This document shows, in pieces, positions 1-64,000 of a stretch of DNA of 64,000 nt (the stretch's first letter is position 1; each line of letters opens with the position of its first letter). Position numbers and translations under genes: made by a program. The notes beneath the pieces are model-generated. The model was not told the origin of the DNA, did no database searches, and was given only the letters and a program-made list of their open reading frames with translations. The DNA is from Oculina patagonica (Eukaryota): contig NC_135768.1 in NCBI RefSeq assembly GCF_052425735.1, positions 496,001 through 560,000 on the forward strand, given 5' to 3'.

Positions 1-2175
1 CGGGATTTCAAGTCTCGAGAAGATAATCTTTAAAATAACGTTAAACCAGTTAACGCGGGAATGTCGGCCATCATCGAATTCCAAGATTTGAAGAAGTTTG
101 TTGACAAAAATGATTGCTCGGCATTTGCTTAAATTGAGACTTGTCATCACAGTGAGGATTATAATATTCAGCCATTCATCATGTGAGATTGACTTTTTGG
201 TTATCCCGGTATAGATTTATTCAAAGTGCTCTCAATGGAAAGATTTTCTCTCAGATCCAATTAAGAAGTATAAGGAGTTGAGACACCAGGGGAGATAACT
301 AAAACACTCTTCATTTTTCGACCGATGACACAAAGGTATTCACTTTGTGACAGATTGTATACAATTTTTTTTCTAAAAGTCTATTTGTCCTTGGTGACAT
401 TTTGATTAAAACTAAACACAAATCATTCCTAACGTGGCTAAAGTTTTTTGGCTGACTGGATCGTCAACAATGTGACCAAAAATCCGCTGAAGAAGTTGAA
501 TGTCAGTATCACTGAATTGTTATATATCTGAATGATCTGTTACTGTGAATTTTGACGGGCTAAAAGAGTTCCAAATTCTCGCCATGATACTAAAGAAAGG
601 CAAATTAAACCCTTTTTTTGTTTTTAATTCACTTTAGAAGCGAAGAATTTCGTTTTTCGGGTCGAAAACCAAAATGGAGCTGAGGCCTTCGAATGGCTCT
701 GTTTTTAGGACAACAGGAAGTGGTTTAACCTCAAAGATTCCAACCCAATTTTATTTTGGAATTTTAAGTTTAAATGATGCAAAGTTACGGATCAAAATAA
801 AACCGGGTGAATGACTATATATGACGGAGATTCGGTTTCTCTAGCATCTGTAGCAAGCTCTAGAAACGCCGATTCGACGATAAATATCAAGTGACATAAA
901 TTATACTTGACGAATTTATCAAACCGGCTCAGTAATTATTGAAACATTTTCTAATGTAGAAAAAACTATGAAACTGGCTTATCAACACTGACTTGATGCA
1001 CGAGAGCTCTACGATAAATTCAAAGCAATCTTCTTAACACTTATTCCTCTTATCTCTTATTCGTCACTCTGACGACTTTACTAGCTTTCCGTAGTCAAAA
1101 TAACTTAAAATTGCATAATATTATCCATAAATAGATCTCTGTTATTGACTTTTTCCTGTGCTTCTCTGTCAATAAATCAACCCGCGAAGGCTCTGTAAAT
1201 AGCTCGTGGTTTTATTCAATTAGAAAATTCCTGAACGCGGAAGCCATGCTCCCGAAATGGTTACTTACTTAAATACCGGGGAGCTCAGTGCATTAAGTAA
1301 TTTACATTCTTGAAATAAACCTTCCTTTTTGAATCGTTTGAAATCAGACGAAAGTAATTAGCTTTTAAGTAAACAGTTTGTCTTTAAAGCATTGTTATGT
1401 CTGCAAACTTTATTTTTAGGCATATGTTTAGCTTTAAAACAAAGTTGGGCTTTTTGCTTAACTACTGCAAACTAAACCTAAGAACTTAAAGGAAATGTAG
1501 CTAATAAAATATGAATGTCATTTCTTTTTTTTTGGCCTCAACAACCAGCCGGAAACTAAGCACGACCACAGCTAAAACGTATCGTTAAAATGGAAGAAAT
1601 CCAACCCTTGGACTTGTAAAATACTAACAAAACAATCTTTGCATGATTAAGGTCAGTAAGGGCTTGCCTCCTCAAAGTCGTTGTTGACAACCGAAGGCAC
1701 CAATTAAGCGAACAAATTGGCTCAGTAGCAATGCTGCAGATAAGATTACACTCGTCTGTCTCTTTCCATGCCAAGTCTTTTCAAAGAGGAACTAGACAAA
1801 GGTGATAATTGTGGATTGTACAAGTTATTTGGTTTATTGATTAAGTTTATCTTGTGTCGGATGTGGGATAATTTTGCCACATTTTGTCTCAAATGGGTAG
1901 TATGTACTTTATTTTAAAAAAAAATCACAAAGGGCTTAGCGCGCCAGTCAAAACGATTTGATGAAAGAGCTTCTTGCACTCCACTTCTGTGTTAATGTCT
2001 TTCAGATGATGGAATGACTTTTAAATGAGTATTAAATTGGTAGATTGACATGTGGTTCCACAAGCCAATCACAATCGAGTAGAGCTTCATCTGTTTATAA
2101 AACATATTAAATCGGTGCGCAGCACTTATTCGCTATTCTTCTCCTTCATTGATAAGTGTTTCTTTTGAGTGTGCC

Positions 2176-2243
2176 ATGAAGCTTCGTTTACCGAGTGTAT
2201 TTTTATTTGTTATTTATTCAAGCGAAGTTATTGCATTATGGTG
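2176..2243 (+). CDS. Wnt6: Wnt6 exon 1 (signal peptide MKLRLPSVFLFVIYSSEVIALWW)
   Basis: ATG at 2176, hydrophobic signal peptide ending LW-W, donor GTGAGT at 2244 (phase 2), joins in frame to exon 2. Confidence 0.85.
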
Positions 2244-2361
2244 GTGAGTACTGTGCAAAGTCTTTAAAGCCATGACATACTGGGAATCCGCGGTTAAATA
2301 ATCCCTATATTACTTAGCTTAGTAGATTACTAAAACATAGTACTTTTAATCGTCAATGCAG

Positions 2362-2582
2362 GTCACTCGAGACGTCACTACAACAGGACCCAAATGTCGT
2401 GTGTAAGAAAACGCAGTCATTCTTCCAAACAAAAGAGGACCTTTGCAAATCCAAGCCGGAGCTGATTTCCACCGTCCTTGACGGCATGGACGTGTCCGTC
2501 GAAGAGTGTCAGTGGCAGTTTAGAAACAGGCGATGGAATTGTTCGACGTCAAAGAATTCTGTCAAGAAAATTCTTCGTTACG
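2362..2582 (+). CDS. Wnt6: Wnt6 exon 2
   Basis: Acceptor tgcag; QDPNVVCKK...ECQWQFRNRRWNCS matches the Wnt6-type DPNxxCxK N-terminus; donor GTGAGT at 2583 (phase 1). Confidence 0.9.
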
Positions 2583-2767
2583 GTGAGTTTGAATGCACGC
2601 CAACTAAGTTTGTTGTTCCGGTCACACTTTACAAACTTTGCATGAGAATTGTACGTTCCGCGCGCGTGTTGCTTGATCGCACAACCTGAAAAACCGCACC
2701 ATCGACAGCGATGACTAAGCAGTTGTGAAGTTTGACACGTTCAACTCAGCTTGTAGTTCTTTTTCAG

Positions 2768-3126
2768 ACTATAGGGAGACGGCGTTCATCTATGCCATCA
2801 CATCAGCCGGGATAACCTTTTCTGTCACGCGTGCATGCAGTATGGGTCATCTTCAGCAATGTGGATGTCGCAAGGTAACTCCACCGCCGCAACAAGTCCT
2901 TTCCAACAACGTCATTCCATCGTATCCCCGAAACGAGTACCCCCCTACAGACAACCACCTTCCCAATCAGGCTTTCCCCATCGGAGAGAACGACCAGTTC
3001 GAGTGGGGAGGTTGCAGCGACAATATTCAGCACGGCTACGAGATTTCGCAACAATTGATGCAAGAGGACAAGAGCAGCGATGGCCGTTCCATGATCATCA
3101 AGCACAATAATGAGGCAGGGCGACTG
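2768..3126 (+). CDS. Wnt6: Wnt6 exon 3
   Basis: Acceptor ttttcag; DYRETAFIYAITSAG..TRACSMGHLQQCGC, Pro-rich insert, WGGCSDN, HNNEAGRL; donor GTAAG at 3127. The ACSMG motif and D-x-RETAF are Wnt6-like. Confidence 0.92.
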
Positions 3127-4626
3127 GTAAGGTAAAGCATTTCCGTAGTGGTACACCACACTTTGTCTTGACTTCCCAAAGCCCCGTCCATTTCTCACTT
3201 GTATAAACAACAAACCTCTTATGGCGCGTTGTCATCTTAGTTCTTTGCGTTCCGGTCCTTAACATGGCATTGTCGTTGTGGAACTCTTAAATTAATCAGC
3301 CAGACAGCGAAGCATCAAACACACTCGTAACAAGACAGAGCCTTTGTGGAAAGACCGTGAAAGCAATTGTCATGCAATTATTGCTAAGTAATAAGCTTGT
3401 TTAGAGTTAACGAGGTCAGAAAAACATGCATGTATTCTTTGGGATTCCATGGCACTTGAAACGTGCGCCAGACGGTTAGGGCAATAATTAAAAACAGATT
3501 TTTGTGATCATAGTATAAAGCGCTCGCTTCATTTTGTCTCGCCTTTGGTGGTATCGTTTATTTCGAGATGATCCTACAATTTTGATTAAGGATTAAGCTC
3601 TGATAACAACATTGGGTGTTAAAGAGACTAACGTTTGCATGCGAAAGTGCGCCACCTTTGGGCTTCCGGCGGGAGCAAATTGTTTTCGGCTGCTAATGCC
3701 TTTAAGACGTTTCACAGAGATGCCGATAAGCCACCTAAGAGTAAAGAAGACAAAGCATAGCTCGAATGCAAGTGGCGTGAAGAAACTTAATTTGTCACCT
3801 ACACCGCTGCTCAAACAATTAACACGAAGCCGTCCAATCTTGATGTTAATTTCTCACGAAGAAAGACTAAATTACATATACGCCTTCCACTAATCACTGA
3901 ATTTGTTATATTTGCATACCTTTTGTGGCATCTTATCCCTTTGTTTACACATAAATAGAATGAGTTAACAGTGTAGCTTTAATTTTTGATACCTTAGGCG
4001 GTATTATCCAAAACAAGCCGACAAACAAATGTTTTCACTGTCGAGTCTAAATGTTTAACCCTAAAAGGAAAATAGAAAGATGGTTCCATGCTAACACAAT
4101 TCATTAAAGCGACGGCATTTTTTCCCTAGGACGTCTAAATGCCTCAGTTTGTTTTAATCAGTTCTTCACACCATCGTATTAAATCTTCACAGGAATTTAA
4201 TTTTCTAGTGTAAACTTTATTGACAGAGTGGTTAATTCAATTTTGACAGTTTATCTTACAAGTGGGACTGTGAAAGACAAGTGCCCCCAACAGTTGGCAG
4301 GTTGACATGAACGAATTTCCACCACAAATATTTGTGCTTCGTTTGTAGTAAGCCCCTATTTTTGTCCTTTCTAATAGTTATCCACAACATTCACCCGACC
4401 GTGAAACAAATACTTTGATTCGAACAAAGGCGCCGCAACTTGTAAAGACAACAGCCCCATCGGAAAGTGATAGCTTTAAAACTTTGAAACGTAACTCGCG
4501 AAAAAAGATAATTCCCGCGATAAAATTAATCCAGCATGCCTGAGATAACCTCACTAGATCTAGATTAATCTCGAGTAAGTCAACGACAACTTAAACGTAA
4601 TATCTGGTTTCTTTTGTTTTTCCCAG

Positions 4627-5088
4627 GCGGTCAAGCTTTACATGCAAAGAGAATGCAAATGCTATGGTCTCTCGGGCTCTTGCTCTGTGAAAACGTGTTG
4701 GGAAAAGATGCCGCACTTTAGAGATGTAGGTGATAGATTGAAAGCCCGTTTTGATGGTGCTATTAAAGTGATTATTAGCAATAATGGCGACAAGTTGATC
4801 AAAGAAGGAGAAACAATAAAGCCTCCAACAGAACTCGATTTGGTGTACACCACAGAGTCCCCAAACTTTTGTAAAGAGGACCCGTATTACGGTTCTCATG
4901 GAACTGTGGGCAGGCAGTGCAACGACACGTTTATGGGAGTGGGCGGATGCCAGTTGCTCTGCTGCAACCGAGGAGCACGAATGAAAAAAGTAGTCATAAC
5001 TGAAAATTGCCAGTGTCGATTCCTGTGGTGCTGCACTGTGAAATGCAAGAAATGCCGAAGAGAGCAAGAAGTACACACTTGTGAATGA
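4627..5088 (+). CDS. Wnt6: Wnt6 exon 4 (spliced CDS 1110 nt, 369 aa)
   Basis: Acceptor tcccag; CKCYGLSGSCSVKTCW, LVYTTESPNFC, LLCCNRG, ENCQCRFLWCCTVKCKKC; TGA stop. Confidence 0.93.
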   Translation, partial: AVKLYMQRECKCYGLSGSCSVKTCWEKMPHFRDVGDRLKARFDGAIKVIISNNGDKLIKEGETIKPPTELDLVYTTESPNFCKEDPYYGSHGTVGRQCNDTFMGVGGCQLLCCNRGARMKKVVITENCQCRFLWCCTVKCKKCRREQEVHTCE

Positions 5089-6417
5089 CTGGCCCACTGT
5101 TTGGAACCTAACACTCAACATTAAGCATTCACGTTTAATGTCATACACAGACTGGTATGCGCATGCAGAGGTTATTTGCATGGTTCCAATTATGTTCAAC
5201 TTCAGGAAAAGACAAGAACAGCCCTTTATGACAAGTGATACCCCAGAGAAAATGTTTTCAAATATCAATTTTAAAGGAATCCAAACAGACGGCTGGAGGT
5301 CACGGCATGACTAAATTGCAAACACTTGAACAGTGTGTCTGAAAGAGATATGAATTTTACAACGACAGAGTAGTCATGCAATGTTATCAAAGGTTATTTT
5401 TAATTTTCTGGACGATGCTGGCTTTTAATATCACTATAAAAGCTTAAAAGCCAAATTTTCAAGCCGATCGAACCTATGTCTTCTGTAAAGTAAAGCACAG
5501 CGCATGGAGACCAGGGTTTCATCGCGATCGCTTTAGAAGTAGACACTCTTGATTTAATCCTCTCTGAGTTGATTAGCACTATGGGGTTTGAAGGGGTTTT
5601 TTAATTGCTGACGTTTATTACAAACATTCGAATTAACAGCAGGGTTTCAAGCCACGCGACGGAGTGACCGTGCAAAATATGTGACCTTTTAAAATGCGCC
5701 CTGATAAGTGCATGTGTATTTGACTATTTTACACAAACTCACGTTACAATCAAAACATTCTGCATCGTTTTAGTTTAAAACATTTGTTTGCTCAAGAGAT
5801 TTTCACGTTAAGACGGGATAAAAGATCAATAGGCTTAGTATAAGACCTCAAATGTACATTCGCCCCCGGAAATCGCGAAGTAATGGCCGGCCACATCAAA
5901 CAGGGAGATAACAACATTATAATTGCGATTTGAGCACCTGGAGAGTGGCCAAAACGAAGGTCTGCGTGTTCAAGAGGCAAACATTATTAAAATACTTTTT
6001 ATTGTTCTACATTGAAAGATAAAATAATTTCTGATGTTGTTGAAGGATAAAATCCAAATATCTACAAGGAATCGTAAAGGAAAGGCCTGTTATCCCTTGA
6101 CCTCTAATATTTAGTAGAATAAAAAAAGTACCACTTAGACCTTGAGAACAGTGGGGCAAAAATTGTCAGTCAAATGTCCTGATATTGCTCTTATAGTTCA
6201 ATATTTGGTCAATGCACTCGCTTTGCACCCAGCTGCGAGAATGAGCGATAAGATATAACAAATGATTAAATAGAAGATTTATGTTTAGGTTTCTCATGTG
6301 TCATCGTTTTCAATTATAAAATAGGAAAAGTTTTATTTCTGTAGAAACTATTCCACAATCCAAACAATTTGTGTAACGTGCACTGCTCGAAAACATGAAC
6401 TACAGCAATGTCTTTAA

Positions 6418-6806
6418 AGGGGCTATGTCACGGCTAATTTAATTTTATCATTAAAGTTTGTCAAATATTCGCTATGAAACTAACTGTTTGCAAAGAATTA
6501 ATTCTATGATTCTAAATGAAAAAAACATAGCTTCGTTGCAGCCAAATGTGTCTCCCGGGCGTTATTATTTAAAGTTACAAGCATACAAGATTAACTTTGA
6601 AAACTGTTCCGCCGGACCATATTTCAAAAACCCACATCGCAATCCGTTTCAATCTTCGTCGCTTTTGGCCATCCGTTCCTTCTTTTGTATTTGTTGTGTT
6701 ATTGAAATGTTCCTTGACTGTTTTAAAAGGGTATTTTATTTATTTAAACGAATTTGATGGTCATTTCTTATGCCTATGTTTGGCTTAAATCCGTGACACG
6801 GTCCCT
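6418..6806. mobile_element. Non-autonomous DNA transposon with TTAA target site (Kolobok-like MITE)
   Basis: TTAA at 6414-17 and 6807-10; imperfect TIR AGGGGCTATGTCACGG / CCGTGACACGGTCCCT. Confidence 0.75.
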
Positions 6807-7019
6807 TTAACAACCAATGAAAGATATGTATGTATTTAACTATATTAGTTGAAAATATTTTAATTTCATTATTATGATAGGAATGACTACTTTTCATTTG
6901 AAAAGAAACTTGTATATTTTTTGTTTTTATCTTCAGACTAATATAACAAGTACAAATCACTTTGTATATAGCATATTGAAATCAAATAAACAGAGTTATC
7001 CTGAATAAGGGCACTGATC

Positions 7020-7500
7020 TTTTTTATTGAGGCTAGCGCATTTGTTCTTTTGTTCAAACCTATATTATTTGGTTATAGTTTGGATTTTTATACACATTTT
7101 CAAAAGTCAGAATGCCCAGCATAGTAAACATTACTTTTAAATGCTGTTGACCTTTAGAAACTGCTCTTAATCCTCTTTCTTGTGTCCTCTCCAATCTACG
7201 TGTATCACTTGCACGACAGAAATGACAGACTAGATTATAAAATATTTAGTGAGGTAGGATAGCTGCTTTATAAAGCTGTAATTTGGCCTTTGTTGGGATA
7301 AGATTTTTTTAGTCTCATGATGACTCCTATTCTCTGGCTGGCCTTTTTGCATACAGTAGTGATATGGTCTCTAAAACTTAGTTTATCATCTATTTTTACT
7401 CCCAAAAGATTCAGACTATTCGATGGATTGATTTCAGTGTTCTTTATATTAATCTCATCTGTGTGATACTGGTTGGCACCACTGCTACAGATGTTCATTG
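7020..7500 (-). mobile_element. Degenerate CR1/L2-type LINE ORF2 3' fragment
   Basis: LNLLGVKIDDKLSFRDHITTVCKKASQRIGVIMRL..KAKLQLYKAAILPHL, with frameshifts. Confidence 0.8.
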
Positions 7501-10500
7501 TCAGATACGGTAGCGAGAGCAGCGCTTTTCTTTTAGTTTTGTGGTGACAGAATGTTGGTCACACACTAGAGACCCCTGTAACTAGATTTTCTCAAACAAG
7601 GTTTTTACCTACATACTCAAAAGGTTAGGATACCCTGTTTATACAGCATAACAGGTAAACTACACTGCATGAAAGCTCTGCGCGATAGTTTTTGTTCCCC
7701 ATTCCGTGAAATTTTCTCCTCTAAGGTTTTATCCACAGGCTTAATAGGTAGAAGTACTGCTTAACAGCTTTAATTGATGAAAAGAGATACAACTGTCGTT
7801 TTAAGACATAAAAGGTAGAACCATCATTATAGCAGAAACGAGGCGGGGCTAAAGCGTGAGATATTAGGATTCCATTTGTCCACGGCCACAGGCTTAAATG
7901 AAGAGCCCTCCTGTCACAGAGCATAATTTATACTGAAACAGTATCACACTGAGAATGAAAGAATGCATTTGTAGAGTCTTACTGTTCGGGAGAGCATAGT
8001 CACACACTTGCTTTCTTCGTCCACCTCGTGCGAAACGGCACGTAAGGTCTCCAAAAGAGACAGCCTTTAGCCTGTCTTTCAGCTACTCGAAAGACAGGCT
8101 AAGAGAGCATAGTGGCAATTTATCATTTCCATTGAAGGATCATGTTTCGAAGACTTCAATATTTCACAGACGAGTAGTAAGAAAGCACACACAACATAAC
8201 ACTGTGGCAAATGACTCTCAGTTTGGAAACAGTTATTAGAAGTTTTTAAACGACCAAAGTCCTTTAATACACCGCTATTAGTTTAGTTTAAGTTTAAGTT
8301 TAATAATGCTTCGTCATGCTAAATAAATTGAAATAATTACAGATAGATATGAAAGTGCACGACAGGTCTAAACCCAAACAACTCTGTACAGCAATATGAA
8401 CAATATTTAAAGAATGCGTGGTACACACCCTCCATTAAACAAAAAAAATCATAAATCCGTCGGTTCTTCTGAGGAGCAGTAGTTTTTAGGTCCGCTTTGA
8501 AGGCGGGAGACCGACATTGGATTCCAAGCAGGCGAACCAAATTTTCAAATAGCAGGTTAGTGTTTTGTTCCTTTGATAAAAACAGCAAATCTGCCGCGAT
8601 CCTACGTGAAGTGTGTCTGATTACCCATACCTGGAATATTCAATATTGCAATATTGTCTCACTAGTTTGAGGATATCAGGGCCCCGGCGTAGGACACAAT
8701 CTATGCGAGGAGGGACCGGGGGGGGGGGGGGCCCCCCCCTAAGGGTAACTATTCATTAAGAGGGGTCGGGAGGAAGTGGTCTCTCCCAGAGGATTTTACT
8801 AAAGTCTAGTCATGCTTTTTGGTGCATTCTGAATGAGAAAGACACATGAATTTCAAGTCACCTTAAACCATCTCTGACCTTGTATCGGTCGAATAAAATT
8901 ATACACGAATAACACAGAAAGTGGAGTCGAACAGGCTCATCCGCCCCCCTTCCAGTTCCCTTACAGTAAATATTATTCGAATCGGACAGGCCGAAGTGTG
9001 CTATAGTTTAGCAATGTTTTTATTTGAAGGCAGAGCGTATGTACATTTTTCAACATGAATCGTTAATTTCAAACTACTAATCAGTTATAATATAACGATT
9101 GTTTGTTCAAACTTGAGACGTGAGACATGATTTGATACCAGTTTCAAGTGTTAACCATTTGAGTGAAAACTAAACCTTTGTATAACCGTACCATTCAAAT
9201 AAAAATTATGTTAACTAATTTGTTATGCTTTTATTATAGGAATTGTTTTTTTATACTTGGTGTCTTGGTGGTTATCTGACTTAAGCTACTGAGAAGTACT
9301 TTTAAATCTTGATACACTGTTTTTGCTCATATTTAATTGATTGTGAAATATCTGGGATAACTTTTCAATGTTGAACTTCGCCGTTTAAAGGTTAATCAAT
9401 ATCTTCGAAATCTCTAACCAGATGCGGATCTCTCCAGCGTCTAATTACCAATATCTGTCATCAAAAAGTAATTCCGTTGCATACGAGAATAGCGTCTGGT
9501 GCATTAAAAAACTTAAAATAATTATCTTTGAACACGGAACTGGAACTAAACCATTTAATACTAACAAGTCCTTTTTGCAAAGGAAAGAGGAAGAATTAAG
9601 TCTGTGGCGTGATGCTAGAAGCAACATGGCCGAATTTCAGTCATTTTAACGAAAAACAAAAGTGCATACAGTACTGAGTGGCTGAAAAAAACAAACAAAC
9701 CATCAAATCGATGAATCTTTTAACACGACATTGGCGTAATATGAAGTAAACTAACGTATCTTATTTAGAGATCGTTTCATTGGAATGGCACCCAACTCTT
9801 TTCTGAGCTTAAAGCGTCTACTGGAATTTACCCCATATCTGGATGATAAGCTCAGAGGCCATCGCATGCAGGTCAGCCTCAACATTTTTTTTTTAAAGTT
9901 GGCCGTTAAAGTCAGCAGTACCCCTTCACTGACACCCGGGTGAAGAGATCGAAAATTGCGAGAGTAAAGTGTTTTGTTCAAGGACGAGAATAACATCCAT
10001 GCCTATGATATCTAGACTAGGTTCGTATCTCTAATTAGCAGAATGGCTCAAGGTAAACTGTTGCATTCAGTGGCGTTTAAATTCTCTCACAACAAGCACA
10101 GAGCTATGAGCAGCCGCTTGATTTCGGGTTTAAGGAATATAATTTACCGGGTACAGTTCTAATAATGATGAAGTTAGCAAGCAGCAAGGGTTTTCTTTCA
10201 ATCTGTGGCAGTCACAAAAGTTCTAGTTCACTGGTCGAACATAAACGTTAAATAGGATAGATCATAAAGATAGCCTGTGTACATGAACAGTGGTCAGGAA
10301 TCCCTATTTCTGATTTCAAAGTCGTTCCCTTTGAATTTGCAATTACGACTTCCCGAACTCAAAATAACTCGAATCAACTTTGTTTCCCTTGGGGTCTCGA
10401 GAAATCGGGTTTTCACTGTTATTTATCGACCTATAGAACTTTATATTTGTGCAAACCGACTCGATAGTACTAAAAGTAAAGCAATATAAATTTCTACCTC

Positions 10501-13500
10501 ATTTTGAAAACGATGATGCTCATTGATCAAGAATAGTATATAGTATATACCATCTTTATTATTTAATAGTATATGTGTTGCATAAAATAAATGACCATTT
10601 CACTTTGGAAACAGTGAAATTGTCGTTGGAAAGCATAGCTGCTCAATTTGAAACCTTTGTTCTGTTTTGATATAAACAGGTTATCTGAAAATAAAAACGT
10701 TTATGCTTATGAATAGTACTGCGAAGAATTGCCAAAGATATTTAACAGAATAAAGTATGGAAACTGAATTAGAACTTTGATGTAAAGAGATGCATAAGCA
10801 GAAGAGTTACTATCAGATGGAACAACAAGTCTATATTTCAGCTGAATGAATGAGAACATTGGAAGTCTCTATGGAATGAGACTACGTTGAAAAAAGATAT
10901 ATCAGTAATAACACAGAAACATTACATTACAGAAATTAATGGATTATTCTTTGGATTTGATTTTTTTAAATTTTGCCTTTCGGCCTAAGGGTTGCAGTTC
11001 AGAGGTTGTTTCTATATTGACACACATGCACGGACGAAATTGATGCAGTTTGTAGGCCTCAGATTTTTGTGTTTGGAATTATATTTCTCATGCGTTTGTC
11101 TAAATACCTGTTAGACTGCAAGGAATCATTCTGTAATGGACGCTGGGCGGGCTCTTTGACATTTTATAATTCCGACTTAAAATATAGCAATGTAGAAACT
11201 GCTAGCAAGGTCTTTCCTTGGATCGTGTTGTGAGACAATGTAATGCTAAGGACTATTCGGCGAGTGTTTTCCCATCCCCAGAAAAGGCAGATTCTTATGT
11301 TGTTGAATATAAATTTAGTGACACTACGTTTCTTCTTTATGCTTTATATTGATGATGAAACTCCAAAACGACGGGATCGCTTGAAAAATATGGACTTTAT
11401 TGTGTATACCTACATCCGGGAAAGGTATCCATGGCTAGATTTCGGTGTACTGCGAACCTAGAGTCATAAACAAATGATTTTCTCCATCTTAACGAACTGT
11501 CCCTTCCAGGGCGAGCATTGATTACTCACGGGGCCACCAAAAATGAAAACTTGAGCAAAAGAATTGAAATGTTGATTTTTGTTTAGCTATATCGCTTAAA
11601 GCGTTGATCTATTCAGATTCATTAGCTGAGATTCATTAGCACGTTTTTCGAGCTGTGGCAAGTCACCTTTCTTAAATTGATAGCTGGCATACAGTAATTC
11701 CATTTGTTTTTGGAGAGGGAAGTTGTCGTTTTAGGTACGAAGTTTAGGCCATGTACTGTATTTCCCATATTACGAAAGTTCGAGGTGACATTTCACAACG
11801 TCCTTTTTTTATTCCCGAATGTCTGAGGCGACTATAGATCTTCCAAACAGGCATTTTACCTAAACGACCCGGCGCGTTGCATACCCTTGCTACAATTTGC
11901 ATTACCCTTCAACACAATAACTGTTCTATTCATTCCAACTGTGCATGTGTCAGCTAGACAATCTAAAACTGTTGTTGCTTTTGGAGACCACTTCGATCGA
12001 GGATTGAAGATGACGTCGGTGAGGTGAGGCCCTTTTACTGTGGTGTGTCAGTTTCTTGTCCGATGTGCAATTTTATGAACAATCTTCTTGAGTAACTGTT
12101 CGCTTCATCTGTTTTAATTCCATTGACTCCTTTTCAGTCTAGTATTGTTTTCGATGAACATTTCGTTATGCATATCGTCATGCTCAAAGTATTGTCGGTA
12201 TGTTCTTAAACATCGTTTTATCAGAACATTAACCTATCCCCTGAAACTCGAAGAATGGCGAGTTGAAAGGCAATTCATTGATAAGAACCTCATTACGAAA
12301 CGATTCAAAAAGCCCAAAAACTAAAGCTCTTTTTGATAAGGGCGAGTCGTCATTTCTAGACAAATTTGCTTTGCATCTCAACGATCGCATGATCTTCAGT
12401 TCTTAGAAATAAAAAGGCGATTGACGCCCCGAATATCCTCAGAGTGCTGATGTCTCGAACATGCGTTGAATCAGACAAACATACGGTTAAAATGGAGGAT
12501 GGACCGCACTCTTTCTTTGCAAACACGATAGAATAAAACGCCAGATGCAGCTCGTGAATATTAAGTCATACGCAGCAGTCAAAATATCTGAGTGAAAACA
12601 AGAAATGGTTTATACCCGACCGAGCAATTTAAACCCTTGTTTTCCCCATCGGTTACAATAAGCATAAAAACTAAAGCAGAGCCTACCTTGATCCATACAT
12701 CTCTCTCCAATATCCGTTTATTTCTGTCCCTTTTTTGTGATATGTTACTGTGTGTTCAAGCTCTCTTCCGCTCTACCACCGAGTTACAGGAGAACCATGG
12801 GCGTTAGGCCACAAAACCGAAGACCAAGACCTGCAGAATAACGTACATTCTCTCAAATTGCAACCGGGCCCAAGCACTCCTGTTCGTGGGCTTTGCAAAC
12901 AGCACATAGCATTGTGTAAATCCCATACTTAAAAACTAAAAACTAAGCACACTAGACAATCCCAGATATATAAACGTTCTGTGTCATCATTGGTTAATGT
13001 TAAGTGGAGAGACGAAGTACTTCGCTCAAGGGAACAGGTCATACCTTAATCCAATTGCGGGTTACGCGCGGTGGGTCGTGTATTTTAGGTAGTCAAAAAA
13101 AACACGAGAGTTACCCCAACTTTTGACTCTTCGAGATTTGGTGTCCCAAACTAAATGTCAGATATTAAAGATTTGTCATGCCGTAATTTTCACTCGTTTT
13201 CGCCTCAACGTTCGCTCAATCACTATCTTCAGTACATTGTCCCACCAATTTGAAAAATGTGACAAATCTTAAAAATTCCAAGACAAATTTAAGAATGTCG
13301 CGAAGATTCAAGATCTGGCATATCAAATGTTAACTCTTTATTGCTAGTTTTTTCTCTGCTTCCTTGACATCACCCACGAGATACATGCACCACTCCAATC
13401 TGACCTTTCTTCTCACACTTCTCTCTTTTCTCCAAACCAAAGGCCTCTTTCTCGATCAGACTATTGACACTTTTTGCTTCAGCACTCCATCCTCAGTTTT

Positions 13501-14810
13501 AAGAATGTCACAGTTGATCATCCAAGGATTAATGTTCAAGCCTTGCATTGATGACACCTTGACGAAAGTCCTCGAAACGAGGGATACTATATTGTGCCAT
13601 ACCCGGCTTGCGAGGAATGCATACTGCAGACCCGCAGACTTGCAAAACGTTAACTGTATATCGTGTTACTATCAAAATTATAAAGAGCTAACCGAAAACA
13701 GGCTAACCGAAGATTTTTCAGGTCAGGCTAACCATAGAACTATCCAGGCTAAACAGAGTTCAAAGTCTGTATTTGCCGCACAACGTTCCACATTTACAGA
13801 CTTGAAAGGTGTGCATGTCTTATATCGTCTAGAATTTTGGTCAGTAAGTAAGTGCTGTTGGTGTGTTATAGCAAACAAACATAACGTAGAGTCGTAAAAA
13901 AATGAGCCCCTAATCTTTATGAACGTTTCTTTCTATTGCAAGTTTGCAATAGGTAGTTAGTTCTGAAGCTCAAAAAATAACTGTTGTACTCAAACGATAT
14001 GCGTGTGATAAGCTAAGCAATCTCACTTCGCAGATATTCTTCGAGCATTCTCTGAGGTTTGCAGATAAATTGATAATCATGAATTCCTGTTGTTTACTGC
14101 TGTGAAACGATGAACAACATTTTTAATTCGTTTTATCTTTCATATTTTCTTTCTCAGCTTCCTCTTAAGTATTGTTTTCGATGCACATTTTGTTATGCAT
14201 CGGCATGCTTAACAAAATGATCATGACGTTCTTTTACATTGCTTCTTCCAGATATTAACGTATCGTTGAAAGTACTACAAGGAATTAAAATGGTAAGTTC
14301 AGGGGCTAGGTAATCATTAGTTTTGATAATGATACTTATGTCGCTAGTGGGTACTAAGCATTTATTCACATCGACCGAACAGCCACAACTATCCAGTACC
14401 TTACACTTATATAGATCCATATAGCATGCACACGAGTTATTTCCTGACCGTTTGCTCATATCTTACATGAAAAACAAAACTAAATAAAAATGAAGCAGAA
14501 CTTACCTTGATCCAGAAGTTGCTCTCCACTGTTCGTTCATTTCTGATACTTTACAGTGATTCGTTGTATCGAAAATCTTCCAATGATTTAAAGATGAAAA
14601 TAATGTAATAGGAATAAACAAGAACTGAAGACGGCACTAAAGCATGTTTCACTGAAGCCGCATCTGGCCAAAGCTCTTCTTTTCCCCTTAGCGGATAGCG
14701 GACTTTACCAGTAAACCAAGTAAAGCATAAATTGGTGTTTAGTGAATTTGTTTTCCGCTATTAGGTCATCGGTTCTTTTAATTTAGCAGCTGGATACTTT
14801 GCAGGAATTA

Positions 14811-14986
14811 CAGTAGAATCCCGATTTCTCGACCCTCGGTTTCTCGAAACTCTCGAATTCTCGAGCCAACTTTCGATCCCCTTGGATAGTACTTCTCTGT
14901 AATTTTACCCTCGATTTCCGGAACCTCCCAATTTCTCGAAGCAATTTACATTTCTCCTGGAGATTCGAGAAATCGGAATTCTACTG
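14811..14986. mobile_element. TA-target MITE (TIR CAGTAGAATCCCGATTTCTCGA)
   Basis: TIRs at both ends; related copies at 15339-15510 and 32627-32786, partial ones near 10330-10420 and 17500-17940. Confidence 0.8.
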
Positions 14987-15338
14987 AAGTATGAAATACA
15001 ATTCGCTTCCTGCACGAACCAGCTTCTGAAAAGAATGTAACAAATCTTGATAAGTCAAGATTTAGTTCAAAATGTCAATTTAAGGAAAATGAAGATATGG
15101 AATACCAAAGGTTGATTCTTGATATGGGAAGTTTGACAGACTGCAAAACAGTCGTTATCTTTTATTTCTTAAAAAATCGTTCTTAAATCGCTTATATCGG
15201 AAGGCGCGAAGAGTCTCTTAGAATGCATGCATTCAGAATTTTAAAATGCCAACCTATAAAATACATGCAGGCAACTGCAGTTGTACACCATACAGGCGCT
15301 CTAGGAATGCAGACTTGTCATCTGGAAATTCAACATTA

Positions 15339-15510
15339 CAGTAGAATTCGGTAGAATCCCGATTTCTCGAAACCGCAGATTCTCGAACCAATTTTCGTTT
15401 CCCTTGGATATATTACTTCTTTGTAATTTTGTCGCCGATATCTCTAACCTTGCAATTTCTTGAAGTAATTTTCGTTTCTCCTGGAGGTTCGAGAAATCGG
15501 GATTCTACTG
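15339..15510. mobile_element. TA-target MITE, same family
   Basis: TA|CAGTAGAA...TTCTACTG|TA; absent from the paralogous position in unit B. Confidence 0.85.
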
Positions 15511-17601
15511 TATTTGAAATGTTGGAATTCTGTCTTCAATCTTGATGTGACATTAATTCTTAAAAATCTAAAATTATTCAAGATTTAAAAACCATAATAA
15601 TAACAGAAGATAGATTCGTTTAATAATAAAAGGGGGCTTTTGAGCAGTCATAAAAATTGAAGTACAGAGAATATTTATTTCGCGACTAATAGAATTTTTT
15701 ATGTTTTCTTCCTTTCCGGTTTATCTAACAAGCCGTTATCACGTGTAGAGTTGTTATGTAACAATGGCTGTAATAATAGCAGGACACGTGGGGGCATGGC
15801 TGCGGGGTCTGGGTATTCAATGTATTGATCCCCCCACCAGGAGGTGGATGCAAAACTCTTGACCTTGCTACGAAGTAGCCATTCATTGATGCTTTCTTCA
15901 GCGGAGGATGCTTTTTTTCGGGCAAAAAATGACATCATTTCCATGTTTCAGTCTTATCTTATGCTGACCATCACAATGCAACTTTTTTACGACCTCCTAT
16001 GGCGGTTTGGATGATTTTTTTTGTCACTTTTTCGCTACCATTGTTGTTAATTAATATTATTCGAATCGGACAAGCAGAAGTGTTAGTTTAGCAATGCTTT
16101 CCTTCTGTTCCTTTAAAGCAGCACGTAACATATATTTCTCATCGTGAACCGTTTTTCAGTTATCGGACAGAAAACGATTGTGTTTGTTCAAACACGAGAC
16201 ATGGGACGCGATTTGAAACCACTTTCAAGTGTCTGTGTTTTACCATGCGAGTGAAAACTAACCTTTTATATATGACCGTGCCATTCAAATGAAAATTATG
16301 CTAACTAATTTGTTATGCTTTAATTGGTTGTTGTCTGACTAAAGCTTTTGAGAAATACCCTTCGATCAGTATTGTACTCTTTTATTTGCTGATATCTTTC
16401 TAGTGAAATATTTAGGATAACTTTACACTGTTGAACCTCGTCACTCTTAAAAGTTGAAAGGTTAGACAATATCTACATTTCTCCAGCGTCCAATTACCAA
16501 TATCACTAACAAGTGATTGCGTTGTATACATATTTATCTATGCAGTAAGGTTTTCTCCTAGAATTTAAGTGTAGATATTTTTAACTTTATGTAGCTTAGA
16601 TATGTAAGTAGTGTCCCCATTTAGATTTTATAAGCTAAATACTACTGACACTATAATAAAGTCTTTCATTCATTCATACAACGGGAATCGTAAATTGTTG
16701 CATTCAAAAAATATTATCTTCAAACACGGAACTAAAGCTTTACCATTTTTAAACTGCCAAGTCCTTTTGCAAAGGAAAGGGAAAAAATAAAGTCTGTGCC
16801 GCAATGCTAGAAGCAACATGTCGAGTTTCAGTCGTTTTGTGGAAGAACTGACAAATGAGCATACAGTACTGAGTGGTTGGGGAAAACACGAATTGCTGAA
16901 TCTTTAAACAAGATATTGGACTTACTTTGGTGTAAACTAACGTATCTTATTCAGAAATTGTTTCATCAGACAGGTCCTTAACTCCTTTCTGAGCTTATTG
17001 CGTCTACTGGAATTAACCCCATATGGATGATACGCTTAGAGTCCGACGCATGCAGGTCACCGTTCAATATTTTTTTAAGGTTCCCCGTTAAATTCAGCAG
17101 CACCCCTTTATTGACACTCTGGCGCAGAGACCGAGCACAGTGAAAGTAAAGTGTTGTGTCGAAGAACACAGCACGAGAATAACACTGATCCATTCCTATA
17201 ACATCAAGGTTCGCATCACAAATTAGCAGAATGGCTCAGGGTAAACTGTAACATCCCGTGTCGCGTTTAAATTGTCTAATAACAAGCAGGGAGCTATGAG
17301 TATAGCTTGATTTGGGGTTGCAGGAATATAATTTATCGGCTTAATGTTAATAATGATGAAGTTGAAATGCAGTAAAAGACGTTGAATTCGTGGCAATCAC
17401 AGATGTTCGAATTTAGCGGTCGAATATTAACATTAAATAGGTTACATCGTAAAGATAACTAGTGCCCCTATTATTGATTACACGATCAGTGGTCAGGAAT
17501 CTTGATTTCTCTAACCCCCCCAGGAATCGAACCAAAAGTCGTTTTCTTTGAATTTGCTTCACTCAGTCCATCACTACAATTTTACCCCCGACTCCTCGAA
17601 C

Positions 17602-17871
17602 CAGGCCCGTAACTAGCAAGAGGCAAGACGAGGCATTTGCCTCGTCTAAATTTGTACCCAAAATTAAAAACAAAATATGTTTTGTTGTGAAAATAATCCC
17701 CAGATAAACAGGATAGATTTTTCTCAAGAAATACCTTATGAAAAATGTCTCTGAAAGAGATTAATAGCTTCTAGAATTCAAAATTTTCTGGAAGGCATGC
17801 CCCCAGAACCCACTAGCAAGATTTTGCTCGAATCTTGCCTCGTCTATGGCAAAGGTCTGGTTACGGCCCTG
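17602..17871. mobile_element. CAGG-terminus MITE (hAT/P-like) nested in an older MITE
   Basis: TIR CAGGCCCGTAACTAG / CTGGTTACGGCCCTG; 7-bp TSD CTCGAAC. Confidence 0.8.
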
Positions 17872-20689
17872 CTCGAACTCTAAATATCTCAGACCTGTTT
17901 TTGTTTCCCTTTGGGGTTCGAGAAATTGGAATCGCTTTGTTATGTATCGACTTATTGAACTATTGAACTATATATTTATGCAAGCGACTCGATAGTACTA
18001 AAGGTAAAGCATGGTTAATTTTGAGCTCATTTGAAATAAAGAGGATAGGGTTCATCTGACCAAGAATACTGTGTGTATTGCATAAAATATGTGTGAGTCT
18101 GATAATCATACTTCGCAAAATAAATGACCATTTCACTACGGAAAGGAAAGTTATGCTTGGAAAGCTTAGCCGCCCAATTTTAAATCTTTGTTGCATTTTT
18201 TATATAAACAGGTTAGGTTAGGCATTAGCAGAATCCTTTCAAATGGAACAACAAGTCTATATTTCAGTTGAATGAATGGGAACATTGAAGTACCTACGGA
18301 ATAAGACAACGTTGAATAAAAGTATATCAGCAATTACACAGAAAGATTACATTACAGAAATTAATGACAGTATTCTTTGGACTTGATTTTTTTAAAACTC
18401 TTGTGCCATTCAATCGAGAACTCGGCCTAAAGGTTGCAGTTCAGATGTTTTTCGCATATTGAATTTCCAGAGGACACACATGCACGGAAGGAATCGGTGC
18501 ATTGTGCAGGCCTCAGATTTTTGCTTTTGGAAATGAATTGCTCATGCGTTTGTCTGATCATATATACCTGTTTGACTGCAGTGAACCTTTCTATAATGAA
18601 TCGCTGGCCGGGTTCTTTAGAATTTCATAATTCCGACTGAAAACTGTAGCCGAATGTAGAAACTGCTTGCAAAGCCTTTTCGTTGCTGTGAGGCAATTTA
18701 ACGCTAAGTACTATTCTGCGAGTATTTTCCCACCTCCAGTGTTGTTGAACATAAATTTAGTCTTTGTGTATTGATGATGAAACTTCAAAACGACGGGATC
18801 GCTCGAAAATATGGACTTTATTGTGTATACCTACGGGCGGGAAAGGTGTCCATGGCTAGATTTTGGTGTCCTGCGAACACAAGATTGACGTAAAGAGTTG
18901 ATAACAAATGATTTCCTCTATCTTTAGGAAATGTCCTTTCTAGGGCGAGCATTGATTACTCACGGGGCCTTAAAAGTGGAAATTTAAGCAAAAGAATTGA
19001 AATGTTGTTTTTTGTTTAGCTATATCGTTTAAAGCCTTGATCTATTCAGATTCAATAGCTGAATATTTAAGTGGCAACCTTCGTACCTAAAACGATAATT
19101 TATCTCTCCAAAAACAACAGGATTTATACTATATTTCCCACATTACGAACGTTCTAGGTGACATTTTGCTTTTGAAAGTTAGTTTTTTAATCCGAATGTC
19201 TGAGACAACTATAGACGTTCCAAACAGGCATTGACCTAAACGATCCGGCGCGTTGGATGCTCTTGCTACAATTTGCTAACTCAGCTGTGCATGTGTCAGC
19301 AAGACAGTCTAAAACTGTTGCTGCTTTTGGAGACCCCTTCGAGGTTTGCAGATGACGCCGCGTCGGTGATCATGAAGCCCTATGATTGCGGTGTGTTATA
19401 TTTTCCTTGGCAATGTGCAACTTAATAAAAAACCTTCTTGAGTAATTGTTCGCTTCATCTTTTGTGATTTCCATTTACCTCTTTCGGTCTAGTACTGCTT
19501 TCGATGGACATTTCGTTATGGATATCGTCATGCTCAAAGTATTGTCGGTATGCTCTAAAACATTGTTTTATCGGAACATTAACCTATTCCCTGAAACTCG
19601 AACAATGGCGAATTGAGAGGCAATTCATTGATAAAAACCTCATTACGAAACGATTCAAAAATCCCCAAAACTACAGCTTCTATAAAACGGGTGAGTCGTC
19701 GCTTCTGGACAAATTTGCTTTGCATTTCAACGATTGCATGATCTTCAGTTCTTAGAAATAAAAAGGCGATTGACGCCCCGATCGCGAATACCCTCAGAGT
19801 GCTGATGTCTCGAACGCGTGTCGAGTCACTCAAGGATGTATGAACGGCACTCTTCTTTGCAAGCACGATAGAATGAAACACCAAATGCGGCTCCTAAACA
19901 TAAAGTCATACGCAGTAGTCATAGTAACTTAGTAAAACAAGAAATGGTTTAATTTGCATGTTAAGTACCACAATTAACATCGACTGAGTAGTATAACGTA
20001 CAGAGTAGCTTTGCTTTCTCCAGGGGTAATAACAATTATCATAAAAATAAGCAGAGCCTACCTTGTCCTTTAGATCTCCCTCCACCATCCTTTCAATTCT
20101 CTCTTCTTTTGTAATACGTTGCTTTATGTCCAAGCTATCTACCACTCTACCACTGAGCTACAAAGACCCGTGGACGTTAGGCCACATAACCGAAGACCAA
20201 GACCTGCAGAATAACGTACATTGTCTCAAATTGCATCCGGGCCCAAGCATTCCTGTTCATGAACTTTGCAAACAGCACACAGTAAAATCCCATAAATTAG
20301 ACTGAAAACTAAGGGCACTTCACAATGCCAAATATATGAACTTGCAAAGGGATCCTGTGTCATGATTGGTTAATGCTAAGTGAAGAGACAAAGTACTTCC
20401 CAAGTTTAAGAGAACAGGTCATATTTTAATCCAATTGCGGGTTACGCGCAGTAAGTTATGCATGAAAGTTCAGTTGGCCACTAACGGAAGATTTACCATT
20501 TGGAAACTCAAAACAACTTGGTGTCCCAAAAAAAATGTCAGAAATATAACACAAACAGCGGTGAAACATTATGAAAAATCGCATTTTACTAAACTTGACG
20601 TTTCGTATGCTAAGCTACATACATTTTCAAAAGTATGACCGTTCAAATTTTGGCAACTATTTATATATTGTTATGAAAAGGGTCTGGAA

Positions 20690-21800
20690 CCTAGACTGAG
20701 ACAATTGATCTTCAGCAGTAACTTAATATTTACATTTCAGTTAATAAAGTAACAACCTCTCACTGCCGACATTGGCATTTAAAGAAGGTTGTAGTTCTTG
20801 AATGTATAAGGTCTCCTTAATTTTGCAGTGGAAGTCAGTTTTGCCTGACGCAAGGATTTCAAAATGATCCCATTTGATGTTATGGCCTGTGGTTTTTATG
20901 TGATCAGCAATAGCTGATGGATGGTCGCATTTACTGAGGGCCTTAAAGTGTTCAGTTTTTCTGTCATGAAACTGTCGTAACAGGGGTGTCTGGCTTGTTT
21001 TTATGTCTGTTCAAAACATCGTTAACGTTGTACGTGATAATGCCTTGAGGGTAACCATTTTGCAGCAAGGGCTTCCTGAGATCTTTAAAGGCGGATTGTA
21101 ATAATGAGGCAGAGGAACAGATTCGGAAACAACGGTAGGTAAGTGTGCGGATAAGATTAATTTTTTATTTTCGAGGTGTAAATGAATCCCACTTGGTGTA
21201 GAGGCCGGTGAAAGTCTTCTTCCGGTAGACAGAGGTCATGAAAGTGTTGTCGGGGCAACGTTTCACAAGAATGTCTAAAAAAGGAATCTCATTTTCTTGT
21301 TCCAATTCAATAGTGAACTTGATACTGTTGTGCCTACTGTTTAGATACCGCAAAAACTTATTAGCAGTGTCTTTACTGTCAAACATGGTGAAGGTGTCAT
21401 CCACATATCTATACCAACAAGAAGGACGAACTCTGGCGTTTAAAACCCACTTTTCCTCAAAGTGGCACATGAAGATGTTAGCCAAAACTGGGCCCAAAGG
21501 CAACCCCATGGCTACACCATCAATTTGGTCGTAGTACTGGCCATCAAAGAGGAAATGGCTCTACTTAGTGGCGAACTTCAACAATTTCTGTAGAACAGGA
21601 CGGGGCAATGTCGGTGGATCAGGAAGAGAATACAATTTTTCGAGACAAATATGTATTGTTTCATCAAGTGGCACATTTGTAAAAAGAGAACTGTGTATCC
21701 GACTTCTACTCTTTCGTCAACCTCAAGATCATTTTTCAGAACACACACCGCATCAAATCCTTCTTTTCGTTCAAAGACCGCCTCAACCGTTCTCAACGAT
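20690..21800 (-). mobile_element. Penelope-like retroelement fragment (RT plus GIY-YIG C-terminus), internally deleted
   Basis: DGVAMGLPLGPVLANIFM, RYVDDTF, FLDILV, SVYRKKTFTG; SAIADHIKTTGHNIKWDHFEILA..KIKETLYIQELQPSLN. Confidence 0.92.
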
Positions 21801-22186
21801 CTAAGGTCATCTACAAAGCTAGCTGCTGGGACTGTGACGATGTTTACATAGGAAAAACAAAACGACGACTTCATGACAAGGAATGTGCACGTGACAAATC
21901 TTGATAAGTCAAGATCTAGTTCAAAATGTCAAATTAAGGAAAATAAAGTTATGGAATATCAATAGCTGATTCTTGATATGGGAAAACTTGAAACAAACTG
22001 CAAAACAGTCTGTTTCTCTTTCTCAAAAATCGTTCTAAAATCGCTTTTCGGAGGGCGAGAAGAGCCTCTTAGAATGCATTCAAAATTTTGGAATGTCAAC
22101 CTTGAAACATGCAACTGTGGTACTCCATACAGGCCCTCAAGGAACGCAACCGGCCTTGTAATCTGGAAACTTCAAAGTCATTTGTT

Positions 22187-24036
22187 AACACATAATCCTC
22201 TTCGCGCCTAGGAGGCACATAAGGCTGAGACCAGAGATTTCCATTGCTCCCTTTCCATGGCTGCCCTCCCAAGTTCTTTCCACGTCTTCCCTGCTGTTTT
22301 CATTTCTGCCTCGATCGTCGTCCTCCAAGTCTCTCGTGGACGTCCTTTCTTCCTTCTTCCACTATCCGGTGTCCATCTTAATGCAGTTCGTGTTATGCTA
22401 TCTCGGCCTTCCCTGATAACATGCTTAAACACGAAGGCGCGCTATAAAAGCAAGCTTCCCAGGGAAGCCAAGGGCTCATTTGTCAATCAAACTCGCCAGC
22501 GTACGGACGTGAAGGAATCTCACCGTAAGAGATAGCACTCGACAAACAAATTTATGTGTACATTTTCTGTAAAGGCTCTTCATATATCCATAAAATTATT
22601 TTAAGAACAAATTGGAAAATATTTAAGCTTGCTCAGTTCGATCTTTTTACTTGAATTCTACGAATTGTCAAATAAACGGCACGAAGTAAGCAACTTGACT
22701 TCCTTTGGCGAAAGTCATGTTCCACAAATATCTATCACCTTTGAACATCAAATTCGAGGTGGCATCCGAATTTCAAGGCTAAGTTGTAGCGATCTTTTTA
22801 TTTTACCCGCAGGAGTAAGCAAAGTTACTGGGATAAAGACCTAAACAGTATAACATCGTATCACTATTGTGAAGCGATTTGCAGCTAAAACCTCCACCAG
22901 ACATATAAAGATAAACAATTTGAGAAACACTGTGCATAAAATATACTCTGCAGTATGAAATCGAAGTGGTTTATGTTACTGTACCTTGATCGCGTGTCTA
23001 GAAATCCACCGAAATGAAACACCGCCTGTGTAATTCAGACTATAGACGGTCAATGAGGAGTTGCAAATGTCAGCCAAATAAAATGCACATTCAACACATA
23101 AAGTTCCATTACTTTTATTACGTTTCCACTGTATCGCGACATTAGAGTCTCATTATAGACCAAATAAAATAATGTATGAAGGTTTTGCTTGAATAACTGA
23201 GTCCAATATCCCGGTGATCGTCTCTCCATCGGCCAAAACACAACCAGGTCCACAAGTCAAATGATATTCTCGCAAGAACTTCGCCCCGGAGCTTCGCATG
23301 GCGTTCATCATGTATACGTATGCGTGATGTACAACAAGGCATCTGTTCGAATCTTTCGGGTTTTTCTCTGAAGAATCAGCCGAAAAAATATCAAGTATTG
23401 AAGCTGAATTGACTATCAACTTGAAAATTAAAAGGTAAGAACCAGCAATGTACGCAAAACGGTTCAATCTAACACAGAAGTTGACTTTCTAATATCGCGC
23501 AACATCCGCCATGAAGCAAACAGTCATCCTTTCACAATGGATTTTACTCGTTTGTTAACCATTAAACCACGGGATGAGCATGTTACAATAAGAAAGACCA
23601 CAAGCCATTCATTTTGAAGGCTCAAGAAGGGGCATCTCAGCCGAGAGGAATCTGTGCGCTATTGTACAGCATCGCGCCAATGGAGGGAGCCGTTACAGGC
23701 GCAAAATTCAAATTCGGTGAGCCAAAATCTTGCATATGCGCTACAGAAGAGACATCACTGATGCTTTCTTGGTTTTATTTCGCAAAAGTGAGTATTTTTC
23801 AGTCAAATTAAAGAGTCTAAGGTAGGATTCGACTTTTATTTTGGATCAACGACTTTTCCCCTTCTTGCTTGCATGGTCCGCCATATTTGATTTAGCCATG
23901 GAAGCAGGGATCGCGTGACAAAGGGGGAGGAGCTTTACTCCTTTTATAGCGCGCCTTCGTGTTTAAGCCACCTCCATCTTCTTTGCTTTATTACCATGGT
24001 GATGTCCCGTTGTCCTGTCCTTTGATAGAGTTCCTT
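22187..24036 (-). mobile_element. 5'-truncated RTE-clade LINE, split by a later insertion
   Basis: ELYQRTGQRDITMVIKQRRWRWL|KHVIREGRDSITRTALRWTPDSGRRKKGRPRETW; 10-bp TSD GTCATTTGTT at 22177-86 and 24037-46. Confidence 0.88.
22429..23962. mobile_element. 1.5 kb non-autonomous DNA transposon with TTAA TSD
   Basis: Perfect 22-bp TIR ACACGAAGGCGCGCTATAAAAG, flanked by TTAA; removing it restores the RTE frame (WLKHVI). Confidence 0.9.
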
Positions 24037-25101
24037 GTCATTTGTTGGAATTCCGTAAATGTTGGAATCCCGTCTTCAGATTTGGCAACTAGAACAATAA
24101 CACAAGATAGATTCGCTGAACAATGAATTTTAACTTCATAAAAAAACAAAGGGACTTTTGAGCAGTCATACAAATTGACGCAGTGACAACATTTCCGTCG
24201 GCCCGATAGAAGAATTCTTGTGTCAGTCTTGTCTGATAATGACCATTACAGTGCAGCTTGTTTACGACCTGCTATAGTTGTTGAAAGTTAACGTCTATTT
24301 CCAAAAAATTCCGAGTATTCCCCAGGCATGATTTCTGAAAGTTTTAAGGTCAATGCGAACGTCTCGGCCGAACGTTTCAAAGATTTCTAAAGATGGCCGA
24401 GAAGCCTGGCACTCGAAGCGTTTCAGTCTATTTCTGATACCGACATGTTTAAGCTCATTTCACTAATGTGTGTCGATAATTATGCTGTTAAACAGGTGTT
24501 TCAGTTAATTACAAAAAACATTTCGCCACGAAAAAAAAGTCTCGTTAATTTTTTTCCCAATGTAGCGCAGTTGAGATATTTGTTGTTTATATTAGATTCA
24601 TTGAGATTCTGACACGATTCTTGATCGATATAAATCGGTGCCACGTATCATTGCAACAAACAATAATTAAAACCTAATTTCATTTGTTCTTTCCAAAAAC
24701 TAAAAAAGTCAACGCAGCGTTTAAAACTAGATATGTATAGCAAAAAATTCAAACATCGACTTCAATAGAAATGTGTGTATTAAAATTCTTGACCTTCGAG
24801 TAAAAGATTTTAAAATAATTCTGTTTTTCTGTATCGTGCAACGGGCTGGGGAGTTTCTTTAAATGCAATCACAAGAAATGGAACATATAACTATTTAATA
24901 AGTAGTGTTCGGTAATGTAATATATGCATGTAATCATGCTAAACAATTAAAATGTTTTAAATCCAGACCTTAGATTTGTTTTTCACTTCTTTAGGAAGTC
25001 AAGTCATTGTTTTTTCGTCCATTAGGCATGATTAGGTGGCCGCAGGTGAAGAGTTTGAAAAGGAAGTTTGAACACGCATTAGTTTAAAATTTTGTTAAAT
25101 C

Positions 25102-25513
25102 CCGGGGGGAGACGTGCTTAGAAAAGTTTGGGTGGGGGTTCCTCACTGGGGTCTGGGAACTCCTACTACTCCGTCTTAGACAAAAAGGCTTAAAATCGAT
25201 ACTCCATCTTAGACTTAGGAGTAAAATTGTACACCCCATCTCAGACCGGAAATGAAGAGGATGTTTTGATTTCTAGTTTTCTTCACAATACTACAACATC
25301 CACTATTTATTTTTACACAATTGAAAACGACCTGATTTGGGTAAGCAGAAAGTTATAAATTTGACATAATTTTTCCCATCAGCGACCTTACCTCAGACTA
25401 AAAGGCCAAAGTTGGAAACCCATCACGGACCTGAAAGGTCAAAAATAGGATCCTATCCAGTGGCACATACCCGTGTATCGAAAAGAAGGCAGTATCGCCC
25501 CCCCCCCCCCCGG
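25102..25513. mobile_element. CCGGGGGG-terminus MITE with 9-bp TSD (Mutator-like)
   Basis: TSD TGTTAAATC at 25093-25101 and 25514-25522; G-run/C-run termini. Confidence 0.75.
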
Positions 25514-25658
25514 TGTTAAATCCACACCCTTGACTTGTTGTTCACTTCTTTCGAAGTCTAGTCATTGTTTTATCGTTTATTAGGCGGCCGCAGGTAAAAA
25601 GTGTGTAGAAGAGAGTAGTTCGCGCACGCATCTGTTCTGAGAAGAAGCTTTAAGAAAG

Positions 25659-26783
25659 ATGGCTTCAAATTCTTCATCTAACGAAACTGAAACAGGTTGT
25701 ACAAGCTATGTTTTACAAGATGTTTCTCGCGGATATTTTCCACCCGATTTCTCTGGTTTTCTTATCACAGCAGCTGTCCTCGACTTTGTCGCTAGTCTTG
25801 TCAACATTTTTTTAAACGCGATGGTCATGGTGGCTGTAAAAACCAAACGACGACTTCAAACACACCCAAATGTTCTGCTGGCCTGTTTAGCTCTTACCGA
25901 TCTGATGGTTGGTCTTGTTGTTCAACCGCTTCACTTTACCATGACTATTTTCCTTTTACAAGGGAAAAGATACGAAGAATTTTGTGAACTGAATTTGGCA
26001 TTCATCATTTCCACTGCTGTTTGTTGCGTCGCCTCGCTGTATCATTTGACTTTAGTTAGTGCGGAGCGCTATTTGGCCCTCAAACACTCCTTTACTCACA
26101 GTACCGTTGTCACTAAATCCCGTCTCATGGTTTCCTGCGCTGTGGCTTGGATTGCAGCCGTCCTGCCCCTCAGCTTCCAACTTACGCCTGAAATTATCAC
26201 TTTGATATATGCCCTTGTGGCAGCAAGCATCTCCTCGATCGTGCGGTTTCAAGTTGTCGTTTATCTGGAAGCCCGTCGACATGAAAAAGCAATTCTTTCT
26301 CAGCAAGTTTCTACGGAGGCCAGAGAGAAATTTATGAAGAAGAAGAAAGCCTTGAAATTAACGACTATAATATTAGCAGCACTTTTTCTTTCCTATTGCA
26401 CGTCTTTCATCAGTAGAGTTGTTTTGCAGTTTATTGTTGTAGGGACCCCAACTGATATTAAAACTGTAGCTCGATTCCTAATAGTTTTACCGCTTGCGTT
26501 TAATTCAGTTGTCAATCCAGTGATTTATGTAGTAAGAAATAAAGAGTTTCGAGTTGCGTTTGTTGAATTGCTGCTAAGAAAAAGTTCTCAAGAAGCTAAA
26601 GTAGTTGAAGAGAGACTGTTTGGATCACGGGACAATGCAGTGAATCGTAATACGAGACGAGAAGAGAGGGAACAGAATGCTGAGGGAAGGAATGGTGACG
26701 GAGTCCAAGTATACGACAAGCAAGAAGACAATAACGGAGTTTTCGTTTCTGGTGCTAATGGCAATGGCGACACTGAACACTAA
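25659..26783 (+). CDS. Intronless class A (rhodopsin-like) GPCR, cnidarian orphan type
   Basis: N-glycosylated N-terminus, 7 hydrophobic segments, LALTD (TM2), ERY (TM3), NSVVNPVIY (TM7), EFRVAF helix 8. Confidence 0.92.
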   Translation: MASNSSSNETETGCTSYVLQDVSRGYFPPDFSGFLITAAVLDFVASLVNIFLNAMVMVAVKTKRRLQTHPNVLLACLALTDLMVGLVVQPLHFTMTIFLLQGKRYEEFCELNLAFIISTAVCCVASLYHLTLVSAERYLALKHSFTHSTVVTKSRLMVSCAVAWIAAVLPLSFQLTPEIITLIYALVAASISSIVRFQVVVYLEARRHEKAILSQQVSTEAREKFMKKKKALKLTTIILAALFLSYCTSFISRVVLQFIVVGTPTDIKTVARFLIVLPLAFNSVVNPVIYVVRNKEFRVAFVELLLRKSSQEAKVVEERLFGSRDNAVNRNTRREEREQNAEGRNGDGVQVYDKQEDNNGVFVSGANGNGDTEH

Positions 26784-27732
26784 CACTTCTGTGGTATAGA
26801 AGGAGAGCTTATACTCAGATGCAATTAACACTCAGGACATGCACTGAAAAAAAATAATCAGGATAAAACAGAGGACGAATAGCTGGAATCGAGTAGTGCC
26901 AAGTCACCTGAAATGTACTAAGTTATACACATAATCTTATTCTGCTCAGTAGGCAGAAAGGAAACTAAATAAAACACGTATTAACCTCAATTCTCCATTT
27001 ATGCATTAGTATAATTATCGCCTCGGAACCATTCATATATCTTTTACTGATGACAAATAACATTTTCGGCCTGTGCTGTAAGAACCACCAAAAAACTTTT
27101 TCCCCTCTGTGCGTATAACAAGCATATGGCCGCCTCAAATCATCCTCGACTGCCAGCTTAAAAGGTCAATCTGTTAAAATATTACTTTTTTCACAGCTGG
27201 CAAAAAAAGCAATGCATCGAACGCTAAAAACTATCAGTTATTTCTTGAAATTTGTCAAAAAGAAAAGTTAAAATTGTTAATGCAGAGTTTATAATGAGTC
27301 GGCTAAATTGACTTTAATCTTTGTTGTATTAGCTTAACTTAATCCTGCTATAACTAGCTATTGCCCATTTAATGCGTTTCGGCAGGTTTCGGTCAATTGG
27401 CGCTTTCTAGATCAGAAAAAAGATGAAATGAACAGGTGTTTGAACTAAATAGGACAAAGATCAAGATCCATTACTTGCCGAAGCTTCGGCCATGCAAATA
27501 GTTGATCTGCGATACACCGACAAATCACGATATTGTGCGATAACCGGAGTTCTTTAATTGTTTTATCATTTAATACATGTTTCAATACTGAGTTTGGCTT
27601 TGGTGTAGCAGAAATTTCAACTCCTTTACTAACCCCTTAACGAAATCTTTTGGAAAACAAAGTACCATTTATCACAGAGGTAGGCACAGGTACGCATGAG
27701 CAGACTTTTAATTGCAGGAAAAGCACTGTCAG

Positions 27733-28060
27733 ACCGGACCAACACTCACCAACACCCAGGGTCTAACAAATAACTGAGGGGAATATGCTGCCTTTGCAAT
27801 GACGCCTGCGAATGGTTAGATATTCTAGTCTACTCGGATAAGGACGATAAACCGTAAGTCCTGTCTTCTGCATCTTCAGTGTTATGGTTAGCAGGGGACG
27901 TAAAAGAACCCACACACTTATCGTAAAGAGTAGGGCATGGAGTTCCCCGGTGTTGTGGTCTGGTCTTTGCCCATCGTGCTGTGTACTGTTGAAATGCTCG
28001 GAGATATTAGCTGTACAAGCTACTCTGAAATCCGAGGGTAAATATACATGATGTGTTGTG
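27733..28060 (+). mobile_element. 5'-truncated SINE with Deu/Nin-like central domain
   Basis: GTAAAAGAACCCACACACTTATCGTAAAGAGTAGGG..TCCCCGGTG resembles the Deu/Nin-SINE core (recalled consensus). Confidence 0.6.
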
Positions 28061-31000
28061 CACATGAGTAGACCATTATTTGTAGGCAGTTATTTGCAGA
28101 TCACGTGGTGGGCTCTCGGCCAATAAAAAGGAAGAAAAATCCATCGAATGATAATTCTAATTTGTAGAGTGAGCCAAATTTACATTCATTCAATCCTATC
28201 TTTTTCGGTCTTAATGTATAATGGCGACAATAATTCAGAAAACCTATTTTAAAATTCAAACCAGACAACTTATGATTACCTGCACATGTGCGTTGCAAAA
28301 CTTTCCGTTGCGTGAAATTTAAAATTCCGCGTCGTTGGAAAATATCGCGTCCAAACGAACTTGTAGTCTAACTTCTTCATGTCACTGACTCTGTGGATAT
28401 GACCAGCTCCTTAACACCCGCAGTGGGAAGTAACTCTACGAAAAAATAAATAAAATACAACTTTTCGGTCAATGCTGTAAAAAAAAGTCGTATCCCATTT
28501 AAATGAACAGTCCGTGAGATAGACAGAGTTAACAATAGCTATTGAACCAATCAACGCTCGAAGGTTTGGTCACATGACGATTTGGAGAAAAAAAACCAAA
28601 AGGGCGTGCGGACCAAACACGTTTTTATGGATTACTTAATGAAGGTAAATTAAGTATTTATTATTCAGCATAAAAAAATGAGGTGAAAGGAAAAAATATA
28701 GTTGAGTTAGCGTGACTGAAAACCTTATCGGGAGGAAAGAGGGTTGAGGGAAGGCAAGTTAATCGTCCTGTTCTGTCACCACGCTCACGCTCTGACCCTT
28801 TGGTGTCGGTATTAAAAAGGTTCCATTGTATATTATTTATAGACAGAAGTCATCAATTCTCAAAATGAATACAAAGAGAAAAATACAGACATGAATAAGG
28901 AGAATTGAAATGTTGGATGTAAAGGCCATTCTCGTCCCCAGCGTTTTTTCCGCCCTCGCCGGCGAAGCCTGTGCACGTGAAACAAGTGGCTATGGGGTCA
29001 CGTGAATTTGATTGGCTAATACAGTAAAACAGTCAGACGTTTCGGTGATAGCCCCCCCCTCGGCCCCTTCATCGGTGTTTTTTGATAACTCAAGCTCGAG
29101 CTCCATAAACTCAAGCGTTTTCTTCGAGACATCAAAAAAACACTGTTGAAGGGTTTCCCACGAAACGTCTGACTTTTTTACAGTATTCTAAGGGGCCCAA
29201 ATATACCTGTCACTATTTTCATTAATTAAAAGCATGCCTGGCAATAATTCAGATTGATAAATATCAGATAGCGACAATAGGTCATGCTCTGTACGTGCTC
29301 TTTTTAAACGTACAATGACAAACGAAACACAAGAAGTTTATAAAACAGTTCAAATTCAATTAGTTCTATTCAGTAATTAAAACTTATCAAGGGTGTAAGT
29401 GTAACTGCATACCGGCACGTTTTTCCGTGAGCGTAAACATTTTGTTTGGCAATAAGTGAGTTTGGTTGGGGTTTTGTAGTAAATGTATGTGTTTACAAAC
29501 GGTTTAGCGAGATTAACACAGCTTTTGAAAGTATTCCAAATATTTAACACTTTATTTAAAAATAAATAGTTCCGTTTGGCCTAAACTCATGTAACGAAAA
29601 GCTCTTTAACAAGGCGTGAGCAATTTTCTTAAAGAATGTTTCAACATGACGGCTGTTCTTAATTTTGTTATCTAAAACGTTCTTGAAGGTATTGCTCAAT
29701 TGATGAATTAGCCTGTTATTGTAGATAATGGTTATAAGCTCGCTGCAACATTGTTTCCAGGTCAAATTGAAGAGATTTACTCAGCTTACAACATTTTCCA
29801 ATATTTTGTTTAAGTTACAGTCAGTAACTGAAGATGTCCTTTGTTAGCACAACACTTCAACTTCTCAAAAACGCAGCAATTACGTTTATTTTGCATTTAC
29901 CTTTCCATTTACTAATCCGCAATTGGAGGTAATCCTTCTTAGTATGCAGCGAATAAATCGTTTATCTTAACTTACATTGCTGATTTTATCGGCTTCAGAT
30001 AACTCAAACGGAAGGATAAACGGCTTATAAGCTTTGCCCGTTTAAGCCTCGATCAACACAAAAACAAAACGTTCCTTGTACCTCCACATACAAAACCACA
30101 TACAAATCTTTTTTTTATCAGAAGCAAACTCGACTGATTTTCAAACTGAAATTTCATGAGTTTTAACTGCACAAGCTAACAGACAAGATAACAGACAAGA
30201 TACACTTAACTTTTAGTGCCGTTTTCGCTGAAATAATTTGTCGTGTTTAAACCAAATACTTTTGTCAACACCTGGTTAACTTCCCAAGAATGCAAACTTA
30301 ATCTTTTAATAATGCTAGAAAATAATTCTTTTGTAAAATATTTGCCAAGGGTAACAAAACACGCGAAATATACTTCATGGTCAGCATTTCCCCGCCTTGC
30401 TAAACCGCTTAGTACGAATGTTATCTGTGGTTAAATGTTACACAATATTCAATAATCAAGTTCGGAAAATTTTAGGAGAATTTGTTTTTAGTGTTTTTTT
30501 TTTTGTTAAGAATACTCAAAATTGTAATTTTTAAAAAAAAAAAAAAACCAAGGAAAAAAAAAAAAAAAAAAAATGGTAAAAAGGAAAAAAAAAAAAAAAA
30601 AAAAAATTTATTGAACGGGTCATCAGAGCTTGAAATATATTTAGGATAAAGTCGAAAATCATAGCAGTTTTCTCAGAAATCTTCGTAAGTCTTCGGCAGT
30701 CCGGAAGTAAGTAGATAAGTTTTAAGAATGGGATATTAATTGTTTGAATGACTTTAAGATAATCTTCAGAATTTTTTGGAAATAGCTTTTGTAAGTTAAA
30801 TGGATATGCGCAAAAGAATTTCCTATCTCGGAAAGCAAGATTCGAAAATTTTGATTCGAAATAGGGTCACTACAAAAAGGGGCAAATAAAAGACAAAAAA
30901 GTATACGTCAAATTATATTAAAAAGGCTTTATTTTTCCTTATAACTATTACAGTTCTTTCTATATGATCCCAAATGCAAGTACGTTAAGTTCTAACAATT

Positions 31001-31176
31001 TTAAACACCTGTCTTCTATATACAACCAAACATTTCTTTACATTACAAAGTCTTTGACTAAAAAAATAACACGAACAAATATTCATACTTTTAAATACTA
31101 TTGATCTTTTGAACAAAAAGTGTTTATTTACTAACTGCTACTGTACCTAAAATTTCGTAAGAACAACTGCTGAGTT

Positions 31177-31870
31177 GTGTTCTATCGGGACTGTCAGCCA
31201 GTTCAACTTGAATCAATCTTGGTTGTTTTTCAGAAAACTGTCAACAGAACACTGTCCCGGCCGTTTTCGCAGTACCTGTTAGAGTGTTTTTTATTGAGGC
31301 CAGTCAAAGATTGAGCTGGTTGAGTTTACAGGTAATTTTTCGTTTAGCCGTTGTTCTATTTAACATTATATAATAACCTGAATTCTACGCGCTTTTTTTT
31401 GTTCTTACTTATGATCTATTAGAGTACAGACGATATATAGTCACGCGGTGGTGTGCCGCGCGCGTATAGATTATATCAAATATTTTTATTTATAAAAAAA
31501 ATTTTTTTGGTTTTATATTCAAAAAAAATAAAAAAAACCCCCCCCCGCGGGGGGCGGGCTTTTTTTTTTTCATTTTTTAAAAAAAACAAAGAAAAAAAAA
31601 AATAAAAAGAAAAAACGTTTTTGGTTGGTTTGGTTGAAAGGATTGCTCGAGATTACCAGCCCTTTGAACTGAAAAAAAAAAAAAGAAAGAAAGTTAACTG
31701 CTTTTTTAACACTAACTAAAAGATCATCTGCATAAGCTCGAAGCCGTGTGAGAAAACTGATCAACCAATAAAAACGATCAAGAGTCAATTTTGTCAGTAC
31801 TAAAAGAAAAAACAATACAAAAAGAAACAAAACAACAACCAAGCTGAAATGGCTGGTCCCGATAGAACAC
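31177..31870. mobile_element. Inverted-repeat-bounded element (MITE-like) with a low-quality interior
   Basis: GTGTTCTATCGGGAC..CAGCCA / TGGCTGGTCCCGATAGAACAC. Confidence 0.55.
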
Positions 31871-32626
31871 GACCGGCTTAAGATTCTCTAGATCATTGCT
31901 TGTAGCATTCTTATTTTGAATTTTTACCCTAACTTTACCCGAGCACGTTCAATAAAACTGAACAATCTAGCTGCTCATCCTAAACGAAATTTAAGAGCAT
32001 TTATTTTTATACTAACTGTAGGACTTGAAACCACTTCTAGGATTATTTTAACCTTAATCTCCAGCGGTGTAGCCGCTATTTTATCTTTTTCATGATACTT
32101 TCTAAAAAAAATAATACGAGAGCACGCTTAGTCAATCAAAATCATTTCTACTATTCCTCCGTCTAATAAGGGATAAAAAGAAAATAAATCTTTTTTAATT
32201 ACTGCCGGCAAATACTCTAGTGGCAGCATTGCATTGTGTATTTGCTCCTGGCACGCGTATGAAAAGTATAAAAACGCTGCCAAATACTTAGCGCTTACCG
32301 ATAAATTAGAAAGCTTCAAAAATCTCTACCTTTTCCTGCTACACGCACTAAACCTTGAGTAAGCTGAAACTCCATTTTCAACAATTGATCAAATAGCGAA
32401 AAGAGGGATAGTCCGCGAGTTTTTTCTTTTTCTATAAAAATTGCTGGATACTTTGGCCCCTTTACTGCCATAAAAGCCTCTCAAGTTAAAACTGAAAAAA
32501 TAAAATGAGTTCGCAAAATACTGAAAACAAGAACAAGCGCGGCATGAAAGTACTGCTGAATAGCTTCTATTTTAATGGTCACACACCAGGGTTTCTTCCA
32601 CAGATTTTGAAATTATAAACACACTA

Positions 32627-32786
32627 CAGTAAAATCCCGATTTCCCAAACCTTCGATTTCTCGAGATCCCCGATTTCTGGAACCAATTTTCGTTTCCCTT
32701 GGATTGTTGTTCTCTGTAATTTTACCCCTGATTTCTCGAAACAATTTTCGCTTTCCCTGGAAGTTCGAGAAATCAGGATTCTAATG
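32627..32786. mobile_element. TA-target MITE about 65 bp after the Wnt1 stop codon
   Basis: Same TIR family as 14811 and 15339. Confidence 0.8.
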
Positions 32787-32851
32787 TAATTAACTCGAGG
32801 TTTAGTGGTGGGAGTGAGAGGTTTAATATCTTGATATTAAATTTTCTAGCA

Positions 32852-33346
32852 TTAGTTGCACCTATGAACCACGTGCCTCGATCGACAATTCTGACATTTT
32901 ACCTTACAGCACCAAAAGAACCGACAATTACAAAGTTCTTCCACATCACTTTCACTCGTTGTGAAACCTCTCCCGCAGCACATTAAATCACACCCATCCG
33001 TCCCGAGGGACGTGTTATTGCACAGACGTCCCTGTGTCCCGAGGGATCCAGTATCGGGATCTCGCTTACAAAAATTGGGCGAATCTTCGTAGTAAACCAA
33101 GTCTGACTGTGTAGGGGGCTTGTGCATTGTATTTTTGGGACGAAACGCTGGTTTTCCTTTCCTTGTATTATGACCATTTCGATTACTGTTCTGTTCAAAT
33201 TCCACCATGGAAGCGCTGTCAAATTTATCTTTAAGCACCTCACCAATTTTTCTGAAGTCAGCCAGTCGTTTCCAACAGGTACGAACAGTGCAAGCTTCCG
33301 ACACTCCATGACATTTACACTCTCTCACCACGTTTTCTCTTACAGC
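32852..33346 (-). CDS. Wnt1: Wnt1 exon 4 (spliced CDS 1095 nt, 364 aa)
   Basis: Acceptor ttttaag; ECKCHGVSEACTVRTCWKRLADFRKIG, LKDKFDSAS, HKPPTQSDLVYYEDSPNFC, CNNTSLGTDGCDLMCCGRG. HKPP..DLVY and CTVRTCW are Wnt1/wg hallmarks. Confidence 0.92.
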   Translation of the reverse strand, partial: AVRENVVRECKCHGVSEACTVRTCWKRLADFRKIGEVLKDKFDSASMVEFEQNSNRNGHNTRKGKPAFRPKNTMHKPPTQSDLVYYEDSPNFCKRDPDTGSLGTQGRLCNNTSLGTDGCDLMCCGRGFTTSESDVEELCNCRFFWCCKVKCQNCRSRHVVHRCN

Positions 33347-33504
33347 CTTAAAAAGAGAAGATAGCACGCTGTCAGATCTTGTAAAAAAGTGAAAACAAAA
33401 CAACTTGTACATGTTGCTTTATAGTGGTCATGCACTTAGCTTCGAGATAGCTACGTTTTACAGGCATGCCACTGAAACAGAGAACATAAATATTTTAGAT
33501 AACA

Positions 33505-33691
33505 ATACCCGGTTAACAATCCCAACTGGCTGGAGGTTAGACAGACCAGTTGGCTATATCCAAAGCGTGACCGAGGATTTAACTCGGGACGACCGAGAAC
33601 AAATCAAGCTAGTGGTTGGATGGAGGGATTGAGCCCGGGACCTCCGGATTACAACCCCAGCGCCCTAAATCACTCGGCTACGCTGCCTCCT
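33505..33691 (-). mobile_element. tRNA-derived SINE in Wnt1 intron 3
   Basis: Head GGAGGCAGCGTAGCCGAGTGATTTAGGGCGCTGG..GGTCCCGGGCTCAATCCC with degenerate A and B boxes. Confidence 0.7.
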
Positions 33692-35361
33692 TGCGCGGAA
33701 GATAATTAAAAACAATGGTAATTGCAAACGACAACGAGTACAGGTACGGTAACAAGCAAGGGAACATGGTTATTTCACGACGCAAAACAGTCGTTTTTTC
33801 TTATTTTTTTAAGGGTTTTAGTAAAAAAAGTTTGTCGGATGTTCCTCGGGTGAACAAACGAGCGGGAAACAGCAAATAGTTTTGCTACCTTGTTGCGCAA
33901 ACCGAAAAAACATTTCACAGGAAACTAAAAGATGCAACAAATACGCGATATTATAAACATCAACTAACCCTTAATTAATTAACCCCACAGTCAACGTATA
34001 AACTCCGTTTACAGGTTTTTTTTCTGGAATACTGGTCTCTAAAAAGTTACATAGTAACAGTTGGAAGAATTTTCAATTTTGTGGCAGAACTCTTCGGACT
34101 AAACTTTATGATTCTATTTTGCCAAAGTGGTTAGTTCAGGGCACAGTTCGTTTCTGAAGATAAAAACGAAGTTGTAAGAGGTCTAGGAAAGGGACGTGAA
34201 ATGATTAAAAGAGGCCGGCACACGATTCAGTCGGTCAGTTTCAATCCAGTGCCGTTTCGCTATTATTATTATAACTGGGCGGTTTGTGTGTATTACGTAA
34301 AAAGGACTCGGAAGCTCTGATAATAATGCCGGGCGGCAAATTGAGGTCAGACATTCGTCGGCGGCTCGTACAGAAATTGTTACGGTAAAAGTGGAATTCA
34401 TTTATTGTGTTCCAACGGTATGGAAATTTTAGTAGTAAGCCAATCTATGGCACAACCAGACATATTTCTCTTCAAAACATTTCAGCAGACACCGTGGGAA
34501 ACAGATCAAAACGGTGTCGCCCACAATAAACGCAAATTAATCGCCGGCGAAAAGCCGCAATTCTGAAATAATAGATAATAACTTTACGTGCGGGTTTCCA
34601 GCAATTAGTCTAACGTTGTTTCGTGGGAAACCGCGATAAAGAAGTTTACCACAGACTTTCTCATTACAATAATTCTCCCCCAGAATAAAACGATTTCGAC
34701 AAAGGCTTGCCGCTAACGAAGGAACGTGCTAGCTGAAACACAAAGAACTGACAAACCTCGCGTATAACGTTTCGGTTCTAGTTTAAAATACTAATTCTCT
34801 TACTAAGTGCTTGCAATACCGTTCGTTTACCTAAGTTCGGAGAATTTGGCGGCACATCAGGCTAATATCCCTTAGTACTAGTTGATGATTTGATTCACTC
34901 TAATCACCTGTTTGCTAAGCTTGATGATGTTTTGATAGGGAGAAAAAGGTACATGGTCAATCCGTGTTCGGTGTCAGAATTTTCTCTCAGTCCACGATGA
35001 AATTTGTCCTACTCTGTGCACTTATTCCCCTGCGAAGCAGTACTTAAAAAAGACAGGATGCTTTTCAAAAAATACAAGTTAAAAAAAAAACACTGAGTAA
35101 ACGAGCTATTCAAAACTTCCTTTTACGTAAGCTGTACAAATACAGATGGCCTTAGCCTACCGCTTAGACCAACTTAAATTACTTTTTCTAATAAACGATC
35201 GGTCGGAAAGCATTTGTTCATAACCAAAAAGAGATTCACTCGTCGCCTGGGGCTACGGCTTTTCTTGCCGTTCATTGCGGCTTGTTTCGCGATTTTTTTC
35301 CTGGTAGTGTTCAATTAACTCAATATTTCACATTGACGCAAAAGAAGTAAAAATAACTCAC

Positions 35362-35627
35362 AGCTCTGCCTGCTTCGTTGTTGTGCAAATTCACTAAAGC
35401 CCGAAAGTCTCGGCCTTTTTCTCCTGCGTCAACAAACTTCCTTGAGAACTGATCGGCAAAATGGACGTTGTCGCTACAACCTCCCCATTGCCATCCTTCG
35501 TTGCTAACTCCTTTATATCTGCTGTCACATCCACAAGCCGTCAGCTTGCCTTCGCTACAAGCTCTAGCAATGGAGTGTGATACACCAGCCGCTGTAATTG
35601 AGTAGGCGAATGCTGTTTCCCTGCAAG
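35362..35627 (-). CDS. Wnt1: Wnt1 exon 3
   Basis: [57 protein letters not shown]; tttcag acceptor, GTGAG donor. Confidence 0.93.
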
Positions 35628-37544
35628 CTGAAACAGAAAAGTGCGCGTTAATACCTTGCACTGCATCTCCCCGGCGTATTACGCTCTTTCACTCTACGAG
35701 TGACAAAGTTCAAAGTTGAGACCGAAATCAAAAATTCTTTGACAAATACTAAAAAAAAACATTACTAGATGAAAGTGCTGTTCATTAGCTTTCATTTGAA
35801 TGGCCACACACCATGGTAAGATCCAAAGGCGCAGAAGTTAAAATCCTACTACATATAATCGACTTAAGGTTTGACCCGCTGTAGCGGAGTGAAAAGGTCA
35901 ATACGTGCACGAAATAGTCGGATTCAAGATTTTATTGCTCTCAACATCTCTCAATTACTTGTAATTGAAGCTCTACAAATGATTTTAGTGAAAGCAGCTC
36001 TAAGTTACAATCTTCACATGACGGAATGCTCACAGAATCATGCAGGACAAAGAGGGGTATATTCAATGACCATCGGTGAGGACAAATCTGCCGTCCTCTA
36101 AACATAGTCTCTAAAAAGAGTTTCTTCTCGTTAAAACAAATTAAAGGAACAATCTTTAGGGCTAGATTATCAATCAAATTGTGAGATACGCAAGCCGACG
36201 CGCACTGAGGGGACGAGACAGTGTCGGCTTCGACGAGAGTAGAAACGAGCTGAGTTAACGGAGGTGGAGTTTCGATCGTTGTTTGTTCAAGAACTTTGTC
36301 TCCTAGAGTTCAGTTTGAGCAACGCTAAGGGCTTAGCGCTTAGCCTTGTTAATTTAAGCAGAACAGAAACCTGGCAATTAAGTTTGCTATATGAATCCAA
36401 CGTTGAAAGTTTTAGTTGGTGACTCTTTACTCTTATATCAGTAGGACTAATGCGAGGAAAATTAAAGAAAAATGTTATTAAAAATAGGTAGACTGATTGA
36501 TACTGGTTTGGAAAACTTTGGTAATATGTTACCTTAATAGATTTTAACCGCGTTATATCGCAGGTTATTCTTGATTGACTTAAGGTCAAGTTCCGATATA
36601 CATTTTTCTATTTATGTTGCACGTATCTTTTCAAGAACGGCCAGTTTCATAAAGAACCAAGTATTGTAGAGATTAGCGTTTACATGACGAAAATTTCGCA
36701 TATGCCAAATGTCCATAAATAAATCGCTGTATACTGAGTCATACAATAAGTATATTGCTGCCCGCTGCGTGGGTTGTACATGACATTGATATTTAACGAC
36801 CAGACTAAGTTGAATATCCGAGTAGTCTTGCCTTTTTTTCATTCCTTACGAGCGCAAGAAATTTGAGAAGTCAGCCATCTTTTGACTTATGTTGTCGAAA
36901 AAAGGCTTTCTTCGAGTGTAACAATTAAATGGAGTCGAAGTTTTTTTCCCTTCGTTTATTGAGATTTGACGTCTTCCTTTTTGAACGTTGAAACGCAATT
37001 TTACAATTAAAGGAGTCCCAGTTAATCAATTTAACAAAACCTACGACATTCAACGATTCTTCTGCAAACATTGTTGAAACAGACTGAGAAAGCTATGCAT
37101 TGTACTCAGACGTATGTATCTTTTTCAAGTGCTCAAGCTAACGTTAAAAATCGTTCTTTAAACAAGTGTCAACAAAATGCACGAACGAATTGCGGAAATA
37201 GCAGTTTATCGCGTAGAGAAACATATTAAACATTTGACAAGCGTTTTCCGCCATTTCAAACAAAGGTGAAGAAATAGTGTGAGTGATCTTCCTTAAATAC
37301 AGTAAAAATTTGAAAAAAATATAAATTGCCCCCAAAAAACACGAGATTTATACGATGAATGTGGACTAGGTTTGATTACCTTTTTGCTTTAATCAAAAGG
37401 AAACGCTTAACCAAAACAACTATTTAAGTACAGAACGAAATCGTGTATGACATCAAATGAATGGCGTATTTTGTGTCGTGAACGAGAAGGCCTTAATAAG
37501 AAAATATAGTAAAAATCACGAAAAGAACGCGAAAATTAACTCAC

Positions 37545-37792
37545 CTATTTTTACAATTTTCCCAAAAACATTTTCAGGACTATGAGCGGAACAATTCCAT
37601 TTTCGATTTTTGAACTGGTATTGACACTGACTGATAGAGAACTTTGCGCCGAGTCCAATGTAAGGAACCAGTTCGGGGTATTTCCGACACAAGCGTTGCT
37701 GCTTTGGTGTGACAGGTTTCACTCCGTTAGCGGGAGAAAGTTGGAAATTATAGTTGTCTTGAGGCTTCGATGAACCATCTACGCCGAGGTTC
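37545..37792 (-). CDS. Wnt1: Wnt1 exon 2
   Basis: KQQRLCRKYP..QCQYQFKNRKWNCS..VFGKIV; ctttag acceptor, GTGAG donor. Confidence 0.9.
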
Positions 37793-37880
37793 CTAAAGAG
37801 AAGGGAAGCAAAATGGGGTTAGTTTACGTTGTTTAACGTTGTGACAACATCATAATCAGGAAGTGTAATTAAAGACTTAC

Positions 37881-37966
37881 CACCAAGAGCCATTTGCTTC
37901 AGCGAGTACATTAAGACTTGTTAAACCAAACAGTACGATCATGTAAAAAGCTTTGAACACGTTCAT
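37881..37966 (-). CDS. Wnt1: Wnt1 exon 1 (signal peptide MNVFKAFYMIVLFGLTSLNVLAEANGSWW)
   Basis: ATG at 37966, hydrophobic leader, WW split by a phase-2 GTAAGT intron. Confidence 0.85.
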
Positions 37967-40900
37967 CTTGAGCGTCTAACGATCTTGTTCAGTTGTGTCC
38001 ACAGTTAGATGTAATAACTGAAGAATCTTAATTCGCCTACATAAATCGGTGCCTCGCATGTGATTATTATCGTCATGTATAACAATGGATTATGCGGCCA
38101 TATTAACAGTGACCACTAAAAATAAATCATTTTTGTTTGCAGTCTGCACGTCTGCATATGCTTAAGCAGTGAACAATAAACCGAGCACGGTTATCTAACA
38201 ACTTCTAATTAGTTCAAATCCTGGGCTGGCATACCTAGAAGAGGGCTGTTCCCGCCCCCACACAAAGCCAGTGAAATTACTACTTCGAGTTTAATCCCTC
38301 GGACAGTGGTTTGTTGATGAAGAAGCTTGCGGGTAAATATGCTATCAAAATGTGTACTTATTACTTAAAAGACTTGTGTTTCTTTTGGTCATTTAGACGT
38401 TCCTTTCGCGATTTGCAGTTCGTAGTTGCAAGATTTCTGCCGTGACCGCGTATTGAAAAGTTGACTCGGTATTTTAGTATTCTCTTTGATTTTCCTTCTT
38501 TTAATTAATTTGGGTTCTTTAAAGAACTTGTTGACAATGAGAAAATTACGTGACTTTGTGAACGATGAGTTTTACCACATCCTTGTGAGAGCACTGAAGC
38601 CGTAAAGAAAAGAAAAGACACATACTGCAATCGAGGACAACCTAACGTTTCCCCGAACACAACATGCGTTTATAATTGAAGGTTTTTTTAAGAGGCGTGA
38701 ACGCTATTCACCAAGAGAGCCCTCATTTTCTCTTGTATTCACTTATTAAAGTGATACCCTCTTCATATTTCAAAGGAAGCAATTTGTACGGCTTTGCCTT
38801 CGCCAAGGTCCTTCAAAGCTTCAAATTAAGAAACAGCGAAAAAAGCAATTTACAATCAATAGTCTTGCACAAATTAAGTGATTAAGACTTCAATAGGAAT
38901 AAGAAAGAAATTACTTGTGTCACTGCCCATGAATAGAAACAACAGAGGCCGCCTAGTTTCGCAAATTTTTCAGTCAATTAACCTTGTTCGGAAACGGCTT
39001 TTCCAGTGTGGTTTTACGAACGTTGCGCCTAAGACGAACGTGAGCCGTAAAAATGTTCTTCAGTCCACGCGTTTGGCGTTTTTAAAGCGTGCAGAGGGTA
39101 ACATATTTACCTCGTTACTTGACTAAGGTTCACAAAAGGTGTTTATGTGTTTGTTTTGGTTTTCGCTTTGTTGTTATAACGGTTAAACGATAAAGCTGAA
39201 GAGCCTTAAGATGACATAATCTTACCAATAAAACTCGTAGATGTCTCGCAAGGATTAGGACTAATAAAGACAGCTACAAATATAATCATTTCTCATTGTA
39301 CTGTGGAATTTGTGTTTAATTACTGAAATGAGGCACTCCTGGAAACGGGCAAAGATTTCCTGTTACCACGACTCGCTTTTATTCAGCAAAATAGCGTGCC
39401 AAATGAAATGTTTAGCAAACAAATTCTCAAAGATTGACTCATTTCCAAATTATCTTTTTCATTTACTTGTTTAGTGTTGCGTTTTATTTCGGAAATGATG
39501 GCAAACTGCTACGTAATTTTCCGAAACCCACGAAATTTTGCTCGAATTCGGGACGTGCCTACACATTTAATTCGTGTTAGCGGCCGAACGTAACAAATAT
39601 TTCAAGAAAACAGAAATATGAATTACAGAATGACAATGAGACACGTAGCTTTTATTACAACACAATGAGCGGTCCCTGAAGGCAAATTTTCTATTCATTG
39701 CTGGTTGAAAAATAATTGAGCCATACAATTAGCTTTTGTTTTTTTATGAAGTTACGGTAGTCTTTCTTTAGGCCGCTTTCTTCAAAGAAAGTTTCAGTTC
39801 ACGTTCTAAACGACGTTAAAAGAAACTTCCTACGGAGCAGGCATGACTTATCATGAAAACAACTTTTTCCTGTAAGTTAGTTTCTTTTGTTGGTTGCTAT
39901 TTGTTCTTAGCATCACGGGATTAAGAGTGTGAAACGTAACGGATCCACGTGGTTTGTTAGCCAGCGCTGAACGTTTTGGTTTCAGCTGAATGCTCTGTTT
40001 TGATAAGGCGTTTCCGCTTTGGCTTTACAATTAATTGCCGACACTGTCCACCTCGACGATTAACCGAAAACCTCAGCCATTTATAACGCTATCAAAAAGG
40101 AATGAAACAAAAAGGAGGTCGCGTAGAACTCTAATAAGTAGGTCAAGCACTGGGGGACTGGGAATTGTTACAAATCATATCAAAGGCAAATTGATGTGGC
40201 CTTTAAGACGACTTCATTTAGAGGCAGTTTATCCGTATGCCTTATTAACCAAGCGGGAGGGCTGGACTGCAATATTTAAACACGAATGCCTGAGGTCATG
40301 AAGAAATGGTGATCTTAGCGGAGTCCATTTAGATACATCAGAAACAAGTAACCAGTTTGGTCTAATTTAGTCTTTCTTTGTATGCAGCAACAGTAATTGA
40401 GGATTTTAAACGTAACATGAACTATACAATTTATAACAATTTCTTAAGTGGTTTATGCTTTTTTGCAAATCATGGCAATGCAACCAACGAAGCCGACTGA
40501 ACCGGTGGCATGCATGTCAAATGATTTCAATTTATCCAGTTAAGCAAGTATCAGAAATGTTTTACAACAGTTTTTCCAACAATAATCAGGCATTTTCTTG
40601 TCGTGTTCTACCAAAAAAGGGTTTCCGATTAGGAAGGACGTAGCTCGCGAACGGAAGGGAATCACGCTGTTGAGAACATGCAGCTAACAATCAGTCAAAT
40701 GCACGACTGCACGAGTGACCATTAAACACTGCTTCGATATTCTTATGCGAACCACGAAACTTTGAAATCGTCGTTAACATTTTTTTTTTCACTAAGAATT
40801 TTCATTACATGAAAAAACTTTGTACTGCCTATTTGCATTGTATATATTGTTCTAATCTGAAGCATACAAAATGAAAAAAAAATAATTTACACATATAGAT

Positions 40901-41028
40901 CTAAACCTGGTAATAAACTTGATTACTCCCTAATGTTTTGTTTTGATTGTTTGTGACTGATAAACACTATTGTAGTTTATTTCACGGGTCACACAAGTAA
41001 CTAACATAGTCAGTGGGGATGGGGGGGG

Positions 41029-41075
<47 letters not shown>

Positions 41076-43229
41076 AGGGATATGGACCCTGCCCCTCAAT
41101 CTGACACGGACATTGCTTATGGCCGAACTACGTTACTGATCTCAGGCCTGAAAGATTCGAAGTCTGTAGGTAATGGATGGTTCGATTTCTGCCGCTCTCT
41201 CGAGTCAAGTCTTTGCTGGTTTTACCCACTGGGAAGAGACATTCTCAAGGGAGAAACACAATCGCATTTCCTTTACAGCAGCTGGTGATGGATCTGAGCC
41301 CAATGGGGGGTCAAGAATCAAGTAAGTATAATTAAAAAAAGAAGAAGAAAGAACTATTTTTTTACTCACACCGTGGTCACAATGCAAAAGGGTTAACAAT
41401 ATGATGAAACACTATGCCTGGGATATTAGGTTCAACCTGACTGAAACTGTGCTACCTAAAGTTGGAACAGAGTCCTCATAGCAGCTATTCCCTTTTCCAA
41501 AGCACAAGAGGCAGGGGATAGGGCGGGAAACGCAGCGCCCCTCTCCACCTCCCTCCCCTCCCCCCTCCCCCCCCCCAAACAAAGAAAAAATGACGAGGGG
41601 GGAGAGGGGAGGAGACGTGGCAGGATTTTCCGCCATATTGTTTTTACACAAAATTGTACAGCGTGTATCCTATAGCTAAGTGTAAAACTATAAATACACA
41701 GCAACGTAAAGACGTTGACAGACAGACTAGGCGATGGTTAGTTCCTTGAATCGCTTCCGGGAAAGGCAGATAGACACATGAAGGTAGGTTTTTTTGTTTC
41801 TGTGAACGTAGGTCAAAATGATGTTGACACCTACCCGGGAACTTACCGGAATTCGATCCAAAGCGGCTGTTGTCCAAAGAAGGATTCCAAGCTGGCTTAG
41901 ATCCCGGCTTAGATTTGCTGGATTCGTTCGCAGAGCGTGACTTGGATTATGTTTCGAGCTCCAAAAGACAAATTACAGGTTCCTGTTTTCGATCTTCATC
42001 TGCAGTCTGGCGACAAGTATCCAGAACGGGAGGCACGTGGACGGCTGGTCTGACGTTTTGCCGTGAGTCAGGTCTTACAGGCCAAGTACGAGAGGTCATA
42101 CGTAAACCCCAAAGTCAAGGATGGTACCTTTGTTTGTCCTATCAGTGGCTTGAGCGCCAGCACACAAAAGTTAAGATAAGAGAGCTAAAAACAGAAAGAT
42201 AGACGAGCCGAATTAAATTCAGTCAATCGAACGGCGAACGAAAGTTATACCGTCTCGAATTACTGCAACAAATCAATCATCGCTTCGGATGTACCCGCGT
42301 AGGGTCCTGGGGCTAGTTAACAACCAATCTTCTAGGAGGGAATATCAAAGGTGAAAGGGGGGGGGGGGGGGGGGGTTAGAGCGCGAAGCCTCCCGTTTCC
42401 TGCTTCCATCTTTTCACTTCCTTTGAGCACCAAAATAACACAAGTGCAAGTCCGTGCTTTTAACTTGTTCAGGAGATCGATTCAAGAAATGTTTCTGAAC
42501 TGCCAATCGAGATCATTATAAAACATAAAGGTTGTTTGCCCGTCAAGAAATGACAGAAGTTACACTATTTAAAGTCTGTTCTAAGCGTTAGCTGTGTAGC
42601 AGCCCGAAGAAGGGCGAATGAACTAAATCAAAGGGTCCGGTTTTCAAGCAACCTGGTGGTAATTCGATGAAGTGCCGTTCTTCAAGTTTGCATTTTTTTT
42701 CCCAAATAAGCATTCAATTCATGTTTCAATTATGTAACAATCTCATGAATGTTTTTTTCTTCTTTTTATTGGAGTTGCGCCAATTTCGAGTCATGATCAA
42801 TGGGCCATTAATGGTCCGTACATTTTATAGGCTTCGTAGCGTGAATTGAAACTGAGGTTACAACTAACCGAACGCCTGGAACCGGGCTACACCATTGAAC
42901 AACAATACAACACTGCGATTGAATTAATGGAATAAACACCTAAGGAAGACCTTTTTACGGATCACAAAACCAAGAAGACTGCACTGAAACAATCAGCATT
43001 TTAGCGGAGTTTTAAAACCGCTCGCAAGCTCGCACGTCACACATCCACACAAAGGAAAAAAAAAGACTGTTATGCAGTCTCAAACGAAAACAATTGTATT
43101 CTTACGTCGTAAACTTGTTTACATGTATACCTTTGATAAATCGAAGCCGCGGCTTGTTATACTTACTAATTCCAGGAGGGCCAAGCAATGAGTATAGCGT
43201 TCAGTTCGTGACGGTCAAAAGCCAGGTTT

Positions 43230-44169
43230 ATGGATGGTGTACACCGCACCAGCTACGTCATAAAGTATAATATAAACTATTACATTTAATCTAATTAACT
43301 TAGAAGTAAAAATAACACCGCACCAGCTACGTCATACAGTATAATATAAACTATTACATTAAATTTAATTAACTTAGAAGTAAAAATAACTAAGAAATAA
43401 AAACGATGACACAGTGACACCACACAAATAAGTCATTAGTAGAACAGAGTGGAACAGTGTCACAGTGGAACAAAGTGGAACAGTGACACAGTGGAACAGA
43501 GAGGAACAGTGTCACAGTGGAACAGAGAGGAACAGTGTCACAGTGGAACAGAGAGGAACAGTGTCACAGTGGAACATAGTGGAACAGTGGCACAGTGGAA
43601 CAAAGTGGAACACTCTGTTCCACTCTGTTCCACTCTGTGCCACTGTTCCACTCGGTTCCACTCTGTGCCACTGTTCCACTCTGTTCCACTGTGCCACTGT
43701 TCCACTCTGTTCCACTGTGCCACTGTTCCACTCTGTTCCACTGTGCCACTGTTCCACTCTGTTCCACTGTGTCACTGTGCCACCGTTTCACTGTGCCACT
43801 GTTCCACTCTGTTCCACTGTACCACTTTGTTCCACTGTGCCACTGTGCCACTGTGCCACTGTGCCACTGTTCCACTTTGCTCCACTCTGCCACTATTCCA
43901 CTCTGTTCCACTGTGCCACTGTTCCACTCTGTTTCACTCTGTTCCACTCTGTTCCACTGTGCCACTGTGCCACTCTGTTCCACTGTGCCACTGTTCCACT
44001 TTGCCCCACTCTGCCACTGTTCCACTCTGTTCCACTGTGCATGTTTTCTACATTACCCTCGTGTTCTCAATATTTTATTAAGTAATTACTTTATTAACCA
44101 TACTATTTAATTATTTTATTAAGTAATTGCTTATGTTATGACGTAGCTGGTGCGGTGTACACCATCCAT
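43230..44169. mobile_element. Foldback-type element: ~34-bp TIRs around an inverted 8/10-bp minisatellite
   Basis: TIR ATGGATGGTGTACACCGCACCAGCTACGTCATAA; (CAGTGGAA/CAGAGTGGAA/CAGTGGCA)n at 43441-43612, then the reverse complement at 43613-44040. Confidence 0.85.
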
Positions 44170-45330
44170 CATCCAAAAGCGAACACCATGCCAGTGATTA
44201 ACTCACCATCTGGTAGCTACTGCAATTTCTTCGTCGCTCTTCACTTCGTTTAAACACACTTTCTCTGGTCTTGATTAGGGACGAATTTCACGTGAATTCC
44301 CTTTGACGACTAAAACCCCAGCGCCAAATTTAACTTAAGTGTTTTGCATCACAATTATTTCAATCGTTTGGTGGAATTTTCCAAGATATACGCGACTATT
44401 AGAGGATTTTACGGGGAATGTTTTCAAAGACAATTCTGTCACGCCAGCATTCACTCAGAACTCACGTGTTTCATTCAGCTTGTGCGGTGAACACTGCGCC
44501 ACTGTTTTTCCCGCCTTTTCCACAAGCAACCCGCTCTGTATACGAGGGCCATGGAAGCAAAAACTAAAATGACTTCGAACTGTCTCCAGAAAAACCTTCA
44601 CAGACATGTACTTCTTTTCCAAACACTGCATTTAGAACATATTCCGTGCATTTTCATACATTTCAACGATTAAAATTCGTATTCAAAACCTGGGCCACTT
44701 TCGCCTTTTCTTGCAATCGATAAAATGTCTACCTCATCCAGCGATTCCAGCCGGTTTATGATCATTAATTAAATCCTCCCCGTCTCCCACCCCCGGCATG
44801 ATAGTGAAAACCAGAAATGTCTATTTTTTATGTTTTTCCAGTGAGTACGACTTTTAACTAATCGAAGTGTTGTCTATTGTATTGGGTATAACGGCATGTA
44901 ATGCGTGCAAACGATGTAGCTACTCCGGCCTTAGCACGTACCTGCTTATGATAATAGACAATATTAACGCCAAATGTGAGACCACTTTTGAGATAACTTT
45001 TGCTTTAATAGAAACAAAATGATGTTTTTTTTCTTATCTTCGCTTTTCGTATCTTCCTGAAGAAACGCGTGGTTCCGTGAAGTCCCCCCCCCCCCCTCCC
45101 AACAATATGGTGCTATCGAACAGGCATGAAGTTGAAGCTGCGGCCATTATCGCTTTTTTCAGTCTTCCATAAACGAAAAAAAAAGAAGAAAAAGAAGTGT
45201 AGGTAACTGGTAGCCTGCGCTGCAGTCGGACGTGTTTAGACTGCCTGCGACGCAGGCTAGTTCCGACAAAACTGAGCGACAAGCTACACAATCAATTTTT
45301 CGTATTTTTGTCACGCGCAATTCTTATGTA

Positions 45331-45628
45331 TGGGAGGCGCGGTGGCCTAATGGTTAGCGCGCTCGACTCCGAGTCGAACGGCCCGGGTTCGAGTCCTGGC
45401 CGGGGCGCCGCGTTGTGTTCTTGGGCAAGACACTTTACTCTCACAGTGCCTCTCTCCACCCAGGTGTATAAATGGGTACCGGCGAATTTACTGCTGGGGG
45501 TAATCCCTGCGATGGACTAGCATCCCATCCAGGGGGGAGTAGCAATACTTTCAGTCGCTTAATGCTACGAAAACCGGGATAAGCTCCGGCTGTATGGGCC
45601 ACTTGGCTCGGACACAGACTTTACCTTA
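45331..45628 (+). mobile_element. Full-length tRNA-derived CORE-like SINE
   Basis: A box TGGCCTAATGG, B box GTTCGAGTCC, CORE-like TTGGGCAAGACACTTTACTCTC..GTGCCTC..TAAATGGG, (TTACC) tail, possible TSD CTTATGT. Confidence 0.88.
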
Positions 45629-45721
45629 TGTGAATGTGACAAATATATTCGATTGTGTAGATGGCACAACAATTATTTGTGAACAGTGCCCAGTGGGAGA
45701 TTGGGGACCACCAATACTGTC

Positions 45722-46042
45722 GAGGGGTCATGAGTGGTCCCTCAAATTTTGCAATACTCGCAAAATTTAAAGCTTCTGCTCGCAATGCTCCCAAATTTCA
45801 GTGGGTGCTCGTTTGCTCGTGCTCGCACATTTTTACAATCGATTACAAGTGCTCACATGCTAGGTTTTTGGTGGAGATAGCTTTTTTGAAAAGTGCTTGT
45901 TGCTCGCAAGGCTAACTTTTGTCAATGCTCATGCTCGCAAGCGCCGTAGTTTCGAGGCGGTGTGGGAAAGGGAAGGGGGGGGGGGGGCCGCGGGAGAAAA
46001 ACGCTGAGCTCGCATGCTCGCAAAGACCATTCGATACCCCTC
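45722..46042. mobile_element. GAG-terminus MITE with 4-bp TSD (Sola2-like)
   Basis: TGTC|GAGGGGTC..TGGTC ... GACCATTCGATACCCCTC|TGTC; many internal TGCTCGC motifs. Confidence 0.7.
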
Positions 46043-46740
46043 TGTCGCAATATTTGCCTCATTTAGGGACGAGTCGTCTACACGAGCAATATGTCGTATG
46101 TGACAACTTTTTTTGTATTTGTCACTTGAAAGCTAACACGCCAGCTTCTCAGCAAATACATAAAAATTGGCCAATTTTCCTCGTCACACAAGTAAATAAA
46201 CATTTTCACATTAAAATTGTCACATATAAATTTTCGTGTGGAAGACGCTTTAGTTATTAGTCAATGAATGATTAACCTCTATTGTCTCTTCTCAATAATT
46301 ATAAAATAAAAAGCAACTAGAATAAAGAAATTCATCAAATTCATTGTTATCATTAAAGAAAACATTCGGCAGCATTAATCTTTTCTATCTATTTTTTATC
46401 TATAAAATAATGGAAAAAATTAAAAATAGAAATGGTTTGAACAAATATTGGACAATCACTAATAAAGAAAAACCTGAGAAAAATTAATGTTTCAAGCTCA
46501 GAGCGAGGAAAACTGAGGAACTGTTTTCATCAATTGAAAGTAGCTATTGCCGGCATGGCCCATTATGACATTGAATTATACCCTACTTTTAGGTGGTTAC
46601 AAAGATCAAAAGAGCAAAGCTCAAGACATTCATTCAAAAAAATACGCTGTTCCAAATCGACTAAAACGTTTCTTACATGCTGCCTTGGAGTCAAACGGCA
46701 GTAGTAGACACGCAGTTCGGATAATTAAATTCTATGCAGG

Positions 46741-46913
46741 CAGCGCCGTAGCTAGGCAAAACTTCTTACTGAAGCAATAAAAAAAGCACTTCTTTCATTT
46801 TAAAAAAAAATTAATTTTTCGCCTCTTACAGGATCCTGAAAAAAAAAACAAATAAAATTTAATTTTTTTCCGAGGAAAGAGCCTCGGTTCGCCTGTTACA
46901 AGCGACGGCCCTG
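46741..46913. mobile_element. Short CAG-terminus MITE
   Basis: CAGCGCCGTAGCT / AGCGACGGCCCTG, with GCAGG direct repeat on both flanks. Confidence 0.6.
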
Positions 46914-47363
46914 GCAGGTGTTATAAATAAACATTTATTAGCCTAACAATGACTCGATCAATCAACAATTGTGACATACTGTGATCTGAAGACAGCAATG
47001 GTTTAAACGATCCAATTCTGAACAACGTTGTTTTTCTCGAGTCACGGATCTACCATCAACGACAGGTGCTTAAATTTAAAGACTTATTTAGCGAAACGCC
47101 GCGCAGTCGTGACAAGACTTGAAGCTTACTGAATATTGATTTGGGAAAATACGATTGTTGCCGCCTGTTTGACAGGTCTGATACGTGCTCCATAGCGAAA
47201 AGAGAGGGAGATGTCGCGTGATAAACGGCAAACTGAAACGGCGGAAATTAAGGTTATCATAGCTTAATGAGTATATCATGCAAAGCATTCATAATCGCTG
47301 AAGTTCGCAGACGTACTTCCCTTCAAAGCAGGTGTGTTGGCGATGAATGAAACTAAAACACAG

Positions 47364-47820
47364 TGAGTCTTTTCAAGCGAGTGTTTTGGTGAATAACGAC
47401 GTACGGTGGTTTAACTAAGACATTTGGGCTTCTCTGAGTTAACTGCAAATATTCAAAGGAGTGCTATTCACTAGAACACTTAAATCGTCGCATATTCATA
47501 TTGGATTTTTTTGCGCGATGAGTCTTTTGAGCGAGTGTTTTGGTGAATAGCGACGTACGCTGGTTTAACTAAGACATCCGAGCTTCTCTGAGTTAACTGC
47601 AAATATTCAAAGAAGTGCTATTCACTAGAACACTTAAATCGTCGCATATTCATATTGGAATTTTTTGCCCGATGAGTCTTTTGAGCGAGTGTTTTGGTGA
47701 ATAACAACGCTGGTGGTTTAACTAAGACATCCGAGCTTCTCTGAGTGAACTGCAAATATTCAAAGGAGGGCTATTCGCTAGAACACTTAAACCGTCGCAT
47801 ATTCATATTGGGAATTTTTT
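47364..47820. repeat. Tandem repeat, 3 x ~155 bp
   Basis: Units start at 47364, 47519 and 47673 (TGAGTCTTT..GCGAGTGTTTTGGTGAATA..CATATTCATATTGG). Confidence 0.95.
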
Positions 47821-47888
47821 GAAAAAGAAACATTTATTCAAAGCTCACACACAAAAAAAAAATCAACAACTTAAACGACTTTGGGAGG

Positions 47889-48833
47889 ATGAGCGATTCA
47901 GCATTCAATATCTGTGCTGTTGCCTTACACATCTTCTTATTCATCGCAACTTGGTTTGGAAACTGCCTAGTCTGCGCTGCTATATGGCGGGTTAGAGTTC
48001 TGCGAACAGTATCCAACATGGTTATCTTTAGTTTAGCCCTTGCCGATTTGCTTATGACAGTTGTGTTCATGTTTCGAATCATCCATCTTTCAAGTGGCGA
48101 GGAGTTCCCAATGGCGTGTCATGCAATTTCTGAAATTGCGTTCAACTCTATATGTGTGATAATTTTACATTTGACCGCCATTAGCGTCGATCGATTCATC
48201 GCGATTAAATTTCCACTTCGCTACAAAACTACAGTAACTCGTCGCCGTATGAAGATAACACTGGTCCTCATCTGGCTGTTACCTCTCATAGGTACTGTTA
48301 TTTTCCCTCATTCGCTCCCCAAAGAAGTTTACGAAGATTTTGTTGATTATTACGATTCATTTCATTTGTGCATTACTTCCCACCATCACCAGTTTCAAAA
48401 CACTTCGAAAATCTTCGCTACATTTATTATTGTGCTTTACATCGTACTACCGTGTGTTGTGACTCTCGGTAGCTATATTTACATCGTTAAAGTGTCACGT
48501 GACCAACAGTTGCGACTTGAGAACCAAGCTCACTTGGAAAGAGAAACGATGAGAAAACTCGAAATTAAAGTGGCGGTGACTTATGGTATAATTATTGGTG
48601 CGTTTATGATCTGTTTCCTACCGCTCTTGACTGGAACTCTGTACCAGCAGTTTAAGGAAGAGGAGCGAGAAAACATGACTCGGACCATGCAGATTTTGTC
48701 GATGGTTGCGTCCATCAGCGCCTGCGTTAATCCAGCGGTTTATACTTGGAGAAACAAGGAATTCAGGAAAGCGTTCAAGAAAATGCTTACGAGAAATCAG
48801 GAAGAGATTAACAACCAACCTAGTAGTTTGTAA
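47889..48833 (+). CDS. Class A GPCR (aminergic/adenosine-like orphan); may have a short upstream coding exon
   Basis: GN (TM1), LALAD (TM2), DRF (TM3), FMICFLP (TM6), NPAVY (TM7), EFRKAF helix 8. Confidence 0.92.
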   Translation: MSDSAFNICAVALHIFLFIATWFGNCLVCAAIWRVRVLRTVSNMVIFSLALADLLMTVVFMFRIIHLSSGEEFPMACHAISEIAFNSICVIILHLTAISVDRFIAIKFPLRYKTTVTRRRMKITLVLIWLLPLIGTVIFPHSLPKEVYEDFVDYYDSFHLCITSHHHQFQNTSKIFATFIIVLYIVLPCVVTLGSYIYIVKVSRDQQLRLENQAHLERETMRKLEIKVAVTYGIIIGAFMICFLPLLTGTLYQQFKEEERENMTRTMQILSMVASISACVNPAVYTWRNKEFRKAFKKMLTRNQEEINNQPSSL

Positions 48834-51800
48834 ATAGAGGGGGTTACAATACTGTATTTAACGTTCATAAATTATTTGGAAACCAATTTCTCTGTTGAAA
48901 CCGAGCCAGCAGTTTTGTCAGCGGCTGTTACTAAGCAACGCGACGTGTTCTGGTGGCAATTTAATGATGTAACAGTGCGCGTGCCTGGGCTAGTTTTTGA
49001 AAAGACATACTCGTAGCTAAGGCTACGTTGCCATAAGTCTAAAGAAGCCGATGCCACATTGGAATCCGTACAAATGCTTCTGAAATCGTGTTTGAGCTGC
49101 AAAGTAAATAACAAAATGCCAAAGGTATAAAGTATTACACGACACGTAAACTGATACTGTAACAAACTCCAGAACTTACAAACTGTGGCTGTATATTCCA
49201 TGATTCTCTAAGGTATTAAGGTATTCAATTCTCTAAGGTATTATGTCACAACTTCAAAAAAAAACTGCAAAAAAAGAATGCGCGTTCAATCACCGTAATT
49301 CTAGTTGCTATAATACTCCGAGTTTACAGGCTAGATTGCCCTTTTTTCTGAAGGGGGTGGGGGGGGGGGGGGGTGAGACCAACACTAGCATAACAACAGT
49401 AATATGGCTTATGCTGTGGTCGAATTATTTTTATTTGAAATTTTTCGCACCAGTTTGGTTTTTATTTCTCTTTGTCTCAGATTATAAAAATGAATACAAA
49501 AAAACGCACACTGGTTTGCGTTTAAACCAAAGATAGATTTTAACCACAGCATATATGTTGTAAAAGATCTATTTCTTCTCAAGTTCTCATTGTGAGGTGG
49601 TAAATCTGGCACCTCACAAACAATTAATAAGATGTGCACAGAAAATAAGTTTACTTTGTAGTTAAACCTTTTCACTTGCACTTCATTTCAACACAGTGAA
49701 GGTTTAAGTTGTTAATAACCTTATCCATTTACATGCTGGCTTGTTCCAGGCTCTCGGTAGTTGGGGGAGAGAGCGAAAAACGCGGGCGAGCAAGGAAAAA
49801 ACGAGGGGGGGGGGGGGGGGAACAAAGGCCCGCGTTTTTTGCTTTTCCAACTACCGAGAACCTGAAACAATATGCATGTGGTTTAGCGTCTTTCCGAACA
49901 TTTGCATACAGAACAATAAGTTACTTATCTTAGGTTAATTATTACTTGTGTACTTATCGCTCGCTCGGTCTGTTACAAAGAACAGCTCACGGGCCGCTGC
50001 CGGTATTTCTCATAGTATTTTATCTGGCATTGGTTTATCCTTCTCTTAAAGTGAATAGGTGAGTTCAGTGATTCTGTAGTAACCTTTTAACATGGCTGCA
50101 TTTACGGGACCCGGAAGATTTCTACCAAATTCTATTAGCTATAGATATTCAGAGTGTTTTACTATACGTTCACGGCACTGTTCTAGCTCTACAATTGTTT
50201 TGTCCTGTTTTGGAAATTCAATAATCCTCTTCTTGTAAATGTCATATTGTTATGGCATTTTAATTCCGTGTGTCTCTGGATAAAATGACCATTCAATCGA
50301 GAGCTTTTGAGCGTCAATTTCACGGTCAATACTGTCCGTTTAAAATCGATTTTTCCCAAAGGGAAATTCTGGAAAAAAAAAAACTGTTGGATTAACTCAG
50401 TAATCAACTCGTACCCGACCGCGGTTAAGTAGTCAATTGTCGCCACGAACGGTAGGCAGTGTACAGTCAGAAATCAAGGGTTTATTTCAGTCAACTTCGA
50501 CCAGTCACGTTTGCAAGTTTTCAATTACAAAATCTGCAGCAAGATTGTTGCTACCACTGTTTATCTTCAATAGCTTTCGACGTTACTTAGTGATCAGTGA
50601 GTTCATGTGAAGCACTTTAAAAAGACGGGTTTTCTATGTTTCTATTTAATTAGTCAGATCGAGCCTTTGAAATTGGTTTTATCAAGAGAACTTTATGAAA
50701 ACAATTCATCTTGCCTTGAATGATATACTATGCATGCAGCGGCAGATTTTTTGTTTACGTTTTTACAACAACTGTCGATTACAAATAACAATAGACTGAC
50801 AATACAATTGAAAACTTATTGAAATGAATGGATGGATCTTTTTTGTAGCCTTTGCAAAGAGGACATTAATAGAGCGAGATAAAAGGTAACAAGAGTAGAA
50901 TCACTTTTGTTCAGTTTTATTTAACAAGCTTTTATTCGTATTTTCTAAAACTGTCTGCGAAAAAAATATCAGTCAGTCATTTTCACCTGGTCAGGTACTC
51001 CCACTGAAAATTACGCGACCTGTGATCTCTCCGACCCTGCACGGATCTAGTACCATCCAGGGGCTTCAGGAGACCAGTCGTGGGATCCTGCGCATCCTAG
51101 GGAACTTACTTGCCCCCCCCCCCCCAGGGGTAGTTAATCGAGAAAAAGGCCGAGCGGCAAAATCTCCAGCTTACATTTCGACACTGTAGTCATCATAGAA
51201 AAATTGTTGGATAGCGACAGACTTGAAAAATAGCCTGCGTAAATAGAGGAAGGGAGTAGTAAGGGATTGTGGGAAATAGAGGAGTGAAAACGTAGTGGAG
51301 TGGGGAGGGGGGGGGGGGGTGTAGGCAGGCTACTTGAAATATACAACTGATGAGAACATTTTTCTTGGCGCCACTTGACACTCAACACGATTTACGGTTG
51401 ACTGACTGGCCCGTTGACATAAAACTAGACTAAAGTATGCCTCGAAGTGAAACTTAATATAAGTTCCATGTAAAATAATATAAAAACACACAAAGTTGTG
51501 ATATAAATTCGCTTGTGTCCAATGCTGTTTTTCATGAATGCAACTGAAGGTAACTTTTCGCAATGTGAAGCGAGAATTGTTCTAAGGAAAGAAGGGTAGA
51601 ACTTATCCAGCACAGCTTGCCAGGAAGTCAACTTTTGTAAAAACTTCTATTTTTTTCGAAAATAAAAAAAAAATTTGGTGACATGGTGTTTAGTATTAGA
51701 ACACGCTAGAGGACAATAATGTTTTTTTTTTACATGTAAGGCCCGCAGCAATGAACAACTTCAACTGGAAAATTATTAGCAAAAACTCACACTTCTTTTG

Positions 51801-54800
51801 TTATTTTGCAAATTACACCTGTCGGCCAATAATAAAAACATTTGCAATTTTAATTTCGTTCTTATCAGAGAAAGCTACCTTTCGCCTGAAGCCAGATATA
51901 TTTATTACCTGTTCGTGTCGGTGATAAGATTCAATTTTCCCCGTGGTTCCTTCGACGGAACAAATCTTCACCAAGCATTTGTTACAAGGCAGGCATCAGG
52001 CTAATCAAGGAACTGGCATTGACGACTTGAATTGTTCCTGGCTGCTTGTGCTGGTACTGAAGCGAGACAAAGGATCACTAGCGTATCCCAGCGACTCTTG
52101 ACAAAGGTACAATTGCTGATATCATATCTTTTCCTTCACTGACAAAAGCAGTAATAATTACCACGATCGACTTCTCTTTTTTGTTTGCTTGTGCCCAGTA
52201 AAACTCGAAACTGAAATCAAGATACTTCGCGCGAAACTAAAATTTTGGCCAAAGACTTTTACAGGAACCGCCAACCTATCTCGTCCCAGGTTCTCTCTGC
52301 AAATCAAATTCAAAACGGCGGCTGCTTTGGCCTGGTTATTTATTGTTGATTTCTCAGTATCACAAGCATATTTTTAAATCACTAACGAAATTATGTATTT
52401 TATTCAGTACATTGTCAGCAAAGCATTATTGATGTTGAGTTTTTGGCTCGTCCTCGGTGTAAGAACCTGTGAAACTCACCAGTGACGTCAAACAAAGAAA
52501 CACAAAGACACAAAGAGCCTCGAAACAATACAAGGCAGGAAAACAATAAATCCAAATAAACAAAAATCTCGAAAGCTTTACACTGGGGTAAACACAAGTT
52601 TTTTAGTCCGCCTAATCAATCTGAGGTGTTTTGCCTTCACATTCTGTGAATTTAGAGTTGCATCAAGGCAACACCCTTAGATAAAATATATGTTTTTTTT
52701 TTCGACAAAATATCGATTTCCTATAAAAAAAAATACAAGGTGATCACAAGGGTTAATTATTGCTCAATGCGGGCAGGAAATTAAATCGACAGGACGTTAA
52801 TTTCAGCGCGTTTCTTGTATTTACAGTATCTTTAGCTTCTGTAAATAGCTAATAAACTGCTGGCGATTTTTGAAACCTGGGCTGAGACGGTGGCCATAAA
52901 TAACATAGTGTTTCTATAAATATAACTTATTTACAAATCTGATGAGTCAGCATCGAGGGGTCGACGTTGGACATGCACTTGTGCCAATGGACTCTTTTGC
53001 AAGAAGTCATTACTGAACGTTGAAACAGGACGGATGTCTAGAAAGATAATTATATAGAAGTATATTCGTTTTTGCTGAGAGGTTTTCGTCTCATGCATGT
53101 CAGTCGTATGATTGTACATTTCAGACGTGATGTGCTAGCAGATGACTCTCTGATTTCCTGTTCTTTTCTAAGCGCCAGGTGAGTAAGATGTTCGAGTCTT
53201 TGGACAGCTTTAAAGTGGCAAAGAACATTTGGCTTTTCCGCCATTCAAATCCGCATGGGCACGTAGAATGAAAATTGAAAATAAAAACAATGTAAAAAAA
53301 TAATGAAAATGTAAAATATATAACACACGAATCAAACAAGGAAAAGGAAATCAAGTTTTCAGTGTGGCATCGGAATATTTCGTTATCCTGCCCAGTCGAA
53401 TTGCACTTCCCTTGAAACTTATAGATTCATTTTATTTCCTAGTTTTTGTTTCTTTTACTTCTCTTCCAAAAAATCGAGGTGATTTTTTCAGAGGAAATGA
53501 AGTTTTTATTGAAAATGATGTTTCTTGTACTGAACAAACATAGATGGTTTTAGAGCATTTCATAAACCACGTTTCTATACTGCCTGTTCCTAATTATTTT
53601 TAAACCTGAAATTGACAGACACTTGTTTTCTTTCCGGCCACACGGAAATATATATCAAGCCACAGTTTTTACCCCCTGTTTCAATCTTGGCATCTTTCCT
53701 TACTAAAAAGAGGAGGTTCAAGACTCCTAGCCTTTTTGGGAGTCGGTTCAAACGCAGGCTCGCAAAAGGATGGAAAATAAAATAGAGATTTTTTGCTCAC
53801 AAAGGCAGGGGGGAAGGGCCCCCTGACTTCGATTCGCCACGTATTTATGAAGCGAGGACAGATAGCGAGGCTGATGTGTTTCTTTGCGGAATATCGCCTG
53901 ATACCTAGCCGACGAGGCCGTAGGCCGAGTTGGCTAAAATCAGACGATATTCCGCCGATTGAGCAGGATAATTGTTTTATTATTCAACAAACTGTCAAAG
54001 AAACACATTTTGCAGATAGAAAACTGTAATTATGCAGCGCTTTACAAGATTTCGGACGAATCTTCGCAACCTACGTATATCGCAGGATATCTGTTATGTA
54101 CGGATGACAGATAACGTTAAACATTTTGACCATATATGGGCAGCGCGCGCATGTGTTGAATAATAAATATAAGTAAATGCAATAAAAAAAATGCTACAAT
54201 GAAGCGCATGTTAAAAAAAAATGAATATTTTTTTCATTTTGGTCGTTCGTTATCCGTCTTAATCCTTCTCAGTCGTAACTTTCCTTGTTTATTTTCGATT
54301 TAGCACTACCTCTTTGGTCCTTTTGTACCTAAGGAAAGTATTATTTTAAAGTTTCCTTCACTTTGAAATAGCGTGACACAATAGCTGTTTTTAAGCATAC
54401 ACTTCGAGAGAGCCAAGGGCAAAAATCTCAAAATTCCATTCCTTTTATTGAAATGAAACCATTTTATACTCTGCTTTATTTATGACCTTTAATTGCACCG
54501 GAAAGGCTTGTTTCCTTCAGGCACATCCGTTTCCGGAACGCCCTTCCTTTTCAAACTGGAAACGTGACCGAACAGCAGAGCATTGGAGTGCACTTCCGGC
54601 GACTGGTGACCAATTGGTATTCGAAAACGAGGCCAACAGCCAAAAATTCCTGAACCGCTGAGCAATGTACACTTTACATGTTCGAAATAACACCTCGAAT
54701 ATCTGAATTACTTGGTGTGAAATTATTCAAGGTTTGTTCGACTTTCGCAGGGCACGATTTCTTTTTATGGCGTAAAGGAATTCCTGCGTATTTCCTCCAC

Positions 54801-55283
54801 CCCTGGCAAAGCAATCTTAGTTTCCGGTAACTCAGCTGAAATGTCCACTGAATGTCACACCACGCACTTTGCTACGTAACACGTTTTAGTTCAGTGAGCT
54901 ACGACGTTTGAGATTCAAGCACGATTGTTTGGTGGCGAAATTGTTATGGAAATTCTACGTAGATTCAGTTGACATGTCGTGTAACACGAAGCCTTGTAGC
55001 AAGCCATGAGGTGAAAAGTTGTGTGTTTGTGCATGATGAGATATCAAGTTTTGAAATCAAAGTTTTAACATTAACATGGACAGCGAAGTCGACGAAAGCA
55101 GTGACTGCTTCTGTCAATTATGCAGCTTGGATTTTACGACACGAGGAGTAAGTTCAAGATTTGCTTTATCAAACTAGTTTTGTACATCACACGAATTGTA
55201 TTTGCTATGCTTCATTTCTTTGCTTCGAAATATGCAACTGTCGATCCATATTTCGGGGATTGTGTACAGAGTTTGTAAGGTTA

Positions 55284-56281
55284 CAGTCTGTTGCCCAGTT
55301 TCCGGCCACTTTAGTTTGCAATCGCTATAACTTCTCATTTATTCAAGGAAAGTTACTCAGTTTTTGTTCAAAGATAGTTCATTTACTTACCTTAAAAATA
55401 TACAAAGATTGGCTGCGCTCGACAAGTATTGAAGAAATTATGCCATTTTTTGCAAAACTAGTAAGTTGCCCAGTTTCCGGCCAGGTGTTCCAGTTTCCGG
55501 CCGTCGAACTAAAACACATTTTTCCCTGCAACCGCTCGACTTTAACCGACTTGTCAGTGCCTTGGCAAACGAATAGCAAGTTTCAATATCAGTTTATTCG
55601 ACTTTGCTTTCTCGTCTGCCGTTTTACGGAACATTTCCTCGTCAATGACCCGTTAGCGTTTCGTTCGCTTATTAGGATATATTGGCAGTGTATACATATA
55701 AATGTTGTAGTTTATCACGCTATGCTTGCTTTAGCTGCTTTTGTACTCTTTGCTACATTTTCATTTCATTAATTTCTCGAGCAGGAGATACTAAATTTCA
55801 GTTATTTCACTTAATAAACATGATTTTGAACAACATGCTACTTGGTGGCCGGAAACTGGCACAGCGAGTCCAAATCTTTGTTCAAACTCTGACTTCTGGA
55901 ATTCAGAAACAGCTGAATTCTGGCTTGTGATGACAGAACCCCTAATTAGTTTCATCTTTACTCTAAATTATGTCAAAAAATTACGAAGCTTCTCGAAACA
56001 TTTCCTACGAAATGAGCTCTTTGTTTATGTACGGTAGCTTTGATGTGCAGTGAAAAGCGCAAAAATTAGTCGCTAAATGTTTACTCGCGTAAACAAAGCT
56101 CAACCTTGCTCGGCCGTTTCTTGTCCCAAAAGCCTGCCAAAACCATCAATTTGTAGCTGAAATGTTCCTTTTCTTGTTGCAAAGGTTCGGTGGACGAAAA
56201 TAAAACATATCTACGAGAATAACCGACGAATATATTTTTTGGCCGGAAACTGGTACCGGCCGGAAACTGGGCAACAGACTG
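55284..56281. mobile_element. ~1 kb TA-target non-autonomous Tc1/mariner-type element
   Basis: TA|CAGTCTGTTGCCCAGTTTCCGGCC ... GGCCGGAAACTGGGCAACAGACTG|TA; internal repeats of CCAGTTTCCGGCC. Confidence 0.88.
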
Positions 56282-56968
56282 TATCTGTTAGATGGGGTCT
56301 TTATTTACAAGTGGATCACACAGGCACAAAACACTGTATATTGTTTCGTCTGGATCAATTGTTCGTTTTGTCTGTCAAGCTTATCAAAACAGCGTGAGTT
56401 CGTGAGTAGATTATTCTGATAATCTGGTATTTACGAAATGTCAAGAAGTTATATATCAATTTTTGGTAAGATTGTCAATTTCAAGATTCGAATATTTTAG
56501 AAAACGGTTCTCTCAACAAGCAGTGACTCTAGAATTGACTGATCAGTTCGAATAACACATTGTTATTATTCTCTTCCTCAAATTATGATCAGATTGGAGA
56601 GAACAAGTTAAAAAAAAATCTGTTGAATTAGCTAAGAATTTTAAAAAATATATTGCTTGTTCAGTAACCTTGACCTTGGCTAACTGTCTTGCACACAGCA
56701 GTTTGAAATTTGTACCACGAGCCTAAGGATGCAAACACTGCATAAGCTCGAGGATAAATAGTAAATCCATGACTATAAGCTCAGTTATATCCAGGGTGCA
56801 TTCCATGGGACTCTCATGCCAAAGACACACCAAGATTTTAAAGGATTAAGGAGTGAAGTAGGCAAGATCTTTGGCATAACCTGCACAGAATGCAGCGTGG
56901 TGTACTGTTCATGTCTGAGAATCTGACGTCAAATAATTTTTATAAAATATGATTCCTAAGAATGTACT

Positions 56969-57126
56969 CCTGGCCCCAGTTGTTCAAAGGGTGGATAATG
57001 CCATCCACTGGATAAATCACTATCCGTTGGATAGCGTCCATGTAGTTTGTTTTGTCAACACTTATCCGCTGGATAGGCATTTATCCAGTGGAAAACGTTA
57101 TCCATCCCTTGAACAACTGGGCCCTG
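56969..57126. mobile_element. Palindromic MITE
   Basis: GGCCCCAGTTGTTCAA..GGATAA.. / ..TTATCC..TTGAACAACTGGGCCC. Confidence 0.8.
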
Positions 57127-58413
57127 ATGTACAAGGGCAAAAGATTTTACCAACTTTGTAGTTGCAAGGGGTTACATTTGCTGGAAAGTGTGGAGCCGTT
57201 TTCTTGTTCATACTTTTTTGCAGACAAATGTATAGAAACCCAAAAATGTGACTACATGCATGTTGTCTGTATTTTTAGAGGTCAAGTTTGTAAATTTTGA
57301 TCCCTTCAGGACCAAGTGATCTTTCTGTAAGAGGAAAATAATTATGTTATGGAGGTAGACTTGATGTGAATTTTGAATCGGTCTCTCTGTGTGACCAAGT
57401 GACCTGTCTGTAATATGGAGATTTGTATATTATGGCCAATGATTTTCTGTTCAATACATGTATGTCATTTTATTTTTATAAGTGATGTACATGTCAGTAG
57501 TGTTTGGTAAACCATTCAGTGAGCAACTTAAAATAAGTTTTACAATAACTGATAAATAAAACATAGTCACCATATTGAAAAGAATTACAATTTATTTAAC
57601 CAACCAAATGCGTATAAATTTAAGTTTTATTTAACAAATGCACCTGCACAGTTAAATTTTATGTCACAAATAATATAACTCTAATCAGTTAAAAAGCCAT
57701 GTTTATCCAGGTGTAAAATGAACAAAACCATGCTTTACTGTTTTTTTTACTGTCTTGAGAAATCTTTTCTCTTGCAACCTAAACTTATTTTGTGTTGTCA
57801 AATGCTGATTGTTTTTTATAGTATATCTGTACATTGGCTTTGCCATCTCTGTGACTAAAGTAGAGAAAGTTTTGCCATTTCATTAATTTAGGTCTCTCGA
57901 ATATTACGTTCATGAACCATTGAACCATTCATAATAACAAAGTTGACTGCATCCATGAACACAGAAATAGAGTTCATAATCTTGACTCTCCTGGACCAAG
58001 TGAACTGTTTTTTTAAGTAAATAAGACTTCAAGTCCAAGTGACTCCATCCAAAAATTAACAATTTACTATCCATGCTGCTTGCTGTGGTACAGTGTAGTT
58101 CTGTATATTTGTTCAAGTTGTTACATTTATGCACTTATTCTTGGCAAATATCTATTTTGATCAACTATCTCTTTGTCAATGTATTGAAATTTTGAGGTGA
58201 ATTTAGAACTGACTGTGCCTTTCAAGAACACATGAACTCTGCTCAATTTAACTGTTACATTTTTTGCTGCCATTAATCATCTAAGCAGTCCCTCAGGAAA
58301 CAGAAGTTCACTTCAACCAGTTCAAAAGGTTTCATCTGTCAGCTGTGATTGACAGATTTTAATCCATTTTTTTTGTCTCTGTTTATCAAGGTTCGTTGGC
58401 TGTCACTATAATT

Positions 58414-58594
58414 ATGACGGATGACGGCAAGAAAGGCAATAATTGCTTAGGGTTTTGAACTTCAGAGTTTGTGTGTTATTGGGCGCAGTAAAGAGTTCAC
58501 TAGTGAACTGATGTTGAATTATGTTTTCGCAGGAGTTGGAAGAGCACACATGGTCTATGCTACACAATACAAACCTTAACAGAAAACAAGGAAG
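58414..58594 (+). pseudogene. ZNF106: ZNF106-like first coding exon (zinc finger 1), disrupted
   Basis: ATG 58414; TGA 58456; EFVCYW/(R)SKEFTS/SQELEEHTWSMLHNTNLNRKQGR spread over three frames; phase-2 donor GTATGT at 58595 matches the acceptor ending 60536. Confidence 0.65.
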
Positions 58595-59148
58595 GTATGT
58601 CAATTCCACATATCATTTTAAGTTTTAACTTGGTAATCTTACCCTATAAACCCTGTCACTTCCAGAGCCAACTTAGCTGGAGTCAATATTGAGACTTACT
58701 TCAAGGTAAAACAACTATTCAAATAAAAGCTATTACTGCTGCTATCAGTCACTCGTGACCTACAGAGCAAAAAGTCTACATAAAAGTTTGAGTTTTAGTG
58801 GATGTCACTCAATCATCTTTGCTGAAAATGTGAAAATTTACTCAATTTTCACCAAACTCAGGACTACATTGAACGCTGGAATACATCCTAGTTGACCAGA
58901 TGAACACACTTGATAAGTCTGAATTAATTTTTTTTTTTGCAATCATGTTCTATTTATAACAGCATAATTTTCTTCGATAGGCTGACATTTGAGAAAGAGG
59001 CCTGCTTGATTAATTCCAAGGATTCTGACTTCATATATTTTTAATTCTTTTTTTATATTTCTTTTTCATTAATAGTTATATGTTTAGTTAGTGTAATAAT
59101 TATTTAATGGCAGGTCCACACCAGCCTTTATGGTTGCCCTATGAGACC

Positions 59149-59327
59149 NNNNNNNNNNNNNNNNNNNNNNNNNNNNNNNNNNNNNNNNNNNNNNNNNNNN
59201 NNNNNNNNNNNNNNNNNNNNNNNNNNNNNNNNNNNNNNNNNNNNNNNNNNNNNNNNNNNNNNNNNNNNNNNNNNNNNNNNNNNNNNNNNNNNNNNNNNNN
59301 NNNNNNNNNNNNNNNNNNNNNNNNNNN
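59149..59327. other. Assembly gap (N run)
   Basis: 179 N. Confidence 1.
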
Positions 59328-60184
59328 CATGTTTTCAAAAAATTATGGCTGGATTTTCCCACAAATGTATTTTTTATATAATACTCAAAACAAATAAAAA
59401 ACTAAAACCTCAGTTGTAGGTTGTCCACTAAAATTATGTTACTTATTTTGGGCTCTTATGACTGGAAATAGCGTAGTTAAATTTTAGTCTGTTTTTATTG
59501 TAAATATCAATTTTAAGTCTTTTTATTATTATTATTTTTATTTATTTTATGCGTCCCCTGTTAGTAGAGAGTAATTCACTCTCGGCTAGAATTGCTCTGA
59601 CAAATTAATAAAGTTGTTGATTGATTGATTTCTCATTCCTTTGTCACAATCATCAACGGTTGCTCCCATGCATGAAAGAACACAAAAATGTCTGGCAAAT
59701 TTACACACTCACGAAATCATTTTTCTACTTATTTTATTTCTGGTTATGGAACACAAAACAACTTACGTTTTGTTGACTTAAGTAACAAGTTTCAAACACG
59801 TGATTTTAAATGTCCATGGGATTTTGAGATTAGATACAACTGGGAGGTGGAGATGATTGGCATCCACTAAAACTCAAACTTTCGTCTAGACTTTTTGCTC
59901 TGACGGTCGCATGTGATTAATAACTGCTACAGGTAAGCAGTGCATTTAGAAATGTTTGTCATAAAGTGTACAAGATGATTCCACTCTCAGAGTTGCTCTT
60001 TCTTGCTTAGCTCAAAAGTTGTGTCGAACTCTCGCTCAGGAGGGGAAGGACTCCCACATGAAAGAAATGGGGATGCTCTTCCTCTCACTTATGGGCCAAA
60101 ATTACAGAGTTTGGTCTTGCATAGTTTTCAGGACAGAACACCAATATTTTTGGTTTCAAATTTAAATGTTTTCAGTACTTAATT

Positions 60185-60494
60185 GGGAGGCACAGTGGCC
60201 TATTAAATGGTTAGTGCACTGGACTTTTTTAGCCCTGGTCTGGGCCACCATGCTGTGCTGGATTTACTTTCACTGTGCCTTTCCCTACCCAAGTGTATAT
60301 TAATTGGGTACTGGCATATTTGATGCTGTAGATAACCTTGCAAAGAACTACATGTAGCATCCCATCCAGAAAGGGGTGGGGGGTGGGGTGGGGTGTAGAA
60401 ATACTGCGAGTCACTTCACTCAAGCCATGGAAACCAAGATAAGCCTTAGCCTGATGGGCCAGTACACTCTAACACAGTCTTTACCTTACCTTTA
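60185..60494 (+). mobile_element. Degenerate copy of the CORE-like SINE
   Basis: Similar to 45331-45628 (GGGAGGCACAGTGGCC..TAGCATCCCATCCAG..CTTTACCTTACC). Confidence 0.75.
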
Positions 60495-60536
60495 AGGTAT
60501 CCAGTAATTGAACTTTTTTTTCCTCTTTTCTGTTAG

Positions 60537-62880
60537 AGATTGTGTACATCCTTGTAGCCTATGCAAGGAGCAGTTTATTGGACTTTTGGAATTTACAAGT
60601 CACCTACACAGCGATAATCACCAGGAAAAAATTCATCAGTGGCGAAAAGACCAAACAAGAGTGGAGCCCAGATAAACAGCAGCAAGACAGCCCAGACAAA
60701 CAACAACTAAGATTCCCGATATCAAAGAGGAAGATAGGCCACCATCTGACTGGGCCACAGATGATTTGTCAGGTGTGATAGATTTCAGCGATCAAGGTGA
60801 GGAACAAGACATGGGTGACAATCGCTGGGCAAGTGGGCGTGGCAGGGGTTCATCAAGAGGTATACCTAGTCTTTTGGGGGATCCGCCTGCAGTTAGATTT
60901 CCCTACCAAGAACAGCAAGATGTGAGAAGGGGTATGCCGCCAGGCCAGCCATGGCAAAATGGCAGATGGGAGGCAAATGGCGAATATTATGACAGAGACT
61001 TTTCAAATGAGGGTCATCCAATGTGGGATGATGGTCCAAGGGAGCCACAGAGAGTATTCAGAGATGGCCCTTGGTACAATCCAGGGTGGCCAGAAATGAA
61101 CGACACAAGGAACTCTGATAGATGGCAAAATGAAAGACATCTTGGAAATAGAGATGGAGAAAGGTTTTCATCAAGAGACAGTTCCAGACCTTACCCTAAT
61201 GATAACTTCCCCGACAACTATGCCCAAGGTCCAAGGCGAAGAGATTCTTTTGAAGGTGATTCAGAGGCTCGACCACGGTATGAAGGTCAACGACGTGATC
61301 TTAGGGAGAGAATCGGGAATCGTAACAATAACTCGTCACATCCATCCTATAATGGACGACGAGAAATGAAAAGTGTGGTTGGATCAAGTTTCTTAACTTC
61401 AAGAGAAAATGAAGGAAGACCTAATTCTCGAGGTAGCAGGCGTGAAGGTTCTTCAAGTAGAAGAGGGAGGCATGCACCTCCTGACAAACATGACCAAGGA
61501 AGAAGAACTTCACAGGAAACAAACAGAAGAGATTCCAAGGAAAAATCACAACAAAAAACAAGTCCTTCTTCAGAGAGTCCTAGTGGAAAAAGTGGAAGGA
61601 AAAGTAGTAAACCAAGAAAGGTAACACGATCTGAAGAAAAGAAAGATGTCTCTTCCACCAAGGATACTGCTGTTAAAAGTGTTGAGGCCAATTTGCAACC
61701 AGCTAAAGACAATATGTTAGAAAGAAAGAAACAAGAGGAAACTGCGGTAACAGAGAAAGAAAAAAGTGGAACAAAATCTACATCTGCGTCTGCTTCAAAA
61801 TCTACTGTTGGAGGTGAAAAAAATGATAGTAAAATAGAAAAAGCAAATATCGAACCCAGTGACTCGAAACAAGGGACAACATCAACAAAGCCTCTGCCAA
61901 AGAAAGAGATGGAAGATTCCAAAGAGAATACTTCCTCATCAGTAAAAAGAGATTGTTCTTCATTACCCAAAAGGGATTCCCCCTCATCAATCAAAAAGGA
62001 TTCTTCAACATCCAAAGCGAATTCCACCTCATCAGCCAAAGGAAATTCCCTCGCGGATTCCCCTCCAGCAAAACGTAGTCCACCTTCATCCGCCAAAGGG
62101 TATTCACCTTCATCGGCCAAAGGGGATTCCTCTTCATCAGCTAAAGGGGATTCATCTTCATTAACCAAAGGGGATTCCCCTCCGTCTTCCAAAGTGGATA
62201 CCTCTTCATCAATCAAACGCAATCCACCTTCACCCACCAAAGCGGGCTCACGTTCATCGGCCAAAGGGGATTCCTCTTCGTCGGCTAAAGAAGACACTTC
62301 TTCATTAACCAAAGAGGATTCAACACCATCCCTTGAGACAAAAGGAGGCTCTATGATTACAGTTCAGGAGAAGGAAGATCCTGAAAAAGCTTCAAACAAA
62401 CAAAAAGACTCCTTGAGCTCTCTGAAGGACAAAGATAAATCAACAGACTCGTCAAAGGAGAAAGAAGAACTAAATTTACCATTTCATGCGAAAGAAACGT
62501 TAGTCACATCTCTTGACAAGAAAAATAACCTCTCTCAAAACTCCAAGAAGGTAGTAAAAACATTGCCAGAACTCAGTGACGAAAATAATGTACCAATGCC
62601 AAAAGTAGGAGAAGATTATCTGTCATCAACAGGGAAAAAAAATGACCAGGCCTCATCGGCGTCTTATTTCAGTAAAAATACCAGTTCTTCAGTACCAGGA
62701 AGTGGAAAAGAAAAAACAGTTGATAACCAAGCTGCCAACATTTCCAGTAAAAGTAAACATAATGACACAGTAACCTCTTCAGCTACAACCACATCTGGTG
62801 TGGGTTCGTTACCATGGGAACAGCGAGAGGAGGAACTAAGGACTTTGCTTGGCATAAAGAAAGAACCAAAGGATAACGAG
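60537..62880 (+). CDS. ZNF106: ZNF106-like large exon: zinc finger 2, in-frame TAA at 60673, then RG/W-rich and Ser/Lys-rich low-complexity region
   Basis: Polypyrimidine acceptor tgttag; DCVHPCSLCKEQFIGLLEFTSHLHSDNH (C-x2-C-x12-H-x5-H) in the same frame as the 770-aa ORF; donor GAG|GTACTG at 62881. Confidence 0.72.
61925..62330 (+). repeat. Coding 24-bp (8-aa) tandem repeat, consensus SSSSAKGD
   Basis: SPSSAKGD SSSSAKGD SSSLTKGD SPPSSKVD ... SSSSAKED TSSLTKED. Confidence 0.85.
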
Positions 62881-63333
62881 GTACTGTACGTGTACAATGA
62901 TCAAAAGTTCTTAGGACACTTGGCAATAATGACAAAACCCTTGGAAGGGATAAGTGATTGTAAAATTTTTAAAATCATTAAAAAAAAAATTCTCTCTGCC
63001 TCCAAGAAAATTAAAATATTCTGGCTAGGTTGGATGGATAAAAATCAACATTTACTTGGGATGGGGCAGGGAAGGTGAAGAAAACGCTCATCTGTCAGCC
63101 ATCATTAGAAGTGTCCCAAGCCTTCTGACCACCAATGTAGTCGTGATTGCCACACAAAGGGTAGGGTATGACATGGGGTAGAACATGCTTTTAGTTATTG
63201 TTTTGTTAGTCCTACGTACAGATACGTGAAGTTATATCATCCCTCTGGCACATGTTTTAGGTTGCTTTTCTTAACTTTGAACTTGGGCGTTAAAAGGCTA
63301 AAATTTTAAGGGTCGTATATTTTTTCCTTTCAG

Positions 63334-63572
63334 AATCAACAGGACATCACTTCATGTACCGTGTCCAAGTCCAACAAAGTGACATTGGAGAGTCAGACAA
63401 ACCGTGCCGTTTCCAGTAGCAGTATATTTGCAGTTAGCAGCCTGACTTCTGGGTCAAATAAATCCACTACCTCAAGATATGTTCCAGTTGCTTCGCAATT
63501 GTCCTTGTCCCGTCCGCAGTGCAGTTTTGTTCACATTGATGGAGTACAATGTGGTGCTATCACATGGAACAA
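63334..63572 (+). CDS. ZNF106: Next exon of the ZNF106-like gene (Ser-rich); gene continues beyond the window
   Basis: tttttcctttcag acceptor, phase 0 open frame NQQDITSCTVSKS...; 3' boundary approximate. Confidence 0.55.
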
Positions 63573-64000
63573 GTACGTGATGATAGTTTTTGCAATTTTT
63601 TTAAGCAAATTTTTTTAGATGCCGCCATAGGTTATATCTTAAAACGCCTATTGACACCTTCAATACCACACAAAAGTAAGTGACCACAGCTCGTCTCGTT
63701 TCTTGCGCGATGCGTCTCGTCTCTCCTGAGACACGTCTCGTTTCTCTTGACAATTACTAAACGGGCAACATGTATTACACGCAAGAAGCCGGCGCCTGAA
63801 TGTACATGTAATTTGGAAACTTTATTGTATTCTTGAGTTCTTTCCCATTAATCCAACCAAAAATTAGATAACAACTGTTTGTGGAATTCATTGGCGCGTT
63901 GCTGCTTTGGCTTACCCGCCTCTAAGGTTAAGTTTTTTGTAATATTATTCGTCAACACAAACATGAAGAGGTCAAAAACATGACAAAATGAAATCAAAAG

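Follow-up and report, generated by a model that had tools for sequence, protein, structure and literature searches.

ZNF106 is a large nuclear RNA-binding protein, with two C2H2 fingers at its N-terminus and two more besides its C-terminal WD40 propeller. The mammalian protein binds RNA and localises to nuclear speckles or the nucleolus, and vertebrate ZNF106 has been studied for motor-neuron and muscle maintenance. Among cnidarians, the same end-to-end architecture is found in Actinia tenebrosa LOC116307638 (P0035), Nematostella vectensis LOC5514836 (P0036) and the coral transcripts P0033 and P0006. Here we analysed a window of 64,000 nucleotides from Oculina patagonica (C11:496001-560000), an expanding, largely clonal Mediterranean coral; positions without a contig name are those of this window, and the exons, introns and lesions described below lie on the + strand. 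Judged by sequence comparison, the gene that starts at the ATG at 55076 is the O. patagonica orthologue of vertebrate ZNF106. It spans about 31 kb, its remaining exons lie beyond the downstream end of the window, and an MFS-transporter-like gene is nested on the opposite strand within one of its WD40 introns. From N- to C-terminus, the coral protein has a pair of C2H2 fingers, a disordered stretch of about 2000 residues, a coiled coil, a WD40 propeller and further fingers at its end. The conceptual product has 2550 aa; its 2550 codons contain no nonsense substitution, and stops occur only at three breaks.

In a search of 5.8 billion proteins, the best matches after cnidarians were all vertebrate ZNF106 (E from 1e-100 to 1e-82), and other WD40 proteins matched at 1e-69 or weaker. 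BLASTP against coelacanth ZNF106 gave 42% identity over 395 aa (E=2e-99) in the WD40 and C-terminal finger region, and the Pfam WD40 domain was detected above its cut-off (E=3.6e-22). The coiled coil VQQLLTIEREEQEQLQNL...LRSLRLSILE, which sits between the disordered region and the propeller and is the block best kept among corals, aligned to coelacanth ZNF106 residues 1088-1152 (E=6e-7). Beyond the propeller, the C-terminal C2H2 fingers CKWRECKLNFGVAAHLKNHIREYH...CHWADCGHQFSA paired with a coelacanth segment that begins with 24 residues and ends with CRWRNCDSFFTA. The resemblance to ZNF106 proposed by the first-pass annotation was thus borne out, and the downstream WD40 exons for which it had suggested searching were found.

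The same annotation had placed all lesions in the N-terminal finger region and had described finger 1 as carrying a TGA at 58456, a +1 shift near 58483, a Cys-to-Arg change and a 22-nt insertion. We found that this apparent finger loss arose because the first exon, 3.4 kb upstream, had been missed. The coding part of exon 1 (55076..55147) encodes MDSEVDESSDCFCQLCSLDFTTRG and ends at a phase 0 donor, GTAAGT, at 55148; a TAA stop lies three codons upstream of its ATG, which has A at -3 and G at +4. The exon was detected by tblastn with coral and sea-anemone N-termini (E=0.001 and 0.005), and a genomic contig of another coral contains the same exon with the same donor (L008:3071-3127, E=2e-8). 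The stretch that had been read as a damaged finger (58414..58532) is the 3' end of intron 1 (55148-58532), consisting of a polypyrimidine tract and a CAG acceptor; it has stops in all three frames and is weakly conserved in the alignment with L008. In Nematostella isoform X2, where the same intron position appears before ELEEH, the sequence 'FFFPQ/ELEEH' reads like a translated polypyrimidine tract plus CAG at the intron 1/exon 2 position, and both this isoform and P0006 begin inside intron 1, without the Cys pair of finger 1.

The exon encoding ELEEHTWSMLHNTNLNRKQG, which had already been proposed, proved to be real. Exon 2 (58533-58594) consists of these codons plus 2 nt, its acceptor (ttttcgcag) and donor (AG/GTATGT) can be read in the sequence, and it is kept in four corals with mostly synonymous differences. 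When 55076-55147 was spliced to 58533-58594, a canonical C-x2-C-x12-H-x5-H finger was obtained, with the Cys pair in exon 1 (TGT 55112-55114 and TGC 55121-55123) and the His pair in exon 2 (CAC 58545-58547 and CAC 58563-58565). The spliced 90-aa N-terminus aligned column for column with those of coral, sea anemone, ascidian, coelacanth and frog, all eight zinc ligands being present, and a ..LH..L....KGRD linker separates its two U1/matrin-like fingers. Finger 2 matched Pfam zf-C2H2_jaz under the curated cut-off (E=0.009; 16.6 vs 22.6 bits), and the relative likewise matched zf-C2H2_4 under the cut-off (E=0.0018). On the evidence of these alignments, both N-terminal fingers of the assembled coral ZNF106 are intact.

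Intron 2 (58595-60536) contains an unstranded assembly gap of N (59149..59327), which begins 554 nt past the exon-2 donor and ends 1209 nt ahead of the exon-3 acceptor. The two exons are contiguous in the proteins of relatives and in a relative's RNA contig, in which the last 30 nt of exon 2 are joined straight to exon 3 (loose end at L010:136); the gap is therefore expected to hold no coding sequence, and the reading frame does not depend on it. Exon 3 (60537..62880, 2344 nt; donor GAG/GTACTG) encodes finger 2 (60553-60621) followed by a Ser/Lys/Arg-rich disordered region; it is supported by the open reading frames P0020-P0030 of relatives, and its splice to exon 4 was seen in the relative's RNA. 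As had been claimed, the join of exon 2 to 60537 yields finger 2, RDCVHPCSLCKEQFIGLLEFTSHLHSDNH, and a TAA follows it at 60673-60675, in frame both with the finger and with the downstream open reading frame, which continues for about 735 codons up to the donor at 62880. The proposed origin of the TAA by a CAA-to-TAA substitution did not hold, as these letters, CCAGATAAACA, recur in a relative, where the true frame gives P-D-K. In that frame they form GAT AAA, which encodes the Asp-Lys of the repeated motif SPDKQQ, so the supposed nonsense mutation is a synonymous Asp codon viewed in the wrong frame.

The TAA is read because the window lacks 2 nt at 60655 and 1 nt at 60709/60710. At 60655 the window has a single A where relatives have CGA, and the frame is shifted (alignment with relative L006). 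At 60709/60710 the relative reads CTG CAG AGC and the window CTA -AG ATT, and the original frame is regained. The two deletions sum to 3 nt and enclose an out-of-frame stretch of 18 codons that includes the TAA. Counted from the offsets of the contig coordinates, DNA and RNA contigs of the related organism B, as well as a second sequence type in the DNA run X1, each have two extra letters between L010:252 and 280, and all non-reference contigs have one extra letter between L010:291 and 327.

The next exon had been correctly delimited (exon 4, 63334..63572, phase 0 to 2, donor AA/GTACGT). It joins exon 5 at C11:560068, 68 nt beyond the window end; the relative's RNA supports this joint with a GT..AG intron (3173>3669 on L010), and the NCBI model P0019 reads straight through it. 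The third lesion, one extra G at C11:560560-560562, lies in exon 5, 560 nt beyond the window end and about 950 codons further on, and for this lesion the contigs of organism B show a net difference of one letter only. The breaks thus lie after finger 2 and in exon 5. Because the three frameshifts break the assembled gene, NCBI annotates two neighbouring models, ACROYT_G034538 (P0019, 946 aa) and ACROYT_G034539 (P0034, 1453 aa), both named 'hypothetical protein'. They belong to the same locus and are 100% identical to the window translation, but split one gene at the exon-5 frameshift and omit exons 1 and 2 and finger 2 owing to the TAA. ACROYT_G034538 begins at the ATG at 60811..60813, a Met also present in close coral relatives (xxMGDNRW).

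Relative L006 has none of the three lesions in the alignment, organism B has an intact frame at both exon-3 sites in DNA and RNA, and more distant corals have unbroken open reading frames. All nine other coding indels relative to L006 are multiples of 3, whereas intron indels are of any length. The dN/dS against L006 was 0.29-0.375 (about 0.07 in finger 2), and the changes on the assembled copy's own branch comprise 9 synonymous and 7 non-synonymous ones. In exon 3, 38 changes are unique to the assembled copy and 20 to the relative, and in exon 5 the respective numbers are 18 and 28; across the two exons, the assembled copy showed no overall rate excess. These comparisons suggest that the lesions are derived on the assembled copy and that it was constrained until recently; if it is inactive, it probably became so recently. 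A long-decayed processed or unitary pseudogene was rejected on account of this dN/dS, the retained introns, the clean WD40 exons and the lack of nonsense substitutions. No lesions were found in the WD40 region. The two Wnt genes of the window, which together have about 2.5 kb of coding sequence, are likewise free of frameshifts.

We also compared the contigs of DNA run X1, which comes from the same species, with the assembly. Contigs of the reference type were identical to it over 379, 526 and 480 nt (no substitutions or small indels in 1385 nt), and a further contig of 645 nt differed only by a 14-letter gap in an intron. A contig with a depth of about 23 spans both exon-3 lesion sites and has 14 of 14 reference SNP letters, which suggests that it shares the exon-3 deletions. 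A second type, with a depth of about 25, has the additional two and one letters and an intact frame at both sites; the two types diverge by about 5% in the non-repetitive part, and in the Ser-rich repeats the difference reaches about 10% at most. The run holds only 0.75 of the sampled exon-3 words. Run X21, labelled as the same organism, contained only non-reference letters. The assembly has only one ZNF106 locus, and the best matches in the forward search are ZNF106; the second type, with its frame intact at the exon-3 sites, is absent from the assembly.

The assembled copy is probably a recently inactivated allele or duplicate, with function carried by a second, intact copy. The three frameshifts would then be real and recent, and a protein begun at the true start would be cut off at 90 residues, a stub with two fingers. 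Nonsense-mediated decay acts on mRNAs with stops far upstream of exon junctions, and the mRNA of the assembled copy should be its target because its stop lies far upstream of many such junctions. The second copy, which matches the assembled one in depth in the same DNA but is absent from the assembly, may be either the alternative haplotype or a duplicate that was not assembled. The interrupted reading frame makes it less certain that ZNF106 is made from the assembled copy, without weakening the identification of the locus. Against an inactivated copy, a recessive null allele with two or three lesions of separate origin would not easily persist in a sexual population without shelter, and the divergence of the two types is far above ordinary allelic variation, for which this reading offers no explanation.

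Young pseudogene and assembly error had both been named as fallbacks, and both remain live. It is unlikely, though an appreciable prospect, that the lesions are consensus or polishing errors, in which case the reference haplotype has an open ZNF106 of 2550 codons and only the annotation is wrong. All three lesions are indels of 1-2 nt. The two in exon 3 are surrounded by low-complexity sequence rich in A and C; a CpG is lost through lesion 1, and at lesion 3 a G run next to a CpG has grown longer, all contexts in which long reads tend to err. Consensus errors would equally be expected to leave three frameshifts in a copy whose own branch shows purifying selection and which has no other defect, and the incomplete coverage of exon 3 in X1 leaves room for them. 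However, the reference-type X1 contigs match the assembly exactly over 1385 nt, one of them crosses both exon-3 sites with the reference SNP letters, and the Wnt genes and WD40 exons are free of frameshifts. In addition, short-read polishing would probably restore letters present in both haplotypes.

A more specific form of the inactivated-copy reading is doubtful: that the reference colony carries two ZNF106 haplotypes, several per cent apart and in a 1:1 ratio, of which one resembles the sequence in other samples labelled as this species and in organism B, while the assembled one is a distinct lineage that has started to decay under the shelter of its counterpart.

A functional finger-less protein made from the ATG at 60811, as the first-pass annotation had suggested, is very improbable. 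The start of the NCBI model, the Met shared with close relatives and the long open stretch downstream are in its favour, but neither exon 1 nor exon 2 nor finger 2 is damaged, the dN/dS of finger 2 is very low, relatives translate straight on from the fingers, and the product would run into the third frameshift and stop short of the coiled coil and the WD40 propeller. That the breaks are bypassed in expression, by a tiny intron over the TAA stretch, ribosomal frameshifting or RNA editing, is hardly credible: the frame is indeed regained after 18 codons, but the relatives have no shift at these sites and hence nothing is conserved there, a stop lies within the out-of-frame stretch, the possible GT..AG pairs give introns of only about 30-40 nt, and the third lesion is uncompensated.

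In the current annotation, one ZNF106 orthologue of 2550 codons appears as two 'hypothetical proteins' that lack its RNA-binding fingers, and comparative studies of ZNF106 or of the gene content of corals would be misled. Should the lesions be real, the assembled copy is a null allele under shelter or a duplicate in decay. This would also be a hint that the haplotypes of the reference colony are unusually divergent, with consequences for the reading of every broken gene in the assembly. Should the two-haplotype reading hold beyond this locus, the colony or species could be hybrid in origin or carry hyper-divergent, permanently heterozygous haplotypes, and many 'broken genes' of the primary assembly would be sheltered null alleles.

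The end-to-end architecture of ZNF106 is kept back to cnidarians. Vertebrate ZNF106 (coelacanth P0080, Xenopus P0108) and the coral protein share the two C-x2-C-x12-H-x5-H fingers, the EH..S.LH and KGRDC.H.C..C motifs, the long disordered middle, the coiled coil, and the WD40 propeller with C2H2 fingers on its C-terminal side. With about 2550 aa, against 1300-2000 in vertebrates, the coral protein is longer, its disordered region is not alignable with that of the vertebrate protein, and it has about ten [IV]DL[SN] motifs that vertebrate ZNF106 lacks. Both fingers are intact in P0033 and Actinia, as in the spliced O. patagonica N-terminus. Unlike vertebrate ZNF106 and the unbroken open reading frames of its cnidarian relatives, the assembled O. 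patagonica copy is broken by three frameshifts.

The locus is an ordinary conserved ZNF106 gene that only appears to have lost its N-terminal zinc fingers, because one exon had been missed and the frame misread. The ZNF106 homology proposed in the first-pass annotation was borne out by the WD40 and C-terminal finger region, in which the O. patagonica model was 42% identical to coelacanth ZNF106 over 395 aa (E=2e-99, the fingers following the propeller included), and by the coiled coil (E=6e-7 against coelacanth ZNF106). Vertebrate sequences named 'zinc finger protein 106' matched the C-terminal part of the coral protein with 40-47% identity and E values near 1e-100, ahead of other WD40 proteins (1e-69 or weaker), and the Pfam WD40 match had an E value of 3.6e-22.

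The exons in the window are on the plus strand. Exon 2 (58533-58594; acceptor ttttcgcag, donor GTATGT) codes for ELEEHTWSMLHNTNLNRKQG plus 2 nt and is followed by exon 3 (60537-62880), exon 4 (63334-63572; donor AA|GTACGT) and exon 5, which begins 68 nt past the window end (L002:68-3786, where L002 is C11:560001-570000 and the window is C11:496001-560000). The downstream WD40 exons, for which the first-pass annotation had suggested a search, are present: a short exon, a series of WD40 exons and then a C-terminal finger exon extend to about C11:585,300, and in the assembled copy these WD40 and C-terminal exons are free of lesions and strongly conserved. Three splice junctions were backed by organism B contigs of run X4, presumably RNA. 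In one X4 contig the final 30 nt of exon 2 abut exon 3, and the joints 2481>2956 and 3173>3669 on L010 (C11:556400-560700) correspond to the exon 3|4 and exon 4|5 splices. An assembly gap (59149-59327) falls within intron 2 and has no bearing on the frame, because in the relative's RNA and in the relatives' proteins ...RKQG runs into RDC... without an additional residue. The conceptual product has 2550 aa, with X at three breaks and otherwise without a stop. The 705-codon open stretch is 100% identical to the NCBI entry 'hypothetical protein ACROYT_G034538 [Oculina patagonica]', and no Pfam match was obtained in this 705-aa disordered exon. Exon 3 was found in one copy when the 529-Mb assembly was searched. 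A search for contigs encoding P0022, an ORF of a relative, gave no recorded match, and a region-limited search for N-terminal homologues returned two transcripts only.

Two further features were noticed around the downstream exons. A gene resembling MFS/monocarboxylate transporters (ORFs read by eye; minus strand, L002:7648-9768, C11:567648-569768) sits in the opposite orientation within a ZNF106 intron, between WD40 exons; its two long exons encode 214 and 222 aa. A plus-strand paralogue follows ~25 kb beyond it (L005:5606-7434). Downstream of ZNF106, a putative non-LTR retrotransposon, also recognised by eye, occupies L003:8291-10000 and L005:1-1890 (C11:588291-591890); its long ORF, endonuclease-like and reverse-transcriptase-like, is apparently intact.

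The stretch 58414-58531 had been read as a damaged finger 1. It belongs to the 3' end of intron 1 (3.4 kb), since the genuine exon 1 exists upstream; it contains stops in all frames and is poorly conserved relative to L008, a genomic contig of another coral. Rebuilding finger 1 from this stretch would need four repairs (of a stop codon, a frameshift, one substitution and one insertion), and the true exon is elsewhere. When the whole window was searched by tblastn, the N-termini of the full-length coral transcript P0033 and the Actinia tenebrosa protein P0035 unexpectedly matched 55085-55144, EVDESSDCFCQLCSLDFTTR (E=0.001 and 0.005, respectively). Exon 1 reads ATG GAC AGC ... CGA GGA|GTAAGT, which is translated as MDSEVDESSDCFCQLCSLDFTTRG, and its start has a TAA in frame three codons upstream, an A at -3 and a G at +4. 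The end of exon 1 and the start of exon 2 are both in phase 0, and splicing of the two gives C-QL-C-SLDFTTRGELEE-H-TWSML-H, a canonical C-x2-C-x12-H-x5-H finger. L008 carries a matching exon with the identical donor 2.3 kb upstream of exon 2, MDNVADSSDCFCELCSLEFTTQR|GTAAGT (E=2e-8). The spliced N-terminus aligns with the ZNF106 N-termini of corals, sea anemones, an ascidian, coelacanth and frog, with all eight zinc ligands present.

An in-frame ATG at 58521 stands directly before the exon-2 acceptor (MFSQ|ELEEH, 58521-58532). We set it aside as the start, the upstream exon with its good start context and GTAAGT donor being conserved. A full-length transcript of a distant coral (L007:1-260) and isoform X2 of Nematostella vectensis (P0036) start in or near intron 1 and are without the Cys pair of finger 1. 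The N-terminus of the Nematostella isoform reads '...FFFPQ|ELEEH', in which FFFPQ looks like a translated polypyrimidine tract followed by CAG, and we take it to mark the equivalent intron position in the sea anemone. Judged from these sequences, isoforms that start in the intron and so lack finger 1 may be recurrent.

Two of the three lesions of the assembled copy are in exon 3. Across the TAA that follows finger 2 the ORFs of the relatives read ...HLHSDNHQEKIHLWRKDQRQEWSPDKQQQDTPDKQQLQSPDIKEEDRPPSDW..., whereas the window keeps the gene's frame through WRKDQ and then continues in another frame, QEWSPDKQQQDSPDKQQL (part of a 78-aa ORF, 60542..60778), until the gene's frame resumes at PDIKEED. 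In the DNA alignment of L006, the closest genomic relative, with the window, GATCAACGACAAGAG is paired with GACCAA--ACAAGAG and CAACTGCAGAGCC with CAACTA-AGATTCC, the window having 2 nt absent at 60655 and 1 nt absent at 60709/60710. The TAA had been taken for a CAA>TAA change; it is GAT AAA read out of frame, which in the true frame encodes Asp-Lys within a repeated SPDKQQ motif, and the letters in L006 are identical. The adjacent repeat CCCAGACAAACA, on which that interpretation had leaned, is the second SPDKQQ, with a synonymous GAC. A 30-nt 'intron' around the TAA was rejected as too short and missing from relatives.

The third lesion is in exon 5, past the window end. The frame of this exon switches between L002:550 and 597, and the repeated IDLSxTV motif runs on across the switch; the single 1253-aa ORF of the relative (P0001) reads SIDLSNTARAVGT... 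there. The assembled copy contains one additional G (acgGGGc, L002:560-562). The NCBI annotation is split at this lesion: G034538 ends with ...NDETAWY, and G034539 (P0034) is the remainder. A 38-nt 'intron' rescuing the shift is too short and missing from relatives. Because of this third lesion, the damage is not limited to the N-terminal finger region, as had been proposed, and the fingers themselves are unhit.

Sequencing reads were compared over L010, which spans all three lesions and avoids the N gap, in four runs, all as contigs. Run X1, a DNA run which has the O. patagonica code and contains 0.75 of the words of exon 3, revealed two sequence types at near-equal depth throughout (pairs include ~23 and 25, 22.6 and 19.4, and 20.8 and 20.9). 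The first type equals the assembly, without a single difference in stretches of 379, 526 and 480 nt. The second is ~5% divergent outside the repeats (14 sites listed within ~305 nt) and at most ~10% in the Ser-rich repeats, and the two types diverge in both exons and introns (L010:1-4301, i.e. window 60400-64000 plus 700 nt). At every listed site the letters of the second type are those of the DNA (X2) and putative RNA (X4) of organism B. Measured by distance to contig end, two more letters are present between L010:252 and 280, and one more between 291 and 327, in the non-reference contigs of all three runs (X1, X2 and X4), whose exon-3 frame is thus intact. For the extra G, the read evidence is a one-letter net difference in the spanning X2 and X4 contigs, from organism B only. 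A single reference-type contig of depth 23 spans both exon-3 sites with the reference letter at all 14 SNPs, from which we infer that it shares the exon-3 deletions. Run X21, of the same organism code, yielded non-reference letters only, at low depth; its interpretation as RNA from exon-only coverage was dropped, as one contig continues into an intron for 42 nt. Metagenome runs (coral and viral) had a small word share, about equal to that of organism B, and appear to hold the non-reference type only. The second type was absent from the 529-Mb assembly in the genome search. L006 represents a third, more distant lineage, with 16/29 listed letters in common. In addition, the X1 reference-type contig over intron 3 and exon 4 (L010:2435-3093, window 62834-63492) has 0 substitutions and 14 letters fewer than the assembly, and L006 is also ~15 letters shorter around an A10 run (window 62977-62991); this intron difference may reflect either polymorphism in length or a minor artefact of the assembly.

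The three frameshifts are probably real on the assembled copy, since the assembly equals the reference-type contigs of X1 exactly and since short-read polishing would be expected to restore letters common to both haplotypes. The clean neighbours, i.e. the WD40 exons and two Wnt genes, also favour real lesions. The Wnt genes (2318-5085, plus strand; 32855-37818, minus strand), with RWNCS, HNNEAGR and CKC.G...KTCW exons, appear intact, and their 0 frameshifts in ~2.5 kb of coding sequence were taken as an approximate control for indel errors of the assembly in this neighbourhood. That the frameshifts are themselves assembly errors is in our view less likely. In favour of this reading, the state of the reference-type contig at the lesion sites was deduced rather than read directly, the lesions are small indels in low-complexity or CpG-adjacent sequence, and the copy is in every other way perfectly gene-like. 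Literature searches on the assembly method and heterozygosity of O. patagonica recovered no genome paper, and a mitogenome paper gave only the SRA accession of an O. patagonica read set.

The other coding indels relative to L006 are all multiples of three (+12, -24, +48, +3, +12, -6, +3, -3 and -3); those in introns are of any length. The dN/dS against L006 was 0.375 in exon 3, 0.29 in exon 5 and 0.07 at the finger-2 end. In exon 3, 38 changes were unique to this copy and 20 to the relative; in exon 5 the numbers were 18 and 28, with no overall surplus on the assembled copy across these exons. When L006 was used to polarise the letters that the second type has in common with organism B, the assembled copy's own branch received 9 synonymous and 7 non-synonymous changes and the other branch a similar 5 and 5. 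Thus, by the dN/dS, rate and branch counts, the assembled copy was under purifying selection for nearly all its history, and if it is inactive, it became so recently.

Should the lesions be real, translation begun at the true ATG would halt after 90 residues, giving a two-finger stub, the message would presumably undergo nonsense-mediated decay, and the function would be carried by the intact second copy. The presence of two or three independent lesions would mean that the copy has had shelter for a while, as a duplicate or as a permanently heterozygous haplotype. What stays anomalous is the combination of three frameshifts in the assembled copy and an intact, strongly divergent twin in the reads.

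Exon 5 also carries about ten [IV]DL[SN]xT-type motifs across its disordered sequence (L002:400-1200 and beyond), in the forms IDLSSTV, IDLSTTV, IDLSGTV, IDLSATV, IDLNETV, GLIDLSSTSY and GLIDLNTT. We take these motifs to resemble SUMO-interaction motifs. The motifs are conserved in other corals, with 6-7 copies, whereas they are rare in sea anemones and there are none in coelacanth ZNF106.
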